Source: Treponema rectale
GTDB lineage: Bacteria; Spirochaetota; Spirochaetia; Treponematales; Treponemataceae
Reading direction: 5' to 3'
Length of the DNA: 64,000 nucleotides
Assembly: GCF_014202035.1 (NCBI RefSeq)
Contig: NZ_JACHFR010000003.1
Span: 311,223-375,222, forward strand
The position numbers and the translations under genes were made by a program. The notes below the pieces were generated by a model, which was not told where the DNA came from, did not search any database, and worked only from the letters and a program-made list of their open reading frames with translations. How positions within the stretch are numbered: the stretch's first letter is position 1; each line of letters starts with the position of its first letter. Below are positions 1 to 64,000 of the stretch, piece after piece.

Positions 1-255
1 ATGAAGGATATTAAGTAAAACTGTTACCGGAAAAAAGTAAACGGGATAAAGGTTGAATATCATATAAAATTAAGTAAAACTGTTACCACTTTATTCACCT
101 GCAGAATGAAAGATATTAAGTAAAACTGTTACCGGAAAAAAAAGTAAACGGAATAAGGGTTGAATATCATATAAAATTAAGTAAAACTGTTACCGCTTTA
201 ATCAGCTTAAGCAGGATGAAAGATATTAAGTAAAACTGTTACCGGAAAAAAAGTC
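1..255. repeat. Tandem repeat, ~108-bp unit x ~2.4 copies, reaching the window edge; each unit holds two copies of the imperfect palindrome GTAAAACTGTTAC
   Basis: Units start near 1, 107 and 216. TTAAGTAAAACTGTTACC recurs at 11, 71, 117, 177 and 226. The third unit is truncated where the 38-bp hairpin repeat begins. Confidence 0.7.
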
Positions 256-293
256 CTGGCCGACCTTCCGAAAACGGAAGGTGATACAACTAG
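256..293 (+). repeat. 38-bp hairpin-containing direct repeat, copy 1 (GTCCTGGCCGACCTTCCGAAAACGGAAGGTGATACAAC)
   Basis: A near-identical second copy lies at 583-620. It has a central stem-loop CTTCCG-AAAA-CGGAAG. It sits directly 3' of the small minus-strand ORF. Confidence 0.6.
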
Positions 294-319
294 TTTTATT
301 ATATTGATGAATAAACAGT

Positions 320-568
320 TTAGTCAAACTCTATTGACGGTTCTATTTCATCAAATAATTCGACTATTGATTTTCCTTCAACAAACTTATAAGTGAATAC
401 GTTATTAAATCCATAAACACTTCCCACTTTCTCCTCGTTTTTAAAAAAAATCCAATATTTTGCATCTTCTCCGCCAGATACAGTATAGTTGTTTCCCTTG
501 TAATTAAACTCTATAAGTAAACTTTTTTTTGCTTCTTCTTTTACTTCTTCTATTGTCATTTTTTCCAT
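320..568 (-). CDS. Small hypothetical protein, 82 aa (MEKMTIEEVKEE...); the first in-frame Met, at 745, would read through the hairpin repeat
   Basis: Open frame with ATG at 568, which is the first Met downstream of the hairpin-repeat copy at 583-620; no recognisable domain. Confidence 0.4.
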   Translation of the reverse strand: MEKMTIEEVKEEAKKSLLIEFNYKGNNYTVSGGEDAKYWIFFKNEEKVGSVYGFNNVFTYKFVEGKSIVELFDEIEPSIEFD

Positions 569-582
569 ATAGCCATTCCTTT

Positions 583-620
583 TTCCTGGTCGATCTTCCG
601 GAAACGGAATGTGATACACC
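583..620 (+). repeat. 38-bp hairpin-containing direct repeat, copy 2 (TTCCTGGTCGATCTTCCGGAAACGGAATGTGATACACC)
   Basis: About 31/38 identical to copy 1 in the same orientation. It lies 15 bp upstream of the start codon of ORF 320..568. Confidence 0.6.
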
Positions 621-757
621 CTAATGCCTATTCTACTAATATTCAATTCGCTTTTCAAATCTGAACATACCTTCCGGGAACTAGCCGTCCTGTTCGTCTT
701 CTTCAAAATGATTATCGCGCATTCCGAATTCTTCCAGTGCACCATAATAAAGGAGAG

Positions 758-850
758 AAAAAAGTGTTTTTATTCCGCGAAAATGAAAAATATTAAAAAA
801 TGCGGAATAAAAATCAAATATTATTCCGCAAAATATATAATTTCTTGAAA
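758..850. promoter_or_regulatory. Four alternating half-sites TTATTCCGC(A/G) / TGCGGAATAA, forming two inverted-repeat pairs; operator-like
   Basis: Half-sites at 760-769, 790-799, 811-820 and 840-849 with 20-21-bp spacers. The stretch is AT-rich and intergenic. Confidence 0.35.
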
Positions 851-880
851 TTGCGGAATGGCTGATGGGATAGCGTTAGG

Positions 881-979
881 GATTGGAGCACCTGCGAAGC
901 AGTACCGCTTGCGGTATGGAGCGCGGTTAGCGCGGAAGTGCGGAAAGCCCGGCGACAGCGAAGCTGACGCAACGCCCAG
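881..979. repeat. GC-rich miniature repeat, family member in reverse orientation
   Basis: It contains GCGTTAGGG and GGAGCACCTGCGAAGCAG. These are the reverse complement of the CTGCTTCGCA..GCTCCAT..CCCTAACGC motif seen at 17426-17455 and 24888-24920. GC content is far above the flanking DNA. Confidence 0.5.
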
Positions 980-1009
980 AAAAAGAAGGAAATAAATGAA
1001 AACAGTTTT

Positions 1010-1103
1010 ATATATTCACGGAAAGGGCGGAAACGCTTCTGAGGGTACCCATTATGAATAAATGAGTTTTCGCCGGGAGCAAAGCCGGTAATTGCTTCAA
1101 CCG
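1010..1103 (-). pseudogene. Degraded fragment of a ybaK-like (Cys-tRNA(Pro) deacylase) gene
   Basis: 1043-1103 matches intact ybaK at 15237-15250 joined to 15336-15380 (about 48/50 identities), with a ~90-bp internal deletion between TCCGCC direct repeats. Confidence 0.5.
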
Positions 1104-1105
1104 GG

Positions 1106-1705
1106 TCAATGAAAAGTATTTTTCGTGATTCTTAAAATCAGCCGGTAAACTGCATAGCAGATTACGGCACTGATGATTTTATCAACAAGATTTGTTAGAG
1201 TTCCGCCGATGTATGCTGCGACATTCAGATTGCGGATAACCACATAAATTCCCTGAACTGCGTTATCAACCTGAGGAATTGAGGTGTTTGCTTTATAAAA
1301 AAGTGCGCTTATTGTGTCTCCCAGAATTGAGTTTGAAAGAGATGCAAAGAAGCCCGCCCACATAAAGCTGGAAGAGGAAAGCAGTCTTACATTAGGAGGA
1401 TTGTTTCTTTCTGCACGGAAAACAAAATATGCAATTACGGCTGTAGAAATGTGGCACGTCATAAAAAGGATTCCTGTGTTTGCAAAAATGTATAAAAGCA
1501 GGTTTGAAAAGAAGGCGCAGATAAGCCCAGGCACAAGCCCGCACAAGGCAGTTACTGCAATGGTCATCACGGAATCAAGATAGAGGGGAAATGCAATCAG
1601 GCCTGCAAGAACTGAACCCAAATAATTTATTCCGATTGAAGAGACAGTAAAGAGGACGATGAAAATTATTTGGGAAACAGAAGAACAGGATTTTTTATTT
1701 GTCAT
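1106..1705 (-). CDS. Polytopic membrane protein (~6 TM, 199 aa), paralog A of a TCS-associated family
   Basis: Hydrophobic helices throughout. Paralogous to 13759..14349 and 21123..21743 (shared PLYLDSVMTIAV / DKIISAVICYAVY-type motifs). Overlaps the response-regulator gene by 11 nt. Confidence 0.6.
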   Translation of the reverse strand: MTNKKSCSSVSQIIFIVLFTVSSIGINYLGSVLAGLIAFPLYLDSVMTIAVTALCGLVPGLICAFFSNLLLYIFANTGILFMTCHISTAVIAYFVFRAERNNPPNVRLLSSSSFMWAGFFASLSNSILGDTISALFYKANTSIPQVDNAVQGIYVVIRNLNVAAYIGGTLTNLVDKIISAVICYAVYRLILRITKNTFH

Positions 1706-2408
1706 AGATTAGTCCCAGAAGCTTTGCTTTTTCCAGTAAATCGTGCCGGTCTTTTATATCCAGCTTTGAGTAAACCGCCGTCCGCTGATTGATTACAGTT
1801 TTCTCTGACTTACCGAGTTTTCTTGCAATGTCGATGATTTCCATATTTTGAGACAGCAGGATGAAAATTTCCCGCTCCTTGGCAGAGAGTTCTTTGTAAT
1901 TGTCAAAAAGATAGCTCAAATCATTGGTAATGTCGTGGGCACGGCCTTTGTTTGTCAGGAGCGACTGCATTATTTCTGTTGCCGCCTTGTTGTAATAGGA
2001 ATTGCCTTTTGAAATCGTGGTGATTGCGAGCGCAACTTCATCAATTGTGGCATCTTTTGTAACGTAGCCTTGAACACCGTTAAGCAGGACATTTTGAACA
2101 TGAAGCACGTCATTAAACATCGTATAAATCATGATGGAAATAGAGGAGTTAATTTTTTTGATTTCAGGAATTATTTCCAGTCCGCTTTTTCCGTCAAGAT
2201 TCAAATCAAGAATTGCAATCAGAAAGTCAGGATTATTCTTTAATGCTTCAAGGGCAGTTTCGTAATCGCTTGCACAGACAAAATCAAAATCCGGATTTTT
2301 GCTTTTCAGCATCTCTTTCATTCCGTCCCGCAGTCCTACATGATCATCTACAAACAGAATCTTTAATTGTGATTGCAATTGTTGTTCCTCCTTCATGAAT
2401 AAAATCAA
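1695..2408 (-). CDS. Response regulator, NarL/LuxR family (REC + LuxR-type HTH)
   Basis: KILFVDDH and LDLNLDG receiver motifs; C-terminal LSAKEREIFILLSQNMEIIDIARKLGKSEKTVINQRTAVYSKL HTH. Confidence 0.8.
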   Translation of the reverse strand: MILFMKEEQQLQSQLKILFVDDHVGLRDGMKEMLKSKNPDFDFVCASDYETALEALKNNPDFLIAILDLNLDGKSGLEIIPEIKKINSSISIMIYTMFNDVLHVQNVLLNGVQGYVTKDATIDEVALAITTISKGNSYYNKAATEIMQSLLTNKGRAHDITNDLSYLFDNYKELSAKEREIFILLSQNMEIIDIARKLGKSEKTVINQRTAVYSKLDIKDRHDLLEKAKLLGLIYDK

Positions 2409-3420
2409 CCGTACCGCTCAAAAGTTCAACGCGTTCCTTAATGTTTGAAACTCCGTAATGCTGGCGTCCGCCCCTGGAATTTTTCTCTGTTACTTCTTCT
2501 TCGCTAAAGCCTTTTCCGTCATCTTTTATGATGAATTTAAAATCGTCGATGCCGTCTACAAAACGGATTTCCACATTGCTGGCATTTGCGTGGCGCGAAA
2601 TATTGGAAAGGGCCTCCTGCAAAATTCGTATCAGCTCAACCTGAATATTTTCGTTGAGATTCTGAATCTTTGTGGAGCCGACATAAACCTTTGTAGAAAT
2701 ATTATAGTTGGTTTCAAGAGTCGCCGCCATCTTTCTTACGATTTCTTCAAAACTCTGATTCAAATCCAGGTGCGTTGCTCCAATCATATAACGCACTTCG
2801 TTAAAAGCCTGCTGGGCGTAAAACTTTGATTTTGAAAGGTCTTCTTTTTCAAGATAGAGCTTTAAGGCGGCAAGATCCTGGGCAACTCCGTCGTGAAGGT
2901 TGCGGCTGATTTTAGACTGTTCCTCGTTCATCACCTTGAGCCGCTGAAAATCAATTTTGTTTTTAAAATATTTTTCTGCAATCAAATAGACTGCAATGAC
3001 AATCAGAATCAGAGAGCAGTATAGAAGGGAATCATAGCCAAAGTTAAGGCGGCTTTCTGTCTGGTGCATGTGATTCTGGAAAGTGACGATTGGTTCAATC
3101 ATGCTTTTGTTTTCGCCCAGAAGGGTAAGAATTTGAGAAAGTTCGGCCTTAAGTTCGTAATCAAAATAGGTGAAAGGCTTGTAATCATATTCCAGTTTTT
3201 GAATCAGATTCTGATGATTAAAAATGCCGCTGTTTTCTTCCAGCTGAATCTTAAGCATCTGGGAATTCAGATTGGCAATCTTTTTATTTGTGTAGGTTTT
3301 GCAGCCGATGGAAAATCCAAAGTTCAGAACTGCAATATAAATGAAAATAAACTCAATTTTAAAGAGGGCCTTTATTTTAAATCCAGAGCCTGCCGCTTGC
3401 TTTTTATCCATGTCTGTCAT
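2344..3420 (-). CDS. Sensor histidine kinase, HisKA_3 (NarX/LiaS-like); two TM helices flank a ~90-aa external loop
   Basis: LHDGVAQDL H-box; HATPase_c C-terminus. Start chosen at MTDMDKK; the ORF is open to 3555. The 3' end overlaps the response-regulator start. Confidence 0.7.
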   Translation of the reverse strand: MTDMDKKQAAGSGFKIKALFKIEFIFIYIAVLNFGFSIGCKTYTNKKIANLNSQMLKIQLEENSGIFNHQNLIQKLEYDYKPFTYFDYELKAELSQILTLLGENKSMIEPIVTFQNHMHQTESRLNFGYDSLLYCSLILIVIAVYLIAEKYFKNKIDFQRLKVMNEEQSKISRNLHDGVAQDLAALKLYLEKEDLSKSKFYAQQAFNEVRYMIGATHLDLNQSFEEIVRKMAATLETNYNISTKVYVGSTKIQNLNENIQVELIRILQEALSNISRHANASNVEIRFVDGIDDFKFIIKDDGKGFSEEEVTEKNSRGGRQHYGVSNIKERVELLSGTVDFIHEGGTTIAITIKDSVCR

Positions 3421-3573
3421 TATACAACAAATCGCAATTTTATCTTTGGGAAATTTTCCTAAAAATTTGCCATTTTTATTAGGAAGTTTTCTCAAAGGAA
3501 TTTTGAGGCCATGCGGTAGAATGAAGGCGTTCCGAAGGGAACGAAAAAAAATCAAAACATTGGAAGGTGAATT

Positions 3574-4005
3574 ATGGGTTTCTTAAACAAAGTGAAAACA
3601 TCTCAGACAGGAGATATTTATTGTGACTGGTGCGGCGCTTATATCAAAAATGATATGAACGGCGGTTTTATTGAACAGATGGGTTTTGGAATTGTAAAAC
3701 GCGCAGTCAGCCTTTCGACCAAACATTACTGCTCGGCAAAATGTAAGGCACTTGCAGAAGAAGCTGCAGCTGAAAAAAAAGAAGATTATGAAAACAGAAA
3801 AGCAAACGGGCAGCTCACTGCAACAGAACAGATTAAAGAAGACATTGCCGCTCCAATAAAAGATGCATTTTCAGAAATGGGCGGTATGGTGAAAGATACA
3901 ATGGCCGAACCGATGAATGAAATGAAAAATCAGCTTGCAGATCAGATGAAACATTCGTTTGCCGGAATTTCTAAAGGCTTTGGCATGTTTGGAAAGAAGA
4001 AGTAA
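3574..4005 (+). CDS. Hypothetical Cys-containing protein (CDWCGAY...CSAKC), Zn-ribbon-like
   Basis: GGAAGGTG RBS; first gene of a tightly spaced five-gene + strand operon. Confidence 0.55.
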   Translation: MGFLNKVKTSQTGDIYCDWCGAYIKNDMNGGFIEQMGFGIVKRAVSLSTKHYCSAKCKALAEEAAAEKKEDYENRKANGQLTATEQIKEDIAAPIKDAFSEMGGMVKDTMAEPMNEMKNQLADQMKHSFAGISKGFGMFGKKK

Positions 4006-4030
4006 TTTTTTTGAAAATTGAGGTGACAAT

Positions 4031-5017
4031 ATGAAGTTTTGTACAAACTGCGGTAAGCAGTTAAATGATGATGCAAAGTTTTGTGATACATGCGGAGCTC
4101 CGGTTTCTGGAACACAGACTCCTCCTCCAATTCCTGGAGCAAATGAGAATGTTGCAGATGACACAAAAAGAAAGGAAGTATTTGTAGGAGTTAAAAGAAA
4201 ATGTCCTGTCTGTGGAGAGGAAGTACCTGCCTTTGCACTGACATGCCCCAAAGGTCATGAATTATCAGGAATAAACGTAAGCAAAACCTCAAAAGATTTT
4301 CAGGAAGGACTTATAAAGTACGAGGGAAAAGAAGAGCGTGATTTTGTTGCTTCATTTCCAATTCCAAATGAAAGAGAAGAACTTGGAAACTTTATGCTTA
4401 TGGTTGCATCAATCTTAAAGCAGGACATGCAGAATGGTGCAGACCAAATGCGTGTAAGTTCTTTTTCAAGTAAGTTTGATGAAATTAAAAGTAAAGTTTA
4501 TATGATGTTTAAAAAAGATGATCCGATTTTTGAAGAAACTAAAAAGTGGGAAGCATCTATAAATGAATTGTATGACAATTATAAAAAGATCATTGAAGAA
4601 CGAGCCATTATAAACAGGAAGAAGCAGAAAGAACAGGAAAGAAAGAATAGAAAATGGGAAAGAAAACGAAACAGCTTTTGGTACAACGCAAGTAACCAAA
4701 CAAAAGCTGCCATTATAAGTGTATTTTTTTTATTTTTTATTTTTCCTGGTCTTTTATGTAGCATGTTTATCCCCAAATATATAAAAACAAAAAATGAAAC
4801 CAGACGGCTTGAAAATCTTTATACAGAAGTCACAACTCTAATTGAGAATAAGAATTATGAAGCAGCAGAACTTGCTTTACAAAATATGGTATGGAGCTAT
4901 GATCTTTCAGGTTGGGATAAAGATGAATATAGGAACGCAAGAGGTTTATGGGCTGGGAAGAAAAAGGAATTACAAAATTTAATTGATGAACGGCAAAGCA
5001 AAAAGAAATCAAAATAA
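4031..5017 (+). CDS. Zinc-ribbon membrane protein, YdjG-like (N-terminal double Zn ribbon, one TM, helical C-terminal domain)
   Basis: MKFCTNCGKQL..CDTCGAPV and CPVCGEEV..CPKGHE motifs; TM segment AAIISVFFLFFIFPGLLCSMFIP. Confidence 0.65.
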   Translation: MKFCTNCGKQLNDDAKFCDTCGAPVSGTQTPPPIPGANENVADDTKRKEVFVGVKRKCPVCGEEVPAFALTCPKGHELSGINVSKTSKDFQEGLIKYEGKEERDFVASFPIPNEREELGNFMLMVASILKQDMQNGADQMRVSSFSSKFDEIKSKVYMMFKKDDPIFEETKKWEASINELYDNYKKIIEERAIINRKKQKEQERKNRKWERKRNSFWYNASNQTKAAIISVFFLFFIFPGLLCSMFIPKYIKTKNETRRLENLYTEVTTLIENKNYEAAELALQNMVWSYDLSGWDKDEYRNARGLWAGKKKELQNLIDERQSKKKSK

Positions 5018-5053
5018 CAGTTTTGTATGATGTTCTAAAGAGGAGACAAACTA

Positions 5054-6415
5054 ATGGGCTTATTCAATAAAAAAAACGAAGGCGGATTGATGGATGTAAT
5101 CCGCTGTGATGAAAAAGAATACTTAATCTGGAAATGGCGTCCGGCTGGAGAAGATGTAAACACAACTAAAAAAGAAAATGCAATCCGCTATGGTTCAAGC
5201 CTTCGGGTAAAGGACGGCGAAGTTGCAGTTTTTGTTTATCCGGGTGAAAATGGAAATCAGGATTTTATAGAAGGACCGTTTGATCAGACAATAAAAACAG
5301 GAAACTTTCCGATTCTTTCAAGAATTGTAGGTGCGGCTTTTGGCGGTTCAAGTCCTTTTCAGGCAGAAATTTACTTTATAAATCTTGCAGGCCTGATTCA
5401 AACAGGATTTGCCGTTCCTTATTTTGACATTGCTGACCCAAGATTCTTAGATTTTACAGTTCCTGTGGCTGTTCGCGGCGACATACGTTTTAAAATCACA
5501 GATTACAAGGAGTTTATTAAACTTCATCGTCTGATACATTTTGACTTGGATGATTTTAAATCTCAGATACAATCAGCTGTAACAAAATATGTAAAAAGTG
5601 TAGTAGCAAATATTCCTTCAGAGAAAGGAATCCCGGTAATTCAGCTTGAGCGTAAACTTACAGAAATTAACGATGTAGTTGAAGAATCTCTGAAAAAACG
5701 TTTACAGAATGAGTTTGGTGTAACTGTAAGTTCAGTAGATATAGAAGATATCGATATTGATAAAACTTCTGATGGTTACAATCAGCTTAAAGCCGTTACC
5801 CAGGATGTAACGACACAGACAATACAGCGGCAGACAAATGCAAACCTTACAAACATGGAAGAAACCTTACGCATTCAGCGTGAGGGTATGGCTCAGGCTC
5901 AAAGACTTCAGAATGAAAGCGCAAATCTTTCTGCGTTCCAGCTTGAAAAGCAGGCAGAAGTCGGCGTTGAAGGGGCAAAGGCATTCGGACAAATGGGCGC
6001 AAATGGTGCCGGAAATCTTAATCTTGGCGGTGGGCTTGGAATGAATCCTGCGGGCATGATGGCTGGAATGGCAATGGGAAGCGCAATCGGACAGAACATG
6101 GCTGGTATGGTTGGCGGAATGATGAATGGAATGAATCAGCAGGTGCCGCCACAGGCTAATAATGTACCGCCGGTTCCTGGAAATGAAAGTTATCATGTAG
6201 CAGTTAATGGAACTGCAACTGGTCCTTATACTGTTTCGGTTTTATCAACAATGGCAGCAAACGGTCAGCTGACTTCTGAAAGTCTTGTCTGGAAGCAGGG
6301 TATGTCTAACTGGAAAAAGGCTGGCTCTGTTTCCTCGCTTGCAGGTTTATTTACATCAAGCGTTCCGCCAGTTCCCCCGGTTCCGCCAGTTCCACCAGTT
6401 CCACCACAGATGTAA
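5054..6415 (+). CDS. SPFH/band-7 family protein of the COG4260 'virion core-like' YdjI type, with DUF4339-like C-terminal domain and proline-rich tail
   Basis: N-terminal similarity to B. subtilis YdjI. Gly/Met-rich linker. SYHVAVNGTATGPYTVS...WKQGMSNWKK motif. PPVPPVPPVPPVPP tail. Confidence 0.8.
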   Translation: MGLFNKKNEGGLMDVIRCDEKEYLIWKWRPAGEDVNTTKKENAIRYGSSLRVKDGEVAVFVYPGENGNQDFIEGPFDQTIKTGNFPILSRIVGAAFGGSSPFQAEIYFINLAGLIQTGFAVPYFDIADPRFLDFTVPVAVRGDIRFKITDYKEFIKLHRLIHFDLDDFKSQIQSAVTKYVKSVVANIPSEKGIPVIQLERKLTEINDVVEESLKKRLQNEFGVTVSSVDIEDIDIDKTSDGYNQLKAVTQDVTTQTIQRQTNANLTNMEETLRIQREGMAQAQRLQNESANLSAFQLEKQAEVGVEGAKAFGQMGANGAGNLNLGGGLGMNPAGMMAGMAMGSAIGQNMAGMVGGMMNGMNQQVPPQANNVPPVPGNESYHVAVNGTATGPYTVSVLSTMAANGQLTSESLVWKQGMSNWKKAGSVSSLAGLFTSSVPPVPPVPPVPPVPPQM

Positions 6416-6436
6416 TCTAATTTTAGGAGAAAGAAA

Positions 6437-6784
6437 ATGAAATGTAATATTTTTTTGACTGTAGCTTCTGTACTTATTGCTGCATTAATCGGATATGGTT
6501 TTTATGCAGCAAATTCAACTGAGCATTTGGTCTGGGTTTTATGCAGTGGGGCTGGAATCACTTCTGCACTTACTCTGACAGGAATATTTGGAATTTCAAC
6601 CAAAGGAAGAACTGGAGGAATAAACATAAAGGCTTTGTCGTCAATCTTTTTTGTTCTTTTTTTAATCTGCAATCTCGTGTTTGCTTTTACGGCTGTAAAA
6701 CTTGCACCTTATGTGATTATTAATGGAATCCTTCTGATTATTTATACTATAGGAATTTATGGCATAGTAAAAAGTAAACAGTAA
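6437..6784 (+). CDS. Small membrane protein (3-4 TM, 115 aa)
   Basis: Hydrophobic ORF; GGAG RBS; sits within the same operon. Confidence 0.5.
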   Translation: MKCNIFLTVASVLIAALIGYGFYAANSTEHLVWVLCSGAGITSALTLTGIFGISTKGRTGGINIKALSSIFFVLFLICNLVFAFTAVKLAPYVIINGILLIIYTIGIYGIVKSKQ

Positions 6785-6856
6785 AAAATTTGCATTTTTT
6801 TTAAGATTTTTACTTAAAAAAACACCTTTTGTGTATTTTTTATATAGAGGTAAAGT

Positions 6857-7654
6857 ATGAAAGATACAGACAATAATCTGGCGGCTGCTGAGTTAGCTGC
6901 TAATAAATTAATAAATATTATGCTGAATATGATTCATCCTGTGGAAGACAGGCAGAAGAAAACCGGACAGTTTAAAGCGTTTCTTGCTGAAATCCTCAAA
7001 AGAACATTAAACTCTCCTGCGATAAAAAGCATCGGTAAGTTTTCTTTTGAAATTCTCGATGGAGTAAATATTACAGAAGAATTTGGAGGACTTGTTGACC
7101 ATGAAGGCCACTCTGGAAGAATCAGCAGCGAGGATAAAGTTTATTGTTCTCTACTGAATGGTGAAAAGCTTTTTTTGTTTACAAACAAGTGGTTTGATGA
7201 TTTGTTATTAATTAACCATGATGAACAGTATGATTTGGCTTATCTTCATGACCTTAAATACTTTGCTTTAGTTTTTGGGAATAGTTTTGAGAAGGCTTTT
7301 ATTAGAGAAAGCTGCAGTCAGAATCAGGATTATAGGAAAATGATTCTTTCAAATAAAAAAACTGTTTTTTTTACAGGTCAGAACCATGAATATCTAAAAT
7401 CCGACGACATGAATCAACTAGGATATTATGCAAGATTTAATATCCGTTCAAAAATAAGCCATTCGGACAATCCCTTTCAAATATGGATTTCAGGAAAGCT
7501 TATGGAACAAATCAATCTTGAGCCTTTGCAGACATTGAGACTGAATAATATGCCGGAAGAAATATTTGACATGACTCCAGAAGAATTTGAGCAGATGCAA
7601 AAAAAGATACCTGACCGGATAAAGGAAATAGAAAAAAAGCACTGGAAAGATTAA
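6857..7654 (+). CDS. Hypothetical protein (265 aa)
   Basis: ORF with RBS; no recognisable motif. Confidence 0.5.
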   Translation: MKDTDNNLAAAELAANKLINIMLNMIHPVEDRQKKTGQFKAFLAEILKRTLNSPAIKSIGKFSFEILDGVNITEEFGGLVDHEGHSGRISSEDKVYCSLLNGEKLFLFTNKWFDDLLLINHDEQYDLAYLHDLKYFALVFGNSFEKAFIRESCSQNQDYRKMILSNKKTVFFTGQNHEYLKSDDMNQLGYYARFNIRSKISHSDNPFQIWISGKLMEQINLEPLQTLRLNNMPEEIFDMTPEEFEQMQKKIPDRIKEIEKKHWKD

Positions 7655-7713
7655 GAAATGCTCGTCGGGGAAATTTACGCGATTATATCGAATCTTAAGA
7701 TTAGTAAAAGTAT

Positions 7714-7786
7714 GCAGGGCTTAGAGAAGCGCGGACTGTGGAGAATTTCAGCCTGTGTAAATTGGTATAAGCCCTGCTTTTTTGTA
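7714..7786 (+). terminator. Rho-independent terminator
   Basis: GCAGGGCTTA...TATAAGCCCTGC stem followed by TTTTTTG. Confidence 0.6.
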
Positions 7787-7809
7787 TTGGAAATATAAGA
7801 GGTGACATC

Positions 7810-8607
7810 ATGTCTAAAGAAGAATTTTCTGAATGGGTAGCCAGAAGAGGTGGTCATATTACGGAAACAGGAAAATGTTGCTTCTGTGGAAAAGAATACA
7901 CAGACTATGGTAAATCAACCTGGGGCGTTTGGACCGCTGAAGAAGAACACGAAGCATTTGGTGAAAATAAACGCTGCTGTGCGGAATGTAATGAAAAGAT
8001 TGTCAATGAAGCGCGAAGAGAAAAAGCGGATGCCGTAAAGCAAGGAAAAATCGAAAATTTTTCGCAAGATTTTTTTGAAGTCATTTATGAACGGCGGAGA
8101 AAGGGGTTAGTAGAAGGTGGAGAATCTATAATACGAGTCTATGACAATGGTCTATACCGAAAAATACTTCTTCCCAGAGAGAAATATAAAGGGAAAAAAT
8201 ATAAAGGGGAGCGGAAAGATATAGTCTACGGTAAGGAACTTTCTGTAGTACCTAAACTCCTTGAGTTCTATAGGGAAAATCAGGAAGAGATAGATTCCCT
8301 TTCAGACCGATTAAAAGATCCCTATGACGATCGTATATACAGTGAGGAAAGCATACGGTTTGGCAAAAAGCTTATTACCGGAAATAGTATTTTTGGTGCT
8401 CCGCCTGATGAATATTATGATGAAATTCTCGAAGTTAAACGGACTCCGGAAAAGGATGCAGTCGTACAACAGATAAAAAAACTCTGGAAGCTTGCTCAAA
8501 AAATTGAAAACGGGATTTTAGAAGACGAATTTCCTCTGTATAAAAAAGAAAAGGACGATCGTAGAAAAAGAGTTGCAAGAAACCTGGAACTTAATAGGAA
8601 AAAATAA
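7810..8607 (+). CDS. Hypothetical protein with Cys-rich N-terminus (CCFCGKEY...CCAEC)
   Basis: ORF with AGAGGTG RBS. Confidence 0.5.
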   Translation: MSKEEFSEWVARRGGHITETGKCCFCGKEYTDYGKSTWGVWTAEEEHEAFGENKRCCAECNEKIVNEARREKADAVKQGKIENFSQDFFEVIYERRRKGLVEGGESIIRVYDNGLYRKILLPREKYKGKKYKGERKDIVYGKELSVVPKLLEFYRENQEEIDSLSDRLKDPYDDRIYSEESIRFGKKLITGNSIFGAPPDEYYDEILEVKRTPEKDAVVQQIKKLWKLAQKIENGILEDEFPLYKKEKDDRRKRVARNLELNRKK

Positions 8608-8608
8608 A

Positions 8609-8800
8609 GGGTATGACTAATAAGTTTATTTTATGTCATTTTCGGCTTTAGCTGACGGATGGGATTTGAAGTATGACTAATAAGTTTATTTTATGTCATT
8701 TTCGGGCTCGACCCGAAAATCTATTTATTTATAATATAAGCATTTATAGATTGCCGTATCAAGTACGGCAATGACATTTCAAACTTATTAGTCATTCCCT
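8609..8800. mobile_element. MITE-like element with terminal inverted repeats GGGTATGACTAATAAGTT / AACTTATTAGTCATTCCC; copy 1 of 3
   Basis: The 35-bp terminus is duplicated in tandem (8611-8645 and 8673-8707). Internal palindromes TCGGGCTCGACCCGA and TTGCCGTATCAAGTACGGCAA. Homologous copies at 23292-23410 and 56693-56950. Confidence 0.65.
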
Positions 8801-8830
8801 CTGAACGCGGACTTTTATAAGGAGGATAAT

Positions 8831-9262
8831 TTGGCTATATTAACACAGCTAAGTCTTGCTGAAGAGTTTATGAAAACTATTTTTCCAGGAAATATGAATT
8901 ATAAATTGTTCAAGTCAGAAGCTGATCAAATAATCAAGGTTTGGGAAGGTTTTGGAAAAGCTCTTAAAAAGAACAAGCCGTTAAAATACAATCCAACTTT
9001 GTCACCTGAAGCAAAGAGATATCTTAAAAGATATTCAAAATCTGTTGCTTTTAGTTTAATGGATCTAAGAAAAAAAGCTCAAACACATACAATTATTCCG
9101 GTCAAAACAGAAGCAGAAAAGATAGAACTTGAAAGGTATAAGCTGCGAACTGAAGGTTTTATACTTTATTTTGAGAATACTGAAGACGAGCAGACAAAAG
9201 CTTTTATTAAACTTGTAAAAGATACTAAGAATATGATTTTAGGGGAAGAAGAGAACTCTTAA
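8831..9262 (+). CDS. Hypothetical protein (143 aa, TTG start)
   Basis: AAGGAGG RBS 8 nt upstream of TTG. Confidence 0.45.
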   Translation: MAILTQLSLAEEFMKTIFPGNMNYKLFKSEADQIIKVWEGFGKALKKNKPLKYNPTLSPEAKRYLKRYSKSVAFSLMDLRKKAQTHTIIPVKTEAEKIELERYKLRTEGFILYFENTEDEQTKAFIKLVKDTKNMILGEEENS

Positions 9263-9286
9263 AAGAGCAGACTCTCAATCCGTTTA

Positions 9287-9338
9287 GCAAAAGATCAAAT
9301 GCGGAAACTCCAAGTCCGAAACTATTCTTCCCAGCTCC
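9287..9338. repeat. 52-bp direct repeat, left copy; duplicates the 3' end plus downstream sequence of ybaK
   Basis: Identical to 15113-15164. It contains an in-frame remnant ..SWEE-stop of the ybaK C-terminus on the minus strand. Confidence 0.7.
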
Positions 9339-9449
9339 AACTTGCGAACTTTATTGTACACTATCAAAATGGGACGCGGTTTATTTGAGCTTGCAATTTC
9401 AGTTCCTCTTATTCTGGATTATTCGGAATCAATGCCAGATGGTCCTTTC

Positions 9450-9812
9450 TTACTTTTCTTCGCGGGCGTCTGTGTAAGCTCCGACTCTTTCAACATCTTC
9501 AGGATTTATTTGTACAAAATCATTTGCACAGGTTTCAGCAATATCAATATCTGCAATATAATTAAAAAGTTTTGCAAAGTTGTTTTGTTTTTTAGGCTCG
9601 GCATGAATGTCGTTTTCAAAATCTTCCAGGTTGTCGGTAAAGGTTTCCATGCCTTTTTCAATTTTTGGAGGGAGTTCTTTCTCAGCTTTTTCTACTTTTT
9701 TATCAAATAATTCGGTAAATCTCTTATACAAAGTTTTCTTTTTTTTCTCACAATTTACCAAAGCAGATACAAACATAATCAAAACTACAAAACTGAGAAG
9801 TTGCTTTTTCAT
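9450..9812 (-). CDS. Small secreted protein/lipoprotein (signal peptide ...VSALVNC)
   Basis: N-terminal signal peptide; preferred over the overlapping + ORF 9342..9710. Confidence 0.5.
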   Translation of the reverse strand: MKKQLLSFVVLIMFVSALVNCEKKKKTLYKRFTELFDKKVEKAEKELPPKIEKGMETFTDNLEDFENDIHAEPKKQNNFAKLFNYIADIDIAETCANDFVQINPEDVERVGAYTDAREEK

Positions 9813-9830
9813 TTCTACCTCCAGAATTTA

Positions 9831-9966
9831 GGGTGAGGGGGAAAGCCTTCCCCCTGCGTCGCACTCCGTTGCGCCGCACCCCCTTCGCCTAAGGGGCGAG
9901 CCCCTTAAAAACCCCAGCCTCCGCTTAATCGCGGTTAACCTGCCTTAGCGCAAGATAGTCTGGGGA
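9831..9966. repeat. GC-rich miniature repeat, family member
   Basis: GGGTGAGGGGGAAAGCCTTCCCCC hairpin, CCTTAGCGC motif; GC far above flanks. Confidence 0.45.
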
Positions 9967-9975
9967 AAATATTAA

Positions 9976-10755
9976 CTATGAGTTTTCTTCTTGGTGAGTT
10001 TTTGATTTATTGGTTATTCCACCTAACGGAATAATTCCTAAAACAGCTCCAGGGAAGATAATTCCAAGCCCAAGTCCTTTGAAAAAGGCTAAAAATGAAC
10101 CTGCATCTACAGCAATAAAGATTCCTGTCGCAATGGCACCAGCAACATCAAGGGCTCCGCCTACAATAAGCCTTTTTTTCAGTTTGTTTTTCATTTCGTT
10201 TTTTGCTTCTTCATACAGAGAACTGAGTTTTTCTGCAAAAGGCGAGTTAGAACTTTTTAATACTTTAATCTCATTTTCAATTCTTTGAGTGTATGCTTTT
10301 TTGTAATCATTATCAGCAAGTAAACCTGGGTGACAGGTCTTATAATCTTCAACAAAAAGGATTGCACTGCGGTTAAAACTATCATCATCACTTTCATCAA
10401 ACTGAAAATTTTTGATTGCAGAAATTGCAGCATCATGCCGTGCCTTTCTTTCTGCTGCACGAGCTTCTTCTTCTGCTCTTTTTGCATCATTTGCACTCTT
10501 ATTAGCAGCACTTCTTGCAGCTGCTGCACCTGCAATTCCGCCGGCTATACCACCAAGGAGACTTCCTCCTTTACTTCCAGAACCTTTTCCTGCGTTAGCT
10601 GCTTCACAACAGCCTTTTGAACAGTATTCTAAACCAGATTCATTACCTCCAAGCATTGTTACCCATGCCCATGCTCCGCATTCAGGGAAAAATTTTCCAC
10701 ATTGAGCACAGTAACCTGAGTGACTATAGATATTTTTTTGTGCTTTTCCGCCCAT
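9976..10755 (-). CDS. Hypothetical protein with Cys-rich N-terminus and Gly-zipper C-terminal membrane segment
   Basis: CAQCGKFFPECGAWAW...CSKGCC motifs; Gly/Ala-rich stretches; C-terminal GxxxG-rich hydrophobic region. Confidence 0.5.
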   Translation of the reverse strand: MGGKAQKNIYSHSGYCAQCGKFFPECGAWAWVTMLGGNESGLEYCSKGCCEAANAGKGSGSKGGSLLGGIAGGIAGAAAARSAANKSANDAKRAEEEARAAERKARHDAAISAIKNFQFDESDDDSFNRSAILFVEDYKTCHPGLLADNDYKKAYTQRIENEIKVLKSSNSPFAEKLSSLYEEAKNEMKNKLKKRLIVGGALDVAGAIATGIFIAVDAGSFLAFFKGLGLGIIFPGAVLGIIPLGGITNKSKTHQEENS

Positions 10756-10915
10756 TCTTTTTTCCTCCGCGTAATTCGTCCGCCGACTATAATTAATTTA
10801 TTTGGCTCATATTACATCGGAAATTTTTTTCTGTATTGGGGGGAAACTCTTAGGAAATGAAAGGAAATATTCCTGAATATTTTGGGAGTTAATACCTTAC
10901 GCACATAAGGCGAGT

Positions 10916-12316
10916 TTACTGATACAAATCTTCCAGCTTATAAAGAATCAACTGCTGTTTATGGGACTCGTCAATCTTTTTATACCCAGATTTAGAGAAA
11001 AATCCGTATTTGCTGCAAATTAAACCTGTGCTATTTACCTGCTGGATTTCGTTCCAAATGAGATTTTTGTCTAATTTACCTTCACGGAATTTTGCTTCGT
11101 AAAAGATATAGGAATTATCGTTTTCAGTGACTACATCAAATTCACCGTTTTTATGATTTACTGGATCGTCATACCGGTACTTTCCGATCTTTTCAAAAGA
11201 TTCAGGTAATTCTCCTGAGCGATTTTTACGGATTAAAAATTGTCGGCAAATCTGTTCGAAAGCCTGTGGGACATAATGTTCTTCAAAATCGGGTTCAATA
11301 AATTTATCATAGAAAGCTTCAGACTTCATCACTGCAAGTCTTGAAAGATTTCTGTAAATGTATTTGAAATAAAATAAAGTCAGCTGGTCTGAAATATAAT
11401 AGCCGGCTTTTTTCTTGTTATTTTCATCATTAACTGGAGATTCTTTTACAACGATATCCATATTTATTAATTTATCAAGAACATCTGCAAGTGTTGGTGA
11501 ACTTGAGACTTGTGATTGAGAGAGAATATCTTTAAATCGAACAAATCCTTTTGCCAGAACTTCAAAAACTTCATACGCATTCTGCATTTTGGAAATTTCA
11601 GATTTCAGGTGCATCTGAACTTCATTTTCAAAACGGCTGCCGGGACTGGCAATCAAATCAATTATATTCTGTTTAACTGTCTTTGATGAATCTATGCGTC
11701 TGTTGTAATAAGGGATTCCGCCAAAAACAGAATATAAGCGGACCTTATCTTCATCACTGAAATCTTTATAGAAGAGAGCTGATTCATAATAATCCATAGC
11801 TTTAAGATTCATAACTAAATCAAAACGACCAAAAAGCGGATTTTCTTCCGAGAGCAAAGACTTCATGGTTTCTACGTAAGAGCCACATAAAATCAGCTTT
11901 AATCTGGAAGTAGACTTATTATTGTCGATAAAAGACTGAATAATGCTGTCTAATCCCTCTACAACTTTACGGATATAAGGATATTCATCAATCACCAGGA
12001 TTAATTCTTTTTTTGCAGCTTGCTTAGAGAGAAAAGCAAGTGTTGATTCAAATGTATCAAAGGCTAAAGGCGGCAGACCAAAAGTTTCTGAAATGATTTC
12101 ACAAAGGGATTTGACATTATTCAGCTCAGAGGTTTCTTTACATTCATAATAAATGGAAGTTGTTTTTGTTTCTTTCAGGCAATGCTTAATCAGTTCTGTT
12201 TTGCCAACCCGCCGACGACCGTAAATCAGGGCTGCATCATTATTATCTGAATTGAAAAATCTTGAAATTGCTTTGATATTTTCTTTTCTTCCAAAGAAAA
12301 CTTCCCCTGTTGCCAT
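10916..12316 (-). CDS. AAA+ ATPase of the Arch_ATPase/DUF234 family
   Basis: Walker A (GRRRVGKT) and Walker B (LILVIDEYP); C-terminal DUF234-like region. Confidence 0.75.
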   Translation of the reverse strand: MATGEVFFGRKENIKAISRFFNSDNNDAALIYGRRRVGKTELIKHCLKETKTTSIYYECKETSELNNVKSLCEIISETFGLPPLAFDTFESTLAFLSKQAAKKELILVIDEYPYIRKVVEGLDSIIQSFIDNNKSTSRLKLILCGSYVETMKSLLSEENPLFGRFDLVMNLKAMDYYESALFYKDFSDEDKVRLYSVFGGIPYYNRRIDSSKTVKQNIIDLIASPGSRFENEVQMHLKSEISKMQNAYEVFEVLAKGFVRFKDILSQSQVSSSPTLADVLDKLINMDIVVKESPVNDENNKKKAGYYISDQLTLFYFKYIYRNLSRLAVMKSEAFYDKFIEPDFEEHYVPQAFEQICRQFLIRKNRSGELPESFEKIGKYRYDDPVNHKNGEFDVVTENDNSYIFYEAKFREGKLDKNLIWNEIQQVNSTGLICSKYGFFSKSGYKKIDESHKQQLILYKLEDLYQ

Positions 12317-12403
12317 ATGCTTCTCCTTTTTACTCGATTATTTCCGACTCGGTTTTATCCGAGTAAAATAATAATGCTGAAAAAAGAAATCGTCAAGAAG
12401 AGG

Positions 12404-12928
12404 CTAAGCTTCTCCCTTAATTTTCCTTTTCCAAAATTGCCAGATGGTAATAAGCTCGCCGGCAAGGTTCCATCGTTTTTGTTCCTGCATGTTTTCCCAG
12501 GCTTTAATGCCGTATTCGTAGAAGTTATCGTCATTTTTTATGGCGGCAGAAACGATTAAGTCTATGTCGCTTTTAGAAAGAAGACCGTCAAAGGCGGCGC
12601 ACCATTTCTGGTAGACACGGCAGGGGTTTGCGTTGTCAAAGGCGTAGAAGCCGGGCAGGCGGTAAATGGGGCACATTTTTGAAATGCCTAAGTTCGCCGC
12701 AAACTTTGTAAAGAGCTGCTGATACCACTTTACTCCGTAGCGGCCGCCAAAAAGCCCGTTATCCTTCTGTTTTTTTTCTATTTTTCTCTGTGTCTGGTAT
12801 ATTTTTTCTGCAAGCTGGCATTGATATTCATCTTCCGGGTCTGCGGAAATCGTGAAAAATTCTATTCGGGCGAGTAAGATACAATTTTTAAGGCTTTCCT
12901 CGTATTTCTTCGGGCGGTTCTTTTTCAT
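12404..12928 (-). CDS. Hypothetical protein (174 aa)
   Basis: ORF lying between the ATPase and the histidine kinase, co-oriented. Confidence 0.45.
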   Translation of the reverse strand: MKKNRPKKYEESLKNCILLARIEFFTISADPEDEYQCQLAEKIYQTQRKIEKKQKDNGLFGGRYGVKWYQQLFTKFAANLGISKMCPIYRLPGFYAFDNANPCRVYQKWCAAFDGLLSKSDIDLIVSAAIKNDDNFYEYGIKAWENMQEQKRWNLAGELITIWQFWKRKIKGEA

Positions 12929-12940
12929 TGACCCTCCGCT

Positions 12941-13762
12941 TTACTGCTGGGGAATCTCCAGCCGCACTTCCGTTCCTGTGTCAGGGGAGCTGTTTACGGT
13001 AAGAGTGCCGTCCAGAAGTTTCGCACGCATTTCCATACCGCTTATGCCAAAGTGAGATGAAGCGTCAGTCGGTGGTAGCTGGTTTGTAGAATCGAAGCCC
13101 TGACCGTCATCAAAAATCATAATGCGAATCACTCCGCTAGATTTCTGTTGCCCGCTTATCCGTCTGATTACAACACTAGTCTCTTCTGCCTTTGCGTGGG
13201 CCCGGACATTGTTCAAGGCTTCCTGAATAATGCGCAGAATATGGTGCTTTTGTTCGGTGGTGAAGGTGTCTAAAGAAAGGTCGGGTGCAACAAAAAATTT
13301 GCAAGGGATTTCGCTTTGGGCGTAAAACTGCTCGCATAAATCATTGATGACAGTCTTAAAGGGAATGCTTGCAAGAGCGGGAACTGCAAGATTCTGAATT
13401 ATTGCACGCAGCTCCTTCTGGTTTTTCTTTTCCAGGCTGATGATTTTTTCAAATTCAGAAAGCAGATTTGCGTCCGTGCAGCGGTCTTTGAGTTCCTTTT
13501 GGGAAAGCAGCAGGGCTTTTATGTTCTGGCTTACCGTATCGTGCAACTCCTGACTGATTCTGCGGCGTTCTTCTTCCTGTATGCCTATTGTTTCTTCAAT
13601 AAATTGCCGGTTGTCCTTAAGTTTTTTGCGGGATTTAATGTTGTGAATCAAAATCACCATAAGGATGATAAAGGCTGCAAAGGTAAGAACAACAAGAAAG
13701 ATAAAAAACGAGGTGTACAAACTGAGGGCGGATGTTAAATCCTGCAAATCAAGCTCGGTCAT
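12941..13762 (-). CDS. Sensor histidine kinase, HisKA_3 type, single N-terminal TM with no external sensor domain
   Basis: LHDTVSQNI H-box; HATPase_c C-terminus. Start ATG overlaps the stop of the upstream membrane-protein gene (ATGA). Confidence 0.75.
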   Translation of the reverse strand: MTELDLQDLTSALSLYTSFFIFLVVLTFAAFIILMVILIHNIKSRKKLKDNRQFIEETIGIQEEERRRISQELHDTVSQNIKALLLSQKELKDRCTDANLLSEFEKIISLEKKNQKELRAIIQNLAVPALASIPFKTVINDLCEQFYAQSEIPCKFFVAPDLSLDTFTTEQKHHILRIIQEALNNVRAHAKAEETSVVIRRISGQQKSSGVIRIMIFDDGQGFDSTNQLPPTDASSHFGISGMEMRAKLLDGTLTVNSSPDTGTEVRLEIPQQ

Positions 13763-14349
13763 TTGCGCAATCCCGAATAAATGCCGTAAGCGGCAAAAGT
13801 ACAGATAAAGCGGTCTAAAAGCGTGATGGGAATGCGGGGCAAAAGATAAGACAGAAATACGCTGAAATTCATTTTTTGAAATATTAAGGAAATGTCGTCG
13901 ATTGCCGAAAAGCCCGATGCTTTTTTAAAAAGCGGGCGGATAAAGGTGTCCAGTGCGCTTGCAGAAAATGAACTTAGAAAGGTTGAGAAGAAAACGATTA
14001 TCAGAAGGTAAAGAAGCGTAACGCGGCGGTTAAAATGAAACTCCTTTTTGTTGCGGCTGAAAAGCCAGCTGGCTATTACAATCAGGATTCCGCAGATTCC
14101 GTACAAAAAATCATACAGGAAGATTTCGCTGCCGGTCATTGCGCAGCGCAGGATTGTCATAATCGGGTTAAAAAGAGCGGCAACGATAATTCCTGGAATA
14201 AGGCCTGCATAAAAAGTAATTGCCACGGTAAAAATTGTGTCTAAAAAGGCCGGGAGTTTGAGGGCTGAGGCCAGCATTGCGCTTGCAATGTTCAATAGAA
14301 GGGCAAGGAGACATAAAAGTCCTGTGAATGCAATCTTTTTGGATTTCAT
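13759..14349 (-). CDS. Polytopic membrane protein (196 aa), paralog B of the TCS-associated family
   Basis: Paralogous to 1106..1705 and 21123..21743. Translationally coupled (ATGA overlaps) to both the response regulator and the kinase. Confidence 0.65.
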   Translation of the reverse strand: MKSKKIAFTGLLCLLALLLNIASAMLASALKLPAFLDTIFTVAITFYAGLIPGIIVAALFNPIMTILRCAMTGSEIFLYDFLYGICGILIVIASWLFSRNKKEFHFNRRVTLLYLLIIVFFSTFLSSFSASALDTFIRPLFKKASGFSAIDDISLIFQKMNFSVFLSYLLPRIPITLLDRFICTFAAYGIYSGLRK

Positions 14350-14996
14350 AATCTTCCCATTTTTTCAAGAAACTGGAGTTTATTTTCTACTCCTGCCTTA
14401 TCATATAAAATTGTCAGGTAATTTACGACAGTTTTTTCTGCAATTCCAAGGGCGGCGGCAACTTCGGCATTTGTGTTGTGGATGGTCAGTGTATCGGCAA
14501 CAAGCTTTTCCTTTTTAGTGAAGGTCTGGGTGATGTCGCGCACTTCCAGAAGCCCGGTTACAAGCTCAGCCTGAATATATGTTCCGCCATTTGCCACCGA
14601 GTTGATTGCCGCAAGCAGAATGGCTTCATCCGCTGTTTTTGAAACAAAGCCTTTTGCTCCCACAGCAGGACTTGTTGCGTGTTCAACAAAGCCGCCCGAA
14701 TCGTGGCTGGAATAGGCAATGCATGGAATCCCCAGAGCTGAAAATTCTTTGATGATGTCAAAACCGGAATTTTCCATCTGAGAATCTGCAGTCTTAAATG
14801 AAATATCAACGACCGCAAGAAATTCGTCAGCCTTAAGGCTTCCTTTTTCAAACTGATTCTGGATTTCCTTACAGTCTTTAACGTTACTTGCCTGAAATTC
14901 AACCTTATAATCCGAATGATTTTCTATCCAGTTTTTAATTCCGTTCAGTAGGAGTGCGTGATCATCAACAATAATTATGTTTTTTCTCATAAGCAT
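14346..14996 (-). CDS. Response regulator, NarL/LuxR family
   Basis: IIIVDDH receiver motif; C-terminal LuxR-type HTH (EKLVADTL...AEKTVVNYLTILYDK). Confidence 0.8.
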   Translation of the reverse strand: MLMRKNIIIVDDHALLLNGIKNWIENHSDYKVEFQASNVKDCKEIQNQFEKGSLKADEFLAVVDISFKTADSQMENSGFDIIKEFSALGIPCIAYSSHDSGGFVEHATSPAVGAKGFVSKTADEAILLAAINSVANGGTYIQAELVTGLLEVRDITQTFTKKEKLVADTLTIHNTNAEVAAALGIAEKTVVNYLTILYDKAGVENKLQFLEKMGRL

Positions 14997-15112
14997 AATT
15001 ATACTATGAAAAAGAAATGGTTTTGTAGGGGAATTACTCCCAGAAATTTTGGGAGTAGAAAATCATTCTGTTGAAAAATTAAAACTTGTAGCAGATACTC
15101 TTGCATTGATAA

Positions 15113-15164
15113 GTTAGCAAAAGATCAAATGCGGAAACTCCAAGTCCGAAACTATTCTTCCCAG
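15113..15164. repeat. 52-bp direct repeat, right copy; overlaps the native 3' end of ybaK
   Basis: Identical to 9287-9338. Confidence 0.7.
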
Positions 15165-15625
15165 CCCTTACAGACATCACACCAGCCGGTGGCGCCTGAT
15201 ACTTCTTCCAGTTCAGAAGGGGTGAGTTTTACCGAAGTAAATGAGTTTCCGCCTGCTGGATGAACGTATTCAAATCTCTTCATTGAAACATCGAGCCATA
15301 CTGGGATTTCTTTTGGAACATTGAAAGGGCAGACTCCGCCGGGAACAAAGCCGGTAATTGCTTCAACCTGGTCGCGGGCAATCATGCTGGGCTTTACGTG
15401 AAACTGTGCTTTGAACTTTGAGTAGTTTACACGGCCATCACCTGCCATTACCACGATAACAGGTTTTTCATCCACAATAAATGAAAGCGTCTTTGCAATC
15501 TCCGCCTCGGAACAGCCAATCTGCTGTGCTGCATGTTCTACGGTGTCGATTGTTTCTTTGTGTTCGGTGAGTCTGTCTGCATATCCCTTAGCTTTGAGGA
15601 AGTCTAAAACTTTATCATTTATCAT
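15152..15625 (-). CDS. ybaK: YbaK/ProX-family aminoacyl-tRNA deacylase (Cys-tRNA(Pro) deacylase-like)
   Basis: YbaK domain similarity (VMAGDGRVNYSKFKAQF...GGVCPF). Confidence 0.75.
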   Translation of the reverse strand: MINDKVLDFLKAKGYADRLTEHKETIDTVEHAAQQIGCSEAEIAKTLSFIVDEKPVIVVMAGDGRVNYSKFKAQFHVKPSMIARDQVEAITGFVPGGVCPFNVPKEIPVWLDVSMKRFEYVHPAGGNSFTSVKLTPSELEEVSGATGWCDVCKGWEE

Positions 15626-15643
15626 ATATCTAAATATCCTTGT

Positions 15644-16018
15644 TTACTCAACAACGGCTACTGCTTCAATTTCAACAAGTGCGCCTTTTGGTAAAGCTGC
15701 AACTTCAAAGCAGCTGCGGGCAGGTTTTGAAACAAAGTACTTTTCGTATACTGCATTAAATGCGGCGAAATCTGAAATGTGTGCGAGAAAGCAGGTTATT
15801 TTTACGACTTTAGAAAAGTCTGTGCCTGCGGCTTTTAGGATTTCTCCAAGATTCTTTATGGCCTGTTCAGCCTGAGCTTCAATGCCACTTCCCTCGATTG
15901 TGCCTGTTTCAGGATTCAAAGGAATCTGCCCTGAAGTGTATAAAAATCCGTTTGCAAGAATTGCCTGTGAGTAAGGGCCGATTGCTGCCGGTGCTGATTT
16001 AGTTTCGATAGTTTTCAT
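15644..16018 (-). CDS. ridA: RidA/YjgF-family reactive-intermediate deaminase
   Basis: GPYSQAI...NGFLYTSGQIP...AALPKGALVEIEAVA signature. Confidence 0.85.
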   Translation of the reverse strand: MKTIETKSAPAAIGPYSQAILANGFLYTSGQIPLNPETGTIEGSGIEAQAEQAIKNLGEILKAAGTDFSKVVKITCFLAHISDFAAFNAVYEKYFVSKPARSCFEVAALPKGALVEIEAVAVVE

Positions 16019-16122
16019 AGTAGGCCTCCAGATATTTACCTATAAAACAGATAGGAATATAATACAATTAAGGGGGCTGGCAGTCAATGAATACCGGGCA
16101 AATACGATGATAGGGCACTAGA

Positions 16123-16545
16123 TTATAGCTTTCCCATCAAATCCTTAATTGTTGTTTTTTTCAATTCTTTTTCCAAGGCCTTTTGGGCATTATCTAATGG
16201 CTGGTCTAAAACTGCATGGATTTTGCTTCCCACGGGACATTTTGGATTAGGATTTACATGAAAATTAAAAACAGAACGCTCGCTCTCCTTTTCTTCGCTT
16301 ACGGCTTTGTAAACATCCAAAAGTGAAATTTCTTCGGCTTTCTTTGAAAGGGTAGAGCCTCCGACCCCGGCTTTTGTTTCTACCATTCCAGCTGCCTGGA
16401 GTTTCCCCAAAATCTTTCTGATAATTACCGGGTTCATGCCAGTACTTCCTGCAATGAAGTCGGAAGTGACTTTGTTATCCTTTTCAAAATAAGCAATGCA
16501 GAGAATAGTGTGAATGGCAACCGTAAGGTTTGTGTTTAGTTTCAT
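16123..16545 (-). CDS. Rrf2-family transcriptional regulator
   Basis: N-terminal wHTH MKLNTNLTVAIHTILCIA...STGMNPVIIRKILGKLQAAGMV. Confidence 0.8.
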   Translation of the reverse strand: MKLNTNLTVAIHTILCIAYFEKDNKVTSDFIAGSTGMNPVIIRKILGKLQAAGMVETKAGVGGSTLSKKAEEISLLDVYKAVSEEKESERSVFNFHVNPNPKCPVGSKIHAVLDQPLDNAQKALEKELKKTTIKDLMGKL

Positions 16546-17075
16546 AATCCTGTCCTTGTTTCAGTATAGCAGAATTGTTGTAAAAAATAAAGAACAAGGA
16601 ATAAAGGTTTGGGCGTTACCGTCTGCCTGCCGGCAGCCGGTCGGGCTTTTCGCCATTCCGCTGCAATGGTATTTTGTGGAATATTTATAAAACCTGCGAT
16701 TTTTGAAGCAAGCTCACAGGCTGACTTTATTGCATCCTGTGCGTCATTCTTATTTATAAGATTTTGAATTTCATTTATTTTTGAATCAGAATCAATTTTT
16801 AATGTCTTTTTTAATTTTTCGATAAACTCATCTTTTTTAATTCTAAGTTTTGTAACTAAAGTCTGATTTTCTTTTTCAATCAAAGTAAGAAATTGAAGTG
16901 TTGGAATAGCGAAAATATTCTTTTTAAAAGAAGTATCTGAAAAAATGCCGGTTTTATTGAATATTTCTTCAAGCCGTTCTTGGACAAGGCTGTTTGTTAC
17001 ACAAAATTTCACCATCTTGTTTTCCATAACAGGATTTAAGACAGCGTGCTTTTCAAATAAAGCGTGAAAGTCCAT
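16542..17075 (-). CDS. Hypothetical protein (177 aa) whose 3' end reads through a GC-rich repeat
   Basis: The last ~30 codons (WRKARPAAGRQTVTP...) are encoded by GC-rich element 16611-16668. Confidence 0.4.
   Translation of the reverse strand: MDFHALFEKHAVLNPVMENKMVKFCVTNSLVQERLEEIFNKTGIFSDTSFKKNIFAIPTLQFLTLIEKENQTLVTKLRIKKDEFIEKLKKTLKIDSDSKINEIQNLINKNDAQDAIKSACELASKIAGFINIPQNTIAAEWRKARPAAGRQTVTPKPLFLVLYFLQQFCYTETRTGL
16611..16668. repeat. GC-rich miniature repeat lying inside the 3' end of the preceding gene
   Basis: GGGCGTTACCGTCTGCCTGCCGGCAGCCGGTCGGGC with palindromic core. Confidence 0.45.
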
Positions 17076-17113
17076 GTTTTTAACTTCTTTATAATCAAAG
17101 CGATAGCATTTTT

Positions 17114-17347
17114 TTACAAGAGAAGAACTTTTGAAAAATCAACTTGGAGCGTATCTGCAATGTTGTATAACTCATCTGCTGTCAGTTCTATTAGATTTTT
17201 GTTATTGTACAAAAACTTTGAAGTGCAGTAAAAATAGAGCTGCTCCCATTCTGCTTTCGTCATTATGCTTACATTTCGCTCTTTTACATAATCAACAAAG
17301 AAATGAACTGCATTTTTTGATTTTTTTCCTGACATTCTTTTCTCCAT
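17114..17347 (-). CDS. Hypothetical small protein (77 aa)
   Basis: ORF only. Confidence 0.35.
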   Translation of the reverse strand: MEKRMSGKKSKNAVHFFVDYVKERNVSIMTKAEWEQLYFYCTSKFLYNNKNLIELTADELYNIADTLQVDFSKVLLL

Positions 17348-17355
17348 AATTATTA

Positions 17356-17460
17356 GGGCGTTCCCCGCCGCGGGGCGGCGGGGCGGGCGTTACGCGGCTT
17401 GCCTGGCGGCCGGTCTGCTGACGCAGACTGCTTCGCACCGCTCCATGCCCTAACGCATTT
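17356..17460. repeat. GC-rich miniature repeat, well-preserved family member
   Basis: 5' end GGGCGTTCCCCGCCGCGGGGCGG; 3' end CTGCTTCGCACCGCTCCATGCCCTAACGCATTTT, shared with 34436-34548 and 24784-24980. Confidence 0.6.
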
Positions 17461-17469
17461 TACAGGAAT

Positions 17470-18132
17470 TTATTTAATTATGCCAAATGCAGGTAATAAC
17501 TGAGCAATAGTAGCAAGATTGCTTGCGGCACCCAAAATATTCTCAACAATTTCTAAAGGTGATGTCCCGTTTTTTGTAATCTCATCAATTTTTGCAGCAT
17601 CTTTTACATCTTTTTTGGCAGTTTTTATAAATTCATTCCGGGCTTGCTCATCATTTTTGTAAAGAACTGCACAGAATACGGAAATCGGCATTTCAACCTT
17701 ACGGCTGTTAAGATAGTTATCGGCAGGGTAGCCGGTTATGTCCTCCGCCGCATTAGCCAGATTCTTTTTTATATGCGGATAAGGCACACTCAGCAAAACA
17801 TTTTTATTATCTTTTTGAAGATAAATCTTTATGCTTCCGTTTGAAATTCTTGTTTTTAGTTCTGCTATAGATTCTTCCACAGATTGAGGCTTTTTTGCTC
17901 TGGCATTTGCCGCCAGTCTTAGTGCAGAAAGTTTTGTTTCTGTAATATGAAGTTCGTTTGCAATTTCGTTTTCCCTCATGGAGGAATCTATATAGCCCAA
18001 ATCTGTAATCAATGAAAAAACAAGAGTATCTATCTCTGATTTTGGAAGCACCCCAAAACCAAGTGACAGGTATTTTTCCAAAAACTGTTGAACAAATATT
18101 GAATCTCTTTTTTCGTTGACAGAATATTCCAT
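17470..18132 (-). CDS. Hypothetical protein (220 aa)
   Basis: ORF only. Confidence 0.45.
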   Translation of the reverse strand: MEYSVNEKRDSIFVQQFLEKYLSLGFGVLPKSEIDTLVFSLITDLGYIDSSMRENEIANELHITETKLSALRLAANARAKKPQSVEESIAELKTRISNGSIKIYLQKDNKNVLLSVPYPHIKKNLANAAEDITGYPADNYLNSRKVEMPISVFCAVLYKNDEQARNEFIKTAKKDVKDAAKIDEITKNGTSPLEIVENILGAASNLATIAQLLPAFGIIK

Positions 18133-18164
18133 AGTTTTTTCTCCATCTTTTTTGTCTTTGTTTT

Positions 18165-18225
18165 CCCCACCGTCGTCACTTTGTGCCGTCGGCGGGGCGG
18201 GACTACAGATACTGTAGCCCCTAAT
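18165..18225. repeat. GC-rich miniature repeat, short member
   Basis: CCCCACCGTCGTCAC...GGCGGGGCGGG...CCCCTAA. Confidence 0.4.
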
Positions 18226-18238
18226 TTAGTTTTATTAT

Positions 18239-19777
18239 TTAGTTAAAAACCCTGATACAACAAACGTTTCCTGGATAGTTACATACATAAAGCGGCAGCA
18301 AAGCATCTTTCATATTATCCTCTTTAAAGATGATATATTGTCCGTTATTAATACTACTTGGCGTTGATGATAAGTAAGCAGCTTCATATGTATCATCTAC
18401 TGCCATCGCATCATCTTCAAGACTTTTTCCAGTACATAATTTACAGGCTTCATTTACAGTAGACTTCTGTGTCCAAATATCATAAAGTTCTGCCAAAGAC
18501 GGTAAATACCATCCGTCTTCAAAATCTGTGTTTTTAACATGACTGCCTTCTTTATCTTTGTAATTAATTGCAAATTCAAATGCCGGATAGTGTGTTAAAT
18601 CGTCTGTGTCGTCCTCTGTTTTGTCATTTTCTTCAAGAAAAGCTTTAATTTCCGCAAGATTATCACTTCCATCAGTGTCACCAGTAAATGTTTCTGTTTT
18701 AGAATCAAAATCACACATTATAGATTCAACTTCATACTGTTCACCCATACCGGCCTTTATAACGATTTTCGATAAACGATTATACAATAGTAAACCATCC
18801 TTATTCTGCAAGATTCCAACACCGTACGCTTTAGAAACATCAGCCTTATAAATAATGGCAATTGAGTTTTCTTTCTGCTCGTCGGTAAGTGTAAGGCCCG
18901 AGGTATAAGGTGTGGCAGAGCCATCTGCAAATACAATGTCGCCAACTGCTTTTTGTGCATCCGGTTTTTTTGTTCCTGCAAACCATTTTGCAGTAATCTC
19001 TAAAGTTCCTGTAATTGGTGTTGTAAAGTCAAATTCAGTATCTCCGACAAACCAGCCTTTGAAAGCGCTTCCTTCTTTTGTCGGGTCAGCTGGTCTTTCA
19101 ACTTTATTTCCATGGTTGACAGTCTTGGTTTCTGCTGTGCTTCCGTTTTTTGAATCGAAAGTTACAGTATGAGTTACGACATTTGTTGCCCATTTTGCAT
19201 AAAGGGTAATGTCCTTTGTAATGGCTGTGTCAAAATCAAAGGCTGTATCAGAGAGTGTTGTGCCTTCGTCTTCTGAAGTGTACCAGTTTTCAAAGGTGTA
19301 AGTTTCTGTTTCTGTAGCCTGCTTTGTAGGGTCAGCGGGTTTTGTGACCTTTTTTCCGTGGACGATTGTCTGTTCCGCAGGAGACGTGCTTCCGCCTTTT
19401 GTGTCAAAAGTCACAGTGTGGGTAACTGCATTGACCGCCCATTTTGCATAAAGAGTAATGTCTTTTGTGATTGGAGTATTAAAGTCAAAGGCTGTATCAG
19501 AAAGTGTCGTGCCGTTGTCCGTTGATGTGTACCAGTTTTCAAAAGCGTATGTTTCAGTAGCGACAGCCTGTTTTGTTGGATTAGCCGGCTTTGTGGCCTT
19601 CTTTCCGCTTTCAACCTTCTGGCTTTTAACCTCTGTTCCGCCATTTGAATTGAAGCTTACGGTGTAATATACAGGTGGCTGTGATGTGTCATCATCATCA
19701 TCTGCCTTACATGAAGCAAAGGCAAATCCCAGCCCCATAGCCGCAAGCAAAAGAAGGTACCTCGCTAGTTTTTTCAT
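18239..19777 (-). CDS. Surface lipoprotein with three Listeria-Bacteroides-type (InlB B-repeat-like) ~80-aa repeats
   Basis: Lipobox LGFAFASC after a start at MKKLARYLL with GGAG RBS. Three ~250-bp tandem DNA repeats produce nested spurious ORFs on both strands. Paralog of 35651..37450. Confidence 0.7.
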   Translation of the reverse strand: MKKLARYLLLLAAMGLGFAFASCKADDDDDTSQPPVYYTVSFNSNGGTEVKSQKVESGKKATKPANPTKQAVATETYAFENWYTSTDNGTTLSDTAFDFNTPITKDITLYAKWAVNAVTHTVTFDTKGGSTSPAEQTIVHGKKVTKPADPTKQATETETYTFENWYTSEDEGTTLSDTAFDFDTAITKDITLYAKWATNVVTHTVTFDSKNGSTAETKTVNHGNKVERPADPTKEGSAFKGWFVGDTEFDFTTPITGTLEITAKWFAGTKKPDAQKAVGDIVFADGSATPYTSGLTLTDEQKENSIAIIYKADVSKAYGVGILQNKDGLLLYNRLSKIVIKAGMGEQYEVESIMCDFDSKTETFTGDTDGSDNLAEIKAFLEENDKTEDDTDDLTHYPAFEFAINYKDKEGSHVKNTDFEDGWYLPSLAELYDIWTQKSTVNEACKLCTGKSLEDDAMAVDDTYEAAYLSSTPSSINNGQYIIFKEDNMKDALLPLYVCNYPGNVCCIRVFN

Positions 19778-19930
19778 ATATGAATCTCCTTTAAAAATAA
19801 TAATAGTCTTATTATAAAAACCAGTTTTTTCCTGTAAACAGAGAAAACTCATCGAAATTCAGTGAGTTTTCTCACTTTTTTAGGTGATGAGGGGGTGGGT
19901 ATGTTGTTTGACCCCCTAATTAAAATTGAC

Positions 19931-19960
19931 AAAAAAGAGACAGTAATAGTACAATGTAGG
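19931..19960 (+). promoter_or_regulatory. Sigma70-like promoter TTGACA-N18-TACAAT upstream of the TA operon
   Basis: TTGACAaaaaagagacagtaatagTACAAT lies 15 bp upstream of the relB/dinJ start. Confidence 0.4.
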
Positions 19961-19974
19961 CGGAGGTAGTAAAA

Positions 19975-20238
19975 ATGACTACAATTTCTGCAAAAATCGA
20001 AAATGAAGACAAAAGTCTTTTTGAAAGCATCATAAACTCAATAGGATTGAATGTTACATCTGCAATTACAGCGTTCGTAAAGGCAACAATCCGAGAAAAT
20101 GGAATTCCTTTTGCATTAAAAGCTGCCGATGACCCCTATATCTATTCAGAAGAAAACATGAAATACCTTCGTCAAGGAATCGCTCAAATAGAATCAGGAA
20201 AAGGCCAGGTCCATGAATTAAAGGAGGAGCTTTTATGA
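19975..20238 (+). CDS. RelB/DinJ-family antitoxin
   Basis: DinJ-like RHH motif. Stop overlaps the toxin start (ATGA). Confidence 0.7.
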   Translation: MTTISAKIENEDKSLFESIINSIGLNVTSAITAFVKATIRENGIPFALKAADDPYIYSEENMKYLRQGIAQIESGKGQVHELKEELL

Positions 20239-20507
20239 TAAAAGTTTGGGCTGATGTTGCATGGGATGGTTACTGTCAACTCTTCGAACTCAATCAAAAA
20301 AAGTTGATAAAAATGGTGCATGAACTTATAAAAGACATAGAACGCAATGGTCTTGATAAAGGTCGTGGACAGCCAGAGCCGTTAAAATATGAGCTTACCG
20401 GTTATTGGAGTCGAAGAATCGATTCAGCAAATCGGCTAGTCTATAAAGTGGAGGGTGATAAATTGTACATAGTTCAGTGTGGTACTCATTATCACCAAGA
20501 AAAATAA
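20235..20507 (+). CDS. yoeB: YoeB/Txe-family toxin (RelE superfamily mRNA interferase)
   Basis: KVWADVAWDGY...GRGQPEPLKYELTGYWSRRID..NRLVYKVEGDKLYIVQCGTHY matches the YoeB consensus. Confidence 0.8.
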   Translation: MIKVWADVAWDGYCQLFELNQKKLIKMVHELIKDIERNGLDKGRGQPEPLKYELTGYWSRRIDSANRLVYKVEGDKLYIVQCGTHYHQEK

Positions 20508-20560
20508 AAGTGAGTTTTCTCTATGGTATTGACACCGGCAGATGAAGTAAAATAACTTTT

Positions 20561-21163
20561 ATGATTGAGATTATCAGTGTTGACGACCACGAAATGATTA
20601 GCCTGGGCCTGGAGCGGGTATTTTCACAGACAAAAGACATACGGGTCTGCCACTTCTGCAAGACAAAAGCAGAACTTGTGCCCTTTATCGAGTCAAAGTC
20701 TCCCGAAGAACTAAAAAACATGCTCGCCATGCTGGACATCAAGCTTGAAGAAGGAAGCGGCTTTGAGGTGGCCGATTTTCTGCTTGAAAAGGGCGTTAAG
20801 TGCCTTATGTACTCTTCTTTTTCAAATGCGGGCTATATCATAAAAACCATGGAGCACAAAATCACAGGCTTCATCACCAAAAATGCCCAGCAGCCGGAAA
20901 TCCTAGAGGCGGTTCATGCCGTTTTCTCAGGCGAAACCTACATTCAGAAAAATCTCCTTCCCGACATGATGTTCGTAAGCGGCATTCTTGTCACCCTCAC
21001 CAAAAAAGAGCGGGAACTGGTAGATTTAATGAGCGAGCACCTTTCCAACGAAGAACTGGCCCAGCGCCTGGCAGTCTCCAAGCGCACCATAGAAAACTAC
21101 GTCTCCCGCATTTTCGACAAGTTTAATGTAAAGAACCGCTACGAGCTGGAAAGATATTTGTAA
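20561..21163 (+). CDS. Response regulator, NarL/LuxR family (REC with atypical N-terminus + LuxR HTH)
   Basis: C-terminal LTKKERELVDLMSEHLSNEELAQRLAVSKRTIENYVSRIFDKF. Confidence 0.75.
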   Translation: MIEIISVDDHEMISLGLERVFSQTKDIRVCHFCKTKAELVPFIESKSPEELKNMLAMLDIKLEEGSGFEVADFLLEKGVKCLMYSSFSNAGYIIKTMEHKITGFITKNAQQPEILEAVHAVFSGETYIQKNLLPDMMFVSGILVTLTKKERELVDLMSEHLSNEELAQRLAVSKRTIENYVSRIFDKFNVKNRYELERYL

Positions 21164-21743
21164 GCAAAAATACTCCCCAGGCGGCAAAAACACAGATGAA
21201 GCGGTCGGCGATGTTCACGGGAATGCGCACGGCAATCTGCAAAAGGATCTTTGAGTGGAATTTGTTCTGCCACAAGAAGGTGAGGAAGTCGGTCTGGCTG
21301 CTGGCTTCGGTGTAGGCTTCGATATTGCTCAAAATGTAGCCGATGATTCCGCCAGATACGCTCATGACCAGCATCATTACAATGCTTAAGATTACAAGTT
21401 TTATAAAAGTTACGGCAGGCGTGTCGGTGTTTTTCATAAAATAGATTTTGTAGTAGCCGGCAGTCAGGGCCGCAAGAAAGTGACAGAGCATGAATATGTG
21501 CCCCAGTTCCAGCGTGCGGTTCAGGGCAAAATCAATCAGATGATAGAAAAATCCGGCCAGCACTCCCCACCAGGGGCCTACAAGAAAGCTGAGCGCCATA
21601 ATGAAAATCGTGTCGCAGAAAAGGGGCAGGTGGTTAGCCCAGGCCACAAGGTCGCAGATAATGTAATCCAAAAGGCCGCAGACAATGCTTAAGACAAAGA
21701 ATAAAAGCCTTTTCCGGCCCGCTGATTCAAAGTGAAGAGTCAT
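21123..21743 (-). CDS. Polytopic membrane protein (206 aa), paralog C of the TCS-associated family, inverted relative to its TCS
   Basis: Paralogous to 1106..1705 and 13759..14349 (LPLFCDTIFIMALSFLVG / DRFICVFAAWG). Its 3' end overlaps the convergent response-regulator 3' end by ~40 nt. Confidence 0.6.
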   Translation of the reverse strand: MTLHFESAGRKRLLFFVLSIVCGLLDYIICDLVAWANHLPLFCDTIFIMALSFLVGPWWGVLAGFFYHLIDFALNRTLELGHIFMLCHFLAALTAGYYKIYFMKNTDTPAVTFIKLVILSIVMMLVMSVSGGIIGYILSNIEAYTEASSQTDFLTFLWQNKFHSKILLQIAVRIPVNIADRFICVFAAWGVFLLTNIFPARSGSLH

Positions 21744-21828
21744 ACCCTAATTCTAGCATATTTCTTGAAATCCTGTCAGACCGGAGCGCAAAATTGAAAT
21801 TTTGGCATTTTCCAGCTATAGTAGACAG

Positions 21829-22893
21829 ATGAAACTTTTCGTAGTCCTCCTGTTCTCTCTTCTTTTTATTTTTCAGGCTTTTCCCCACGAGGCGAAAAAA
21901 CAGTCAGAAAATCTTACGCTTGAAGCCCTTACGCAAAAATGGCTTGAATATGAAGGCTCTGAGCAAGACAAGTCAGAAAAGCTTTTTGAAGAATTCTCTG
22001 TCGAAGTTGAAAAGGCAGCTCCCTCCGACACTATCGTTTACTATTTTCCGGAAGCGAAGGTCATCCACGAAAACATTCTTGAGGGAATAAAAGCCGGCGA
22101 CAGGGAGAAGATTTCCGACAATGTGCGAAGCTGGGAAATCCTTCAGAAAAATCTCGTGCGCTTTCAGCTCGACGAGGTTTATTATTCCTATAGAATCCTG
22201 ATTCTTGTAATCGTTCTTGCCCTGCTCATGTCGCTCATTTTCCTTGTCCTCTATCTTGTCACTTCCAAAAGCCGCAAGGAAAACCTTGCCTTTACAACCC
22301 GGATGATTCAGACTCAGGAAGCAGAGCGGGAGCGCATTTCCAACGAGCTTCACGACACGGTCTGCCAGGATTTGCGGGTCCTGCAGTTTCAGCTAAAAGA
22401 AGAAGAATCTATTACCCTCTGCCAGAAAATCGCTTCTGATGTGCGGAACTCCTGCTACGCCCTTACTCCATCCGACTTGAACGAAGGTCTTTACGAGGCC
22501 CTCGTCTCCCTCTGCGACATGCTGAAAAAACAGAGCGGGGTCGAAATCATCTTTTTTATTCAGGACGAAGTGAGAAAGAATCCGGACTTTATAAATTTCT
22601 CCAAGGACAAGAACCTGAACATTTACAGAATCGTGCAGGAAGTCCTCGGAAACGCCGTAAAGCACTCTGGAGCTGAAAGCGTGAGCCTGCTGGTCAGAAC
22701 GCTGGACGAAAAACATTTCAAGATTATCGTCTCCGATGACGGTGCGGGCTTTGACCTAAAAAGCGCCCTCAAAAAGAAAAAACATTTCGGCCTAAAAAAC
22801 ATCCAGAGCCGCACAAAAGGAATTGGCGGCAAGGTCGTTTTCAACTCTGCCCCCGGAGACGGCTGCCAGGTTACGGTGACTATTCCTTATTGA
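21829..22893 (+). CDS. Sensor histidine kinase, HisKA_3 type, with signal/TM segment, ~100-aa external domain and second TM
   Basis: LHDTVCQDL H-box; HATPase_c C-terminus. Start chosen at MKLFVV; the ORF is open from 21802 (TTG). Confidence 0.7.
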   Translation: MKLFVVLLFSLLFIFQAFPHEAKKQSENLTLEALTQKWLEYEGSEQDKSEKLFEEFSVEVEKAAPSDTIVYYFPEAKVIHENILEGIKAGDREKISDNVRSWEILQKNLVRFQLDEVYYSYRILILVIVLALLMSLIFLVLYLVTSKSRKENLAFTTRMIQTQEAERERISNELHDTVCQDLRVLQFQLKEEESITLCQKIASDVRNSCYALTPSDLNEGLYEALVSLCDMLKKQSGVEIIFFIQDEVRKNPDFINFSKDKNLNIYRIVQEVLGNAVKHSGAESVSLLVRTLDEKHFKIIVSDDGAGFDLKSALKKKKHFGLKNIQSRTKGIGGKVVFNSAPGDGCQVTVTIPY

Positions 22894-23247
22894 TTGCAGG
22901 AATCGGAGCCGGGGAAGAAGATTTTGCTTGCAAAAGAGAATGGGTATTTTATACGTTGTATCTATGTTCTTACCTGTAATCCAGATATAAATGTCTCGCG
23001 TGTTGAATCTCGTGCTGCAAATGGTGGACATTCTGTACCCGAAGATAAAATCCGTTCTCGCTATGGAAAAGCAATTGCTCTTATACCCGAACTTGTGAAA
23101 GTTTGCGATGTACTTCATATTTATGACAATTCTACTTTACCGTTCAGAATATTCAAAAAGCGAAAGACTGAGTGTTTTTATTGGCCGAACGATGACTGGA
23201 GTAAAGAGAAAATCCAGCAGCTTATAGGAATTGATTTATGTCTGTAA
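22894..23247 (+). pseudogene. C-terminal fragment of a zeta-toxin/AAA_33-like kinase; the N-terminal P-loop half is absent
   Basis: NPDINVSRVESRAANGGHSVPEDKIRSRYGKAI...VLHIYDNS matches the C-terminal half of the zeta-toxin family. The frame opens immediately after the kinase stop codon. Confidence 0.5.
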
Positions 23248-23291
23248 AAATCTAAAAGGCACATACGCCGCCCATCCAAATTTTTTATAGG

Positions 23292-23410
23292 GGATGACCA
23301 ATAAGTTCAAAAAGTGTCATTTTCGGGCTTGACACGAAAATCTATTTAATTACAACACAAGAGATTGCCGTGTCGAGCACGGCAATGACTCATACTTATT
23401 GGACAGCCCC
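23292..23410. mobile_element. MITE-like element, copy 2 of 3 (minimal ~119-bp form)
   Basis: TIRs GGGGATGACCAATAAGTT / ACTTATTGGACAGCCCC. Internal palindromes TTTTCGGGCTTGACACGAAAA and TTGCCGTGTCGAGCACGGCAA. Confidence 0.65.
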
Positions 23411-23588
23411 TTTTTGTCTTTCCTCACCATACTTGTTGTAAAAAATAAATAACATCATTTGACATTTATAAATTACAACGCTATATTATTCTTAGTTGTA
23501 AACAATAAATTACAACAGAAAAGCAAAACATATCTTTTAATCAGCCTGATCACCTGCTTTTAAGATAAAAACTTAACGAGGTAATTTT

Positions 23589-24392
23589 ATGGAAAAGACA
23601 CAGTTCACATCGGTTCAGCTTTCAAAGGGCGTTATGGAAATCTATGATTTTGGTTCAATCAAGCTTCACGCATTCAAGACTAATGACTTGATTTCGGATG
23701 AATGTTTTCTGGTGGAAAAAGCTGGCAGCTGCTTCATGATTGAATCCCCATGCTTTTTTGACAACATCAGGGAGCTGGAAAAATACATTTCCGACACAGG
23801 CTTGAAATATGAGGGTGCAGTCATTGCCTATCACGGAGCGGGAGCTTCTTTTATGAAAGGAAGCAAAGTCTATTCGACAAAGAATGCTGATGACTACAAT
23901 CACAATGGTGGCGGGGCAGGGCTTGTTTCAAACTTCGCGGGAGCATTTGGGGAAGCTTTCGATAAATCAATCTATACGACTACGGATTTTATTGAAGGTG
24001 ACAGCCTGACTCTTTGCGGTGTGGAAATGAAAATCACCCGCACTCAGGAAGCCTTTGACATCTTCATTCCTGAAATCAATGTGGTTTATACTCACATGCT
24101 GGGACACGATGTTCATTCAATTGTTGCAGGAAAAGCACACGCCGACGCACTTATTTCCGTACTGGAATCTTATATCCAGAAAAAGGTCGGACTCGTTTTG
24201 ACAAGCCATTATGTTGTGGAAAATCTGGACGATGTGAAAACCAAGATTGAATATCTTAAGAGTCTTAAAAACATCGCAATCAAAAATGTTGATGCTGCTG
24301 GCTTTAAGGCGGCAGTGCAGTCAGCATATCCAAAATATTCAGGCTTGAACTATCTTGATATGTCGGCCGGAATGTTCTTTCCTGGAAAATAA
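23589..24392 (+). CDS. Hypothetical protein (267 aa)
   Basis: ORF with RBS; no confident domain assignment. Confidence 0.5.
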   Translation: MEKTQFTSVQLSKGVMEIYDFGSIKLHAFKTNDLISDECFLVEKAGSCFMIESPCFFDNIRELEKYISDTGLKYEGAVIAYHGAGASFMKGSKVYSTKNADDYNHNGGGAGLVSNFAGAFGEAFDKSIYTTTDFIEGDSLTLCGVEMKITRTQEAFDIFIPEINVVYTHMLGHDVHSIVAGKAHADALISVLESYIQKKVGLVLTSHYVVENLDDVKTKIEYLKSLKNIAIKNVDAAGFKAAVQSAYPKYSGLNYLDMSAGMFFPGK

Positions 24393-24409
24393 TTTAAAAG
24401 GAGCTACGA

Positions 24410-24772
24410 ATGACAGTTACAGAAATTGCAGAATATCTTGATAAAGTAGGCTTACAGTATCTGGCAACAAATGGAGCTTTCTGCGAATCCTTATATTGAC
24501 CTTTGTGGCTCCCGTCTTATGGAGAATGAAATTGATACAGTCTGGATTCGCATGAGTGCAAGGGTTGTCTTTGAAGAAAATCTTACGGTTAAGAAAATGA
24601 TTATGGAAAAATCTTCCATAGTTCGCTAGTTGTACAAAAATGATGCAAATCAACCTCTGTTCAAGGTTTTCTATCTTTCTGAGATTTCCGGTAGTCTGAA
24701 CAATCTTGGTCATGTTAAGGGACTTGAAGAGAATAAAGATTTTTCTAAGCCGGTTGTTTTTAATTTTTAAAG
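24410..24772 (+). pseudogene. Frameshifted pyridoxamine 5'-phosphate oxidase-like (PNPOx/general stress protein 26-like) gene
   Basis: Three consecutive frames give MTVTEIAEYLDKVGLQYLATNG.. / ..VWIRMSARVVFEENLTVKKMIME.. / ..LFKVFYLSEISGSLNN.., together spanning a PNPOx-like fold. Confidence 0.45.
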
Positions 24773-24783
24773 GAAAATGAATT

Positions 24784-24980
24784 CGGGCGTTCCCGCCGGG
24801 ATGTTTTCGCTTACGCTCAATACAGCCCATCGGTCGGCTGTTCCGCGCTTCGCCTGTTCGGCTCATCCTCCTCGCTTCGCTGTGGTGGACTGCTTCGCAG
24901 GCGCTCCATAGCCTAACGCGAGCAAAGCGAGCGTAACGTCAATAATTTCCTATTAGCTAAACGGAGGGCTTGCCCCGACG
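24784..24980. repeat. GC-rich miniature repeat, long member
   Basis: Starts CGGGCGTTCCCGCCGGG. Contains CTGCTTCGCAGGCGCTCCATAGCCTAACGC. Confidence 0.55.
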
Positions 24981-25017
24981 TATATCCTGACGCATGGTCA
25001 AAATCAAGGAGGTTCTT

Positions 25018-25890
25018 ATGAAGGACATCAAATCAATCTTACAAAATGCAGACTCAGTTCTCATCGGTGCCGGGGCAGGGCTTTCAACGTCCAGCGGTTT
25101 TACTTACAGCGGGCCTCGCTTTCAAAAATATTTTGCTGATTTTGAAAGGAAGTACGGTTTTCATGATATGTATTCCGGTGGCTTTACGGCTTTTGAAAGT
25201 CTTGAAGAAAACTGGGCCTACTGGAGCCGGCAGATTTATCTGAATCGTTTTGTAAAAGCTCCTTTGCCTGTCTATGAAAAACTTTTTGAGCTTGTGAAGG
25301 AAAAAAACTATTTTGTCCTTACGACCAATGTTGACCACTGCTTTCAGAAGGCCGGTTTTGATAAATCAAGGCTCTTCTACACTCAGGGTGATTACGGACT
25401 CTGGCAGTGTTCTGAAGCATGTCACAAGAAAACTTACGACAATCAAGCTACGGTTGAAAATATGCTTTTGGCCCAGGGCTTTGTAATTCAAAGTGATGGC
25501 AGTCTTGAACTACCGGAAAATGGCTTTGAAGGAATCAAAATGACTGTTCCGTCAGAACTGGTTCCCCGCTGTCCTGCTTGCGGAAAGCCCATGACAATGA
25601 ACCTGCGCTGTGACGATACTTTTGTGGAAGATGATGGCTGGCACTCTGCGGCATTACGCTATGAGGATTTTCTGAATAAGAACAAAGACGGTCGTATTGT
25701 TTTTCTGGAGCTTGGTGTTGGCGGTAATACTCCTGGAATCATCAAATATCCTTTCTGGAAGATGACTTATGCTAATCCAAAAGCAAAATACATCTGCATA
25801 AACAAGGGTGAAGCAGTAGTTCCGAAAGAAATTGAAAATCAGAGTATTTGCGTGAATAATGATATTTATGAGGTTTTAAAAAGCTTATGA
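25018..25890 (+). CDS. SIR2-like protein (sirtuin fold: GAGAG NAD-binding loop, TTNVD motif, CxxxC...CxxC zinc knuckle; no obvious catalytic HG)
   Basis: LIGAGAGLSTSSGF, VLTTNVDHCFQKAGF, WQCSEACHK...PRCPACGKPM. Strong AAGGAGG RBS before the ATG at 25018. Its stop overlaps the next gene's start. Confidence 0.7.
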   Translation: MKDIKSILQNADSVLIGAGAGLSTSSGFTYSGPRFQKYFADFERKYGFHDMYSGGFTAFESLEENWAYWSRQIYLNRFVKAPLPVYEKLFELVKEKNYFVLTTNVDHCFQKAGFDKSRLFYTQGDYGLWQCSEACHKKTYDNQATVENMLLAQGFVIQSDGSLELPENGFEGIKMTVPSELVPRCPACGKPMTMNLRCDDTFVEDDGWHSAALRYEDFLNKNKDGRIVFLELGVGGNTPGIIKYPFWKMTYANPKAKYICINKGEAVVPKEIENQSICVNNDIYEVLKSL

Positions 25891-26792
25891 CACAGGCAGA
25901 ACGCAGATTATATTTGATAACAGAACTCCTAAAAGAAGATAAGGGAAGTGCAGGCTTTAATCTGGGTCTTGTGCCAGGAAATGAAGGCGGCTTTGTGATT
26001 CCTGATGATGAAAAAAGTCAGCGAGATATACTGAGGGCTTTGATGAATATTCGTGGTCCATATTCCATTAGCGAAGACTTTTTGAGAATACAGGATGAGT
26101 ACCTGCAGCAGGTTAATAAAGAGCGGGGGATTACGGATATTGAAGACTTGGAATGTGTAAAAGAGATTGTCGGGGCAAGCCCGACAATGACACAAGTTGC
26201 AAGTCCGTCAACGACAAAGGATGTCATTCCCGTGCTTGACACGGGAATCTCAAAGAAACTTTATCTCTGGCAGGGTGACATCACTACGCTAAAAGTTGAT
26301 GCAATTGTTAATGCTGCAAACTCTGCCCTGCTAGGCTGCTTTGCGCCGCTTCACATCTGTATAGACAACTGTATCCACACCTATGCAGGTATTCAGCTGC
26401 GGCTTGCCTGTAACGAGCTGATGCAAAAACAGGGACACGAAGAAGAAAACGGACTTTGTAAAATCACCCCGGCCTTTAATCTTCCAAGCCGTTATGTTTT
26501 GCACACTGTCGGCCCCATTATTTACACAAGTGCAGGGCCTCGCGAAAAGTTTCTGCTTGCAAACTGCTACAAAAACTGCCTTGAAACTGCGGCACAAAAT
26601 CAGCTTGAATCGGTTGCCTTCTGCTGTATTTCTACCGGAGTCTTCAGATTCCCTCAGGACCTTGCTGCTCAGATTGCAGTTGCGACGGTAGAAAAGTGGC
26701 TTTCAGAAAATCCAGATTCCAGCGTGAAGAAGATTGTCTTTAATGTCTTTGGAAATAAGGATCTGGAGATTTATCAGGGGCTTTTACTTTAG
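25887..26792 (+). CDS. Macro-domain protein (MacroD-type ADP-ribose hydrolase fold) with a ~120-aa unknown N-terminal extension
   Basis: LYLWQGDITTLKVDAIVNAANSALLG...ITPAFNLPSRYVLHTVGP matches the macro consensus. Cys/His-rich insertion CFAPLHICIDNCIH. Confidence 0.75.
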   Translation: MTQAERRLYLITELLKEDKGSAGFNLGLVPGNEGGFVIPDDEKSQRDILRALMNIRGPYSISEDFLRIQDEYLQQVNKERGITDIEDLECVKEIVGASPTMTQVASPSTTKDVIPVLDTGISKKLYLWQGDITTLKVDAIVNAANSALLGCFAPLHICIDNCIHTYAGIQLRLACNELMQKQGHEEENGLCKITPAFNLPSRYVLHTVGPIIYTSAGPREKFLLANCYKNCLETAAQNQLESVAFCCISTGVFRFPQDLAAQIAVATVEKWLSENPDSSVKKIVFNVFGNKDLEIYQGLLL

Positions 26793-26805
26793 GGCGGGAT
26801 GTCGT

Positions 26806-27096
26806 TTACAATTCATGATAATAAGGACAGATATTTTCAAAATGTCCGTCCTTCATTCTAAATCCTTTTGGAATTGTGCCCAGCTGTACAAAGCCCAGTC
26901 GCTCATACAAATGGCGGGCGTGAATATTGCTTTCTTTTTCTGCAACACAAGATAAGGTTTGTCCTGCAAAAAAAGCCTTGCCGCTTTCTGGAGTCAGCAG
27001 ATCTTCCTGCGGAAACGCAATTCCATCTTCTACAACTTCGTTCCAGATTTGAATCATTGCTGTAAGATCTTTTTCTTCGTATTTTCTGACTGTCAT
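26806..27096 (-). CDS. GNAT-family acetyltransferase, apparently internally truncated (~96 aa)
   Basis: N-terminal IRKYEEKDLTAMIQIWNE and C-terminal HARHLYERLGFVQLG motifs are present. The central acetyl-CoA binding motif is missing. Confidence 0.4.
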   Translation of the reverse strand: MTVRKYEEKDLTAMIQIWNEVVEDGIAFPQEDLLTPESGKAFFAGQTLSCVAEKESNIHARHLYERLGFVQLGTIPKGFRMKDGHFENICPYYHEL

Positions 27097-27319
27097 ATAA
27101 ACCCTTTTATTTAAATATAACAAAAAACTGACTCAGAGAAAATAACAAAAAAACACAGTTGAACGTTATAAAAATAATGAACTGGCTTGAACACGAGCGG
27201 AAATTTTCAGAGCAATGTAACGCGAAACTTATCAAATGGTAGAAAAGCGAAGAAATCAGTTATGATGCTCTCCGTGATGATTACATTTTGCTTCAATGTT
27301 TGGTTTGAGCTCATCTTTT

Positions 27320-27361
27320 GCAAAAAAAATATGGCGGGATGGCATGATGTCCGTTCCCGCC
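27320..27361 (-). terminator. Rho-independent terminator for the epimerase gene
   Basis: GGCGGGA...TCCCGCC stem with T-run on the minus strand. Confidence 0.5.
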
Positions 27362-27376
27362 GTTATCAATCACTTC

Positions 27377-28402
27377 TTAAGAAAGAATTTTTCCACTTGC
27401 CTTGAGCCATTCAATTTCATCATGCATAGTTTCGCGATAACTTCTTGTTGTGTAGCCCAGTTCCTTACGAGCCTTGCTTGAATCAAAATTGTTGTTGCGG
27501 GCAAGATTGTATACGGCAAAAGTTGTCATAAGAGGGCGTTTTCCTTTTTTCTTAGCCTGCTTTTCCATGATTTTTGCAATGAAGTTTGCAAGTTTTACGG
27601 GGATAAAGGTCTTCATTCTTTTGCAGCCGGACTCTTCGCTTAAAAGGCGGGCAAAATCGCGGAAAGAAACTTCATCATTTCCAAGAATGTAACACTGGCT
27701 CTTCTGACCTTTATCTGCTGCAAGAATTGCACCGTGAGCAAGATCGCGAACATCGCAAAGATTAAAGGAACCGTCAATTCCTGCAGGCATTTCGCCATTG
27801 ATTATTTGAATCAGAACCTTTGTTGTTTCACCAACTGCAAAATCTTCCGGGCCAAGAATTCCACTGGGATGAATTACACAGGCATTAAGGCCTTCTTCTG
27901 CTGCATCAAGAACCGCCTGAGTTGCAAGTGCCTTTGACTGACTGTAACAGCCCAAAACTTTGTCAGCATCAAAATGATTTACTTCGCCAATTTTATTTCC
28001 CTTTGGAAGTTCAGGAATTGCCCCTGTACTTGAGCAGTAAACAAGCTTCTTACATTCAGTATGTTTTTTGCAAAGCTCAATTATGTTTTTTGTTCCCCCA
28101 ACATTTACATCCATAACCTTCTGATTGTAATCAGGATTTACGGTAACAATACTTGCAATATGCATTGCAATACTTTCGTAACCTTCAGGAATAGTGAAGA
28201 ATTTTTCGAGGGAAGCTATATCAGTAAGGTCTCCACGTATAATTTCAGCTTCGCCTGGTACGAATTTTTCAGCCGGGTCGTTAGGAATAACAAAGGCTCT
28301 GACCATTTCTCCCCGTTCAATAAGCTGACGGCAGATTGTTCCGCCTAAAAAGCCTGTGGCTCCAGTTACCAGATAAATTGTTTTGTTCATTGTCTTTTCC
28401 AT
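27377..28402 (-). CDS. NAD-dependent epimerase/dehydratase (extended SDR family)
   Basis: TGATGFLG Rossmann motif and YxxxK (YSQSK). Start at MEKTMNKTIYLV with GGAG RBS; the ORF is open further upstream. Confidence 0.8.
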   Translation of the reverse strand: MEKTMNKTIYLVTGATGFLGGTICRQLIERGEMVRAFVIPNDPAEKFVPGEAEIIRGDLTDIASLEKFFTIPEGYESIAMHIASIVTVNPDYNQKVMDVNVGGTKNIIELCKKHTECKKLVYCSSTGAIPELPKGNKIGEVNHFDADKVLGCYSQSKALATQAVLDAAEEGLNACVIHPSGILGPEDFAVGETTKVLIQIINGEMPAGIDGSFNLCDVRDLAHGAILAADKGQKSQCYILGNDEVSFRDFARLLSEESGCKRMKTFIPVKLANFIAKIMEKQAKKKGKRPLMTTFAVYNLARNNNFDSSKARKELGYTTRSYRETMHDEIEWLKASGKILS

Positions 28403-28595
28403 ATTTTCTCCTTTGACAGGCCGCTTGTGGCCTGTGTTTTTAGTTAGGTTTTCATAGTTTATGACTTGAATATAAGCCTCCCATATTTTCAAAATGTTTA
28501 CTAAATGTTGCTGAAATATTAAAAATTTGAATTTTGAAAGAAATTCTCGTTCATTTTTGTGAAATTTCGGGGTGGGGCGTGTTATAATTTTTTTT

Positions 28596-29273
28596 ATGAT
28601 TAAGATTCTGGTTGTCGAAGATGATGCGGGGTTAAATATGACCGTTTGTGCTTTTTTAAGGAAAAACGGGTATGATGTCATCGGCTGCATGCATGCAAAT
28701 GATGCCTATAACGCAATGTACAACACTCTCTTTGATTTAATAATTTCGGATGTGATGATGCCTCAGATTGATGGCTTCGAATTTGCCGAAACTGTAAGAA
28801 AAATCAATCAGACAATTCCAATTATTTTTATGACTGCACGAGATGATTTTACTTCAAAGCAGAAAGGCTTTGCTGCCGGCATAGATGATTATCTTGTTAA
28901 GCCTGTTGATTTAGATGAACTTCTCCTCCGTATTTCAGCCATTTTAAGAAGGGCAAAAATATCTCAAAGCAAAAAAGTGACAGTCGGCTCGTTGACGCTG
29001 GATGCAGATGCAGTTTCAGCTATTTCTGATGGAAAAGAAATCCAGCTTACAACCCGAGAGTTTAATCTGATTTATAAACTTCTTTCTTACCCAAACAAAA
29101 CCTTTACCAGAGTTCAGCTTATGGATGAATTTTGGGATGCAGATTCCAATGCAACTCCCCGTGCAATAGATGTTTATATTACAAAAATCCGCGAAAAGCT
29201 TTCTGAAGCCGGCTGCTCTGGTTTTGAAATTGCCACAGTACATGGACTTGGTTATAAGGCGGTTGTAAGATGA
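28596..29273 (+). CDS. Response regulator, OmpR/PhoB family
   Basis: KILVVEDD receiver; C-terminal trans_reg_C. Confidence 0.85.
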   Translation: MIKILVVEDDAGLNMTVCAFLRKNGYDVIGCMHANDAYNAMYNTLFDLIISDVMMPQIDGFEFAETVRKINQTIPIIFMTARDDFTSKQKGFAAGIDDYLVKPVDLDELLLRISAILRRAKISQSKKVTVGSLTLDADAVSAISDGKEIQLTTREFNLIYKLLSYPNKTFTRVQLMDEFWDADSNATPRAIDVYITKIREKLSEAGCSGFEIATVHGLGYKAVVR

Positions 29274-30310
29274 TAGAAGAATCTGAAAGAAAAAGCCGTT
29301 TCCCAATAGGTCTTTATTGGATAGTTCTTGGAATGCTACTTGGAACGGCCGGTATAAATATTGCCATCATCCTTTTGGGACTTAAATACAACTGGCAGGC
29401 TATCATTTTTGTTCATTTAGTCATCTTCTATTGGCTTCTTGTTTCTGCTCTGATTGTTCTATATATAAAGCATAAAATTCACAAAACCTACGAGATTCCC
29501 CTTCAGAAAATTTCAGAAGCTACAGAAAAAGTTTCAAAGGGAGATTTTTCAGTTTCGGTTCCAACAGTAAATCCTCCCGAAAAATATGATTATCTTGATT
29601 ATATGATTTTAGATTTAAACAAGATGATTGAAGATTTAAATGGCATTGAAACCCTTCGTACAGATTTTATTTCTAACGTTTCGCATGAACTAAAAACTCC
29701 TCTCGCAGTAATGCAAAATTATGCAAGACTTCTTCAAACTCCTGATTTGACGGAAGAAAACCGCCAGGAATACGCCAGGGCAATTTTTCATAATTCCCGG
29801 CAGCTTACATTACTTATAACAAATATCCTAAAATTGAATAAACTTGAAAATCAACAGATTTATCCAAAAGTTCCTCCTTATGATTTAGGAGAAGAGCTTC
29901 GGGAATGCCTTCTCACTTTTGAAGATTCCTGGACCGCAAAAAATCTGGAGCTGGAAGTTGAAATTGAAGATGGAATAATGACCACTACCGACAGTCAGCT
30001 TTTAAGCCTCATCTGGAATAATTTTATTTCAAACGCAATTAAGTTTACTCCCGAAAATGGAAAAATAATCGTACGTCTTCGCAAAATCGGGGAAGTGATA
30101 CAGGTGAGCGTTCAGGATTCTGGCTGCGGTATGGATGAAAAAACACTCAGCCACATTTTTGAAAAATTCTACCAGGGCGACACGAGTCACGCTACAAAAG
30201 GAAACGGACTTGGGCTTGCCTTAGCAGCAAGAGTTGCAGATATTTGCAGGGGAAAAATCCGCGTAGAAAGCAGTCCTGATAAAGGTTCTGTTTTTTACTT
30301 TGAATTTTAG
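29270..30310 (+). CDS. Sensor histidine kinase (EnvZ-like; two TM, HisKA FISNVSHELKTPL, HATPase_c)
   Basis: H-box and N/G1/G2 boxes (DSGCGMD, GNGLGLAL). Confidence 0.85.
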   Translation: MIEESERKSRFPIGLYWIVLGMLLGTAGINIAIILLGLKYNWQAIIFVHLVIFYWLLVSALIVLYIKHKIHKTYEIPLQKISEATEKVSKGDFSVSVPTVNPPEKYDYLDYMILDLNKMIEDLNGIETLRTDFISNVSHELKTPLAVMQNYARLLQTPDLTEENRQEYARAIFHNSRQLTLLITNILKLNKLENQQIYPKVPPYDLGEELRECLLTFEDSWTAKNLELEVEIEDGIMTTTDSQLLSLIWNNFISNAIKFTPENGKIIVRLRKIGEVIQVSVQDSGCGMDEKTLSHIFEKFYQGDTSHATKGNGLGLALAARVADICRGKIRVESSPDKGSVFYFEF

Positions 30311-30484
30311 ATGAAGGTCGTTTCCACCTGCCTTAGTTTTCCTTACTTTCGTCCTTTTAAAAAATCACTGCAAAAACGAATGATATTACGTCGCTGATTA
30401 TAGAAGCCCAGAGCATGGTGACGATGTTGTGACTGGTCATTGCCAGAATAATTGAAGAAGGCACAAAGACGATTACATCTTTTA

Positions 30485-32071
30485 TTATTTATCCCATATT
30501 CTGTAGTTCATTTCAAAAGCTGTAATGCAGGTGTCTGAATATTTTGTTCCCTTGTATACTTCTTTTATTGTAAGTTTGATGTGTTTTGTTTCTTTTGGAA
30601 GTTCAATTTTGGTAAACTCTACAGCATCATTAAAAATCAGCTCTGTTGAAAAACCTGTATCTGTCTGGACTAAAAGTTTTTTAATACGGTTATTCTGTTT
30701 AAAAAGATAAGGCTTTAGCGGATCAACATAGCCGTTGAGAATCCTGAAATTTATTCCTTCAATAGCTTCCCAAGCTTCCCAGGTCTGAGGAATTATATCG
30801 AATTCAATTGTTTCTCCGATTCCGTCATCTTCCTGGCCTTCTACCCACGGGATATTATTTTTGCACCACTTGGTTTCAGATTCTAGTGGATTGAAAACCT
30901 GAAGTGTACCTTCAATTTTGTATTCATAATGTTTATCTTTGAGAGTAGAAGACGCTTTTGGATTTGCAAAATGGGAACCGTTGCTTGTACGCATATTTGG
31001 AAGGAATTCCATAGTCTCTACAAGATTGCTTTTATCTGTAAACTGATTTGCAATGGCATCTTTATCAGAGGTTAAGGAATTTCCTGTATATGCAAAAAGA
31101 GCATATATGTCTTCACCGTCAATCAAAAGAAATTTTTGAGTGCCATTTTCATCAATTAATTCAAGATGTTTCCACCCCATTTCATCCTGATACATTTTAT
31201 AGCATTCAAAAATCTTGAATACGTTATATTCCCAGTCACTTTTTTTTAGTAGAGATGCAGCTTTATCACTTAGATAAACTTTTTTTGAAGTGCCGTCATC
31301 ATTATAAAAGTACCAGCTTCTGTAAAAATCTACAGATTTTGAAATAAGGTTTTCTTCTTCAGTTTGCAATTCTTTAATAGGGAACTGGTGAGCTATGTAC
31401 TTGATTTCTTCTTCATATTCGTCGTGAGTCGGGTATGAAGAAGGAATATAAGGGTCTAAAATAAAAAGTCTTTTATTGTAAAATTCAGCACCGTAGTTAT
31501 TGCCCTGCAGGTAGTTGTTGTCTCGTAATAATAGTTCCTCTTTTTTATTTTCGATATTTTCTGATGCGGGGTATGTTACTTCAATAAGAAATTTTTCGCC
31601 TTTACGAGAAATAGAAAATATTCGCTGAGTGTTTGAATCTGTGTATGTACCACATATTCTTTCAAATCTGTTCAGGCATTTCTTTTTTATTTCGGGAATA
31701 AGTTCTTTTTCATTTTTTGCATCCAAACGGATGTATGTACCATCAAATTCCCTGATAGAAAGAAGCTTTCCATTTTTGATTTTGTAATCAAGTTTTATTT
31801 TTGGATAATTGTTTGGGAAGAAGCCGGTTCTTGATTCAATTGAAGTTTTTGTTGTTTTATTTATGAAATTTATTTCAAACTTAGTTTTGTTTAATGTGCT
31901 GCCGTCAAAATTGAAGTAGATGACACTACCTTCTTCTTCATTATAAAAATATCCGGAGTTTTTAGATAGAATTGATTTGAAATCTTCTATTTCGTCTGCA
32001 TATGAAAATACAGAAACTACAGCAAATAAAACTAAAACAGTAAACATTTTTTTGATAAAATATGACTTCAT
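30485..32071 (-). CDS. Hypothetical secreted protein (528 aa) with signal peptide
   Basis: MKSYFIKKMFTVLVLFAVVSVFSYA signal. Confidence 0.55.
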   Translation of the reverse strand: MKSYFIKKMFTVLVLFAVVSVFSYADEIEDFKSILSKNSGYFYNEEEGSVIYFNFDGSTLNKTKFEINFINKTTKTSIESRTGFFPNNYPKIKLDYKIKNGKLLSIREFDGTYIRLDAKNEKELIPEIKKKCLNRFERICGTYTDSNTQRIFSISRKGEKFLIEVTYPASENIENKKEELLLRDNNYLQGNNYGAEFYNKRLFILDPYIPSSYPTHDEYEEEIKYIAHQFPIKELQTEEENLISKSVDFYRSWYFYNDDGTSKKVYLSDKAASLLKKSDWEYNVFKIFECYKMYQDEMGWKHLELIDENGTQKFLLIDGEDIYALFAYTGNSLTSDKDAIANQFTDKSNLVETMEFLPNMRTSNGSHFANPKASSTLKDKHYEYKIEGTLQVFNPLESETKWCKNNIPWVEGQEDDGIGETIEFDIIPQTWEAWEAIEGINFRILNGYVDPLKPYLFKQNNRIKKLLVQTDTGFSTELIFNDAVEFTKIELPKETKHIKLTIKEVYKGTKYSDTCITAFEMNYRIWDK

Positions 32072-32216
32072 GAAATTATTATATCATTATTTTTACAGAT
32101 TGTTGAGGAAGATTTTTTATGCAGGTATGAATAATAGAATTCTAGATTGTATCTGCGGACTTTCACCTGTTACCAGGTTTGTTGTATCCGGGAAATAATT
32201 TTTTCAAAGGACGATT

Positions 32217-32715
32217 TTACTTCAACAAGCCTTCAAGATAATTTTTTACTTCTGCTTCACTTGTACGGGTAAAATCTTTTCCGCCCTTATAGTCACAGCC
32301 TTTTGCCAAGCCCGCTGCTTCCGCTTGTGCAGAGTGTGCCAAGTTTTTTACCCGACCAGTTTTGGTTTTCAACAAATGTGCAGACGATTTTTGGTGCGCG
32401 TCCCCACCAGATTGGATAGCAGAGCACAATAGTGTCATAGTCTGAAATGTCGATTTTATTTGCAATTGCAGGACGGTTTTCAGGATCGTTGCATTCCACT
32501 GTAGCCCGAGATTTTTTGTTACGCCAGTTAAGGTCGGCCTTTGTGTATTTTTGAACTGGCTGAATCTCAAAAATGTCGGCTTCCATCGCATGAGCGGCAT
32601 TCTTTGCCATGCGCTCGGTTGTTCCTGTTGCGCTGAAGTAAACAAATGCTGTTTTAGCAAAGGCTCCCGTCATAAGAAGCCCTCCGACTAAAAGGGTAAG
32701 AATAAGTTTTTTCAT
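32217..32715 (-). pseudogene. Secreted flavodoxin (Flavodoxin_4-like) with a frame change near its 3' end (frameshift, recombination junction or sequencing error)
   Basis: Frame A gives signal peptide + VYFSATGTTERMAK...TSGSSGLGK then a stop. Frame B continues ..GCDYKGGKDFTRTSEAEVKNYLEGLLK. The switch falls at the boundary of the 54-bp repeat 32237-32290. Confidence 0.45.
32237..32290. repeat. 54-bp direct repeat, copy 1 (3' end of flavodoxin)
   Basis: Identical to 35439-35492. Confidence 0.7.
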
Positions 32716-32729
32716 TTTGTTCCTCCTGT

Positions 32730-33209
32730 TTATTCTAATATTTCAAATACCGCAGTCACATCACCCTTGCCCAGAATCTTTTTGAGTTCAGCTTGTGTTA
32801 TTTCGTTTACTTTTCCAAGGCGGGTAAAGTTCCAGCTGTTAGTGTCATAGTAAATTGTAATCTGATTTCCCTGATACAAAATGATGTCGCCGGCAGTGGT
32901 TGTAATCTGGGTGTCGTTTCGAGGAAGTGATGTACCAAGCGAACCAACTTTTTCAAAGCTGCCGTAATCGTGCATATCAACTGTAAGCGGACCCTTTTTC
33001 AAAAGCTCGTAAAAAGCTGTGGCAGAAGAATTGTCGGCCAGGGTAGCGGTAAGTTTATGGTTGCCACTGTCGCTTGTAATTTGAATTGAAATTTTCATAT
33101 CAGAAAGTTCTCCTTTATCTGATGATTTTGTCTCCTTACTGTTTCTGTTTGCGCAGGCTGTAGAAGCAAGAAGAAAAACAGAAATTAGAAACGCAAATAA
33201 TCTTTTCAT
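32730..33209 (-). CDS. Lipoprotein, cyclophilin-like fold family (tentative)
   Basis: Signal + lipobox LLASTAC; no stronger motif. Confidence 0.4.
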   Translation of the reverse strand: MKRLFAFLISVFLLASTACANRNSKETKSSDKGELSDMKISIQITSDSGNHKLTATLADNSSATAFYELLKKGPLTVDMHDYGSFEKVGSLGTSLPRNDTQITTTAGDIILYQGNQITIYYDTNSWNFTRLGKVNEITQAELKKILGKGDVTAVFEILE

Positions 33210-33238
33210 GTTCAGATACTCCTTTTGTTTATGCTTTT

Positions 33239-33360
33239 GCGTTAGGGATTGTAGGGGCGGCGAAGCCGTTCGGCAGCAATGGGATTGTCGGGGCTAGCCC
33301 GACAATGACAGTGCGGACGAATGGAGCCGAAAGGCGGAATCCCGAAAAGCCCGGCCAATT
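33239..33360. repeat. GC-rich miniature repeat (reverse orientation)
   Basis: TGCGTTAGGGATTGTAGGGGCGG...GAATGGAGC, i.e. the reverse complement of the family 3' motif. Confidence 0.5.
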
Positions 33361-33393
33361 GCCATGCTGGCAACTGGGAACGCCCAAAATCAC

Positions 33394-34416
33394 TTACTTC
33401 AAATACTTTGCAAAAAACTCTGCAAGTTTATTAAAAGGAATGGCATTGTTTTTTCCGCCGTCGTACAAATCTGTGTGGCTTGCGCCTGGAATAATTACCA
33501 GCTCCTTGTTGTCGCCTGTGAGCCGCTTAAAGGCATCTTCGCCGAAATAACGAGAGTGAGCTTTTTCGCCATGAAGAACCATAACGGCACTCTGGATTTC
33601 TTCGGCATAGGCAAGAAGTTTTGTGTTCAAAAGGGAAGTTGCAGCGGTAACATTCCAGCCTCCGTTAGAATTGAGACTTCTCTCGTGATAGCCGCGTGGA
33701 GTTTTGTAGTAGTCGTAATAATCCTTTACAAAATATGGGGCATCTTCCGGCAGAGGATCTACAACTCCGCCACCAAGCTTGTAAGTACCGCCAGCCTGTA
33801 CTGCCTTAAAATCTTCGATGCGTTGTGTCATAAGAGCCTTGCGGGCCTGGTGTCTTGCTTCTGCATTATTTGCGCTGTCAAAATATCCGTTGGCGGTGAC
33901 ACGACTCATATCGTACATTGTGCTTGCAACAGTTGCCTTAATTCGTGTGTCAATTGCTGCTGTGTTAAGAGCCATTCCACCCCAGCCGCAGATTCCTATG
34001 ATGCCGATTTTTTCAGGATCAATATTTTCCCGGATTGAAAGAAAATCTACTGCCGCCATAAAATCTTCGGTGTTGATGTCGGGACTGTTCATGTAGCGGG
34101 GCTCTCCGCCTGATTCTCCTGTGTAGCTTGGGTCAAAGGCCAGGGCGATGTATCCGCGGGAAGCCATCTGGTTTGCATAAAAACCGGAAGACTGTTCTTT
34201 TACGGCTCCAAAAGGTCCTGAGATTGCAAGGGCCGGACTTTTGCATAAACTGTCATTCTCGCGCTTGACGCGGGAATCTTCCGGTGTATACAAGTCTGCT
34301 GCAAGTTCAATTCCAAAATGATTACGGAAGGTTACGGTTGTTCGTTTTACTCCCCGGGCCAATTCAAAAGTGTAATGCTCGTTTGTTCTATCAATTTTTG
34401 CGAGATTTGAATTCAT
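33394..34416 (-). CDS. Alpha/beta hydrolase (dienelactone hydrolase/peptidase S9-like)
   Basis: GICGWGG nucleophile elbow; catalytic HTD near the C-terminus. Confidence 0.75.
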   Translation of the reverse strand: MNSNLAKIDRTNEHYTFELARGVKRTTVTFRNHFGIELAADLYTPEDSRVKRENDSLCKSPALAISGPFGAVKEQSSGFYANQMASRGYIALAFDPSYTGESGGEPRYMNSPDINTEDFMAAVDFLSIRENIDPEKIGIIGICGWGGMALNTAAIDTRIKATVASTMYDMSRVTANGYFDSANNAEARHQARKALMTQRIEDFKAVQAGGTYKLGGGVVDPLPEDAPYFVKDYYDYYKTPRGYHERSLNSNGGWNVTAATSLLNTKLLAYAEEIQSAVMVLHGEKAHSRYFGEDAFKRLTGDNKELVIIPGASHTDLYDGGKNNAIPFNKLAEFFAKYLK

Positions 34417-34435
34417 CTTTTCCTCCTGTCTGAAT

Positions 34436-34548
34436 GGGCGTTCCCCTTCGGGTCGCTATGTCCGCTCTTCGCTAACGCTCACCGTTCTCGGCTGAAACAA
34501 GTTCAGCCTGCGGTCGGCAAGGAGCTCCCAGCGCTAACGCATTTTTTT
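34436..34548. repeat. GC-rich miniature repeat, well-preserved member
   Basis: GGGCGTTCCCCTTCGGG ... GCGCTAACGCATTTTTTTT. Confidence 0.6.
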
Positions 34549-34677
34549 TCTTTAGTAACGTAGTGTCACTTAACTAAAGTGTATGGTATAATCAGTGACT
34601 TGTCAACACTAAAATGCGATATTAGTGACAAAAAGTTGCTTATTGTAAAAAATCTTTTACTGTGTTATTCTCCAGGT

Positions 34678-35334
34678 ATGGCAGACTTAAACAGCAAAGC
34701 AGTTTTCATCCGCGCAAGAAGCGATGAACACAAAGAAGAAAGACTTTCTCAAATAAAAGAGGCAACGGCAGAACTTTTTGCAAACTGTCCTTATTCTGAA
34801 ATTACCCTTACCACGATTGCAGAAAAACTGGGCTGGTCTCGCGCCAATCTCTATAAATACGTAACGACCAAAGAAGAAATCTTTCTGGAAATCTCTGCCG
34901 AAAAAATGGCGGCTTACTATGGCTCTCTGCTTTCGGCTTTTCCGGAAGGCAACAATTTTACGCCGGACGTGATTACCGAAGTATGGGCCGGAATCGTCAA
35001 CGCAAATCAGGATTATATGCGTTATGTTTCCTATCTTAATCCGGTGATAGAAACAAATGTAACGGTAGAACGTCTTGCTATTTTTAAAAAGAAATATTAT
35101 GACCTGGCCTATACCTTCCGCGACAGACTTGCACAGATGTTAGGTACATCTCAGGATACAGCTTACAAAATCCAGCTTGATGTATTATTTTATGCTTCAT
35201 CAAATGCTGTCTGCTGCTATAAGAATCCTCTTGTCCAGGAAGCTCTTAAGCAGATTAACATCACACCGCCGCCAATGGACTTTTACAAGAACATGAAGGA
35301 CTTTATTAAAATGCGGCTGGCGTGGAAAGAGTAA
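34678..35334 (+). CDS. TetR/AcrR-family transcriptional regulator
   Basis: N-terminal HTH ITLTTIAEKLGWSRANLYKYV; divergent from the hydrolase gene. Confidence 0.75.
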   Translation: MADLNSKAVFIRARSDEHKEERLSQIKEATAELFANCPYSEITLTTIAEKLGWSRANLYKYVTTKEEIFLEISAEKMAAYYGSLLSAFPEGNNFTPDVITEVWAGIVNANQDYMRYVSYLNPVIETNVTVERLAIFKKKYYDLAYTFRDRLAQMLGTSQDTAYKIQLDVLFYASSNAVCCYKNPLVQEALKQINITPPPMDFYKNMKDFIKMRLAWKE

Positions 35335-35438
35335 GAGCTGAAGAAGGAAACGCGATTATGCCAAAGAAAATTGTAGTAGTGAATGCAGGCCCAGAAAATG
35401 GGTAAAATCGCTTAAGAACTGCACGACACTTCTGCTTC

Positions 35439-35492
35439 ACTTGTACGGGTAAAATCTTTTCCGCCCTTATAGTCACAGCCGCTCCAATCCCT
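35439..35492. repeat. 54-bp direct repeat, copy 2 (orphan remnant of flavodoxin 3' end)
   Basis: Identical to 32237-32290. A short remnant MPKKIVVVNAGPENG-stop of a flavoprotein N-terminus lies just upstream at 35357-35404. Confidence 0.65.
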
Positions 35493-35650
35493 GGCCCGAA
35501 ATTCTGGTATATTATTTTCCATATAATTGTATAAATCTTTAAAGATTATTAAAATATTCTTATAATCTTTGGAGAGAGAACACGACAATGCTGCTTACGG
35601 CATTTTTCGGGCTTTATGTTTTTAAATATCAACAAAAAGGAGTTTTTCGT

Positions 35651-37450
35651 ATGAAAAAGTATGGAAAAATTACCGCACTCATTGCTGGTGTGGTACTGGC
35701 ACTCGGTTTTGCTTCCTGCAAGGCTGATACAGATGATGGCAGCACCTTTTACACTGTCACATTTAATTCAATGGGCGGCACAGAAGTTTCAAGTCAGAGC
35801 ATTGAAAGCGGAAATAAGGCCACAAAACCTGTCGATCCTACAAAAACGGAAACCGCAACGGAAGGATTTGTTTTTGCTGGCTGGTACACTTCCACAGACA
35901 GAGGAACAACTCTTTCAGAAACAGCATTTGATTTTAACACAGCGATTAAAGGAGACATTACGCTTTATGCTAAGTGGACAGTAAATGCAGTTACACACAC
36001 AGTGACTTTTGACACAAAAGGCGGAAGCACGTCTCCTGCGGAACAGACAATCGTCCACGGAAAAAAGGCCACAAAACCCGCTGACCCTACAAAAGCGGAA
36101 ACCGAAACGGAAGCATTTGTTTTTGCTGGCTGGTACACTTCCACAGACAGGGGAACAACTCTTTCTGATACCGCTTTTGATTTTGACACAGCGATTGAAG
36201 AAGACATTACGCTTTACGCAAAGTGGACAGAAAATGCAGTTACACACACAGTGACTTTTGACACAAAAGGCGGAAGCATGTCTCCTGCGGAACAGACAAT
36301 CGTCCACGGAAAAAAGGCCACAAAACCCGCTGACCCTACAAAGCAGGCTACAGAAACAGAAACTTATATCTTTGACAACTGGTACACTTCCACAGACGGA
36401 GGAGCAACCCTTTCAGAAACAGCATTTGATTTTGACACAGCGATTAGTGATAACATTACGCTTTATGCAAAGTGGACAGTAAATGTAGTTACACACACAG
36501 TGACTTTTGACACAAAAGGCGGAAGCACATCTCCTGCGGAACAGACAATCGTCCACGGAAATAAGGCCACAAAACCCGCCGATCCTGCAAAAACGGAAAC
36601 CGAAACGGAAGCATTTGTTTTTGCTGGCTGGTACACTTCCACAGACGGAGGAACAACTCTTTCTGATACCGCTTTTGATTTTGACACAGCGATTACTGAT
36701 AACATTAGCCTTTACGCCAAATGGAATGTATACACAATTGAGTATATTGAATTAAAAGATTGTTCTGCAATACGCACAATGTTTGAAACTCTGTGTGAAT
36801 TTAGTGGTAGTGTTTTTGATTACAAATTCAAAAAAACTATTACCAGCTTTGCAAAGGCAGATGCAAGGCCTGAAGCTGCAGAAAACTATATTGATGCGGC
36901 AGGAAATCAAATTCCTTTGTGGTATGATGAAGGAAAAACAACTCTCTATTATTACCTTGAGCCCGGAAAAAAAATGAGCCTCAGGACATCAGATGGTAAA
37001 AACTCCCTTTTCAAATATATGGTTGATGCTGTTTCCATAGAAACAGGTGATTTTGACACCAGCAATGTTACTGATATGAGTTCGATGTTCAGCAACTGCC
37101 GTGCATTGACATCACTGGATGTGAGCAAGTTTGACACCAGCAAGGTTACTGATATGAGCTATATGTTCAGCAACTGCCGTGCATTGACATCACTGGATGT
37201 GAGCAGCTTTGACACCAGCAAGGTTACTGATATGAGCGATATGTTCTTCAATTGCCAGGCATTGATAACAATCATTGCTTCTGAAAAGTTTGTTACAGAT
37301 AAAGTGACGGAATCTAGCGACATGTTTAAAAACTGCGCCAGTCTTAAGGGCGGTGCAGGAACAGTGTTTGACGAATATCATATTGACAAGAAATATGCCC
37401 GCATAGACGGCGGCACGAAAAAACCTGGCTACTTTACTAAAAAGCAATAA
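35651..37450 (+). CDS. Surface lipoprotein with four Listeria-Bacteroides-type repeats and C-terminal DUF285/BspA-like repeats
   Basis: Lipobox LGFASC. Four ~250-bp tandem DNA repeats. FDTSNVTDMSSMFSNCRALTSLDVSKFDTSKVTDMSYMF repeats. Confidence 0.75.
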   Translation: MKKYGKITALIAGVVLALGFASCKADTDDGSTFYTVTFNSMGGTEVSSQSIESGNKATKPVDPTKTETATEGFVFAGWYTSTDRGTTLSETAFDFNTAIKGDITLYAKWTVNAVTHTVTFDTKGGSTSPAEQTIVHGKKATKPADPTKAETETEAFVFAGWYTSTDRGTTLSDTAFDFDTAIEEDITLYAKWTENAVTHTVTFDTKGGSMSPAEQTIVHGKKATKPADPTKQATETETYIFDNWYTSTDGGATLSETAFDFDTAISDNITLYAKWTVNVVTHTVTFDTKGGSTSPAEQTIVHGNKATKPADPAKTETETEAFVFAGWYTSTDGGTTLSDTAFDFDTAITDNISLYAKWNVYTIEYIELKDCSAIRTMFETLCEFSGSVFDYKFKKTITSFAKADARPEAAENYIDAAGNQIPLWYDEGKTTLYYYLEPGKKMSLRTSDGKNSLFKYMVDAVSIETGDFDTSNVTDMSSMFSNCRALTSLDVSKFDTSKVTDMSYMFSNCRALTSLDVSSFDTSKVTDMSDMFFNCQALITIIASEKFVTDKVTESSDMFKNCASLKGGAGTVFDEYHIDKKYARIDGGTKKPGYFTKKQ

Positions 37451-37512
37451 GGCAGGAAATTGTAGGGGCAGCCCGTAAGGGCTCTCCGACCAGTTCCTGC
37501 CGCTTTTTTTTG
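37451..37512 (+). terminator. Rho-independent terminator
   Basis: GGCAGGAA...TTCCTGCC stem + TTTTTTTT. Confidence 0.65.
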
Positions 37513-37592
37513 TGCTTGTACTATTCTATTACAGATAAGAATCTGTTTTAGCTCGGCTTGCGTCGCTCCGTCAACTTTTCCCAATATCGCGC

Positions 37593-38069
37593 CTACGATT
37601 CATTCACCAGCTTACCGGTCATGTGCTCAATTTCAAGTTCAAGGCACTGAACGCGGGGGAGGGCGTTTGCCAGTTCCTTTTCAAGATAATCCTGGTCATC
37701 TGTGAATTTCTGAACCAGCTTTGTACAGATTTTGCGGGTAAGGTCTGGGTCAGTTACCAGACGAATTTTTCCAAAGACGATTACACTGTTGATGTTCAGT
37801 GCCCATTCGCCTTCCTTGCGGTAGCCCGAATCGTAAACGCAGAAACTTGCCTTGTCGTAGTTTTTGATGGCATCAATTTTGTGGCCTTCTTTTGCGCCGT
37901 GAAAATAAATCTTATTGTCTTCTTCGCTGTAGAAGTGGGAGAGAGGAAGTCCGTAAGGGTAGCCGTCATCACCGAGCAGAGAAAGAACTCCGCGTTTTTC
38001 ATTTTTCAAAATCTCTTTACATTCAGCGTCTGTAATCTGCTGCTTGAATCTTCTCATTGGTCGGAACAT
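37593..38069 (-). CDS. Pyridoxamine 5'-phosphate oxidase-family FMN-binding protein
   Basis: PNPOx-like split-barrel motifs (GVLSLLGDDGYPYGLPLSHFY). Confidence 0.7.
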   Translation of the reverse strand: MFRPMRRFKQQITDAECKEILKNEKRGVLSLLGDDGYPYGLPLSHFYSEEDNKIYFHGAKEGHKIDAIKNYDKASFCVYDSGYRKEGEWALNINSVIVFGKIRLVTDPDLTRKICTKLVQKFTDDQDYLEKELANALPRVQCLELEIEHMTGKLVNES

Positions 38070-38252
38070 ATATTTACTCCTATTTCTTATTTATAAAATA
38101 CAGCCCTGCAAGGCAGATTGCAACTCCTAAAACCTTGCTCCAGCTGATGCATATAGGGAATAGAAAAATACCAGGAGTTCAGTTTCCAGAATTTACAAAC
38201 AATTTACACATATTAACTGTAATATTTTAGTTCATAAAGTTATAGTAAAAAT

Positions 38253-40226
38253 ATGATAACTGTAATAAGCCAGATTTTAGGATTTATTGGTTCTCTCTGC
38301 CTGCTGCTTTTTGGAATGGAGATGCTTTCGAACGGTATTCAAAAGGGAGCTGGAAACAACTTGCAGTCTTTGCTTCATAAGATTTCCGGGAACAGATTTA
38401 CAGCTGTGTTAACAGGGCTTGCGGTTACAGCAATAATTCAGTCTTCCGGCGCAACTACTGTAATGGTTGTCAGTTTTGTAAATGCCGAGATTATAAGCCT
38501 TACACAGGCCATTGGAATTATTTTTGGTGCAAATATCGGAACGACAGTTACGGCCTGGATTGTTTCTTTTTTTGGCTTTTCTTTCAGTATTGAGGCAGCG
38601 GCAATTCCTTTATTTGGTTTTGGATTCATTCTTAAATATTTTAAAAAGTTTAAGATACATAATTTTGCTGACTGTTTCATGGGCTTTGCGCTTTTATTCA
38701 TGGCGCTGGGCCTTCTTAAAAACTCAATGAATTTAAAACCTGATTCCGTAAGCTTTTTACAGAAATTTCAGGATTTGAATTTTGCGGGTCTTCTGCTTGG
38801 AGTTTTAATCGGAACTGTTTTTACTGCCCTGATTCATTCTTCTTCTGCTACTACAGCGATAGTACTTACAATGTCTGCAAACGGTTCTCTTCCATGGGAG
38901 CTTGGAGCTGCTATGGTGTTAGGAAGCAACATCGGATCTACAGTGGATGCAGTTATGTCATCTTTGGGTGCAAGCGTTAATGCTAAACGTACTGCCGCTG
39001 TTCATGTGGCCTTTAATGTTACGGGAACTTTAATAGCCCTGCTTTTCTTCCAGCCATTCTTAAATCTGATTGATTTAATTGTTCCGGGCACTCCAATTCA
39101 GAATATTACAATTCATATTGCCATGCTTCATACTGTCTTTAATATTTTGGCTGCACTGCTCTTCCTGCCTTTTGTAAAACAGATTGCTTCTATAACAGAA
39201 AAAGTGATTCATGAAAGCCAGAAAGAAAAAGATGCTCATTATAAAATCCCTATCATCCTTCCAAAAAATCATGTCAGTAAGGACTTGTATACTTTTCAGG
39301 TTCAGAAAGAAATTACAAAAATGGCCGGCCGTGTAATGGACATGATGGGTTATCTGAATCAGGGGCTTAATCAACAAAGGGATATGGCTATTTTAATTGA
39401 CGAAATTAATGCTCAGGAAGAATATGTTGATGAAATGAATCATGAAATTTCCTGGTTCCTGCAGAAGTGTTCCCGACTTCCAACTGCAAATCATAGTGAC
39501 CGGAATAATTATTCCAGTATGATTTCTGTAATTCAGAATCTTGAAGATTTAAGTGATGAATGCTGTTCAATAATGCATTCACTTTGTAAGTTCAAAAAAA
39601 ATGCAGAGTCAGAATCTTTTAAAAATCATACAGAGGAACTTATTGAATATTTTAATCAGGTATATATTTTTTATGAACAGACCTGTACTTATATAGCGCT
39701 TGGTCTTTCTGAAATTGATAAAGTACTTTTATCTGATGTGGAAGATAGAATCGACAGTACAAAGCGGGAACTTAAGAAAGCAAGTCGTAAGCGAATTGAA
39801 AACGGCAGTAATGTAAAAGCTGAACTTAATTACATGGATTTAGTCCGCAAAATTGAAAAAGCCGGAGACTGCATTTTTGGAGTAATTCAGGCTATTCAGC
39901 CTAATGTTGAAGACTCTGTTCTGGCAGATGGTTCTGAAAAAAATCTTATTAGCGCGCAGAATGTAATTATCAATACAAAAAGCAGAAAGGCTTTTGTATC
40001 AGGAAAAGAGGTTCTGCTTGCAGTAAAAGAATATGAACTGCTCGCTCTTCTTATGAAAAATAAAGGACAGGTTCTTACCCGTAAGCAGCTTTTGGAATCT
40101 GTATGGAATTATGATAAAGAAATAGAAAGCCGTACTCTGGATGTACATATCGGACTTTTGCGCCAGAAATTAAATAATCAGAAGTTGATTGAGACAGTAC
40201 GTGGAGTGGGGTATAGAATCTCTTAG
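38253..40226 (+). CDS. Fusion protein: Na/Pi-cotransporter-like membrane domain (NptA/YjbB type) + PhoU-like region + C-terminal OmpR/PhoB-type winged-helix DNA-binding domain
   Basis: Duplicated IQSSGATT / IHSSSATT Na_Pi_cotrans motifs. C-terminal TRKQLLESVWNYDKEIESRTLDVHIGLLRQKL...ETVRGVGYRIS matches trans_reg_C. Confidence 0.7.
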   Translation: MITVISQILGFIGSLCLLLFGMEMLSNGIQKGAGNNLQSLLHKISGNRFTAVLTGLAVTAIIQSSGATTVMVVSFVNAEIISLTQAIGIIFGANIGTTVTAWIVSFFGFSFSIEAAAIPLFGFGFILKYFKKFKIHNFADCFMGFALLFMALGLLKNSMNLKPDSVSFLQKFQDLNFAGLLLGVLIGTVFTALIHSSSATTAIVLTMSANGSLPWELGAAMVLGSNIGSTVDAVMSSLGASVNAKRTAAVHVAFNVTGTLIALLFFQPFLNLIDLIVPGTPIQNITIHIAMLHTVFNILAALLFLPFVKQIASITEKVIHESQKEKDAHYKIPIILPKNHVSKDLYTFQVQKEITKMAGRVMDMMGYLNQGLNQQRDMAILIDEINAQEEYVDEMNHEISWFLQKCSRLPTANHSDRNNYSSMISVIQNLEDLSDECCSIMHSLCKFKKNAESESFKNHTEELIEYFNQVYIFYEQTCTYIALGLSEIDKVLLSDVEDRIDSTKRELKKASRKRIENGSNVKAELNYMDLVRKIEKAGDCIFGVIQAIQPNVEDSVLADGSEKNLISAQNVIINTKSRKAFVSGKEVLLAVKEYELLALLMKNKGQVLTRKQLLESVWNYDKEIESRTLDVHIGLLRQKLNNQKLIETVRGVGYRIS

Positions 40227-40269
40227 ACGGTAATTATATTTACTTTCTATTGATATAATATAATCCAGC

Positions 40270-40745
40270 ATGTCAGATTGTGATACATCAGAGAAAAAGA
40301 AATTGCGAGAGACGCAGCAATTTCCCCTGATGCCTGACCGCCCCTGCAGTCAGGAGTTTGATAATGCAGTAAATTTTTTTACATGTGTTACTCTTGACAC
40401 ATCAGGGAAAAAGAAATTGCGAGAGACGCAGCAATTTCCCCTGATGCCTGACTGCCCCTGCAGTCAGGAGACCGGATAATCATAAGAATCTTTTTTTATA
40501 TATGTTTCTCTTGACACATCAGGGAAAAAGAAATTGCGAGAAACGCAGCAATTTCCCCTGATGCCTGACTGCCCCTGCAGTCAGGAGTTTGATAATAAAG
40601 TAAATTTTTTTATATGTTACTATTGACACATCAGGGAAAAAGAAATTGCGAGAGACGCAGCAATTTCCCCTGATGCCTGACTGCCCCCGCAGTCAGGTGT
40701 TTGAAAATATAGTAAAACTTTTTTATGTGTTACTATTGACAGTAA
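40270..40745. repeat. Tandem array, ~117-bp unit x 4 copies plus a partial fifth, each with two strong hairpins
   Basis: TTGACACATCAGGGAAAAAGAAATTGCGAGAGACGCAGCAATTTCCCCTGATGCCTGACTGCCCCTGCAGTCAGGAG plus a ~40-bp variable tail. Unit starts at ~40277, 40394, 40511 and 40623. Confidence 0.8.
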
Positions 40746-40763
40746 CACATTTCTCTCTTATAC
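40735..40763 (+). promoter_or_regulatory. Candidate sigma70 promoter TTGACA-N17-TATACT in the final partial repeat unit, upstream of trpGD
   Basis: TTGACAgtaacacatttctctctTATACT lies ~60 bp upstream of the trpGD ATG. TGTTACTATTGACAGTAACA is a perfect palindrome overlapping the -35. Confidence 0.4.
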
Positions 40764-40824
40764 TGTTTCTATAAAAAGAAACAATACCTGGCGAAATTTC
40801 CGCCTGTGGTTATGGAGGAATAAT

Positions 40825-42447
40825 ATGATTGCATTTATCGACAATAAGGATAGTTTCAGTTTTAATATCGTTCAGTCTCTTGAGCGCGTTTCCGGAGATA
40901 AAGTTATGGTTTTCCGTTCAGAAGAAGCCAGCGTCGAAGAAATTGCAGCGGCATCTCCAACTCATATTGTTGTAGGACCTGGTCCCGGTACTCCGGCAGA
41001 AGCAGGAATTTCTATTGAAGCAATCAGATATTTTGCAGGTAAAGTACCACTGCTTGGAATCTGTCTTGGACATCAGGCAATAGGTGCAGCCTTTGGTGCA
41101 GAAATTGTCGGCGCCAAATACATTCGTCATGGAATCGTAGAAGAAATAAAAACTGACGGCCGCGGTATTTTCAGAATAATCGGATTAAAAGGAAACTTTA
41201 CCCGATATCATTCCCTTGTAATTGACGAAAAAACTTTGCCATCAGATTTTGAAGTTACGGCAAGAGCAAAAGACGGAGACATAATGGGGATTCGCCATAA
41301 GTCCTTTGTTCTTGAAGGAATTCAGTTTCATCCGGAAAGTATTGCCAGTGAAAAAGGTGATGCTCTCTTTAAAGCCTTTCTTAATTACAGCAGGGAAAAT
41401 ATTTCTCATGTACTTATTTTGAATCAGCTTATTGATCAGAAAAAGCCTTTGTCCCGTGAACAGACTTCAAGTTTTATTGGTGAACTTACAGACGGAACTA
41501 TGGACGAAAAAATAGCTTCTTCCATACTTACGGCAATGGCAGCCAGAGGACTTCCGACTGCAGATGAAATGGGTGGTGCTGCACAGGTAATGTTAAAAAA
41601 GAAAAAGGTCTTTCCTCTTGAAAATCACGGGCTTGCAGAAATTGTAGGTACTGGTGGAGACGGAAAAGGCAGTTTTAATATTTCATCAATGTCTGCACTT
41701 GTTGCTTCAAGCTGCGGTCAGGTTATGGCTAAACACGGTAACCGGGCTGTTTCTTCTAAGTCAGGAGCTGCGGATTTTTTTGAAGCTCTTGGAATCAACA
41801 TCATGGCAGCACCTGAAAAAACTGCAGAACTTGTAAAGAAAACAGGATTCGGATTTTTAATGGCACCGGTTTATCATTCAGCCATGCGCTTTGCTGCACC
41901 TATAAGAAAGGCACTTGGAATAAAAACAATTTTTAACGTGCTCGGTCCTCTTTTAAATCCGGCAAATGCTGAATATGAAGTTCTCGGAGTTTATTCAAAA
42001 GAACTGCTGAAAGATTATGCCCGTGCCGCAAAGTCTCTTGGAGCAAAGAGGGTAATGGTCGTAAACTCTGATGACGGTTATGATGAGATTTCTCCATGTG
42101 CATTGACCCGTGTCTTCCAGATTGATGAAAATGGAAATGAAAACCAGTACATAATTGATCCTGCAAATTTTGGAATTACTGATGCAGATGAAAACGAACT
42201 GTACGGCGGAAACGGAAGCGACAATGCAGCTCTTGCAATGGAAATATTACAGGGAAAAGGCCGCAGGACAATCCGTTATGCTGTAGGCCTTAATGCGGGA
42301 GCCGTTCTGTATCTTTGTGGAAAAGCCCGGACCTTAAAAGACGGATACGCAATGGCTCTGGATGCAATTGATTCCGGAAAGACTCTGGCAAAACTTGAAG
42401 AGATTCAGAAAGTAAGTCACGAACTGAATGGAGAGGATGTCGCTTAA
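40825..42447 (+). CDS. trpGD: Bifunctional anthranilate synthase component II (glutamine amidotransferase) / anthranilate phosphoribosyltransferase
   Basis: GATase class I (GICLGHQ, catalytic triad) followed by a TrpD domain (GTGGDG). Confidence 0.9.
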   Translation: MIAFIDNKDSFSFNIVQSLERVSGDKVMVFRSEEASVEEIAAASPTHIVVGPGPGTPAEAGISIEAIRYFAGKVPLLGICLGHQAIGAAFGAEIVGAKYIRHGIVEEIKTDGRGIFRIIGLKGNFTRYHSLVIDEKTLPSDFEVTARAKDGDIMGIRHKSFVLEGIQFHPESIASEKGDALFKAFLNYSRENISHVLILNQLIDQKKPLSREQTSSFIGELTDGTMDEKIASSILTAMAARGLPTADEMGGAAQVMLKKKKVFPLENHGLAEIVGTGGDGKGSFNISSMSALVASSCGQVMAKHGNRAVSSKSGAADFFEALGINIMAAPEKTAELVKKTGFGFLMAPVYHSAMRFAAPIRKALGIKTIFNVLGPLLNPANAEYEVLGVYSKELLKDYARAAKSLGAKRVMVVNSDDGYDEISPCALTRVFQIDENGNENQYIIDPANFGITDADENELYGGNGSDNAALAMEILQGKGRRTIRYAVGLNAGAVLYLCGKARTLKDGYAMALDAIDSGKTLAKLEEIQKVSHELNGEDVA

Positions 42448-42460
42448 ACGGGGATGGGAC

Positions 42461-43987
42461 ATGTCTGATATTCTTTCTAAAATTGTTGAGTTGCGAAGGG
42501 AAAACATAAAGCAGAACGGTTTTACTATGGGCGTAGATATTCCTTCAGAAAGACTGCGCCCTGTTCATCCTTTTTTACAGGATAAGGGAGTTATACTTGA
42601 GGTAAAGCGGGCTTCACCTTCTAAAGGAGATATTGCACCAGAACTTGATTCCTATAACACAGCTCTGTCTTATGCTGAATCAGGAGCCGGAGCAATAAGC
42701 TGTCTGACAGAGAAGAATTTTTTTAAGGGAGACCTCAGCGACTTGATGAAAGTTTGTGCTGCTGTGGATGAATATGAAAGGCAAACCGGTAAAACAGGTC
42801 CTGCTGTTTTGCGCAAGGATTTTTTAATCACCGAAGAAGACATTGATGTTGCCTGGAGGGCCGGCGCTGATGCAGTACTTCTTATCTGCAGAATTCTTTC
42901 AAAAGAGAAAATTGTTTCCATGGCAAGACGTGCAGCTTCCTGTGGAATGACTTCGCTGGTGGAAGTCCGTCTTGAGGAGGATGTAGAAAAACTTAAGCTG
43001 GTATGCGGCAGTGTTGATCCTTCTTATATTGTGTGCGGAGTTAACAGCCGGGATCTTTCTGATTTTACCATAGATTTGCTGAAACCCTGTTTCATGCTGG
43101 AAAAGATAAAAAAAGTTTTGGGACAAAATGCCCGGGTAATTTTTGAAAGCGGGATCCGTACTCCCGAAAGTGCTGCTTTTGTTTCTTCCCTTGGCTTTAA
43201 GGGACTTCTTCTTGGAGAAGCTGCGGCAAAAAATCCGTCTATACGAAAAGAACTTGTCCAGTCTTTTAAGACGTCTCTTTCTGATGCTGATGCACGTTTC
43301 TGGCTTAATTATTCTTCTTCATTCGAAGAAAGGGCAGCAAAGAAACTTCCGCTGGTAAAAATATGCGGACTTACAAATTCTAATGATGCTCAAATGGCAG
43401 TAAAAAACGGAGCTGATTTTTTAGGATTCATTTTTTATGATAAAAGTCCCCGGCATGTAAACTCTGACGAAGCAGAAAAACTTCTTGATGAATTAAAAGA
43501 AGTAAAAGCTGTTAAAGCAGGCGTTATAGTTAATCCTGATGATAAGGAAGCGCGGGTTGCCATTGATTTGTGCAGAAGGGGTAAACTTGATGTGCTTCAG
43601 CTTCATACGTTTGAATGTGCAGAGAAATTTATTTCGGATAAAAATTTAAGAGTGCTTCCTCATTATGCAGCTATAAACATTTCTTCACAGGAAGATGTAA
43701 AGAAACTGGACTTTCTTTTTGATATGGGAGAGCCGAGAGTGCTTGCAGATGCTGCTGTAAAGGGAACTGCAGTCGGCGGAACAGGAAACTGTATTGATGA
43801 AAATTTAGTTAAGGCTGTTCAGAAAAAGTATCCTTTATGGATTGCAGGCGGTCTTACTCCCGATAATGTCAGGTCTGTCGTTTCTAGTTTCAATCCTGAG
43901 CTGATTGACTGTGCAGGGGGAGTTGAAGAAGTTCCCGGTAAAAAAAGTTCAATTAAACTCGAAAGTTTTTTTTCTGAATTGAAATAA
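42461..43987 (+). CDS. trpCF: Bifunctional indole-3-glycerol-phosphate synthase / phosphoribosylanthranilate isomerase
   Basis: TrpC N-terminal half (ILEVKRASPSKG), TrpF C-terminal half (VKICGLT). ORF open from 42428. Confidence 0.9.
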   Translation: MSDILSKIVELRRENIKQNGFTMGVDIPSERLRPVHPFLQDKGVILEVKRASPSKGDIAPELDSYNTALSYAESGAGAISCLTEKNFFKGDLSDLMKVCAAVDEYERQTGKTGPAVLRKDFLITEEDIDVAWRAGADAVLLICRILSKEKIVSMARRAASCGMTSLVEVRLEEDVEKLKLVCGSVDPSYIVCGVNSRDLSDFTIDLLKPCFMLEKIKKVLGQNARVIFESGIRTPESAAFVSSLGFKGLLLGEAAAKNPSIRKELVQSFKTSLSDADARFWLNYSSSFEERAAKKLPLVKICGLTNSNDAQMAVKNGADFLGFIFYDKSPRHVNSDEAEKLLDELKEVKAVKAGVIVNPDDKEARVAIDLCRRGKLDVLQLHTFECAEKFISDKNLRVLPHYAAINISSQEDVKKLDFLFDMGEPRVLADAAVKGTAVGGTGNCIDENLVKAVQKKYPLWIAGGLTPDNVRSVVSSFNPELIDCAGGVEEVPGKKSSIKLESFFSELK

Positions 43988-44046
43988 AAAATAAGGTGTA
44001 CATCAAATATTTTTTTTAGAATTTGATGTACACCTTATTTTTTTTA
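43986..44046. terminator. Bidirectional rho-independent terminator between convergent genes
   Basis: AAGGTGTACATCAAAT...ATTTGATGTACACCTT perfect 16-bp stem flanked by A- and T-runs. Confidence 0.75.
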
Positions 44047-44062
44047 TTACTGTCTTTTAATT

Positions 44063-44652
44063 TCAGTTGTACTTTGGAACTGTTTCGTTTCCGTCATAAT
44101 CATAGAAGGTTATGTTTTTAATATAGACCTGCGTTCCTTTATCGTTAAGATCCCTTACACCGCCGATCATAAAAAGATAATCGGTTTTTGATTTCATGTG
44201 GTTAAGGTCAATGCTGTACTCCTTGAAGTTTGGAGTTACATCTATTTCGTTTTTCTGATTATTGTCAAAGTTCATGTAGAAAGTTCCGTAAGAACTTGCC
44301 TTTGCCTCGAAAGTAACTTTTGCGATGTCAGAAAGATTAAGGGTTGCTCCGTTAGGAATGCCGTTGTCGTAGCATCCGAAGGATCCTCCCCACCATCCCA
44401 CGTTTCCTACAGTAATGCATCCGCCTGTGTAGTCAATGTCAAAAGTCATTTCGTGTGCACCCCATTCATTCTGCCAGATCTGAACTCCGCATCCTGGAAA
44501 TGTTTTAAACAGAACGCTTTTTTCTCCGCTTCCTGTATTTGAGTATACCGGAGGATTGTTGGCATAAGAAACAGATTCCTGTTTTGAAGATGCACAGCTG
44601 CCTAAAAAGAGAGCAGCCATTGCTGTTACTGCAATAATTGTTTTTTTCATGA
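44063..44652 (-). CDS. Lipoprotein, putative carbohydrate-binding (CBM-like beta-sandwich)
   Basis: Lipobox LFLGSC; start at MKKTIIAV with GGAG RBS. Confidence 0.5.
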
Positions 44653-44687
44653 TAAACTCCTGTAAATATTTTATTGTAGATTTATGA

Positions 44688-46037
44688 CTATTCAATTGTA
44701 AACCAGTAGAATTTTGCTGTCCGGGCATTTCCCAGAGTTTTAATCTGAAGTTCCCGGATGCCTTCACTCAGTTCAGCTTCAAGTGTTACAGTCTTCCATT
44801 TTCCTTTTGTTGAAGGAATTTCTTTCTGTACTATTTCTTTTCCGTCTGCACTTATTATGTAAAGTTCCTCCCTGTCAGTCATGATGCGCAGGCTTACTGT
44901 ATATTTTTTTGAAGAAGGAATATTAACTTTATAGTTGGCAAATCTTTTATTAGAAAAGTTTCCCAGCTCAAGAGGAATTTTCTTGTACAGTTTTTTATCT
45001 CCCCTGTCTGTTGCCGGAGCGATTCCTACAGGTGTGTTGAACCGGATTCCGTCGTCACATTTTTCTCCTACAGTTGTGTTGTAGTTGCTTGATGATGAAT
45101 ATTCATATGCAGGAATTACTTCTCCTGCTGTAAAAGTTTTGCTTCTGCTTACATCTGTCATGTAGAGATAGACTTTTCCTAAATCCGTAAGACTTCCGTC
45201 AGAACCTTTTTTTGTAAATACAGAATTGTATGGAATTTTTTCTGCTTCTGCGTGGGACATGAACCAGGCGTAACCTTCTACGATTTCTTCCGTATCCATT
45301 GCTTCTACTTTCTGTGTCATTGCAGTAATCTGTTCATTCTTATCCTGATGAGGAATCTGGTTAGGATCCTGATCCCATGCACAGAATTCCGTAAGGAGAA
45401 CTTTTTTATTGTATCTGTTTCCGTAGGTGCTGCAGAACCACATTACGGCAGAAGGGTAATCCATGTAGCTGTGGAGTACGAGATAATCATATCTCGGTTC
45501 TTTGTTTTTATTAAGTTTTTTGTATTCTGAGATGAATTCATCCATCCATGCTTCCGGTGCGCCATATATTTTTCCGTCAGAAAGAGGTTCGAATCCCCAG
45601 GTCAGTGCAGGACCTGCAAGTTCTACTTTGTATTCTTCCGCAATCTGTTCAAGTACAGGCCATTTTTCTGCGGCTTCCTTCGGTGTCAGGGCACATCCTC
45701 CGTACTGAGCTTTCATCATTGGTTCATTAAACCCCAGAAGGCATTTTACGTTTTTGTTTGCGGCAAGATATTCCTTTGTGCGGGTAACCATTTCATCAAA
45801 ATCTTCTCCGGCACCCCATATCATAGGCATGAATTCAATCTTATGGTCAGGACCTATTTTATCTTTTCCCGGATTCTGATACCAGTTGTAGGCCCATGTA
45901 ACATTACTTTCTTCCAGTGTTTTTATTTCGCTCTCCGTAAAACTGTTGTAGCACATTCCCCGCTTTGCAGGTGAAGGCAGGCTGAATGAGAGAAAGGTTC
46001 CTGATAATAAAAGTGCAGCCGTTAAAATTTTTTTCAT
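44688..46037 (-). CDS. Secreted glycoside hydrolase, 'glycosyl hydrolase catalytic core' (PF11790-like) with C-terminal CBM-like domain
   Basis: KRGMCYNS...LLGFNEP...VLLTEFC motifs; paralog of 55020..56663. Confidence 0.7.
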   Translation of the reverse strand: MKKILTAALLLSGTFLSFSLPSPAKRGMCYNSFTESEIKTLEESNVTWAYNWYQNPGKDKIGPDHKIEFMPMIWGAGEDFDEMVTRTKEYLAANKNVKCLLGFNEPMMKAQYGGCALTPKEAAEKWPVLEQIAEEYKVELAGPALTWGFEPLSDGKIYGAPEAWMDEFISEYKKLNKNKEPRYDYLVLHSYMDYPSAVMWFCSTYGNRYNKKVLLTEFCAWDQDPNQIPHQDKNEQITAMTQKVEAMDTEEIVEGYAWFMSHAEAEKIPYNSVFTKKGSDGSLTDLGKVYLYMTDVSRSKTFTAGEVIPAYEYSSSSNYNTTVGEKCDDGIRFNTPVGIAPATDRGDKKLYKKIPLELGNFSNKRFANYKVNIPSSKKYTVSLRIMTDREELYIISADGKEIVQKEIPSTKGKWKTVTLEAELSEGIRELQIKTLGNARTAKFYWFTIE

Positions 46038-46244
46038 TTTTTCTCCATCGTATTAATTTTAATTTTACAGCTGAAATTATTGCACTGTTTTTTTCTGCAG
46101 AGTAGAGGAGAAATTTTCTAAAAGGTGTAAAATATTTGCCGTGTGCAAGCTGTTTAAAATCTAAAAATATTACACTTTTTATATGCATTGATGGCTTTTA
46201 TGTCTTAAAATATGAATATAAACTAACCTAAGGCGGATTTTTTT

Positions 46245-47540
46245 ATGAAGCTTAACAGAATTTTTGGTGGAATAATTTTATTTACATTAACTTTTGTCTC
46301 TGTTGTATTCACCGGTTGTTCCGGTAAAGAAAAAAAGCATTCGGTTGAACTGACTTTCTTTTCCAATCTACCGGACAGGAATTTCGGCCAGGGGCTTGTA
46401 GAACAGCTCATAATTGATGAATTTATGGAAGAAAATCCTGATATTATAATTAAGCTTGAGACTCTTGATGAAACTGCATATAAAACTAAATTTCATGTTT
46501 ATTGTCATGAAAGGCTTCCGGATATTGTAAGTGTTTGGGGGCAGAGGGCTTTTCTTGAAGAGGCAGTCCTTGCAGGAAAATTAGAACCTCTTGATTCTGC
46601 TGATTTTAAAAACTTCGGATTTAAGGAAGGGACACTGGACGGTTTTACTTATGAGGGAGAACTGTACGGTCTTCCACGGAATACGGACGTAGCTCTCTTC
46701 TATTATAATGAAAGAATGTTCCGTGATTTCGGCTGGAAAGTTCCCCAGTCTTTTGATGAGCTGTTTGATGTTGCGGAAGAAATTCAGAATCACGATTTTG
46801 TTCCTGTCGGGATGGATGGAAGTGACGGCTGGCCGCTCATGATTTTCTTTTCTGATATTCTTTATGATATTTCAGGAAAAGATTACAGATATATAGTAGA
46901 TCATGCCATTGAAACCCATAATTTTTCTGATGAACGGATTCTTAAGGCGTTGAATCTTTTCTGTAAGGCCTGTTCGGGAAATCTTTTTCAGAAAAACTTT
47001 ACTCAGGATGATTATGGTGCTGCACAGAATTTCTTTCTGTCTGGAAAATCAGCCATGTATTACATGGGAAGCTGGGAAACTTCAATGGCAGTTAATACCA
47101 CTTACTGGAATGAAATTACACCATATATACGTGTGATAAAATTTCCTTCTATTAATAAGGATTCTCCTGGAAAATCCGGAGTACTTGCCTGGTATGGCGG
47201 CGGTTATGCAGTTTCTGCTGATTCCCTTCATAAAAAGGAAGCCGTAAAATTTTTAAAGTTTATGTTTGCTCCGGAACGACTGTCCCGTTTAGGATTAAAA
47301 AATGCGGTTGGAATTTCTGCACAGAATGAAAGTGACTTTCTTTACGAAACGGATGTACCTTGTCTCACGGAACTTGTAAGGATTGCCGAATCTGCAGATG
47401 ATTATTCAGGTTCTCCTCTTAATGACAGAGGTAATCTTGATTTTAAATATTTGTGTGAGGCAAACATTCTGCGTCTTGCTTCAGGACAGATAACGCCCGA
47501 AGAGTTTATAAAGCTTCTGGAACGAGAAGGGGCATACTGA
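46245..47540 (+). CDS. ABC transporter substrate-binding lipoprotein (sugar-binding, family 1)
   Basis: Lipobox FTGCSG; SBP_bac_1-like. No adjacent permease or ATPase genes. Confidence 0.75.
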   Translation: MKLNRIFGGIILFTLTFVSVVFTGCSGKEKKHSVELTFFSNLPDRNFGQGLVEQLIIDEFMEENPDIIIKLETLDETAYKTKFHVYCHERLPDIVSVWGQRAFLEEAVLAGKLEPLDSADFKNFGFKEGTLDGFTYEGELYGLPRNTDVALFYYNERMFRDFGWKVPQSFDELFDVAEEIQNHDFVPVGMDGSDGWPLMIFFSDILYDISGKDYRYIVDHAIETHNFSDERILKALNLFCKACSGNLFQKNFTQDDYGAAQNFFLSGKSAMYYMGSWETSMAVNTTYWNEITPYIRVIKFPSINKDSPGKSGVLAWYGGGYAVSADSLHKKEAVKFLKFMFAPERLSRLGLKNAVGISAQNESDFLYETDVPCLTELVRIAESADDYSGSPLNDRGNLDFKYLCEANILRLASGQITPEEFIKLLEREGAY

Positions 47541-47542
47541 TT

Positions 47543-49375
47543 ATGAAAGGCAAATCATCAAGAAGAAGTATACGTAAAAAGTATGTCATTTACGGTTTCA
47601 GAATTTTTTCTCCATTATTTCTGTTTATCGTTCTTTTTTTATTTTTTCATTCTTTCAGGGCGAAGGTCAGCGACATAAAGGAAAAGTCATATACAAGTTC
47701 CAGAAGTGTTGCAGTTAATATTCAGCTTGTTCAGGATGATATAAAAAAACTTTCAACTTTTGTCGGTGTAGACAACGATATAAAAAAAATTCTCTGTTCT
47801 TCTGATGTTGAAGAGTTAAATAAAAATTCCAGAATGTGGTTTGATGAAGCTCATTTTAATACCCTTCAGAACCTGATTGCCCTTAACGGCGGTATAAGAA
47901 GTTTTGCTATTTATCCTGAAAATGGAGTTCAGCCTTTTTTACGGGGAATGGATGGAAGCGTAAATCATCCGACTATAGCAAAAGTCAGGAATACAAAAGA
48001 ATATAGTTTTACAATGAACAGGCAGTACTCCATGTACTGGTGTTCTGTTCCTAAAAGTACCCGGGGAACTTTTGAAGTAAACAGGCAGGATAAAATTGTT
48101 TTTTACCGGGAACTTTTTGATCTTAAAGACAGAAAGCCTTTGTGTTTTATTGCCATCGGTCTTGATAAATCTACTTTTGAAAATATCTGTCATGGTGCTT
48201 TGAATAGTGCAGGAGAAAGTCTTCTGGTATTTAATGCGGACGGTGAGGAGTTGTGTTCCGTAGAAGATGTTGATACGGATATAAAACTTTATATTCAGCG
48301 GAATATTCTCGGGCAGTTTTCAGAAGATAAAACGACGATTCAGTCTTTTTATGACGGCAATTACATAACCTGTACTAAGCTTGAATCAGGTAGTTCCATA
48401 GTCTGCGATATTGTTTCTCTGACTGCCTACAGAGGATTCTTTCTTCAGCAGATCTGCATATATCTTTTTGCTCTGTTTCTTATCCTTATTGCTTTGTATG
48501 TGCTTCTCAGGATTATGTCTAAATATATTACAAAACCGCTTTTTAATCTTTCTTCGGGAATTAAAAAATTTGCCGAGGGAGATTTTACTCAGCATGTAGA
48601 AGTTTATGATGATGATGAAATAGGTGATGTAGCCCGTGCGTTTAATAAAATGGTCTCTGATATTGATTCCCTTATTAATGAGAATTATGTAATAAAGATG
48701 AAGGAAAAGGAAAATGAACTTGCAAGCCTTCAGTCTCAGATAAATCCTCACTTTCTGTATAATACCCTTAATTCATTGTACTGGCAGGCGATTGACCAGA
48801 ATAACGAAGCTCTTGCGGATAATATTTTTTCACTTTCAAGATTGTTCCAGCTTGTGTTGAGCCGGGGTAAACAGGAAATACTTGTAGAAAACGAATTTGA
48901 ACTCATAGAGCATTATCTTGAAGTTCAGAAAATGCGGTTCAATTCAAAACTGCAGTATTCAATACTTCTTGATGAACGTATACGCCATCAGAAATTTTCA
49001 AAGCTTCTTCTTCAGCCGTTTGTAGAAAATTCCATCGAGCATGGTTTTTCAAATAAGACTTCTGAATGCAATCTGCTCATAAGCGGAAAGTATGATAACG
49101 GAAAAATGATTTTTGAAATAAAAGATTCCGGTGTGGGAATGACTCAGGCCGAAATTAATTCGCTGTTTTCCGGAGAAAAGAAAGTCGGTCATGATCGGGT
49201 CGGTGGTTATGCAATAAAAAACATCATAGACAGAATTCATCTTCTTTATGGAGAAGAGGGAGTTGTTGATATCGGAAGTATTCCCGGAGAGGGAACTTGT
49301 GTCCGCATAACAGTACCTTTTGATGAGAATGGTACTGAAGGAGAGGAAAATGTCAAAGAAAGTGCTGATAGCTGA
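47543..49375 (+). CDS. Sensor histidine kinase, YesM/LytS-like (two TM, HAMP, His_kinase, HATPase_c)
   Basis: LQSQINPHFLYNTLNSL H-region; HAMP with AEGDFTQHVEV. Confidence 0.8.
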   Translation: MKGKSSRRSIRKKYVIYGFRIFSPLFLFIVLFLFFHSFRAKVSDIKEKSYTSSRSVAVNIQLVQDDIKKLSTFVGVDNDIKKILCSSDVEELNKNSRMWFDEAHFNTLQNLIALNGGIRSFAIYPENGVQPFLRGMDGSVNHPTIAKVRNTKEYSFTMNRQYSMYWCSVPKSTRGTFEVNRQDKIVFYRELFDLKDRKPLCFIAIGLDKSTFENICHGALNSAGESLLVFNADGEELCSVEDVDTDIKLYIQRNILGQFSEDKTTIQSFYDGNYITCTKLESGSSIVCDIVSLTAYRGFFLQQICIYLFALFLILIALYVLLRIMSKYITKPLFNLSSGIKKFAEGDFTQHVEVYDDDEIGDVARAFNKMVSDIDSLINENYVIKMKEKENELASLQSQINPHFLYNTLNSLYWQAIDQNNEALADNIFSLSRLFQLVLSRGKQEILVENEFELIEHYLEVQKMRFNSKLQYSILLDERIRHQKFSKLLLQPFVENSIEHGFSNKTSECNLLISGKYDNGKMIFEIKDSGVGMTQAEINSLFSGEKKVGHDRVGGYAIKNIIDRIHLLYGEEGVVDIGSIPGEGTCVRITVPFDENGTEGEENVKESADS

Positions 49376-50075
49376 TGATGAAGAGCTGGTGCGTTCCAGT
49401 TTATCAAGGTATATTAAGAATCACTGTTCTTCCGTTGATCAGATTTTTGAAGCGGGGGACGGAGGTACGGCGCTTGAATTAATGATAAAGAATGTGCCGG
49501 ATATTGTAATTCTTGATGTACAGATGCCGGTATATACAGGTATTGATGTTATGCGCCTTTCTAAAGAATCCGGTCTTGCTCCTGTTTTTATTATTCTCAG
49601 CGGTTTTAATGAATTTGAATATGCCCAGCAGGCAATGCATTATGGTGCCCGGGAATATATAATGAAGCCTGTAAGGGCTGCTGAACTTGCTGCCCTTGTA
49701 AATACTTTTGCTGATGGAGAAGAATCTCAGAAGCCTGAATCTTCAGAGGACAATCTTTCTGCAATTTCAAGGTCGGCTGCAAAATTTATTGATGATCATT
49801 ATTCTGAAAATATTTCATTGTCTGTTGTTGCAAATAAACTTGGACTTTCTTCCAGTTATCTTTCCACAAAATTTTCTCAGGATATGGGCATGGGGTTTGT
49901 TGACTATGTAAACAAGGTCAGAATTGAAAAAGCCTGTCTTTATCTTAAGCAGGGATATTATAAAGTTTATGAAATTTCAGAAAAAGTCGGTTTTAATGAT
50001 ACAAAATATTTTACAAAGCTTTTTAAAAAAATAACCGGATATACTCCTAAAAAATTCATGCAGGGAGAAGAGTGA
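49350..50075 (+). CDS. Response regulator, YesN-like (REC + AraC-type HTH)
   Basis: VLIADDEELVR receiver; C-terminal AraC HTH (KFSQDMGMGFVDYVNKVRIEKA). Confidence 0.85.
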   Translation: MSKKVLIADDEELVRSSLSRYIKNHCSSVDQIFEAGDGGTALELMIKNVPDIVILDVQMPVYTGIDVMRLSKESGLAPVFIILSGFNEFEYAQQAMHYGAREYIMKPVRAAELAALVNTFADGEESQKPESSEDNLSAISRSAAKFIDDHYSENISLSVVANKLGLSSSYLSTKFSQDMGMGFVDYVNKVRIEKACLYLKQGYYKVYEISEKVGFNDTKYFTKLFKKITGYTPKKFMQGEE

Positions 50076-50083
50076 TTTTATTT

Positions 50084-50118
50084 AACTGCCGTTTGAATTA
50101 AAACGGCAGTTTTTTTTA
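50084..50118 (+). terminator. Rho-independent terminator
   Basis: AACTGCCGTTT...AAACGGCAGTT stem + TTTTTTTT. Confidence 0.7.
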
Positions 50119-50219
50119 TATAAAAAAATTACACCATTTATAAAATTCTGTTTCTGTTTTTATCTTAAGGCTGCCTTTACACTTTTTCAGGAAAACAAAA
50201 AAATGTGGAGGCAGGATTT

Positions 50220-53200
50220 ATGAAAAAATCTCTGATAGTTTTTGCAGCCCTGTTTGCGTTTCTGACGGGGTTTGCATCTGCAAAAGTTACCGTTAGAAAA
50301 GATGCCGGCGGATGGCGTATGTTTGACGGCAACAGGGAAGTTGAAATAAAGGGTATTACCTGGAGTAATACTCCGATTGGAATGGATTATAATTACAGTC
50401 TGTGGCGCATGGATGATGACTTCATTATGGCCACTCTTAATACTGACATGCCTATGCTTCAGGCAATGGGTGTTAACGTTATCCGAAGCTTTGATGACGT
50501 TCCTCCGAAGTGGGTTGAATATATTTACGAAAACTACGGAATATATACTCTTATTAATAACCTCATGGGACGTTACGGAGTTACTGTAAAAGGAAAGTGG
50601 GTTTTCCCGACGGATTATCAGGATAAAGATACCCGCGAAACTCTTGTAGAAATGGCCCGCAATACAGCAGAAAAGTATAAGAACGTACGCGGACTTCTTT
50701 TTTACATGCTTGGAAATGAAAGCAATTACGGTCTTGAATGGTCAAGTACAGAAATTGAAAATCTTCCTGTAGGTGAGCAGCACCGTGCAAAGGCTGTTTA
50801 TCTTTACAGCATGTTTGAAGAAGCAATTAAGGCAATGCATGAAGTTGATCCTGATCATCCTGTAGGAATCGTTAACGGTGACGTTCAGTATATCGATCTT
50901 ATCGCAGAACTTTGTCCGAGTCTTGACATATTCGGAAGTAACGTTTACCGCGGATGGAAATTCTATGAAGGTTTTTATGAAGATGTAGCATCTAAACTTG
51001 ATAAGCCTGCCGTGTTCACGGAGTGTGGTGCGGATGCATTCAATGCGGTTACCGGTAAGGAAGATCAGTGGGCTCAGCTTCAGTATTTTAAGACACAGTG
51101 GGAAGAAGTTTATCAGGAAGGCTACGGTAAGGGCCGTCACCAGAATGTACTCGGTGCTTTTCTTTTTGAATGGATTGACGAATGGTGGAAAATCTATCAG
51201 TGGAAAGATCTTACCATTCATAATGATAAGGGAACCTGGGCAAACTCAGGATATTCCCTTGACTTCAAGGAAGGCGTCAACAACATGGACGAGGAATGGT
51301 TCGGTCTGTGCGGTCAGAGTACTGTTACAGTTAACGGTGTAAATAAGCGTCTTCCCCGCGCTGCATATTATTTCTTCTGTGATCTGTGGAAACATTCCCT
51401 TTATAATTCTACAAATGCAGAAATGGAACGTTTTTTTGCTACTCTCCCTGAAGATATTTATCTTTCAAGAGGAAACAGTGAAACAATCCGTGAAGACATA
51501 AAGCAGTCAAAACTTTTCAGTATTTCTTCAATGAATGTTTCGGCTCAGTTTACTACTCCTGTATTCTTAAATTATCTCCTGGATGATATAAAAGACGGAC
51601 ATAACTGGCGTGATGCATTCCGTTATGTAAATAATGAATATAAGTCTGACGGATATAATTCAGATAAAATGGAAAATAAACCTTCTCTTCAGGCAGAGGC
51701 AAGCGTAACTCTTGCAATGAATCCTGTAGAAAATGTTAATGGAAGTGCAACCTTCAAGGCTTTTACCGGAGAACCGTTCAGCCGTCTCCGTGATCATTAT
51801 TCTTCATACTATGATGATGTTCCATACGGTGAAAACATTTATGACTATGAAAAGAATTTTGATTTCTATGCAGCAAATCTTTCTTACGAAAATAAAAACT
51901 TCGATTTGAATGGATATTATCATACCGGTCATGCAGGTTATGCTGGAAACGGTGATGTATTTAACATTACTCAGGATGCATTTGATATTGTCGGATATGA
52001 TACTTACGGTTCAAAAGCTCCTGTTGCTGTTGAATTTACCGGTAAGGGAAAACTTTCTGGTCTCAGTGTAATTGGAGGTCCGGAGATTTACGGAGGCGCC
52101 GCACCTCAGATTGTTGCAAATTATTATAAGGGATTCTGGCCTGGCGTTAAAGGTTTAAGCTGGATCAATTACGGTTTCCTTTTCTGTGAGGAATTCGGTC
52201 AGAGTGAAAACATGGCACTTGCACCGTTCAATGCTTACGGTTCAGGAAGAAAGGCTTCCGTATACGGAGAATTTTATTTTAATGATATCGCTTCTGTAAA
52301 ACTCGGTATCCTTCATTCAGGTTCAGAAAAGGTTGGAGCTAAATACACTACGAAGAACGGCAGTGAAAAAGAAATCTCTGACTTTGACACACTGGGTGCT
52401 TATGCTCAGATCGGAACAAAAATGATTCCGTATTCCTTTGTTTATGCAAATGCAATTTACCGCGGTCTTGTTGCAGATACAAACGGAGCTCCTGTTAACG
52501 GCGGATTCTTTTCCGGAGATTCAGGAAGCGGTAACCGTCTTGAATTACAGGCTGGTGTAGATTTTGGTTATGGTCCTCTTTCAATAAAACCTGTTGTTCG
52601 TGTACGTACACCTCTTGAAGCAGCAAACGGAACCCGCAGTATTGTTGATGGCTCTCCTTTCTATGTAGGACAGGGAAACCGTCAGAGTTTTGAAATTGAA
52701 ACTGTTATTACTTATGATCCTGAAGGCGGAACCTGGTTCCATAACTGGGATAATAATGAAACAGAAAATGCAAAACTTGCTTTCTCTATAAGCGGTCTTT
52801 ATCAGCTTTATGCTGGAGAAACTGACCTTCTTCCTTACAAGGATAATAACGGCGGAACTGTAGACAGAAATGACGGTACTATTGCAAGCGGTGATTTCTG
52901 GAGGGCTTATAATTCACTTCCTCTTCAGCATAACCTGTGGCAGTTCGGAGCAAGAGTTGTTGCAAATCCTTCAAACTCTCTCCGTCTTATTGCAGGTGTA
53001 AATGTAGGACATCAGTCTCCGTCTGTTGCATATTATGGCGATCCTGATGACATCACATTTATCGGTGCAAATTTTGCAGCCCGCTATAAGAGATGGATTA
53101 TGAGGGCAGATGCAACTGTAAACGGATGGGGAAGTGCAGGCTGGATGCGTGACCAGAACTATACATTCCCTCTTCAGTACAGCATTGATATTGCCTGTGG

Positions 53201-53375
53201 ATTTAAGAAACCTTCATTCATTGATTCAAACAACAGAATCGGTGTAAGGGTTCAGGGGGCAAATTTTGGAAAATACAGCCAGGATTCTTATCATGCACTT
53301 CCTTATGCATATCGTGATAATCCTGATGGTGCCAGGTATCTTGAGTTTACGACTTACGTCAGCGTTGGTCTGTAA
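50220..53375 (+). CDS. Large secreted protein: N-terminal clan GH-A TIM-barrel glycoside hydrolase (GH2/GH5-like) fused to a ~700-aa Gly/Tyr/Asn-rich beta-rich C-terminal region
   Basis: Signal peptide. FYMLGNESNYGLEW acid/base motif and FTECGAD nucleophile motif. Confidence 0.6.
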   Translation: MKKSLIVFAALFAFLTGFASAKVTVRKDAGGWRMFDGNREVEIKGITWSNTPIGMDYNYSLWRMDDDFIMATLNTDMPMLQAMGVNVIRSFDDVPPKWVEYIYENYGIYTLINNLMGRYGVTVKGKWVFPTDYQDKDTRETLVEMARNTAEKYKNVRGLLFYMLGNESNYGLEWSSTEIENLPVGEQHRAKAVYLYSMFEEAIKAMHEVDPDHPVGIVNGDVQYIDLIAELCPSLDIFGSNVYRGWKFYEGFYEDVASKLDKPAVFTECGADAFNAVTGKEDQWAQLQYFKTQWEEVYQEGYGKGRHQNVLGAFLFEWIDEWWKIYQWKDLTIHNDKGTWANSGYSLDFKEGVNNMDEEWFGLCGQSTVTVNGVNKRLPRAAYYFFCDLWKHSLYNSTNAEMERFFATLPEDIYLSRGNSETIREDIKQSKLFSISSMNVSAQFTTPVFLNYLLDDIKDGHNWRDAFRYVNNEYKSDGYNSDKMENKPSLQAEASVTLAMNPVENVNGSATFKAFTGEPFSRLRDHYSSYYDDVPYGENIYDYEKNFDFYAANLSYENKNFDLNGYYHTGHAGYAGNGDVFNITQDAFDIVGYDTYGSKAPVAVEFTGKGKLSGLSVIGGPEIYGGAAPQIVANYYKGFWPGVKGLSWINYGFLFCEEFGQSENMALAPFNAYGSGRKASVYGEFYFNDIASVKLGILHSGSEKVGAKYTTKNGSEKEISDFDTLGAYAQIGTKMIPYSFVYANAIYRGLVADTNGAPVNGGFFSGDSGSGNRLELQAGVDFGYGPLSIKPVVRVRTPLEAANGTRSIVDGSPFYVGQGNRQSFEIETVITYDPEGGTWFHNWDNNETENAKLAFSISGLYQLYAGETDLLPYKDNNGGTVDRNDGTIASGDFWRAYNSLPLQHNLWQFGARVVANPSNSLRLIAGVNVGHQSPSVAYYGDPDDITFIGANFAARYKRWIMRADATVNGWGSAGWMRDQNYTFPLQYSIDIACGFKKPSFIDSNNRIGVRVQGANFGKYSQDSYHALPYAYRDNPDGARYLEFTTYVSVGL

Positions 53376-53401
53376 AAACATGTTACGACAAGGAGTATTA
53401 T

Positions 53402-54097
53402 ATGAAACTTGATATGAAAAAGATTTTTACATTGACTGTATCAGCTGCTTTTGCATTCATACTTTCAGCCTGCAATATGGATGCATTTTCAAATGACGGT
53501 TCTTCTGCATCAGCCCGCAGGGAAAAAGGATATAAACCAAAGCCTCGCCCTGCAGTCAGTAATGGTCTTTATAAGCATGCAGAAGGCTATGAAATGGGAC
53601 CATGGCAGTGCTGGGACAATGATGGTGCTGTAGCCACAACTGAGGACGGAGCTGATGGAGGAATGAGGATTACTCAGGCAATACGTCCCTGCGGCGGTAC
53701 TTACTGGGGTGTAAACCTTGCAGCCGGAACTAATTCTGGTGCAAATAAAGATCTTGACGGAAAAGGTTATACAAAGATTGTAATGAAAATCCGCGGTACT
53801 ACACCTGCAAATACTATTTATTTCTTTGGGAATAATGAAACGGAAGGTATAGGTGACTGGGACGGTGTTACTCAGGATGGTAACGGAAAAGTCTGGTATC
53901 GTCTTGATCATTATACTTCTGAGTATAATGAAACTACGTGGACTGAAATTACTGTTCCTGTTACATATGGAGAAGTTACATCCACAATGTCTTCCTGCCT
54001 TACAATCGGTGGAGACGGCGGATGGGTAGAAGTTAAGGAAATTGACTGGCAGGATGATGAAGGTAACTTCGTCGTACCTGCATATGCCGGAACATGA
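53402..54097 (+). CDS. Lipoprotein, CBM-like (paralog pair with 54146..54796)
   Basis: Lipobox ILSACN; shared ACN.D.AFNDGSSA.ARR.KGY N-terminal motif. Confidence 0.5.
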   Translation: MKLDMKKIFTLTVSAAFAFILSACNMDAFSNDGSSASARREKGYKPKPRPAVSNGLYKHAEGYEMGPWQCWDNDGAVATTEDGADGGMRITQAIRPCGGTYWGVNLAAGTNSGANKDLDGKGYTKIVMKIRGTTPANTIYFFGNNETEGIGDWDGVTQDGNGKVWYRLDHYTSEYNETTWTEITVPVTYGEVTSTMSSCLTIGGDGGWVEVKEIDWQDDEGNFVVPAYAGT

Positions 54098-54145
54098 TTT
54101 TTTTCTTCGGGAAGATGTATGTCTTCCCGTTAAGGAGGAACTGCT

Positions 54146-54796
54146 ATGAAAAAAATCTGTAAACTTATGCTGCTTTTAGTTTCAGTTTTGTTTTTGGCCT
54201 GTAATCCTGACGGTGCTTTTAATGACGGATCTTCTGCAAAGGCAAGGAGAAACAAAGGATACAGGCAGCCTGAAAATGATCCTTTTGGAGGCGAAGAAAC
54301 AACTGCAAAATTCTGGAAAGGTTATGCTCCTTTTTCCGGCATACAGTGCTGGGGTATGGGAGAAAATGAAAGCTGGGGAAGAAACCCGGAAATTGATCTT
54401 GATGCCGGAACTTTCAGGAGTTCCGGAGATGAAGGCGGCTCCTATATGCCTGTATTCGGTGCATACGGTATAGGCGGAACCGGTATTGACGGAGAATATG
54501 ATGTTTCTTCTGTAAGCAGCTTTGAGTGTGATGTATGGAGCGAAGGTTCTTCCGGTAAGGAACTTGAGATTTCTGTCTATCATTCACCACTTAATCAGAA
54601 AAATGTAATTCTTTCTGAAACACCGCAGCATGTTGAGATTAATCTTACTATCCAGAATACTACGCATATTCTGTTTCTTCTCGGGTGGAGCAATACTCCT
54701 TCCGGAGACATCATTCATATAGAAAATGTTGCCTTCTATGATGATGAAGGAAAACAGGTTACTTACATTCCTTTTAAGCTGAACGAAAGTGAATGA
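54146..54796 (+). CDS. Lipoprotein, CBM-like
   Basis: Lipobox LFLACN; paralog of 53402..54097. Confidence 0.5.
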   Translation: MKKICKLMLLLVSVLFLACNPDGAFNDGSSAKARRNKGYRQPENDPFGGEETTAKFWKGYAPFSGIQCWGMGENESWGRNPEIDLDAGTFRSSGDEGGSYMPVFGAYGIGGTGIDGEYDVSSVSSFECDVWSEGSSGKELEISVYHSPLNQKNVILSETPQHVEINLTIQNTTHILFLLGWSNTPSGDIIHIENVAFYDDEGKQVTYIPFKLNESE

Positions 54797-54802
54797 TTAT
54801 TG

Positions 54803-54838
54803 ATAAGGATGTCTCTAAGCGGGCATCCTTATTTTATT
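54803..54838 (+). terminator. Probable rho-independent terminator
   Basis: TAAGGATG...CATCCTTA stem + TTTTATT. Confidence 0.45.
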
Positions 54839-54840
54839 GA

Positions 54841-54908
54841 GGGGGAGTACAACCCTCAAAACGGCGAAGTCAAGGCTTTAAGCGTTAGCGTGCCTTGACT
54901 CGACGTAT
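54841..54908. repeat. GC-rich miniature repeat (short member)
   Basis: GTCAAGGC...GCCTTGAC hairpin around AGCGTTAGCG. Confidence 0.4.
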
Positions 54909-55019
54909 TGGCTGGTTATAAAAAAGACGTCAAATTAAAAAATAATACTCTTAATAGTTAAAAACTCTGCTTTTTTTTAAGCTGGAGTTTATTATAGTTT
55001 AATGTGAGGAGTATTTTTT

Positions 55020-56663
55020 ATGAAACGGTTTAGTTCTGTATTATTTTTTTCATTATTAGTTATTGTTTCATCATGTCAGTTTTTTGCCCCTTCTGAATCA
55101 AATGAAATAGAAAATCCTGTTCCCGTTCCAGGGCCTAAACCAGGGCCGGATCCTGAACCTGATCCAGGTCCGAATACAAGTGACAAGAGAGGTGTGTGCT
55201 ATAACAGTCTTAATGAAGATGAAGTTAGGGTACTTTCAAATTCAAACGTAAAGTGGGTTTACAACTGGGGAACTCATCCTTCAGCTAAAGAAGATGAACT
55301 TTTTTCCAGATATGGAATACTTTACATTCCGATGCAGTGGGGAAGAACAACAACTCAGTCCCTTGCCGAGTTAAGGACTTATTATTCAAGTCATCCTGAC
55401 TGTAAATATCTGCTTGGCTTTAATGAACCTAATCTCGGAGCAGGAGTAGGTGGCTCCGGAATTACCCCTTCGGCTGCAGCAGCTGACTGGGAAAAACTTG
55501 AGGAGCTTGCTGAAGAGTTTGATCTGGAACTTGTAGGTCCTGCATTGCAGTATTCTGGAGAACGGCTCAGTGATGGTGTTGTATATGATACTCCAAAAAA
55601 ATGGATGGATGCTTTTATAAATGCTTACAAAAATACTCATGGCGGCAGAAGTCCCCGTTATGATTATTTCTGCCTTCACTGTTACATGAACTGGCCTCAG
55701 GCTCAGTCCGGTTACATAAAGGAATATGTAAAAGAATACGGAAAAAAAGTATGGCTTACAGAATTCTGTGCCTGGGAATATAATAACGGAGGACAGAACG
55801 AAAGTGCAGCTGCACAGAAATCTTCCATGATACAGAAAGTGGATTTTCTTGACAGTTATGCCGGTGCCGATAAATATGCATGGTTTATGTCATCCCAGCA
55901 TACATCTGACATTCCGTTTAATTCTCTTTTTACAAAAGTAGGTTCAGACGGAAGCCTTACTATTGTCGGCGAGGAGTATCTGTATCGCGGAATGGATTCT
56001 TCCGTTCTTCTGGCAAAAAACCTTGAGCAGGCTCAGGCTCTTCTTGAAACTTCGGTCGCAGGAAGTGAACCGGGAATGTATCCTTCAGATAAGTATTCTG
56101 AATTGGAAAATGCTGTAAGTCAGGCAGAAGCCGTAAAAGACTCCGGCAATAAAACGGCAGTTGATAATGCTTTAAAGAACTTGACTTCTGCCGTAAAAGC
56201 GTTTGAAGAATCCAGGGTTCCGTATTTTACTAAATCAACCAGAGAACTTACGGCAGAGGATTTTGCAGGCTCGCTTACAAAAAATCTTTCAGCCTCAGCA
56301 TTTACGGTTTCAAGTGCCCAGGGTGCAAATACTGCTGCTGCGGCATTTGACGGCAAGCTTGATACCCGCTGGGAATCTGCTCATGAAGACAATCAGTGGC
56401 TTAAAATTGATTTTGGTGAAAAAGTAGAGTTTAACTGCATCTGCATAAAATGGGAGGCAGCTTTTTCTACCAGTTTTATCATGGAAGTTTCTGACGACGG
56501 CGAAAGCTGGAGAACAGCATTTGAAGAAAAAGACTGTACCGGAAACAGTGAAACTTATAATCTTACGGTCACACAGAATGCCCGCTATCTCCGTTTTTAC
56601 GGAAAAACACGGTCAACAAATTATGGCCATTCCTTCTACGAAATGGGCGTAAGTAAAAAATAA
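55020..56663 (+). CDS. Secreted glycoside hydrolase (PF11790-like catalytic core) with C-terminal F5/8-type C (discoidin) domain
   Basis: KRGVCYNS...LLGFNEPN...VWLTEFC motifs; the C-terminal region reads as an F5/8-type C (discoidin) domain. Confidence 0.75.
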   Translation: MKRFSSVLFFSLLVIVSSCQFFAPSESNEIENPVPVPGPKPGPDPEPDPGPNTSDKRGVCYNSLNEDEVRVLSNSNVKWVYNWGTHPSAKEDELFSRYGILYIPMQWGRTTTQSLAELRTYYSSHPDCKYLLGFNEPNLGAGVGGSGITPSAAAADWEKLEELAEEFDLELVGPALQYSGERLSDGVVYDTPKKWMDAFINAYKNTHGGRSPRYDYFCLHCYMNWPQAQSGYIKEYVKEYGKKVWLTEFCAWEYNNGGQNESAAAQKSSMIQKVDFLDSYAGADKYAWFMSSQHTSDIPFNSLFTKVGSDGSLTIVGEEYLYRGMDSSVLLAKNLEQAQALLETSVAGSEPGMYPSDKYSELENAVSQAEAVKDSGNKTAVDNALKNLTSAVKAFEESRVPYFTKSTRELTAEDFAGSLTKNLSASAFTVSSAQGANTAAAAFDGKLDTRWESAHEDNQWLKIDFGEKVEFNCICIKWEAAFSTSFIMEVSDDGESWRTAFEEKDCTGNSETYNLTVTQNARYLRFYGKTRSTNYGHSFYEMGVSKK

Positions 56664-56692
56664 TCTGCTGCTTTTTATTAAAGATATTAGAC

Positions 56693-56950
56693 GGGGATGC
56701 CCAATAAGTTTACACCCTATTGTCATTCCGAACTTGATTCGGAATCTATAGAACTAGATGTGGTGTAGATGCTGAAACACATATTCGTAGCAGGTGCGTG
56801 CGAATATGGCGTAGCAGGTGCGTGCGAATGTGGCGTAGCGTTCAGTATGAGTCATTGCCGTGCTCGACACGGCAATCTCATGTATTGTAATTAAATTGAT
56901 TTTCGGGTCGTGCCCGAAAATGACATTTTTTGAACTTTTTGGTCATCCCC
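56693..56950. mobile_element. MITE-like element, copy 3 of 3 (inverted relative to copy 2, with internal tandem duplication)
   Basis: TIRs GGGGATGCCCAATAAGTT / AACTTTTTGGTCATCCCC. Internal CGTAGCAGGTGCGTGCGAAT(A/G)TGG x2. Palindromes TCATTGCCGTGCTCGACACGGCAATCTC and TTTTCGGGTCGTGCCCGAAAA. Confidence 0.65.
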
Positions 56951-57087
56951 GTCTTTTTTTTTTATTATTTATAAATAATCTACTTTTTAGAAAATTCATC
57001 TTATTTTTTTATTGAAAATTCAATGTGACAATATTCCTAGTAAAATGTTTTTGCGTTCCTGGCTTTTCATCTTACAAGGGGGAAATT

Positions 57088-60000
57088 ATGAAAAAAAGTA
57101 TTGCTGCATTTATGCGTAATGTATTTTTGCTTCTGTCCGGTGCACTTGCAGCGGGCTCTTGTTTTGTGTCCTGTTCTGAGGAAAACAGCGGTCCGTTAAA
57201 GGTAAGTGTTTCTCAGATTATTCTGACAGACATCGACGGAAACAATGAACAGACAGACGTGGAATACGGAGATTTTCTGCAGCTTCAGGCAACAGTACTT
57301 CCTGAAAATGCGACTGACAAATCTATCGTATGGTCAAGTGATAATGAAGATCTGGTTTCTGTAGACGAAACCGGAAAAGTTACTGTTGCAGATTTTTCTG
57401 AAGATGATGAACTTCCGGAAGAGACAAGTTCCGTAATTACTGCAACTGCTGCAGACGGTTCTGAAGTTTTTGCCGCAATAACCGTAAATGCTGTTGAAAA
57501 AGTAAAACATGTAGAATCCGTAAAAATTACCAGTAAGTACGGAGACTGTATTTTAAAGGATGAGGACTCTGTGCTGACAGTAACGGTTCTTCCTGAAGAT
57601 GCTGACATTAAAGATTTTGATATTGTATCTTCAGACGAAAGCGTTCTTTCTGTAGTTGAAACTGAAACAGATGGAAAAACTGTTTATAGTGTTCTTGGAA
57701 AAGGAAAGGGGAATGCTTCTGTAAAAGTTACTGCAAGGGACCGCTTCAGAAGTGAACATAAAGCTGCTGAGTATCCGTTTACTGTTCTCGGAGAAAAAAT
57801 TGACGTTGAATCCGTAAGCTTAAAGTCAGATGATCTCGTGGTTTCTGAAGAATCAGAAGAGGGGACTGTTAATGTAGTTTTCACAGAATCGGCTGCAGCT
57901 CTTACCCTTGTAAAGGTTCCGTCTGATGCAACTCTTGCCCGGGAAAACGGAACAGTTTATTCAATTGTTTCTGGTGAAGACCTTGCTTCCATCGATGAAG
58001 ACGGTGTTGTAACTTTCGGAGAAAATGCAGGAGAGGTAACGGTAAAAGTTGTTGCTTCTGATCGTTCAGATAATTCTGTAGAAGCTCTTTATACCTTTAC
58101 CGTAAGAAAACCTGTTGAAGAAATAATTCTTTCAGCTCCAGAAAGCGCTTCCTTTGATGAAGATGTTCTTCTCCTTGCAAGAGATGATGATCCGGAAACA
58201 GAAAGTGATGAAAGTAAAATCCTGCTGTCAGCTTTAGTTAATCCGGAAGATGCAACTGTAAAAAATATCATCTGGACTTCTTCTGATGAAGAAACTGCTG
58301 AAGTTGCTTCTGACGGTACTGTAACTGCAAAAAAGGCTGGTGAAGTCGTAATTACTGCAAATGCTACTGACGGAAGTAAAGTAACTGCTGCTCAGAATAT
58401 TAAGATATTTATTCCTGTAACAGCTGTCAGTGTCAGTGCTGATAAAACCGAAAGTGATGTAAATACAGTCATTACTCTTACTTCTGCCGTTGAACCTTTT
58501 GATGCTGATCCAAAAGTATTGTGGGAAGTTGTTTCAGGTCCTGCAGAAATTGACCAGAACGGTAAAGTACAGCTTGGTGATGTATCAGGTGATGTAATCG
58601 TAAAGATTACTTCTGTTTACAATGAAGCAAAGACTGCACAGATAACTCTCCGTGCCATGCCTGATAAAACTGAACTTAAAGCAGAAATCGAAGAAGCAGA
58701 AAAAATCATAAAGAGATCTGTTTACTCGAATGAAGCAAAAACTGTCTTCAGAGCAGCAATTGATACTTCTATTGAAGAAGTTGAAGACAAATATGACAGT
58801 GAGGCCGATGTTGAGAATGCCCGTTCAGCTCTTGCTGCTGCAAAAAAAGAAATCGTAGAAAACGGAATTGAAAAGTGGGATGTTTCCGTTGCAAAAGGTT
58901 TTGAAGGCGGAGACCAGAGTGAAGTAAGAATTTTCTGGAGTGATGACAACTGGGCATTGACTCCTGAAAGTATTGTTGCTGAAGGAACAAACAAGTATAC
59001 AAGTTTTGTAATTACAACAGGTGAGGTTTCCGTAACTGCAGGCAACTGGTGGCCGTCACAGCCTTCTGTAAACGGAAAGACTTTGATTACACAGCCTGCT
59101 TTTGACAGGGATACATCCCTTACAGTCGGCACTCATGTCCTTACATTCACTCTTGCAAAGGGTGAGGATGATTACTTTGTAACCGTTCCATTCACTCTTG
59201 CTGTTGATGAACCGGATGCTGCCGCAGAAACAGGTGAAATTGAAATAGCTCTTATCGATCCGCGCATTAAAGCCCGTGCTCAGGTACAGAAGATTATTGA
59301 TGCAGCTGCAGTTGTTGCAGATAATGCTAAACCGTCTAAGTATGAAGAAGGTGCAATTGATGAGTTTAAGGCTGCCATAAAAACCGCTGAAGATTCTCTT
59401 GCCCTTCTTGCAGGTGATGACGCTACACTGGAAGCAATAAAAACTGTAGGAGAAAATCTTGCTGAAGCTGAAGCAGAATTCAATGCAAAGAAAGTAATAG
59501 GACAGTGGGATGTAGAAATCCTTCGCCGTACCAATGACCAGACTACAGTTACTGTAAAATGGGTTGATGATGCATGGAAGCTTCATGCCAGCCGTGATGG
59601 AGATGTAATCAATACTTCTTTCGTTCATGAAGAAGGAACAAATGCATGTACGGCATTTGTAATTGACGAAACTGTTTCTCATGTATTCTGGCCGGATGCA
59701 GCAGCTGACTTTGTTACCGGAGATAAATATGTTTCTGTAAAACCTGCATTCCGTGAACCAGCGCTCTTTAACGCAAATCATACTCTTACATTCACAGTAC
59801 TTGCAGATGACGGAAATGAATATGACGTTACAGTAACCTTTGCCTTTGCCGGTAAAAGCAATACTGATGAAAGCCAGGCTATCGTAGATGATGTTGTTAT
59901 CAGAAAGGCAGATAAGACAGAAAAACTCAAGGCTAAACTTGCAAAAGAAATTTCTGCTGCTCAGACTCTTTATGAAGACTCAGATGCCGCAGATTTTGCA

Positions 60001-60513
60001 GATGGAGCTTACGGGGAATTTGCAGCAGCAATCGCAGATGCTTCATCTGTTTTGGAAAATGCCACGACAGAAGATGAAGTGAAGACTGCAATGGAAGTGC
60101 TTTCTGCCGCAGTTGCAGCTTTCCGCAGTTCAGAAAAAATTGACAACTGGAAGTTTGAATACCGCCAGCATGATAATGACCAGTATACCCTTATTGTTTC
60201 ATGGGCAAGTGCTGAATGGGCAATTGATCTTAATTCAGTATCAAATGGTAATGCAACCTTTGTTACGGACGGAGATAAAGCAAGTCATACTTACTGGCCT
60301 GCAGATCAGAACAAGGTAGAATCAAACCGGGTAATCTTCAATCCTGCCAATAATCAGGTTGCAGGCGAAAATGCCCTTGGTGAGCATACCCTGACTTTTG
60401 ATCTTAAACCTCTTGGAAGCGACACTATTTATGACGTTACACTCAGGTACAGACTTGATGCTAATAATTCCTATGTTACGATTCTTGAAAAGAGTGTAAC
60501 TGCAAGAGAATAG
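57088..60513 (+). CDS. Large acidic surface protein with multiple Big_2 (bacterial Ig-like) domains
   Basis: Signal/lipobox GALAAGSCFVSC. Repeated Big_2 signatures (ATV.P..AT...I.W.S.D..VA.VD..G.VT). Confidence 0.7.
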   Translation: MKKSIAAFMRNVFLLLSGALAAGSCFVSCSEENSGPLKVSVSQIILTDIDGNNEQTDVEYGDFLQLQATVLPENATDKSIVWSSDNEDLVSVDETGKVTVADFSEDDELPEETSSVITATAADGSEVFAAITVNAVEKVKHVESVKITSKYGDCILKDEDSVLTVTVLPEDADIKDFDIVSSDESVLSVVETETDGKTVYSVLGKGKGNASVKVTARDRFRSEHKAAEYPFTVLGEKIDVESVSLKSDDLVVSEESEEGTVNVVFTESAAALTLVKVPSDATLARENGTVYSIVSGEDLASIDEDGVVTFGENAGEVTVKVVASDRSDNSVEALYTFTVRKPVEEIILSAPESASFDEDVLLLARDDDPETESDESKILLSALVNPEDATVKNIIWTSSDEETAEVASDGTVTAKKAGEVVITANATDGSKVTAAQNIKIFIPVTAVSVSADKTESDVNTVITLTSAVEPFDADPKVLWEVVSGPAEIDQNGKVQLGDVSGDVIVKITSVYNEAKTAQITLRAMPDKTELKAEIEEAEKIIKRSVYSNEAKTVFRAAIDTSIEEVEDKYDSEADVENARSALAAAKKEIVENGIEKWDVSVAKGFEGGDQSEVRIFWSDDNWALTPESIVAEGTNKYTSFVITTGEVSVTAGNWWPSQPSVNGKTLITQPAFDRDTSLTVGTHVLTFTLAKGEDDYFVTVPFTLAVDEPDAAAETGEIEIALIDPRIKARAQVQKIIDAAAVVADNAKPSKYEEGAIDEFKAAIKTAEDSLALLAGDDATLEAIKTVGENLAEAEAEFNAKKVIGQWDVEILRRTNDQTTVTVKWVDDAWKLHASRDGDVINTSFVHEEGTNACTAFVIDETVSHVFWPDAAADFVTGDKYVSVKPAFREPALFNANHTLTFTVLADDGNEYDVTVTFAFAGKSNTDESQAIVDDVVIRKADKTEKLKAKLAKEISAAQTLYEDSDAADFADGAYGEFAAAIADASSVLENATTEDEVKTAMEVLSAAVAAFRSSEKIDNWKFEYRQHDNDQYTLIVSWASAEWAIDLNSVSNGNATFVTDGDKASHTYWPADQNKVESNRVIFNPANNQVAGENALGEHTLTFDLKPLGSDTIYDVTLRYRLDANNSYVTILEKSVTARE

Positions 60514-60546
60514 AAAAATTGATTTAATAATATTTTTTACCATAGT

Positions 60547-60620
60547 GCCTGAATATCCGTAATGCTGATGCCACACCTCCAGTTTCAGTTTTGCGGTAAT
60601 GTTCAGGCATTTTTTTTTTA
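60547..60620 (+). terminator. Rho-independent terminator
   Basis: TGCCTGAA...TTCAGGCA stem + TTTTTTTTTT. Confidence 0.65.
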
Positions 60621-60680
60621 ATCAGAGATTGACAGGTTCATGATAATAATGTTACTATAAATAGAAACATAGGAGAGTAT

Positions 60681-61946
60681 ATGTCTTTTTCTGATAATGG
60701 ATTTTTCGGACAGTTCGGTGGAAAGTATGTTGCTGAAGTACTCAGACGGCCGCTTGATGAACTTGAAATTGCTTTTAAGGAAGCCATGGCAGATCCTTCA
60801 TTTCTTGAGGAACTGCAGCAGATTCAACGTGATTATATAGGAAGGGAAACCCCTCTTTTACATGCAGAGACGGCTTCAAAAATTTTAGGCGGTGCCCAGA
60901 TTTACATAAAGCTGGAGGGACTTGCAAATACCGGAGCACATAAAATTAACAATGCCATAGGTCAGTGTCTTCTTGCAAAACGCATGGGAAAGAAACGCAT
61001 TATTGCAGAGACTGGTGCCGGGCAGCATGGAGTTGCTACAGCCGCAGCCTGTGCTAAACTGGGGCTGGATTGCACGGTCTACATGGGAGAAGTTGATGTC
61101 AGGCGTCAGCAGCCTAATGTTGCGGCAATGGAACTGTACGGAGCAAAAGTTCATTCTGTTACTTCCGGCAGCAGGACATTAAAAGATGCTGTAAACGAAG
61201 CGATGCGTGATTGGGCTGCAAATCCTGATACTACCCATTATGTTCTTGGAAGCGCCCTTGGACCTGCACCGTTTCCGGATATCGTCAGGGAATTCCAGAG
61301 TGTAATCGGAAAAGAAGTTAAGAGGCAGGCGGAAGAACGGCATCTTGATGTAGAAGCACTTATTGCCTGTGTGGGCGGCGGATCCAATTCAATAGGTTTT
61401 TTCTCACCGTTTATAGATGAACCTGGTCCCCGCCTTATAGGTGTAGAAGCCGGAGGAATTGGTCCCGGTATCGGTGAAAATGCAAGCCGCATGACAGGAA
61501 ATGCAAGCCGGGATGGAATTCTTCAGGGATATAAAAGCCGTTTTCTTATTGATGAAGACGGACAGGCACTTTCAACCCGTTCCATAAGTGCAGGTCTTGA
61601 TTATTGCGGTATTGGTCCGCAGCTTGCTGCCCTCGGAAAATCAGGACGGGTTGAATTTACATCTGCTCTGGATAAAGAAGCACTGGAAGCTGTAAAGTTT
61701 TTTGCAAAAAATGAGGGAGTTCTTTTTGCCCTCGAAAGCGCTCATGCAGGAGCAGAAGCTATTAAGCTTGCACCAACCCTTTCTCCTGAAAAAGCAATAA
61801 TTGTAAATATGAGCGGAAGGGGAGATAAGGATGTCTTTATTACCAGTCCCGTATTCAGGCCTGAAAAGTGGCTGGATTTCCTTCATGCAGAAATAGAACG
61901 GCTTGAATCAGATAAAGACATTCATGAAGCAAAAATAATGGAATAG
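60681..61946 (+). CDS. trpB: Tryptophan synthase beta chain
   Basis: FGQFGGKYV, HTGAHKINNA and GGGSNSIG PLP-binding motifs. Confidence 0.9.
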   Translation: MSFSDNGFFGQFGGKYVAEVLRRPLDELEIAFKEAMADPSFLEELQQIQRDYIGRETPLLHAETASKILGGAQIYIKLEGLANTGAHKINNAIGQCLLAKRMGKKRIIAETGAGQHGVATAAACAKLGLDCTVYMGEVDVRRQQPNVAAMELYGAKVHSVTSGSRTLKDAVNEAMRDWAANPDTTHYVLGSALGPAPFPDIVREFQSVIGKEVKRQAEERHLDVEALIACVGGGSNSIGFFSPFIDEPGPRLIGVEAGGIGPGIGENASRMTGNASRDGILQGYKSRFLIDEDGQALSTRSISAGLDYCGIGPQLAALGKSGRVEFTSALDKEALEAVKFFAKNEGVLFALESAHAGAEAIKLAPTLSPEKAIIVNMSGRGDKDVFITSPVFRPEKWLDFLHAEIERLESDKDIHEAKIME

Positions 61947-61955
61947 GGGAATAAA

Positions 61956-62717
61956 ATGGAACAGAAAATAAATCTTATGAGTCATCTTGTTGCAGGTTAT
62001 CCGACTGATGAACTTGCATTTACAGCTGCAAAGGCTCTTGTTGACGGAGGTGCTGCAATTTTAGAGATACAGCTTCCGTTTTCAGATCCAAGTGCTGACG
62101 GTCCTGCAATTCAGGGTGCCTGTAATGAAGTGTTAAAGCGCGGTTACCGTACTAAGGACGGTCTGGCATTTATAAAAAGAATTCATGAAGCTTTTCCTCA
62201 GGTTTCCATATATCTCATGAGTTACGGCAGTCTGGTTTATACTCCAGGAATAAAAAATTTCTGTTCAAGAGCAGCGAGTTCCGGTGTAAACGGCATGATT
62301 ATACCTGATCTTCCTTTTGATTATGATGAAGGGCTTACAGCTGCCTGTAAAGAAAACGGAATGGTGAATATTCCTGTAGCAGCGCCTTCAATGTCCCCTC
62401 AGCGTCTGGAAAAACTTGCGGGGGCCGGTTTTCCTTATGTATATGCAGCCCTGCGTACTGGAATTACAGGAACAGATACCAGAATCAGTGAAGAAACTAT
62501 TTCTTTTATAGAAAAACTGCGGAAGGGTGGAAGCAGAATTTACGGAGGGTTTGGTATTTCCAGCGGAAAACAGTCTGCTGCACTTTCAGGTCATGTAGAA
62601 GCTGTTGTTGCCGGAAGTGTTTTTGTAAGGCTCATAACGGAAAATGCCTCCAGTGAAGAAGCTCTGTATCAGGCTGTAAAGAATAAAGCACTGGAACTTA
62701 CTGGATGCAATAAATAA
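61956..62717 (+). CDS. trpA: Tryptophan synthase alpha chain
   Basis: LVAGYP and LEIQLPFSDPSADGP motifs. Confidence 0.9.
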   Translation: MEQKINLMSHLVAGYPTDELAFTAAKALVDGGAAILEIQLPFSDPSADGPAIQGACNEVLKRGYRTKDGLAFIKRIHEAFPQVSIYLMSYGSLVYTPGIKNFCSRAASSGVNGMIIPDLPFDYDEGLTAACKENGMVNIPVAAPSMSPQRLEKLAGAGFPYVYAALRTGITGTDTRISEETISFIEKLRKGGSRIYGGFGISSGKQSAALSGHVEAVVAGSVFVRLITENASSEEALYQAVKNKALELTGCNK

Positions 62718-62734
62718 AAACAAAAGAAGGGTAT

Positions 62735-62781
62735 AAAAAAAACTGCCTTACGGAATGTTCTTCTGTAAGGCAGTTTTTTTG
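62735..62781. terminator. Bidirectional rho-independent terminator between convergent trpA and rny
   Basis: CTGCCTTACGG...CTGTAAGGCAG stem flanked by AAAAAAAA and TTTTTTT. Confidence 0.7.
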
Positions 62782-62782
62782 T

Positions 62783-64000
62783 TTAGCGTGCGTATTCAAT
62801 AATACGGGTTTCACGAATCATCGTAATTCTTATTCTTCCAGGATAGCGCAGGTCTGTTTCAATCTGTTTTGCAATCTGTTTTGCAAGATCTTTAACCTGA
62901 TTATCAGGAATTTTTTCATTATTGACGAGAATGCGGAGTTCACGTCCGGCCTGAATGGCATAAGCCTGTTCAACACCTTCAAATTTCTTTGCCGTTTCTT
63001 CCAGATTCTCAAGTCTCTTTACGTAATTATCAACGGTTTCACGTCGTGCACCCGGGCGAGCCGCACTGATAGCATCTGCAATCTGAACGATTACGGCTTC
63101 TATCGTCTGTGCTTCAACGTCATTGTGGTGTGCTGCGATTGCATTAACAACCTTAGGATCTTCACCCATTTTGCGGGCCATTTCTGCACCGACTTCGGCA
63201 TGGTTCTGGTCACTGTCGTTTTCAGCTCCCTTACCGATATCGTGAAGAAGTGCTGCCCTTTTTGCAAGTTCCCTGTTTGCACCTACTTCAGCAGCAAGGA
63301 GGCTGGCCAGTTCTGCAACTTCCTTTGAATGGGTAAGTACGTTCTGTCCATAACTTGTCCTGAAGTAAAGGCGTCCGATAGCTTTCAGACCGTCCTGGTT
63401 CATGTTGTGGATGCCAAGGTCAAAGAGGGCTTTTTCACCTTCTTCGTAAATCTTCTGCTGTATCTCTCTTGTTACCTTCTGTACGATTTCTTCGATGCGT
63501 GCAGGGTGGATGCGTCCGTCGGTAATGAGGCGTTCCAGTGCAACTCTGGCGATTTCCTTGCGTACAGGATCAAAACAGCTGATTACGACAGCTTCCGGAG
63601 TATCGTCAATTATGATGTCTACGCCTGTAAGTGTTTCAAGAGTCCTGATGTTGCGTCCTTCACGTCCGATAATGCGGCCTTTCATTTCGTCGCTTGGAAG
63701 TGAAACTGTAGTAACTGTAAGGTCTCCCGTAGTTTCAGTGGCAATACGCTGAATGGCTGTTATAAGGATCTCCTGAGCCTTTTTTTCTGCCGTAAGCTGG
63801 GCTTCCTGATCAATTTTGTTAAGAAGTGCCTGTGCATCATGGCGGGCATCATTTTCAAGGTTCTTGATGATGAGAGCCTTTGCTTCTTCTGCGGTAAGTC
63901 CTGAAATGCGTTCAAGTTCCGAGCGGAGTTTTTCTTCCTCTGCCTTCATTACTGCTTCACGCTTGTCCATTTCTGCAGCGCGCTGGGCAGCCTCACGGTC
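62783..64000 (-). CDS. rny: Ribonuclease Y (KH + HD domains), 5'-truncated by the window edge
   Basis: KH domain (GRIIGREGRNIR) and HD domain (LLHDIGK). The protein continues beyond position 64000. Confidence 0.85.
   Translation of the reverse strand, partial: DREAAQRAAEMDKREAVMKAEEEKLRSELERISGLTAEEAKALIIKNLENDARHDAQALLNKIDQEAQLTAEKKAQEILITAIQRIATETTGDLTVTTVSLPSDEMKGRIIGREGRNIRTLETLTGVDIIIDDTPEAVVISCFDPVRKEIARVALERLITDGRIHPARIEEIVQKVTREIQQKIYEEGEKALFDLGIHNMNQDGLKAIGRLYFRTSYGQNVLTHSKEVAELASLLAAEVGANRELAKRAALLHDIGKGAENDSDQNHAEVGAEMARKMGEDPKVVNAIAAHHNDVEAQTIEAVIVQIADAISAARPGARRETVDNYVKRLENLEETAKKFEGVEQAYAIQAGRELRILVNNEKIPDNQVKDLAKQIAKQIETDLRYPGRIRITMIRETRIIEYAR

What the first reader, a model, noticed from the sequence alone, without database searches (positions are those of the whole stretch)
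38253..40226. Na/Pi-cotransporter-like membrane protein fused to PhoU-like and OmpR-type winged-helix DNA-binding domains
The N-terminus has the duplicated Na_Pi_cotrans motifs of NptA/YjbB. The C-terminal ~100 aa match the trans_reg_C consensus (..LTRKQLLESVWNYDKE..RTLDVHIGLLRQKL..ETVRGVGYRI). A transporter-type membrane domain wired directly to a DNA-binding output would be a one-component 'transceptor'. OmpR-type wHTH domains bind direct repeats. The gene ends 45 bp before a tandem array of direct repeats that precedes the trp genes.
Basis: partly seen in the sequence, partly recalled or inferred. Interest (0 to 1): 0.55.

Follow-up and report, generated by a model that had tools for sequence, protein, structure and literature searches.

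The report
Phosphate transporter fused to PhoB-type DNA-binding domain
A group of gut and rumen Treponema species carries one protein that joins a phosphate transporter, its PhoU-like regulatory domain and the DNA-binding half of the phosphate-starvation regulator PhoB; its likely DNA target is a conserved phosphate-regulon box in front of its own gene, not the repeat array downstream.

Summary
Window 38253-40226 (+) is one 657-aa ORF with Na_Pi_cotrans (E 3.9e-55), a PhoU-like domain (E 6.5e-7) and Trans_reg_C (E 1.8e-26). It is identical to a Treponema rectale protein. More than 60 protein clusters at 61-92% identity, from independent assemblies, have the same architecture, so it is not an artefact.

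The winged-helix domain is under purifying selection (dN/dS 0.03-0.08), and its best curated match is PhoB.

Close non-fused orthologues sit beside a PhoB/PhoR-type two-component system. In one genome the order is nptA, phoB, phoR, 72 bp apart. Deleting the receiver domain there would produce this fusion.

A direct repeat, TTTACA-N5-TTWACA, lies 62-65 nt upstream of the start codon in all 8 fused loci examined. The same box precedes pstS, the phoB-like gene and nptA in the non-fused relatives, so it is their Pho box.

The transceptor idea is plausible. The link to the 112-bp array and the trp genes is not supported: the array carries no box and accompanies none of the orthologues whose downstream DNA could be read.

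I could not establish whether T. rectale still has a separate PhoB/PhoR. DNA binding is inferred, not shown.

The parts
38192..38208 (+). Pho-type box: two direct half-sites, TTTACA-aacaa-TTTACA, 11-bp period, starting 61 nt upstream of the ATG. Weaker in-phase half-sites (TTAACT at 38213, TTTTAG at 38225) may extend it toward the -35 position.
   Evidence: It is the only exact match to TTTACAN5TTWACA in the 64-kb window and the only weight-matrix hit at or above 12 bits (32 bits). The window's own site was among the 14 used to build the matrix. The box is present at -62 to -65 in all 8 fused loci and in the orthologues linked to a two-component system. Its columns are among the few invariant ones in the 13-sequence upstream alignment. 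The same box lies upstream of pstS, the phoB-like gene and nptA in L015 and L006. The extra half-sites were seen by eye only.
38241..38246 (+). A -10-like hexamer, TATAGT, 6 nt before the start codon. It is the predicted promoter of the fusion gene and would give a leaderless or near-leaderless mRNA. No -35 consensus is present.
   Evidence: Columns T91, A93, T94 and T97 of alignment A4 are invariant across fused and non-fused orthologues. No Shine-Dalgarno sequence is visible in the sequence. The transcription start is inferred, not measured.
38253..40226 (+). The complete fusion gene, 657 aa plus stop codon: NptA-type Na/Pi transporter, PhoU-like domain, linker and PhoB-type winged helix.
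38274..39212 (+). Membrane domain, residues 8-320: Na/Pi cotransporter II-related, with the duplicated Na_Pi_cotrans repeat.
   Evidence: TIGR00704 covers residues 8-320 at 269 bits. PF02690 matches in two stretches. The sequence matches solved SLC34A2 structures, E 5.7e-12. The AF2 model is all-helical in this region. dN/dS is 0.05-0.08.
39279..39893 (+). Cytoplasmic PhoU-like domain, residues 343-547: six long helices. The acidic motifs EEYVDEM, LEDLSDE and IEKAGD are conserved.
   Evidence: PF01895 and PF01865 matches. AF2 helices H343-372 through H521-547 have pLDDT of about 80-97. E389, D393, E431, D435, E535 and D539 are invariant in alignments A1 and A3.
39894..39944 (+). Variable, probably flexible linker, residues 548-564. 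It has no counterpart in the non-fused proteins, which end at the equivalent of residues 547-550.
   Evidence: pLDDT is below 50 at residues 553-560. Length and sequence vary among orthologues. There is no in-frame Met here, so a separately translated winged-helix protein is unlikely.
39945..40220 (+). OmpR/PhoB-type winged-helix DNA-binding domain, residues 565-656. Recognition helix ESRTLDVHIgLLRQKL; wing ETVRGVGYRI.
   Evidence: PF00486, E 1.8e-26. Best NCBIfam match is PhoB. The model superposes on the PhoB effector domain 1gxq/1gxp, TM-score (target-normalised) 0.79-0.84, rmsd 1.7-2.7 A. It is 48% identical to the winged helix of the Treponema Pho response regulator, E 1e-30. dN/dS is 0.03-0.08.

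Best explanation
The gene encodes a membrane-anchored, one-component phosphate regulator. It arose when the DNA-binding domain of a PhoB-type response regulator was fused to the C-terminus of an NptA/YjbB-type Na/Pi transporter that already carried a cytoplasmic PhoU-like domain.

Shown:
- The fusion is real and is conserved in a clade of host-associated Treponema.
- All of its parts are under purifying selection.
- Its nearest non-fused relatives lie next to a PhoB/PhoR-type system and pstSCAB-phoU.
- An 11-bp-period direct repeat, TTTACA-N5-TTWACA, marks pstS, phoB and nptA promoters in those relatives. It is retained at the same position upstream of every fused gene examined.

Inferred:
- The tethered winged helix binds this Pho box as a head-to-tail dimer. 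It thereby autoregulates the gene, and probably acts at other Pho-box promoters elsewhere in the genome.
- Its access to DNA, or its dimerisation, is controlled by the transporter and PhoU-like module instead of by phosphorylation. This would short-circuit the usual chain from transporter to PhoU to PhoR to PhoB.
- The likely direction is activation when phosphate flux is low. I have no evidence on the sign.
- The promoter has a -10 element but no -35, with box half-sites running toward the -35 position. That is the layout of PhoB-activated promoters.
For: Architecture and conservation.

Purifying selection on the winged helix: dN/dS is 0.03-0.08 at dS of 0.5-0.7. That equals the value for the transporter domain and is lower than for the PhoU region.

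PhoB affinity:
- The best curated family for the C-terminus is PhoB.
- The fold matches the PhoB effector domain.
- The recognition helix ESRTLDVHIrLLRQKL is nearly the same as ESRTVDVHIkTLRQKL in the Treponema Pho response regulators.

Origin:
- In L018 the order is nptA-phoU (543 aa), a 72-bp gap, a PhoB-like regulator (225 aa), then a PhoR-like kinase.
- L006, L013, L015 and L016 have the regulator and kinase immediately upstream of nptA.
- The best matches for this two-component system are PhoB and PnpS/PhoR. JGI names the regulator PhoP.
- Similarity between the fusion and these regulators starts in the inter-domain linker.

The box:
- It is present in 8 of 8 fused loci at -62 to -65. It is also present in the non-fused orthologues that are shown or likely to be linked to a two-component system: L006, L013, L014, L015, L016 and L020, plus a variant in L018. 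Linkage is demonstrated for L006, L013, L015, L016 and L018. L014 and L020 are contigs too short to show it.
- It is absent from the four non-fused orthologues with no two-component system in the DNA held (L008, L011, L012, L017). The L012 and L017 contigs are short.
- In L015 it also precedes pstS, pstC, the phoB-like gene and two further genes.
- In the window it occurs once, upstream of this gene.

Co-loss: the fused winged helices are monophyletic (93% bootstrap). In the transporter tree the non-fused L008 and L011/L012 nest inside the fused clade (99%, 98% and 86%). Those lineages lack both the winged helix and the box.

Literature: in S. aureus the PhoU domain of NptA modulates PhoPR output (PMC13170248). 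This makes a signalling link between that domain and PhoB-type regulators independently plausible.
Against: - No binding or expression data exist; every functional step is inferred.
- I could not determine whether T. rectale or the other fusion-bearing genomes also keep a canonical PhoB/PhoR. The hit list was filled by one abundant lineage. A separate PhoB could be what binds the box.
- The 100-residue phylogeny does not resolve the origin of the winged helix. Grouping with the Treponema Pho regulators has only 35% bootstrap support. Identity to them (49-55%) is no higher than to the best unrelated OmpR-family regulators.
- The main box is centred near -53, upstream of where E. coli Pho boxes usually sit. 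The proximal half-sites are weak.
- AF2 gives no confident contact between the PhoU-like domain and the winged helix (pTM 0.57, disordered linker). The gating mechanism is therefore speculative.
- A DNA-binding domain held on a polytopic membrane protein has to bring chromosomal DNA to the membrane.
Confidence: 0.55

Rival explanations
1. The upstream box is read by a separate, canonical PhoB that still exists elsewhere in these genomes, so the fusion gene is simply a Pho-regulon member. Its tethered winged helix would then act as a modulator. It might compete for Pho boxes as a membrane-held damper giving negative feedback when the transporter is abundant, or it might have other targets.
For: The same box sits in front of non-fused nptA genes, where a separate PhoB-like regulator is encoded next door. 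The box therefore predates the fusion. Presence or absence of PhoB/PhoR in the fusion genomes could not be established. The window does contain another OmpR-family two-component system (28572-30310), though it is only 31% identical to the Pho regulator.
Against: In two lineages nested within the fused clade, loss of the winged helix coincides with loss of the box. That is not expected if an independent PhoB drove the promoter. None of the fused loci has a phoB or phoR gene within 5-10 kb (loci L009 and L010), unlike most of the non-fused orthologues.
Confidence: 0.25
2. The winged helix is released from the membrane by regulated proteolysis within the variable linker (residues 548-564) and acts as a soluble, constitutively active PhoB effector domain. 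The transporter and PhoU module would control cleavage.
For: The linker is variable and predicted to be disordered. From my own knowledge: isolated PhoB effector domains are active without the receiver domain (Ellison and McCleary 2000, J Bacteriol 182:6592). That title appears in the reference list seen; the paper itself was not held.
Against: No protease gene is conserved nearby, since the neighbourhoods differ in every locus. No conserved cleavage motif is visible in the linker. ToxR- and CadC-type regulators work while tethered, so release is not required.
Confidence: 0.1
3. One reading: the winged helix binds the tandem 112-bp array at 40281-40741 and couples phosphate transport to trp gene expression.
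For: Physical proximity only, in this one genome. OmpR-type domains do bind direct repeats.
Against: The array and trp genes are absent downstream of all 6 orthologues whose downstream DNA is held, including one at 92% identity. The array has no copy in other loci or in JGI metagenomes. It has no weight-matrix hit at or above 4 bits. Its 112-bp period does not fit a dimer of winged helices. The units are dominated by two stable hairpins, which suggests an RNA or terminator role.
Confidence: 0.03
4. Artefact: two adjacent genes (nptA and a regulator) merged by a sequencing, assembly or frameshift error, or a decaying remnant of a regulator gene.
For: In some relatives (L018, L079) nptA and a response-regulator gene really are adjacent and separate. 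A tblastn search joins them into one match.
Against: More than 60 independent clusters have the same uninterrupted ORF of about 657 aa. No receiver domain is present. dN/dS of the winged helix is 0.03-0.08.
Confidence: 0.01

Closest known systems
Canonical Pho signalling: PstSCAB, PhoU, PhoR, PhoB (E. coli), or PhoPR/PnpRS in Firmicutes
   Same: The logic is the same: a phosphate transporter reports through a PhoU-type domain to an OmpR/PhoB-type winged helix. That domain reads direct repeats with an 11-bp period at promoters that lack a -35 element. The box here precedes pstS, phoB and nptA in related Treponema.
   Different: The fused protein has no histidine kinase and no receiver domain, so no phosphorylation step is possible within it. 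The transporter is a secondary Na/Pi carrier, not the Pst ABC system. All elements are in one polypeptide. The half-site is TTTACA, not the E. coli CTGTCAT (the E. coli consensus is from my own knowledge).
NptA with a C-terminal PhoU domain acting as an accessory regulator of PhoPR in Staphylococcus aureus (PMC13170248, mBio 2026)
   Same: The transporter plus PhoU-domain module is the same. That study shows genetically that this PhoU domain influences output of the Pho two-component system.
   Different: In S. aureus the signal passes to a separate PhoR/PhoP pair. Here the DNA-binding output is covalently attached. The paper's text contains no occurrence of 'fused', 'fusion' or 'DNA-binding'.
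ToxR/CadC/TcpP-type membrane-integrated one-component regulators, including CadC with its co-sensor transporter LysP
   Same: An OmpR/PhoB-family winged helix is anchored to the cytoplasmic membrane and works without phosphorylation. In the CadC-LysP case, transporter status is converted into transcription.
   Different: Those proteins have an N-terminal winged helix, a single transmembrane helix and a periplasmic sensor, and LysP is a separate protein. Here the winged helix is C-terminal, follows a polytopic transporter and a PhoU-like domain, and any sensing would be cytoplasmic or flux-based.
E. coli YjbB, and the 552-aa Treponema NptA-PhoU proteins (P0065-P0120)
   Same: Homologous over residues 1-547, at 66-71% identity for the Treponema proteins.
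   Different: They end where the linker begins and have no DNA-binding domain.

Membership tests
Na/Pi cotransporter II-related (PF02690 / TIGR00704; NptA/YjbB type) | Two Na_Pi_cotrans repeats forming the membrane domain, scoring above the curated cut-offs | tested here: met
   PF02690 scores 186 bits (cut-off 29.1) in two stretches. TIGR00704 scores 269 bits (cut-off 210). There is also a sequence match to solved SLC34A2 structures.
Na/Pi cotransporter II-related (PF02690 / TIGR00704; NptA/YjbB type) | Actual Na+-coupled phosphate transport | not testable with these tools
   This needs uptake assays. PMC13170248 states that the E. coli relative YjbB is not sufficient for phosphate import.
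PhoU domain (PF01895) | Profile match above the cut-off, a helical-bundle repeat and conserved acidic E/D-x3-D motifs | tested here: met
   PF01895 scores 30.1 bits (cut-off 23.5); PF01865 scores 23.8, just under its cut-off of 24.4. AF2 predicts six long helices over residues 343-547 at high pLDDT. E389/D393, E431/D435 and E535/D539 are invariant.
OmpR/PhoB-family winged-helix output domain (PF00486) | Full-length profile match and the winged-helix fold: a four-stranded N-terminal sheet, three helices and a C-terminal hairpin | tested here: met
   92.5 bits (cut-off 26.2) over profile positions 1-77. The predicted secondary-structure order is E-E-E-E-H-H-H-E-E. TM-score (target-normalised) is 0.79-0.86 to PhoB, YycF, ArlR and PhoP effector domains.
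OmpR/PhoB-family winged-helix output domain (PF00486) | Sequence-specific binding to direct repeats | not testable with these tools
   Indirect support only: a conserved 11-bp-period direct repeat upstream of the gene.
PhoB proper (TIGR02154 equivalog) / two-component response regulator | N-terminal receiver domain with a phospho-acceptor Asp, and a whole-protein score above the equivalog cut-off | tested here: not met
   There is no Response_reg match. TIGR02154 scores 83 bits against a cut-off of 296, and only profile positions 127-226 are matched. The protein is therefore PhoB-derived or PhoB-like in its output domain, not a PhoB.
ToxR/CadC-like membrane one-component regulators | N-terminal cytoplasmic winged helix, a single transmembrane helix and a periplasmic sensor domain | tested here: not met
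   The domain order is reversed, and the membrane part is a polytopic transporter. The protein may work like these regulators but is not a member of the family.
Pho regulon member (gene preceded by a Pho box) | A promoter carrying the same direct-repeat box found at pstS and phoB promoters of related genomes | tested here: met
   The box at 38192-38208 matches the boxes upstream of pstS, the phoB-like gene and nptA in L015 and L006. That these boxes are bound by the Pho regulator is itself inferred from their positions.

The most novel reading that the evidence does not exclude
In T. rectale and its relatives the fusion has replaced the PhoR/PhoB two-component system altogether. Under this reading it is a phosphorylation-free, single-polypeptide Pho regulator. 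Transport flux through NptA is read by the PhoU-like domain and passed directly to a membrane-tethered PhoB effector domain, which controls the whole Pho regulon (pst and the rest) through TTTACA-N5-TTTACA boxes. This would be a natural 'Rosetta stone' showing that PhoU-type domains can act directly on the PhoB output, not only through the kinase.
Probability: 0.3. Interest if true: 0.8.

Novelty: new variant of a known kind. Interest (0 to 1): 0.62.

Why it matters
How PhoU-type domains pass transporter status to the Pho regulon is still debated. Only recently was the PhoU domain of NptA shown to influence PhoPR in S. aureus (PMC13170248).

A naturally occurring, selectively maintained fusion of NptA-PhoU to the PhoB effector domain is independent evolutionary evidence for that functional link. 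It also offers a minimal system to study: one protein and one predicted operator, with no phosphotransfer step inside the protein.

It would add a new architecture to the membrane-bound one-component regulators: a polytopic transporter with a C-terminal winged helix. It also gives a candidate Pho box for a poorly studied group of gut and rumen spirochaetes.

If the fusion coexists with a normal PhoB/PhoR, it is still a new kind of feedback element on the Pho regulon.

Tried and rejected
- Remote or independent fusions. An exhaustive HMMER search with residues 331-657 against 1.84 billion representatives gave no other protein matching both the PhoU-like region and the winged helix in its top 150. 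It found only fragments of the Treponema fusion, non-fused NptA-PhoU proteins, and response regulators. The Treponema fusion itself sits in a 50% cluster whose representative is non-fused. Similar cases could therefore hide inside other clusters.
- A separate PhoB in T. rectale. A profile of four Treponema Pho regulators returned 120 near-identical hits from one abundant lineage and nothing labelled T. rectale. The result is inconclusive. T. rectale was also missing from the genome-contig hits.
- The array.
  - Rfam gave only a sub-threshold YenS match, 33 bits against a gathering score of 80.
  - BLAST of the array against all fetched loci and the window found no other copies.
  - Two exact-pattern scans of JGI metagenomes found nothing.
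  - The weight-matrix scan of the array found nothing.
- Other box candidates in the window. The two one-mismatch hits are chance. The hit at 44650-44666 overlaps the Shine-Dalgarno sequence and ATG of a lipoprotein gene.
- Winged-helix phylogeny. It supports a single origin of the fused domains (93%). It does not resolve the donor: only 35% support for grouping with the Treponema Pho regulators.
- AF2. It gave no confident docking of the winged helix on the PhoU-like domain, so I draw no structural conclusion about gating.
- Literature. Searches found no description of this architecture.
Full report
**1. What is there**

Window 38253-40226 (+) is a single 657-aa ORF. Pfam finds the following:
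- two Na_Pi_cotrans stretches, 186 bits;
- a PhoU match at residues 354-441, 30.1 bits against a cut-off of 23.5;
- a PhoU_div match over residues 350-540, just under its cut-off;
- a full-length Trans_reg_C match at residues 584-656, 92.5 bits, E 1.8e-26.

NCBIfam places the N-terminal 320 residues in TIGR00704 (Na/Pi-cotransporter II-related, 269 bits). It ranks PhoB (TIGR02154) as the best model for the C-terminus. Only the effector half of that model is matched, and the score is far below the equivalog cut-off.

An AlphaFold2 model built on 53 homologues has a mean pLDDT of 79. It shows:
- a helical membrane domain;
- six long helices over residues 343-547, the PhoU-like part;
- a low-confidence linker over residues 548-564;
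- a winged helix over residues 565-656.

The modelled winged helix superposes on the PhoB effector domain (1gxq/1gxp) with a target-normalised TM-score of 0.79-0.84.

**2. It is not an artefact**

The identical protein is on record for Treponema rectale. More than 60 clusters at 61-92% identity, from many independent assemblies, have the same length and all three domains.

There is no in-frame methionine in the linker that could start a separate winged-helix protein.

Nei-Gojobori estimates between orthologues with unsaturated dS (0.47-0.69) give these dN/dS values:

| Region | dN/dS |
|---|---|
| Winged helix | 0.06-0.08 |
| Transporter domain | 0.06-0.08 |
| PhoU-like region | 0.10-0.14 |

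At higher divergence the winged helix gives 0.03-0.05. The DNA-binding domain is being maintained by selection.

**3. Where it came from**

About 550-aa homologues at 66-71% identity stop exactly where the linker starts.
- In L006/L007, L013, L015 and L016 this non-fused gene lies immediately downstream of an OmpR-family response regulator and a histidine kinase.
- In L006 and L015 the phoU-pstBACS genes are a few kilobases away.
- The regulator's best curated match is PhoB. The kinase's best matches are PnpS and PhoR. JGI names the regulator PhoP.

In Treponema sp. UBA6367 (L018) the order is nptA-phoU (543 aa), a 72-bp gap, the PhoB-like regulator (225 aa), then the kinase. A Flavobacteriales genome (L079) also has nptA followed by a regulator gene. 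A deletion removing the nptA stop codon, the spacer and the receiver domain from an L018-type arrangement would give the fusion.

Other points fit this origin:
- Similarity between fused proteins and these regulators begins in the inter-domain linker.
- The recognition helices are almost the same: ESRTLDVHIrLLRQKL against ESRTVDVHIkTLRQKL.

Phylogeny gives a mixed picture:
- The fused winged helices form one group (93% bootstrap).
- The 100-residue tree does not resolve the donor. Grouping with the Treponema Pho regulators has only 35% support.
- In the transporter tree the fused proteins fall into two groups. Non-fused L008 and L011/L012 nest among them (99%, 98% and 86% bootstrap).
- The simplest reading is one fusion followed by at least two secondary losses of the winged helix.

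**4. The likely DNA target**

A direct repeat, AATTTACA-nnn-AATTWACA, sits 62-65 nt upstream of the start codon in all eight distinct fused loci: window, L089, L001, L010, L092, L002, L009 and L004. The surrounding intergenic DNA has otherwise diverged.

In a 13-sequence alignment the invariant columns are the box, one position (T69) just downstream of it, a -10-like TATAGT six bases before the ATG, and the ATG itself.

The same box is at the same position in front of non-fused orthologues. For L006, L013, L015, L016 and L018 (a variant box) a two-component system is seen alongside. L014 and L020 are contigs too short to show this.

The box is absent from the four non-fused orthologues with no two-component system in the DNA held. 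These are L008, L011, L012 and L017, and the L012 and L017 contigs are short.

In L015 the box also lies 60-125 nt upstream of pstS, pstC, the phoB-like gene, an unknown 376-aa gene and a truncated NaPi ORF. In L006 it lies upstream of the regulator gene, nptA and the same unknown gene. This is what a Pho box looks like.

In the 64-kb window the box occurs exactly once, at 38192-38208. The two one-mismatch hits are chance.

The two lineages that appear to have lost the winged helix have also lost the box. This argues that the box and the cis-encoded winged helix work together.

**5. How it probably works**

The shown and inferred steps are kept apart in the Best explanation section. In outline:
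- The PhoU-like domain and the winged helix would lie on the cytoplasmic side.
- The winged helix is held on a flexible linker of about 17 residues.
- It most plausibly binds the Pho box as a tandem dimer and autoregulates the gene, and probably acts at other Pho-box promoters.
- There is no receiver domain. Control must therefore come from the transporter and PhoU module, through oligomerisation, sequestration or release.

From my own knowledge, an isolated PhoB effector domain is active. The source is Ellison and McCleary 2000; I saw the title, but the paper was not held. A tethered effector domain would therefore need restraint rather than activation.

None of this has been tested. I could not learn whether a separate PhoB/PhoR persists in these genomes, so the modulator rival stays open.

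**6. The downstream array**

The array is four units of about 112 bp at 40281-40741. It ends in a strong sigma-70-type promoter, TTGACA-17-TATACT at 40736-40764, for trpGD. Several results count against it as the target:
- Six orthologous contexts have readable downstream DNA, and the genes there differ in each: DUF2798, CheW-CheB-CheR, an acetyltransferase, a metallo-beta-lactamase, a nitroreductase-like ORF (by eye) and so on.
- A further orthologous locus, L001 (91% identity), ends 59 bp after the stop codon, so its downstream side cannot be read.
- The array has no copy anywhere else that I could search.
- It has no match to the box.

Its units fold into two stable hairpins on either strand. 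The adjacency looks fortuitous. What the array does is unresolved (see the items noticed in passing).

**7. Comparison and novelty**

Functionally this resembles the Pst-PhoU-PhoR-PhoB pathway compressed into one polypeptide. It also resembles ToxR/CadC-type membrane one-component regulators. It fails the defining features of both: it has no receiver domain, and it lacks the N-terminal winged helix, single transmembrane helix and periplasmic sensor.

An exhaustive profile search found no second family with this architecture among the top 150 representatives. Literature searches found no description of it.

In GTDB species representatives I saw it in only two species besides T. rectale (L009 and L010). 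Metagenomic proteins show a broader clade.

I rate it a new variant of a known kind, of moderate to high interest.

Noticed in passing
window 40281-40741: Four tandem units of about 112 bp lie between the fusion gene and the trp promoter. Each unit folds into two adjacent stable hairpins on either strand (z-scores -4.9 and -4.4). On the minus strand each unit also carries a promoter-like GTAACA-16/17-TATTAT, followed by a hairpin and a GAAATTGC...GCAATTTC stem with a TTTTT run. The array could therefore be four tandem small-RNA genes of about 65 nt, or a stack of terminators acting as an insulator. It matches no Rfam family and has no copies in other loci or in JGI metagenomes.
   Followed up: partly
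window 40725-40764: The trpGD promoter, TTGACA-17-TATACT (11 of 12 consensus matches), is overlapped at its -35 element by a perfect 9-bp inverted repeat, ATGTGTTAC-N8-GTAACACAT. This is a candidate repressor operator for the trp genes.
   Followed up: no
window 38241-38253, and the orthologous loci in alignment A4: A conserved -10-like hexamer (TATAGT, CATAGT or TATAAT) sits only about 6 nt before the ATG, and no Shine-Dalgarno sequence is present. This holds for both fused and non-fused nptA genes and suggests leaderless mRNAs.
   Followed up: partly
proteins P0131, P0156, P0159, P0143, P0153 and P0211: These metagenomic proteins match the winged-helix region in several separate stretches: 6 in P0131 (692 aa), 7 in P0156 (976 aa), 8 in P0159 (1500 aa) and 4 in the 6306-aa P0143. 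Pfam scans of P0131 and P0211 found Trans_reg_C as the only family, in 6 and 3 stretches. The other proteins were not scanned. It is an unusual architecture, unrelated to this finding.
   Followed up: no
L006 8766-9896 (-) and L015 14186-15316 (-): An unknown 376-aa protein with no Pfam or NCBIfam match is preceded by a Pho box in two Treponema genomes and lies between nptA and phoU-pstBACS. It is a candidate new Pho-regulon member.
   Followed up: no
L015 7303-7856: A 159-aa ORF corresponds to only the first half of an Na/Pi cotransporter. It has its own Pho box 74 nt upstream and lies just before the phoB-like gene.
   Followed up: no
window 28572-30310: A second OmpR-family two-component system: a 233-aa regulator and a short 346-aa kinase. 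The regulator is only about 31% identical to the Treponema Pho regulators, so this is probably not the Pho system.
   Followed up: partly
window 35588-37450: A 620-aa protein with a lipoprotein-like N-terminus (by eye) has four Listeria-Bacteroides repeats (Flg_new) and a DUF285 domain. Its nearly identical internal repeats also generate repeated spurious ORFs on both strands. It and a PNPOx-like gene lie between the fusion gene and a TetR gene. In the 92% orthologue, L089, that TetR gene is the immediate upstream neighbour.
   Followed up: no

What the first reader, a model, noticed from the sequence alone, without database searches (positions are those of the whole stretch)
40270..40765. 4.x-copy 117-bp tandem array with two strong hairpins per unit, ending in the trpGD promoter
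Each unit is TTGACA + CATCAGGGAAA..(24 nt)..TTTCCCCTGATG (11-bp arms) + CCTGACTGC-CCCT-GCAGTCAGG (9-bp arms) + a ~40-bp AT-rich tail. The units are 85-95% identical. Only the fifth, partial unit carries a proper -10 (TTGACA-N17-TATACT, overlapping the perfect palindrome TGTTACTATTGACAGTAACA). The others have TTGCGA at the -10 position. So the array duplicates the promoter-proximal region four times upstream of tryptophan biosynthesis genes that lack trpE and any recognisable T-box or TRAP leader. The units could be regulator-binding decoys or sites, a cruciform-prone element, or copies of a small structured RNA. The hairpins are conserved between units while the tails vary.
Basis: seen in the sequence. 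Interest (0 to 1): 0.6.

Follow-up and report, generated by a model that had tools for sequence, protein, structure and literature searches.

The report
Amplified double-hairpin module before trp promoter
Upstream of the tryptophan genes trpGD-trpCF of the gut spirochaete Treponema rectale, a ~113-bp module (a strongly conserved double hairpin, an AT-rich tract and half of the promoter's operator) is repeated four times; the hairpin part is an unclassified conserved non-coding element linked to trp promoters, and its function is inferred, not shown.

Summary
Window 40280-40741 holds four head-to-tail units of 112-117 bp. Each unit is TTGACA, a two-tier hairpin (hp1), a perfect 9-bp hairpin (hp2) and an AT-rich tail. 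Only the last TTGACA is followed by a -10.

New findings:
- That last promoter is a conserved Treponema trp promoter flanked by two palindromic operators (TGTTWCT-N6-AGWAACA). A third operator precedes trpBA at 60650.
- Each unit ends in the left operator half plus the -35, so the array is an amplification of the region just upstream of this promoter.
- The unit is not dispersed. Outside this species group I found it in one other species, Treponema sp. RUI111, upstream of both a solitary trpE (1 copy) and trpGD (at least 2 copies).
- Copy number is 4, 2 or 0 among T. rectale-like strains.
- The 69-nt hairpin core is about 90% identical between the two species. Fourfold-degenerate sites of trpGD are 54% identical and the tails about 55%. 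Two hp1 pairs carry compensatory changes, so the core is under selection.
- It matches no Rfam family. It lacks a canonical U-tract and has no conserved promoter of its own.

Best guess (about 0.4): an RNA 3'-end or insulator structure for read-through from the upstream gene, amplified by unequal crossing-over. Rivals are auxiliary protein-binding DNA sites, small RNA genes and a recombination-prone element.

The parts
40280..40393 (+). Unit 1, the distal and degenerate copy. GTGATA replaces TTGACA. hp1 is 40286-40332, hp2 is 40333-40354, the tail is 40355-40393.
   Evidence: It has two transitions in stems (G to A in hp1, T to C in hp2). The plus-strand fold is -23.8 kcal/mol and the minus-strand fold is -32.7.
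40394..40510 (+). Unit 2. TTGACA is 40394-40399, hp1 is 40400-40446, hp2 is 40447-40468, the tail is 40469-40510 and is the most diverged of the tails.
   Evidence: Covariance-model hit of 108.8 bits.
40511..40622 (+). Unit 3. TTGACA is 40511-40516, hp1 is 40517-40563, hp2 is 40564-40585, the tail is 40586-40622.
   Evidence: Covariance-model hit of 115.0 bits.
40623..40735 (+). Unit 4, the proximal copy. TTGACA is 40623-40628, hp1 is 40629-40675, hp2 is 40676-40697 with loop CCCC. The tail, 40698-40735, runs into the left half of operator O1.
   Evidence: Covariance-model hit of 115.2 bits. It shares the CCCC loop and the GGTGTTT 3' flank with the RUI111 units.
40728..40747 (.). Operator O1, the perfect palindrome TGTTACTATTGACAGTAACA. 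It contains the -35 hexamer TTGACA at 40736-40741.
   Evidence: It is conserved upstream of trpE or trpGD in other Treponema species.
40759..40764 (+). -10 hexamer TATACT of the only complete promoter, 17 nt after the -35.
   Evidence: 11 of 12 matches. It is conserved in L013, L014, L027, L030 and L035.
40764..40783 (.). Operator O2, the perfect palindrome TGTTTCTATAAAAAGAAACA, immediately after the -10.
   Evidence: The block TATACTGTTTCTATAAAAAGAAACA is identical in L013, L027, L030 and L035.
40784..40824 (+). Short trpGD leader with a small hairpin (GGCGAAATTTCCGCC) and the Shine-Dalgarno sequence GGAGGA at 40814-40819.
   Evidence: No Rfam leader was found.
40825..42447 (+). trpGD: anthranilate synthase component II fused to anthranilate phosphoribosyltransferase.
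   Evidence: Pfam GATase plus Glycos_transf_3. It is 100% identical to the Treponema rectale protein.
42428..43987 (+). trpCF (IGPS plus PRAI), the last gene of this transcription unit. A long bidirectional terminator follows it.
38253..40226 (+). Upstream co-directional gene: a fusion of Na/Pi cotransporter, PhoU and an OmpR-type wHTH domain. No terminator lies between its stop codon and the array.
60629..60669 (+). Second trp promoter in the window. TTGACA is at 60629-60634 and a third perfect operator, TGTTACTATAAATAGAAACA, is at 60650-60669. It lies upstream of trpB (60681-61946) and trpA (61956-62717) and is preceded by a canonical hairpin plus T10 terminator.

Best explanation
**What it is (shown).** The array is a locus-specific tandem amplification of the ~113 bp that lie immediately upstream of a conserved, repressor-type trp promoter.
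- The promoter is TTGACA-N17-TATACT. One palindromic operator (O1) overlaps the -35 and a second (O2) abuts the -10.
- Each repeat unit holds a 69-nt double-hairpin core (hp1 plus hp2), an AT-rich UP-like tract, and the left operator half together with the -35.
- The repeat junction falls in the middle of O1. Only the last copy meets the right operator half and the -10, so only there is a complete promoter.

**How it arose (inferred).** A first duplication formed between the similar sequences GTGATA|CATCAG and TTGACA|GTAACA. Unequal crossing-over then expanded or contracted the array, giving 4, 2 or at least 2 copies at trpGD and 1 copy at trpE of RUI111.

**What the core does (inferred, not shown).** The core is a selected, hairpin-forming element. 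I think it most likely acts in RNA on the + strand.
- Transcripts that read in from the co-directional upstream gene fold into hp1-hp2.
- These structures would stop or 3'-protect the transcripts. That would insulate the operator-controlled trp promoter from read-through.
- Extra copies would add redundancy.
- The extra -35 and half-operator copies are passengers of the duplication.
For: **Anatomy.**

**Conserved promoter and operators.** The same module stands upstream of trpE or trpGD in at least six other Treponema lineages and upstream of trpBA in this window.

**Same junction in a second species.** RUI111 has the junction TTGACA|CATCA.

**Copy number.** There are 4 units in the window and 2 in L027 and L034, where the intergenic region is 370 nt against 598 nt. 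L013 has at least 2 units and L014 has 1.

**Selection on the core.**
- Within arrays, cores differ at 0-4 of 69 positions and tails at 5-17 of 44-49.
- Between species, the core is 89-90% identical. trpGD fourfold-degenerate sites are 54% identical (n = 224) and the tails about 55%.

**Hairpin rather than plain palindrome.** 98% of cells are paired. Two hp1 pairs carry double compensatory changes (G-C to A-U and A-U to G-C). Slid controls give 27-51% paired.

**Position and orientation.**
- The core begins 59 nt after the stop codon of the co-directional Na/Pi-PhoU-wHTH gene here, and 15 nt after the stop of a co-directional GH43 gene in L014. No other terminator intervenes.
- The equivalent place holds other GC-rich hairpins in strain L030 and a canonical terminator at the trpBA promoter.

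**Not dispersed.**
Against: - hp2 is followed only by (A/U)GUUU, and by no U-run at all in unit 2. Clear terminators of this genome have 5-7 T in the next 8 nt.
- No unit passes the terminator scan.
- About 90% sequence identity, including the loops and the hp1/hp2 junction, is more than a generic terminator needs.
- L036 has a different double hairpin upstream of the same promoter although its upstream gene is divergent.
- Both stem mutations of unit 1 are A.C mismatches on the + strand but G.U pairs on the - strand. This is weak evidence: the chance probability is 0.25.
- Strains L030 and L038 and several species do without the core.
- No expression data exist.
Confidence: 0.4

Rival explanations
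1. The cores are double-stranded DNA sites for an auxiliary regulator, or decoy and titration sites. A dimeric protein would bind the hp2 palindrome CCTGACTGC-N4-GCAGTCAGG, and perhaps the hp1 arms, about 40 bp upstream of the -35. It would modulate the trp promoter, and extra copies would add cooperative or titrating sites.
For: - hp2 is a perfect 9-bp dyad whose 4-bp spacer is the only part that varies (CCCT, CCCC, TCCC).
- It sits at a nearly fixed distance from the -35: 38, 39, 41 and 43 bp in four proximal units.
- Sequence conservation is high, about 90% against 54% at neutral sites.
- It is linked to two different trp promoters in RUI111 that have different upstream genes.
Against: - hp1 shows compensatory changes that keep base pairing. 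These are expected for a folded strand, not for half-sites read by a protein.
- hp1 arms are 31 nt apart and have an asymmetric internal loop.
- Distal copies more than 150 bp from the promoter are equally conserved, and a 112-117 bp spacing is not helically phased.
- No candidate regulator is consistently adjacent. The wHTH fusion gene is absent next to L014.
- The same promoter and operators work without the core in many genomes.
- The extra operator pieces are half-sites only.
Confidence: 0.2
2. Each unit is a small RNA gene or an independent structured RNA. It could lie on the + strand (hp2 as terminator) or on the - strand (promoter formed by the GTAACA half-operator plus a -10 in the AT tail, ending at the inner hp1 stem plus U5). 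That would give a tandem sRNA array comparable to LhrC1-4 or NsiR1.
For: - The fold is strong and the core is conserved.
- Minus-strand promoter-like sites GTAACA-N16/17-TATATT or TATTAT lie in the tails of units 3 and 4 and of L027 unit 1.
- Both stem changes of unit 1 preserve the minus-strand fold as G.U pairs: -32.7 against -23.8 kcal/mol.
- The minus strand carries CUUUUU after the inner hp1 stem in T. rectale and in L014.
Against: - On the + strand the TTGACA copies are followed by TTGCGA, which matches the -10 consensus at 1 of 6 positions. First units and the L014 unit have no TTGACA at all.
- No promoter-like site on either strand flanks the cores in the RUI111 loci.
- The minus-strand U-run is lost in RUI111 unit a, which reads UGAUUCCC.
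- AT-rich tails give -10-like hexamers by chance, and GTAACA is simply the operator half-site.
- There is no Rfam relative. The best match is YenS at 33 bits against a gathering score of 80.
Confidence: 0.15
3. The core is a recombination-prone or recombinase-recognised hairpin element that marks and drives rearrangement of trp promoter cassettes. Tandem copies, deletions and context swaps would be its footprint, and it would have no role in expression.
For: - The region just upstream of this promoter has at least three different contexts within one 90%-identity TrpGD cluster.
- One deletion endpoint lies inside hp2 at an ACTGCC microhomology.
- trp genes are fragmented into separately promoted pieces in T. 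rectale, RUI111 and L036. In L002-L009 a tyrosine recombinase gene follows trpGD.
- hp1 has an outer stem, a one-sided unpaired spacer, an inner stem and a variable tip. This loosely recalls folded attC sites.
Against: - No recombinase or transposase was found among the window ORFs scanned.
- The attC core motifs RYYYAAC and GTTRRRY are absent from the arms (seen in the sequence).
- The element is not dispersed.
- The deletion junction is ordinary microhomology.
- Conservation of about 90% across species needs selection, which a passive hotspot does not explain.
Confidence: 0.1
4. The array is a non-functional by-product: a neutral slippage or unequal-crossover repeat kept homogeneous by gene conversion. 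Metagenome assemblies may have partly collapsed or expanded it.
For: - Short-read assemblies break at the array. L001, L028, L029, L032 and L033 all start inside or just after it.
- Copy number differs among assemblies.
- Some strains lack the array.
Against: - Gene conversion would homogenise whole units, yet tails are 11-35% diverged and cores 0-6%.
- The core is about 90% identical between species whose neutral sites are 54% identical.
- Two independent assemblies (ENA L027 and JGI L034) agree on a 2-unit array.
Confidence: 0.1

Closest known systems
Intrinsic (Rho-independent) terminators and insulators placed between a co-directional gene and the next promoter, including tandem terminators
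   Same: - It has a GC-rich perfect stem-loop (hp2: 9 bp, tetraloop) preceded by a second hairpin.
- It lies right after the stop codon of a co-directional gene and just before an AT-rich promoter-upstream tract.
- Other strains and loci carry ordinary terminator hairpins at the same place.
   Different: - There is no U-tract of the kind seen at clear terminators of this genome.
- Its sequence is conserved far beyond what structure alone needs.
- It is repeated together with a promoter fragment.
- It is linked specifically to trp promoters in two species.
Tandem sRNA gene arrays (Listeria LhrC1-4, Nostoc NsiR1, Vibrio Qrr). This comparison rests on my own knowledge of those systems.
   Same: - Head-to-tail units of about 110 bp.
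- Each unit has a conserved structured core and a more variable spacer that contains promoter-like sequence.
   Different: - Those units each have a verified promoter and a U-tract terminator.
- Here no unit-specific promoter is conserved and no U-tract is present.
- The repeat boundary cuts an operator in half, which points to duplication of a promoter-upstream segment.
REP/BIME and MITE-like intergenic palindromic repeats
   Same: - Short, strongly folding extragenic palindromes.
- They lie at the 3' ends of genes and are sometimes clustered.
- They are capable of stabilising or ending transcripts.
   Different: - It is not dispersed. There are no other copies in the 64 kb, and in the RUI111 MAG it occurs only at the two trp loci.
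- There are no terminal inverted repeats or target-site duplications.
- All copies face the same way.
Operator or iteron arrays upstream of amino-acid biosynthesis promoters, such as the multiple TyrR boxes of E. coli aromatic genes. This comparison rests on my own knowledge.
   Same: - Several dyad-symmetric sites lie upstream of an aromatic amino-acid promoter that also has core operators.
   Different: - The repeated dyads (hp1, hp2) differ in sequence from the operators O1 and O2.
- The extra operator pieces are half-sites.
- hp1 shows RNA-like compensatory changes.
- No binding protein is known.

Membership tests
Any Rfam family (T-box, trp leaders, known sRNAs) | Covariance-model score at or above the family's gathering threshold | tested here: not met
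   There are 0 matches at gathering thresholds in the whole window. With permissive filters on 40150-40900 the best match is YenS at 33 bits against a gathering score of 80. That match spans two units and is an artefact of the repeated hairpins.
Intrinsic terminator | Stable GC-rich stem-loop | tested here: met
   hp2 has 9 perfect pairs, 6 of them G-C, and a 4-nt loop. hp1 has 8 + 8 pairs.
Intrinsic terminator | U-rich tract (at least 5 U in 8 nt) directly after the stem | tested here: not met
   The tails read AGUUUGAU, AGACCGGA, AGUUUGAU and UGUUUGAA. No unit passes the scan. Clear terminators of the same window have 5-7 T of 8.
Intrinsic terminator | Lies downstream of a co-directional transcription unit | tested here: met
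   It lies 59 nt after the stop of the gene at 38253-40226 (+), and 15 nt after the stop of the GH43 gene in L014. The context in L013 is unknown because the contig ends there.
Dispersed extragenic repeats (REP/BIME, MITE) | Many copies scattered over the genome | tested here: not met
   - No other copy in the window by pattern search, BLAST or covariance model.
- Among GTDB species-representative genomes, only the RUI111 MAG matches, and only at its two trp loci.
- The complete T. rectale genome could not be searched. It gave no hit, and the tool's documentation says some stretches are masked.
Tandem sRNA gene array | Each unit has its own promoter | tested here: not met
   - On the + strand, TTGACA is followed at N17 by TTGCGA.
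- On the - strand, 9-of-12 promoter-like sites occur only in some T. rectale and L027 tails and in none of the RUI111 loci.
Tandem sRNA gene array | Discrete transcripts of unit size | not testable with these tools
   No transcriptome data are available, and no relevant paper was found.
5'-leader riboswitch or attenuator (single or tandem) | Lies between the promoter and the regulated gene | tested here: not met
   All cores lie upstream of the only complete promoter, 38 bp or more before its -35.
Protein-binding operator or iteron array | Dyad or direct-repeat sites with conserved arms and a free spacer | tested here: inconclusive
   hp2 fits: its arms are invariant and its spacer varies. hp1 fits poorly, because its arms are 31 nt apart and show compensatory changes.
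Protein-binding operator or iteron array | A cognate DNA-binding protein | not testable with these tools
   The adjacent wHTH fusion gene is not linked to the unit in RUI111. No TrpR-like gene was found among the scanned window ORFs.
Integron attC site | R''/R' core sites RYYYAAC and GTTRRRY, and a nearby IntI integrase | tested here: not met
   The arms read CATCAGGG/CCCTGATG and GAAATTGC/GCAATTTC. No integrase was found among the window ORFs scanned.

The most novel reading that the evidence does not exclude
The 69-nt hp1-hp2 core is a previously undescribed, sequence-specifically recognised cis element or small RNA dedicated to tryptophan-gene control in gut and rumen Treponema. It could be, for example, the docking site for a second trp regulator, or an RNA that binds or sponges an RNA-binding regulator. 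Its dosage would be tuned by tandem copy number (1, 2 or 4).
Probability: 0.3. Interest if true: 0.65.

Novelty: new variant of a known kind. Interest (0 to 1): 0.5.

Why it matters
**A testable regulatory architecture.** Nothing appears to be published on trp control in this group: a full-text search for Treponema with tryptophan biosynthesis, operator and repressor returned no paper. The analysis points to three features that can be tested directly:
- a conserved two-operator promoter shared by the scattered trp genes;
- a strongly conserved double-hairpin element attached to some of these promoters;
- tandem amplification that varies between strains.

**What each outcome would mean.**
- If the core is an insulator, it shows how fragmented operons keep tight repression after being moved next to foreign genes.
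- If the core is bound by a protein or acts as an RNA, it is a new trp-linked regulatory element.

**A practical point.** The array breaks short-read assemblies and misleads gene callers; one called product is 638 aa where the real protein is 540 aa. Copy number therefore needs long reads.

Tried and rejected
- **Rfam.** Nothing at gathering thresholds. The YenS and miRNA matches under permissive filters are hairpin artefacts.
- **Metagenome scan.** The pattern GATGCCTGACNGCNNNNGCAGTCAGG gave 0 hits. Even the JGI contig later fetched as L034 was not found, so that collection evidently does not expose this region.
- **Viral scan.** The bare hp2 palindrome gave 9 hits. None has any further similarity to the unit, so they are chance matches. 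The three non-Treponema hits of the genome scan are likewise palindrome-only.
- **Plasmid BLAST.** No match.
- **T. rectale's own trpE locus.** I searched TrpE homologues and the cluster members of ten candidates. None is labelled T. rectale. Whether T. rectale has trpE, and whether a unit precedes it, stays open.
- **Covariance model R1.** It found no diverged copies in the window or in 24 related loci.
- **Leader peptide or small ORF.**
  - The 69-aa ORF at 40270-40479 is not conserved. In L027 the same ATG is followed at once by TGA.
  - The ATG inside the hp1 3' arm has no Shine-Dalgarno sequence, and its ORF has no Trp codons.
- **T-box- or TRAP-like features.** The core has no UGG specifier and no regularly spaced GAG/UAG triplets (seen in the sequence).
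- **Binding by the neighbouring wHTH protein.** This is not supported, because the unit at RUI111 trpE follows an unrelated gene.
- **Cruciform.** This is thought unlikely. hp1 has a 10-nt tip and an asymmetric internal loop, and hp2 has only 9-bp arms. The single-strand DNA fold is stable (-24 kcal/mol per unit), but that says nothing about extrusion from duplex DNA.
- **Literature.** Nothing on Treponema trp regulation or on this repeat.
Full report
**1. The observation**

The region reads as the first-stage reader described it.
- Tandem Repeats Finder finds one array at 40281-40741: period 112, 4.0 copies, 88% matches.
- The repeat finder gives four copies spaced 114, 117 and 112 bp apart.
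- A 29-mer across the junction of the two hairpins occurs four times here and nowhere else in the window; chance expectation is 0.

Each unit has four parts: TTGACA, hairpin hp1, hairpin hp2 and an AT-rich tail of about 40 nt.
- hp1 has an outer stem CATCAGGG/CCCTGATG, a one-sided AAAAA loop, an inner stem GAAATTGC/GCAATTTC and a 10-nt tip.
- hp2 follows directly and reads CCTGACTGC-CCCY-GCAGTCAGG.

Whole units fold at -39 to -42 kcal/mol as RNA, z = -6.1 to -7.6. One unit folds at -24 kcal/mol as single-stranded DNA.

The only strong sigma-70-like promoter is TTGACA-N17-TATACT at 40736-40764. The other TTGACA copies are followed by TTGCGA.

Unit 1 is degenerate. It has GTGATA in place of TTGACA and carries two stem mutations.

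**2. The organism and the genes**

TrpGD (40825-42447) is 100% identical to the Treponema rectale protein.
- trpCF follows it, and a long bidirectional terminator comes next.
- The upstream co-directional gene (38253-40226) is a fusion of a Na/Pi cotransporter, PhoU and an OmpR-type wHTH domain.
- trpB and trpA lie 20 kb downstream at 60681-62717.
- No trpE is in the window.
- Close relatives keep trpE directly upstream of trpGD. One of them (L010) has the full trpE-GD-CF-B-A operon.

The T. rectale trp genes have therefore been broken into separately promoted pieces.

**3. The promoter at the end of the array is a conserved operator-controlled trp promoter**

I aligned the last partial unit with the trpE-upstream regions of relatives. 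This shows a shared module:
- TGTTWCTATTGACAGTAACA, a palindrome I call O1, which contains the -35;
- a -10 placed 17-18 nt after the -35;
- a second palindrome, TGTTTCTWTARAWAGWAACA, which I call O2.

In the window, O1 is 40728-40747 and O2 is 40764-40783. A third perfect site lies at 60650-60669, between a TTGACA and trpB.

The same module stands in front of several other genes:
- trpGD and trpE of Treponema sp. RUI111;
- T. rectale-like strains L027, L030 and L038;
- two more species, L035 and L036.

This is the signature of a dimeric repressor controlling a trp regulon. The protein is unknown.

Every array unit ends with ...TGTTACTNTTGACA, that is, the left operator half plus the -35. The repeat junction therefore cuts O1 in the middle. 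Only the last copy continues into GTAACA, the -10 and O2.

**4. Distribution of the hairpin core**

*Scans of public collections.*
- A scan of 185,579 species-representative genomes with the hp2 pattern hit one relevant genome, the MAG Treponema sp. RUI111, on two contigs.
- The three other hits share only the palindrome.

*The RUI111 loci.*
- On L013 at least two units precede the promoter of trpGD-trpCF. They have the same TTGACA|CATCA junction. The contig ends inside the array.
- On L014 a single unit sits 15 nt after the stop of a GH43 gene. It lies directly upstream of the promoter and operators of a solitary trpE.

*Strains of the T. rectale 90% cluster*.
- L027 (ENA) and L034 (JGI) have the same neighbours as the window but only two units. 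Their intergenic region is 370 nt against 598 nt.
- L030 and L031 have no core. A different pair of GC hairpins sits at the same place.
- L038 is a deletion derivative. Its junction joins the PhoU-coding part of the upstream gene (about 39487) to the middle of hp2 of unit 4 (about 40680), through an ACTGCC microhomology.
- Several short-read contigs simply start inside or just after the array.

*Searches for further copies.*
- A covariance model built from eight units finds all known copies at 89-115 bits. It finds nothing else in the window or in any other fetched locus.
- Viral, plasmid and JGI-metagenome searches gave nothing relevant.

The element is not a dispersed repeat. It has been seen only next to trp promoters, at three loci in two species.

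**5. Evidence that the core is selected**

*Within arrays.* Cores differ at 0-4 of 69 positions, while the tails of the same units differ at 5-17 of 44-49. Most pairwise Fisher tests give p < 0.05, down to 4.5e-7.

*Between T. rectale and RUI111*:

| Region | Identity |
|---|---|
| trpGD protein | 84% |
| trpGD fourfold-degenerate sites (n = 224) | 54% |
| Tails | about 55% |
| Promoter-operator block | 80% |
| Hairpin core | 89-90% |
| 26-nt block GATGCCTGACTGCCCCCGCAGTCAGG | 100% |

*Structure counts.*
- 98% of pair cells are standard pairs. Slid controls give 27-51%.
- Two hp1 pairs carry changes on both sides: outer G-C to A-U, and inner A-U to G-C. Both are in the RUI111 lineage, so they probably represent only two events.
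- hp2 never varies, so it gives no evidence for or against pairing.
- Variation among copies is concentrated in the two loops.

I conclude that the core is a functional, hairpin-forming element. The covariation evidence is thin, and the strand is undetermined. The only strand hint is that both stem transitions of unit 1 are A.C on the + strand and G.U on the - strand (-23.8 against -32.7 kcal/mol). Chance alone gives that outcome with probability 0.25.

**6. How the array arose (inferred)**
- The sequence before unit 1 (GTGATA|CATCAG) resembles the unit junction (TTGACA|CATCAG). The sequence after the array is TTGACA|GTAACA.
- A microhomology-mediated duplication of the segment from CATCAG to TTGACA, followed by unequal crossing-over, explains the structure and the copy numbers seen: 1, 2, at least 2, and 4.
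- Proximal units share the CCCC loop and the GGTGTTT flank across species. The distal T. rectale units form their own subtype, with a CCCT loop and an AGTTTGATAAT flank. This fits expansion from distal copies.

**7. What the core does**

I favour an RNA role on the + strand as a 3'-end or insulating structure. The reasons are:
- In both loci where the upstream gene is known, it is co-directional.
- The core is the first stable structure after that gene's stop codon.
- Other hairpins, or a canonical terminator, occupy the same position in L030 and at the trpBA promoter.
- A repressor-controlled promoter benefits from protection against read-through.

The case is not strong, for these reasons:
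- The core lacks the U-tract that clear terminators of this genome have.
- Its sequence conservation exceeds structural need.
- L036 has a different double hairpin although its upstream gene is divergent.

Confidence in this mechanism is about 0.4. The rivals are:
- **Auxiliary DNA binding sites (0.2).** Favoured by the fixed distance of 38-43 bp to the -35 and by the invariant hp2 dyad. Disfavoured by the hp1 compensation and by the lack of a linked regulator.
- **Unit-autonomous sRNA genes (0.15).** Disfavoured by the absence of conserved promoters in RUI111.
- **A recombination-prone element (0.1).**
- **A neutral by-product (0.1).** Contradicted by the cross-species conservation.

**8. Comparison with known systems and novelty**

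No Rfam family matches. I tested the defining features of the following and they are not met:
- intrinsic terminators (the U-tract);
- REP or MITE elements (dispersal);
- leader riboswitches (position after the promoter);
- attC sites (core motifs and an integrase);
- sRNA arrays (a promoter per unit).

What remains is a lineage-restricted, trp-promoter-linked conserved element that has been amplified together with a promoter fragment. I rate it a new variant of a known kind, namely intergenic hairpin and promoter-upstream duplications. There is a real chance (about 0.3) that the core is a new trp-specific regulatory element.

I found no literature on it.

Interest is 0.5. The element is real, selected and unexplained, but it is restricted to a narrow lineage, it is dispensable in some strains, and it has a plausible ordinary explanation.

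Noticed in passing
window 40728-40747, 40764-40783 and 60650-60669; also L002/L006 about 2381-2436, L010 2437-2493, L014 5056-5111, L035 496-551, L036 1431-1486: A palindromic operator, TGTTWCT-N6-AGWAACA, flanks the promoters of trpGD-CF, trpBA and (in relatives) trpE. Two copies bracket the -10 at the trpE and trpGD promoters, and one copy stands at trpBA. This predicts a trp regulon under an unidentified dimeric repressor in gut and rumen Treponema. No TrpR-like gene was seen among the window ORFs scanned.
   Followed up: partly
window 38253-40226 (+): A 657-aa protein fuses a Na/Pi cotransporter membrane domain, PhoU domains and a C-terminal OmpR-type winged-helix DNA-binding domain (Pfam). 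This would be a transporter-linked one-component regulator. It is conserved in L027 and L034 and partly deleted in L038.
   Followed up: no
window 1-252: A second intergenic tandem array lies at the window edge: period 107, 2.3 copies. The 16-mer AAGTAAAACTGTTACC recurs five times at alternating spacings of about 47 and 57-60 nt, which looks like iterons. It is cut by the window start.
   Followed up: no
window 60681-62717, compared with L010 2527-9136: The trp operon is fragmented.
- L010 has trpE-GD-CF-B-A in one operon.
- T. rectale has trpGD-CF and trpBA 20 kb apart, each with its own operator-bearing promoter, and no trpE in the window.
- RUI111 and L036 have a solitary trpE.
- In L002-L009 a 421-435-aa tyrosine recombinase gene directly follows trpGD.
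   Followed up: partly
L013 3228-3380 (minus strand of the locus); L002/L006 2437-2523: Long GC-rich structured leaders lie between operator O2 and the start codon of RUI111 trpGD (about 130 nt) and of L002/L006 trpE (about 85 nt). T. rectale, whose leader is 41 nt, lacks them. They could be attenuators or riboswitch-like elements. I did not analyse them.
   Followed up: no
L036 1348-1410: A different structure sits just upstream of the same trp promoter and operators in a species whose upstream gene is divergent. It has two hairpins (GTGCUGCC-UGUC-GGCAGCAC and GUUUUGC-UUAC-GCAAAAC) enclosed by a closing stem. It folds at -32.8 kcal/mol, z = -3.4.
   Followed up: partly
L030 1-140 (MAG GCA_017634695.1): In a T. 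rectale-like strain the array is replaced by an unrelated, strongly structured stretch of three consecutive hairpins (-35.6 kcal/mol, z = -4.5). It lies at the very start of an 85-kb contig. It has no Rfam match; the best is TLS-PK5 at 24.8 bits against a gathering score of 70.
   Followed up: partly
L038 2435-2860 compared with window 37887-40680: One metagenome contig of the same 90% TrpGD cluster carries several deletions relative to the window. One runs from inside the PhoU-coding region to the middle of hp2 of unit 4, at an ACTGCC microhomology. The trpGD/trpCF junction is also altered. This is either a decaying strain or an assembly chimera.
   Followed up: partly
L034 3001-4917 (JGI gene call; proteins P0123 and P0127): A public gene call extends TrpGD by 98 residues, to 638 aa, by reading through the leader, the operators and part of the array. 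This is an annotation artefact caused by the absence of in-frame stops.
   Followed up: yes
window 35809-36695: A 249-nt coding tandem repeat (3.6 copies, 87% matches) lies inside a 620-aa surface-type protein that has Listeria-Bacteroides repeat (Flg_new) and DUF285/BspA-type LRR domains.
   Followed up: no
window 43988-44041: A 21-bp perfect-stem bidirectional terminator (-25.7 kcal/mol), flanked by A and T runs, lies between the convergent trpCF and the gene at 44063-44767. It is a good reference for what canonical terminators look like in this genome.
   Followed up: yes
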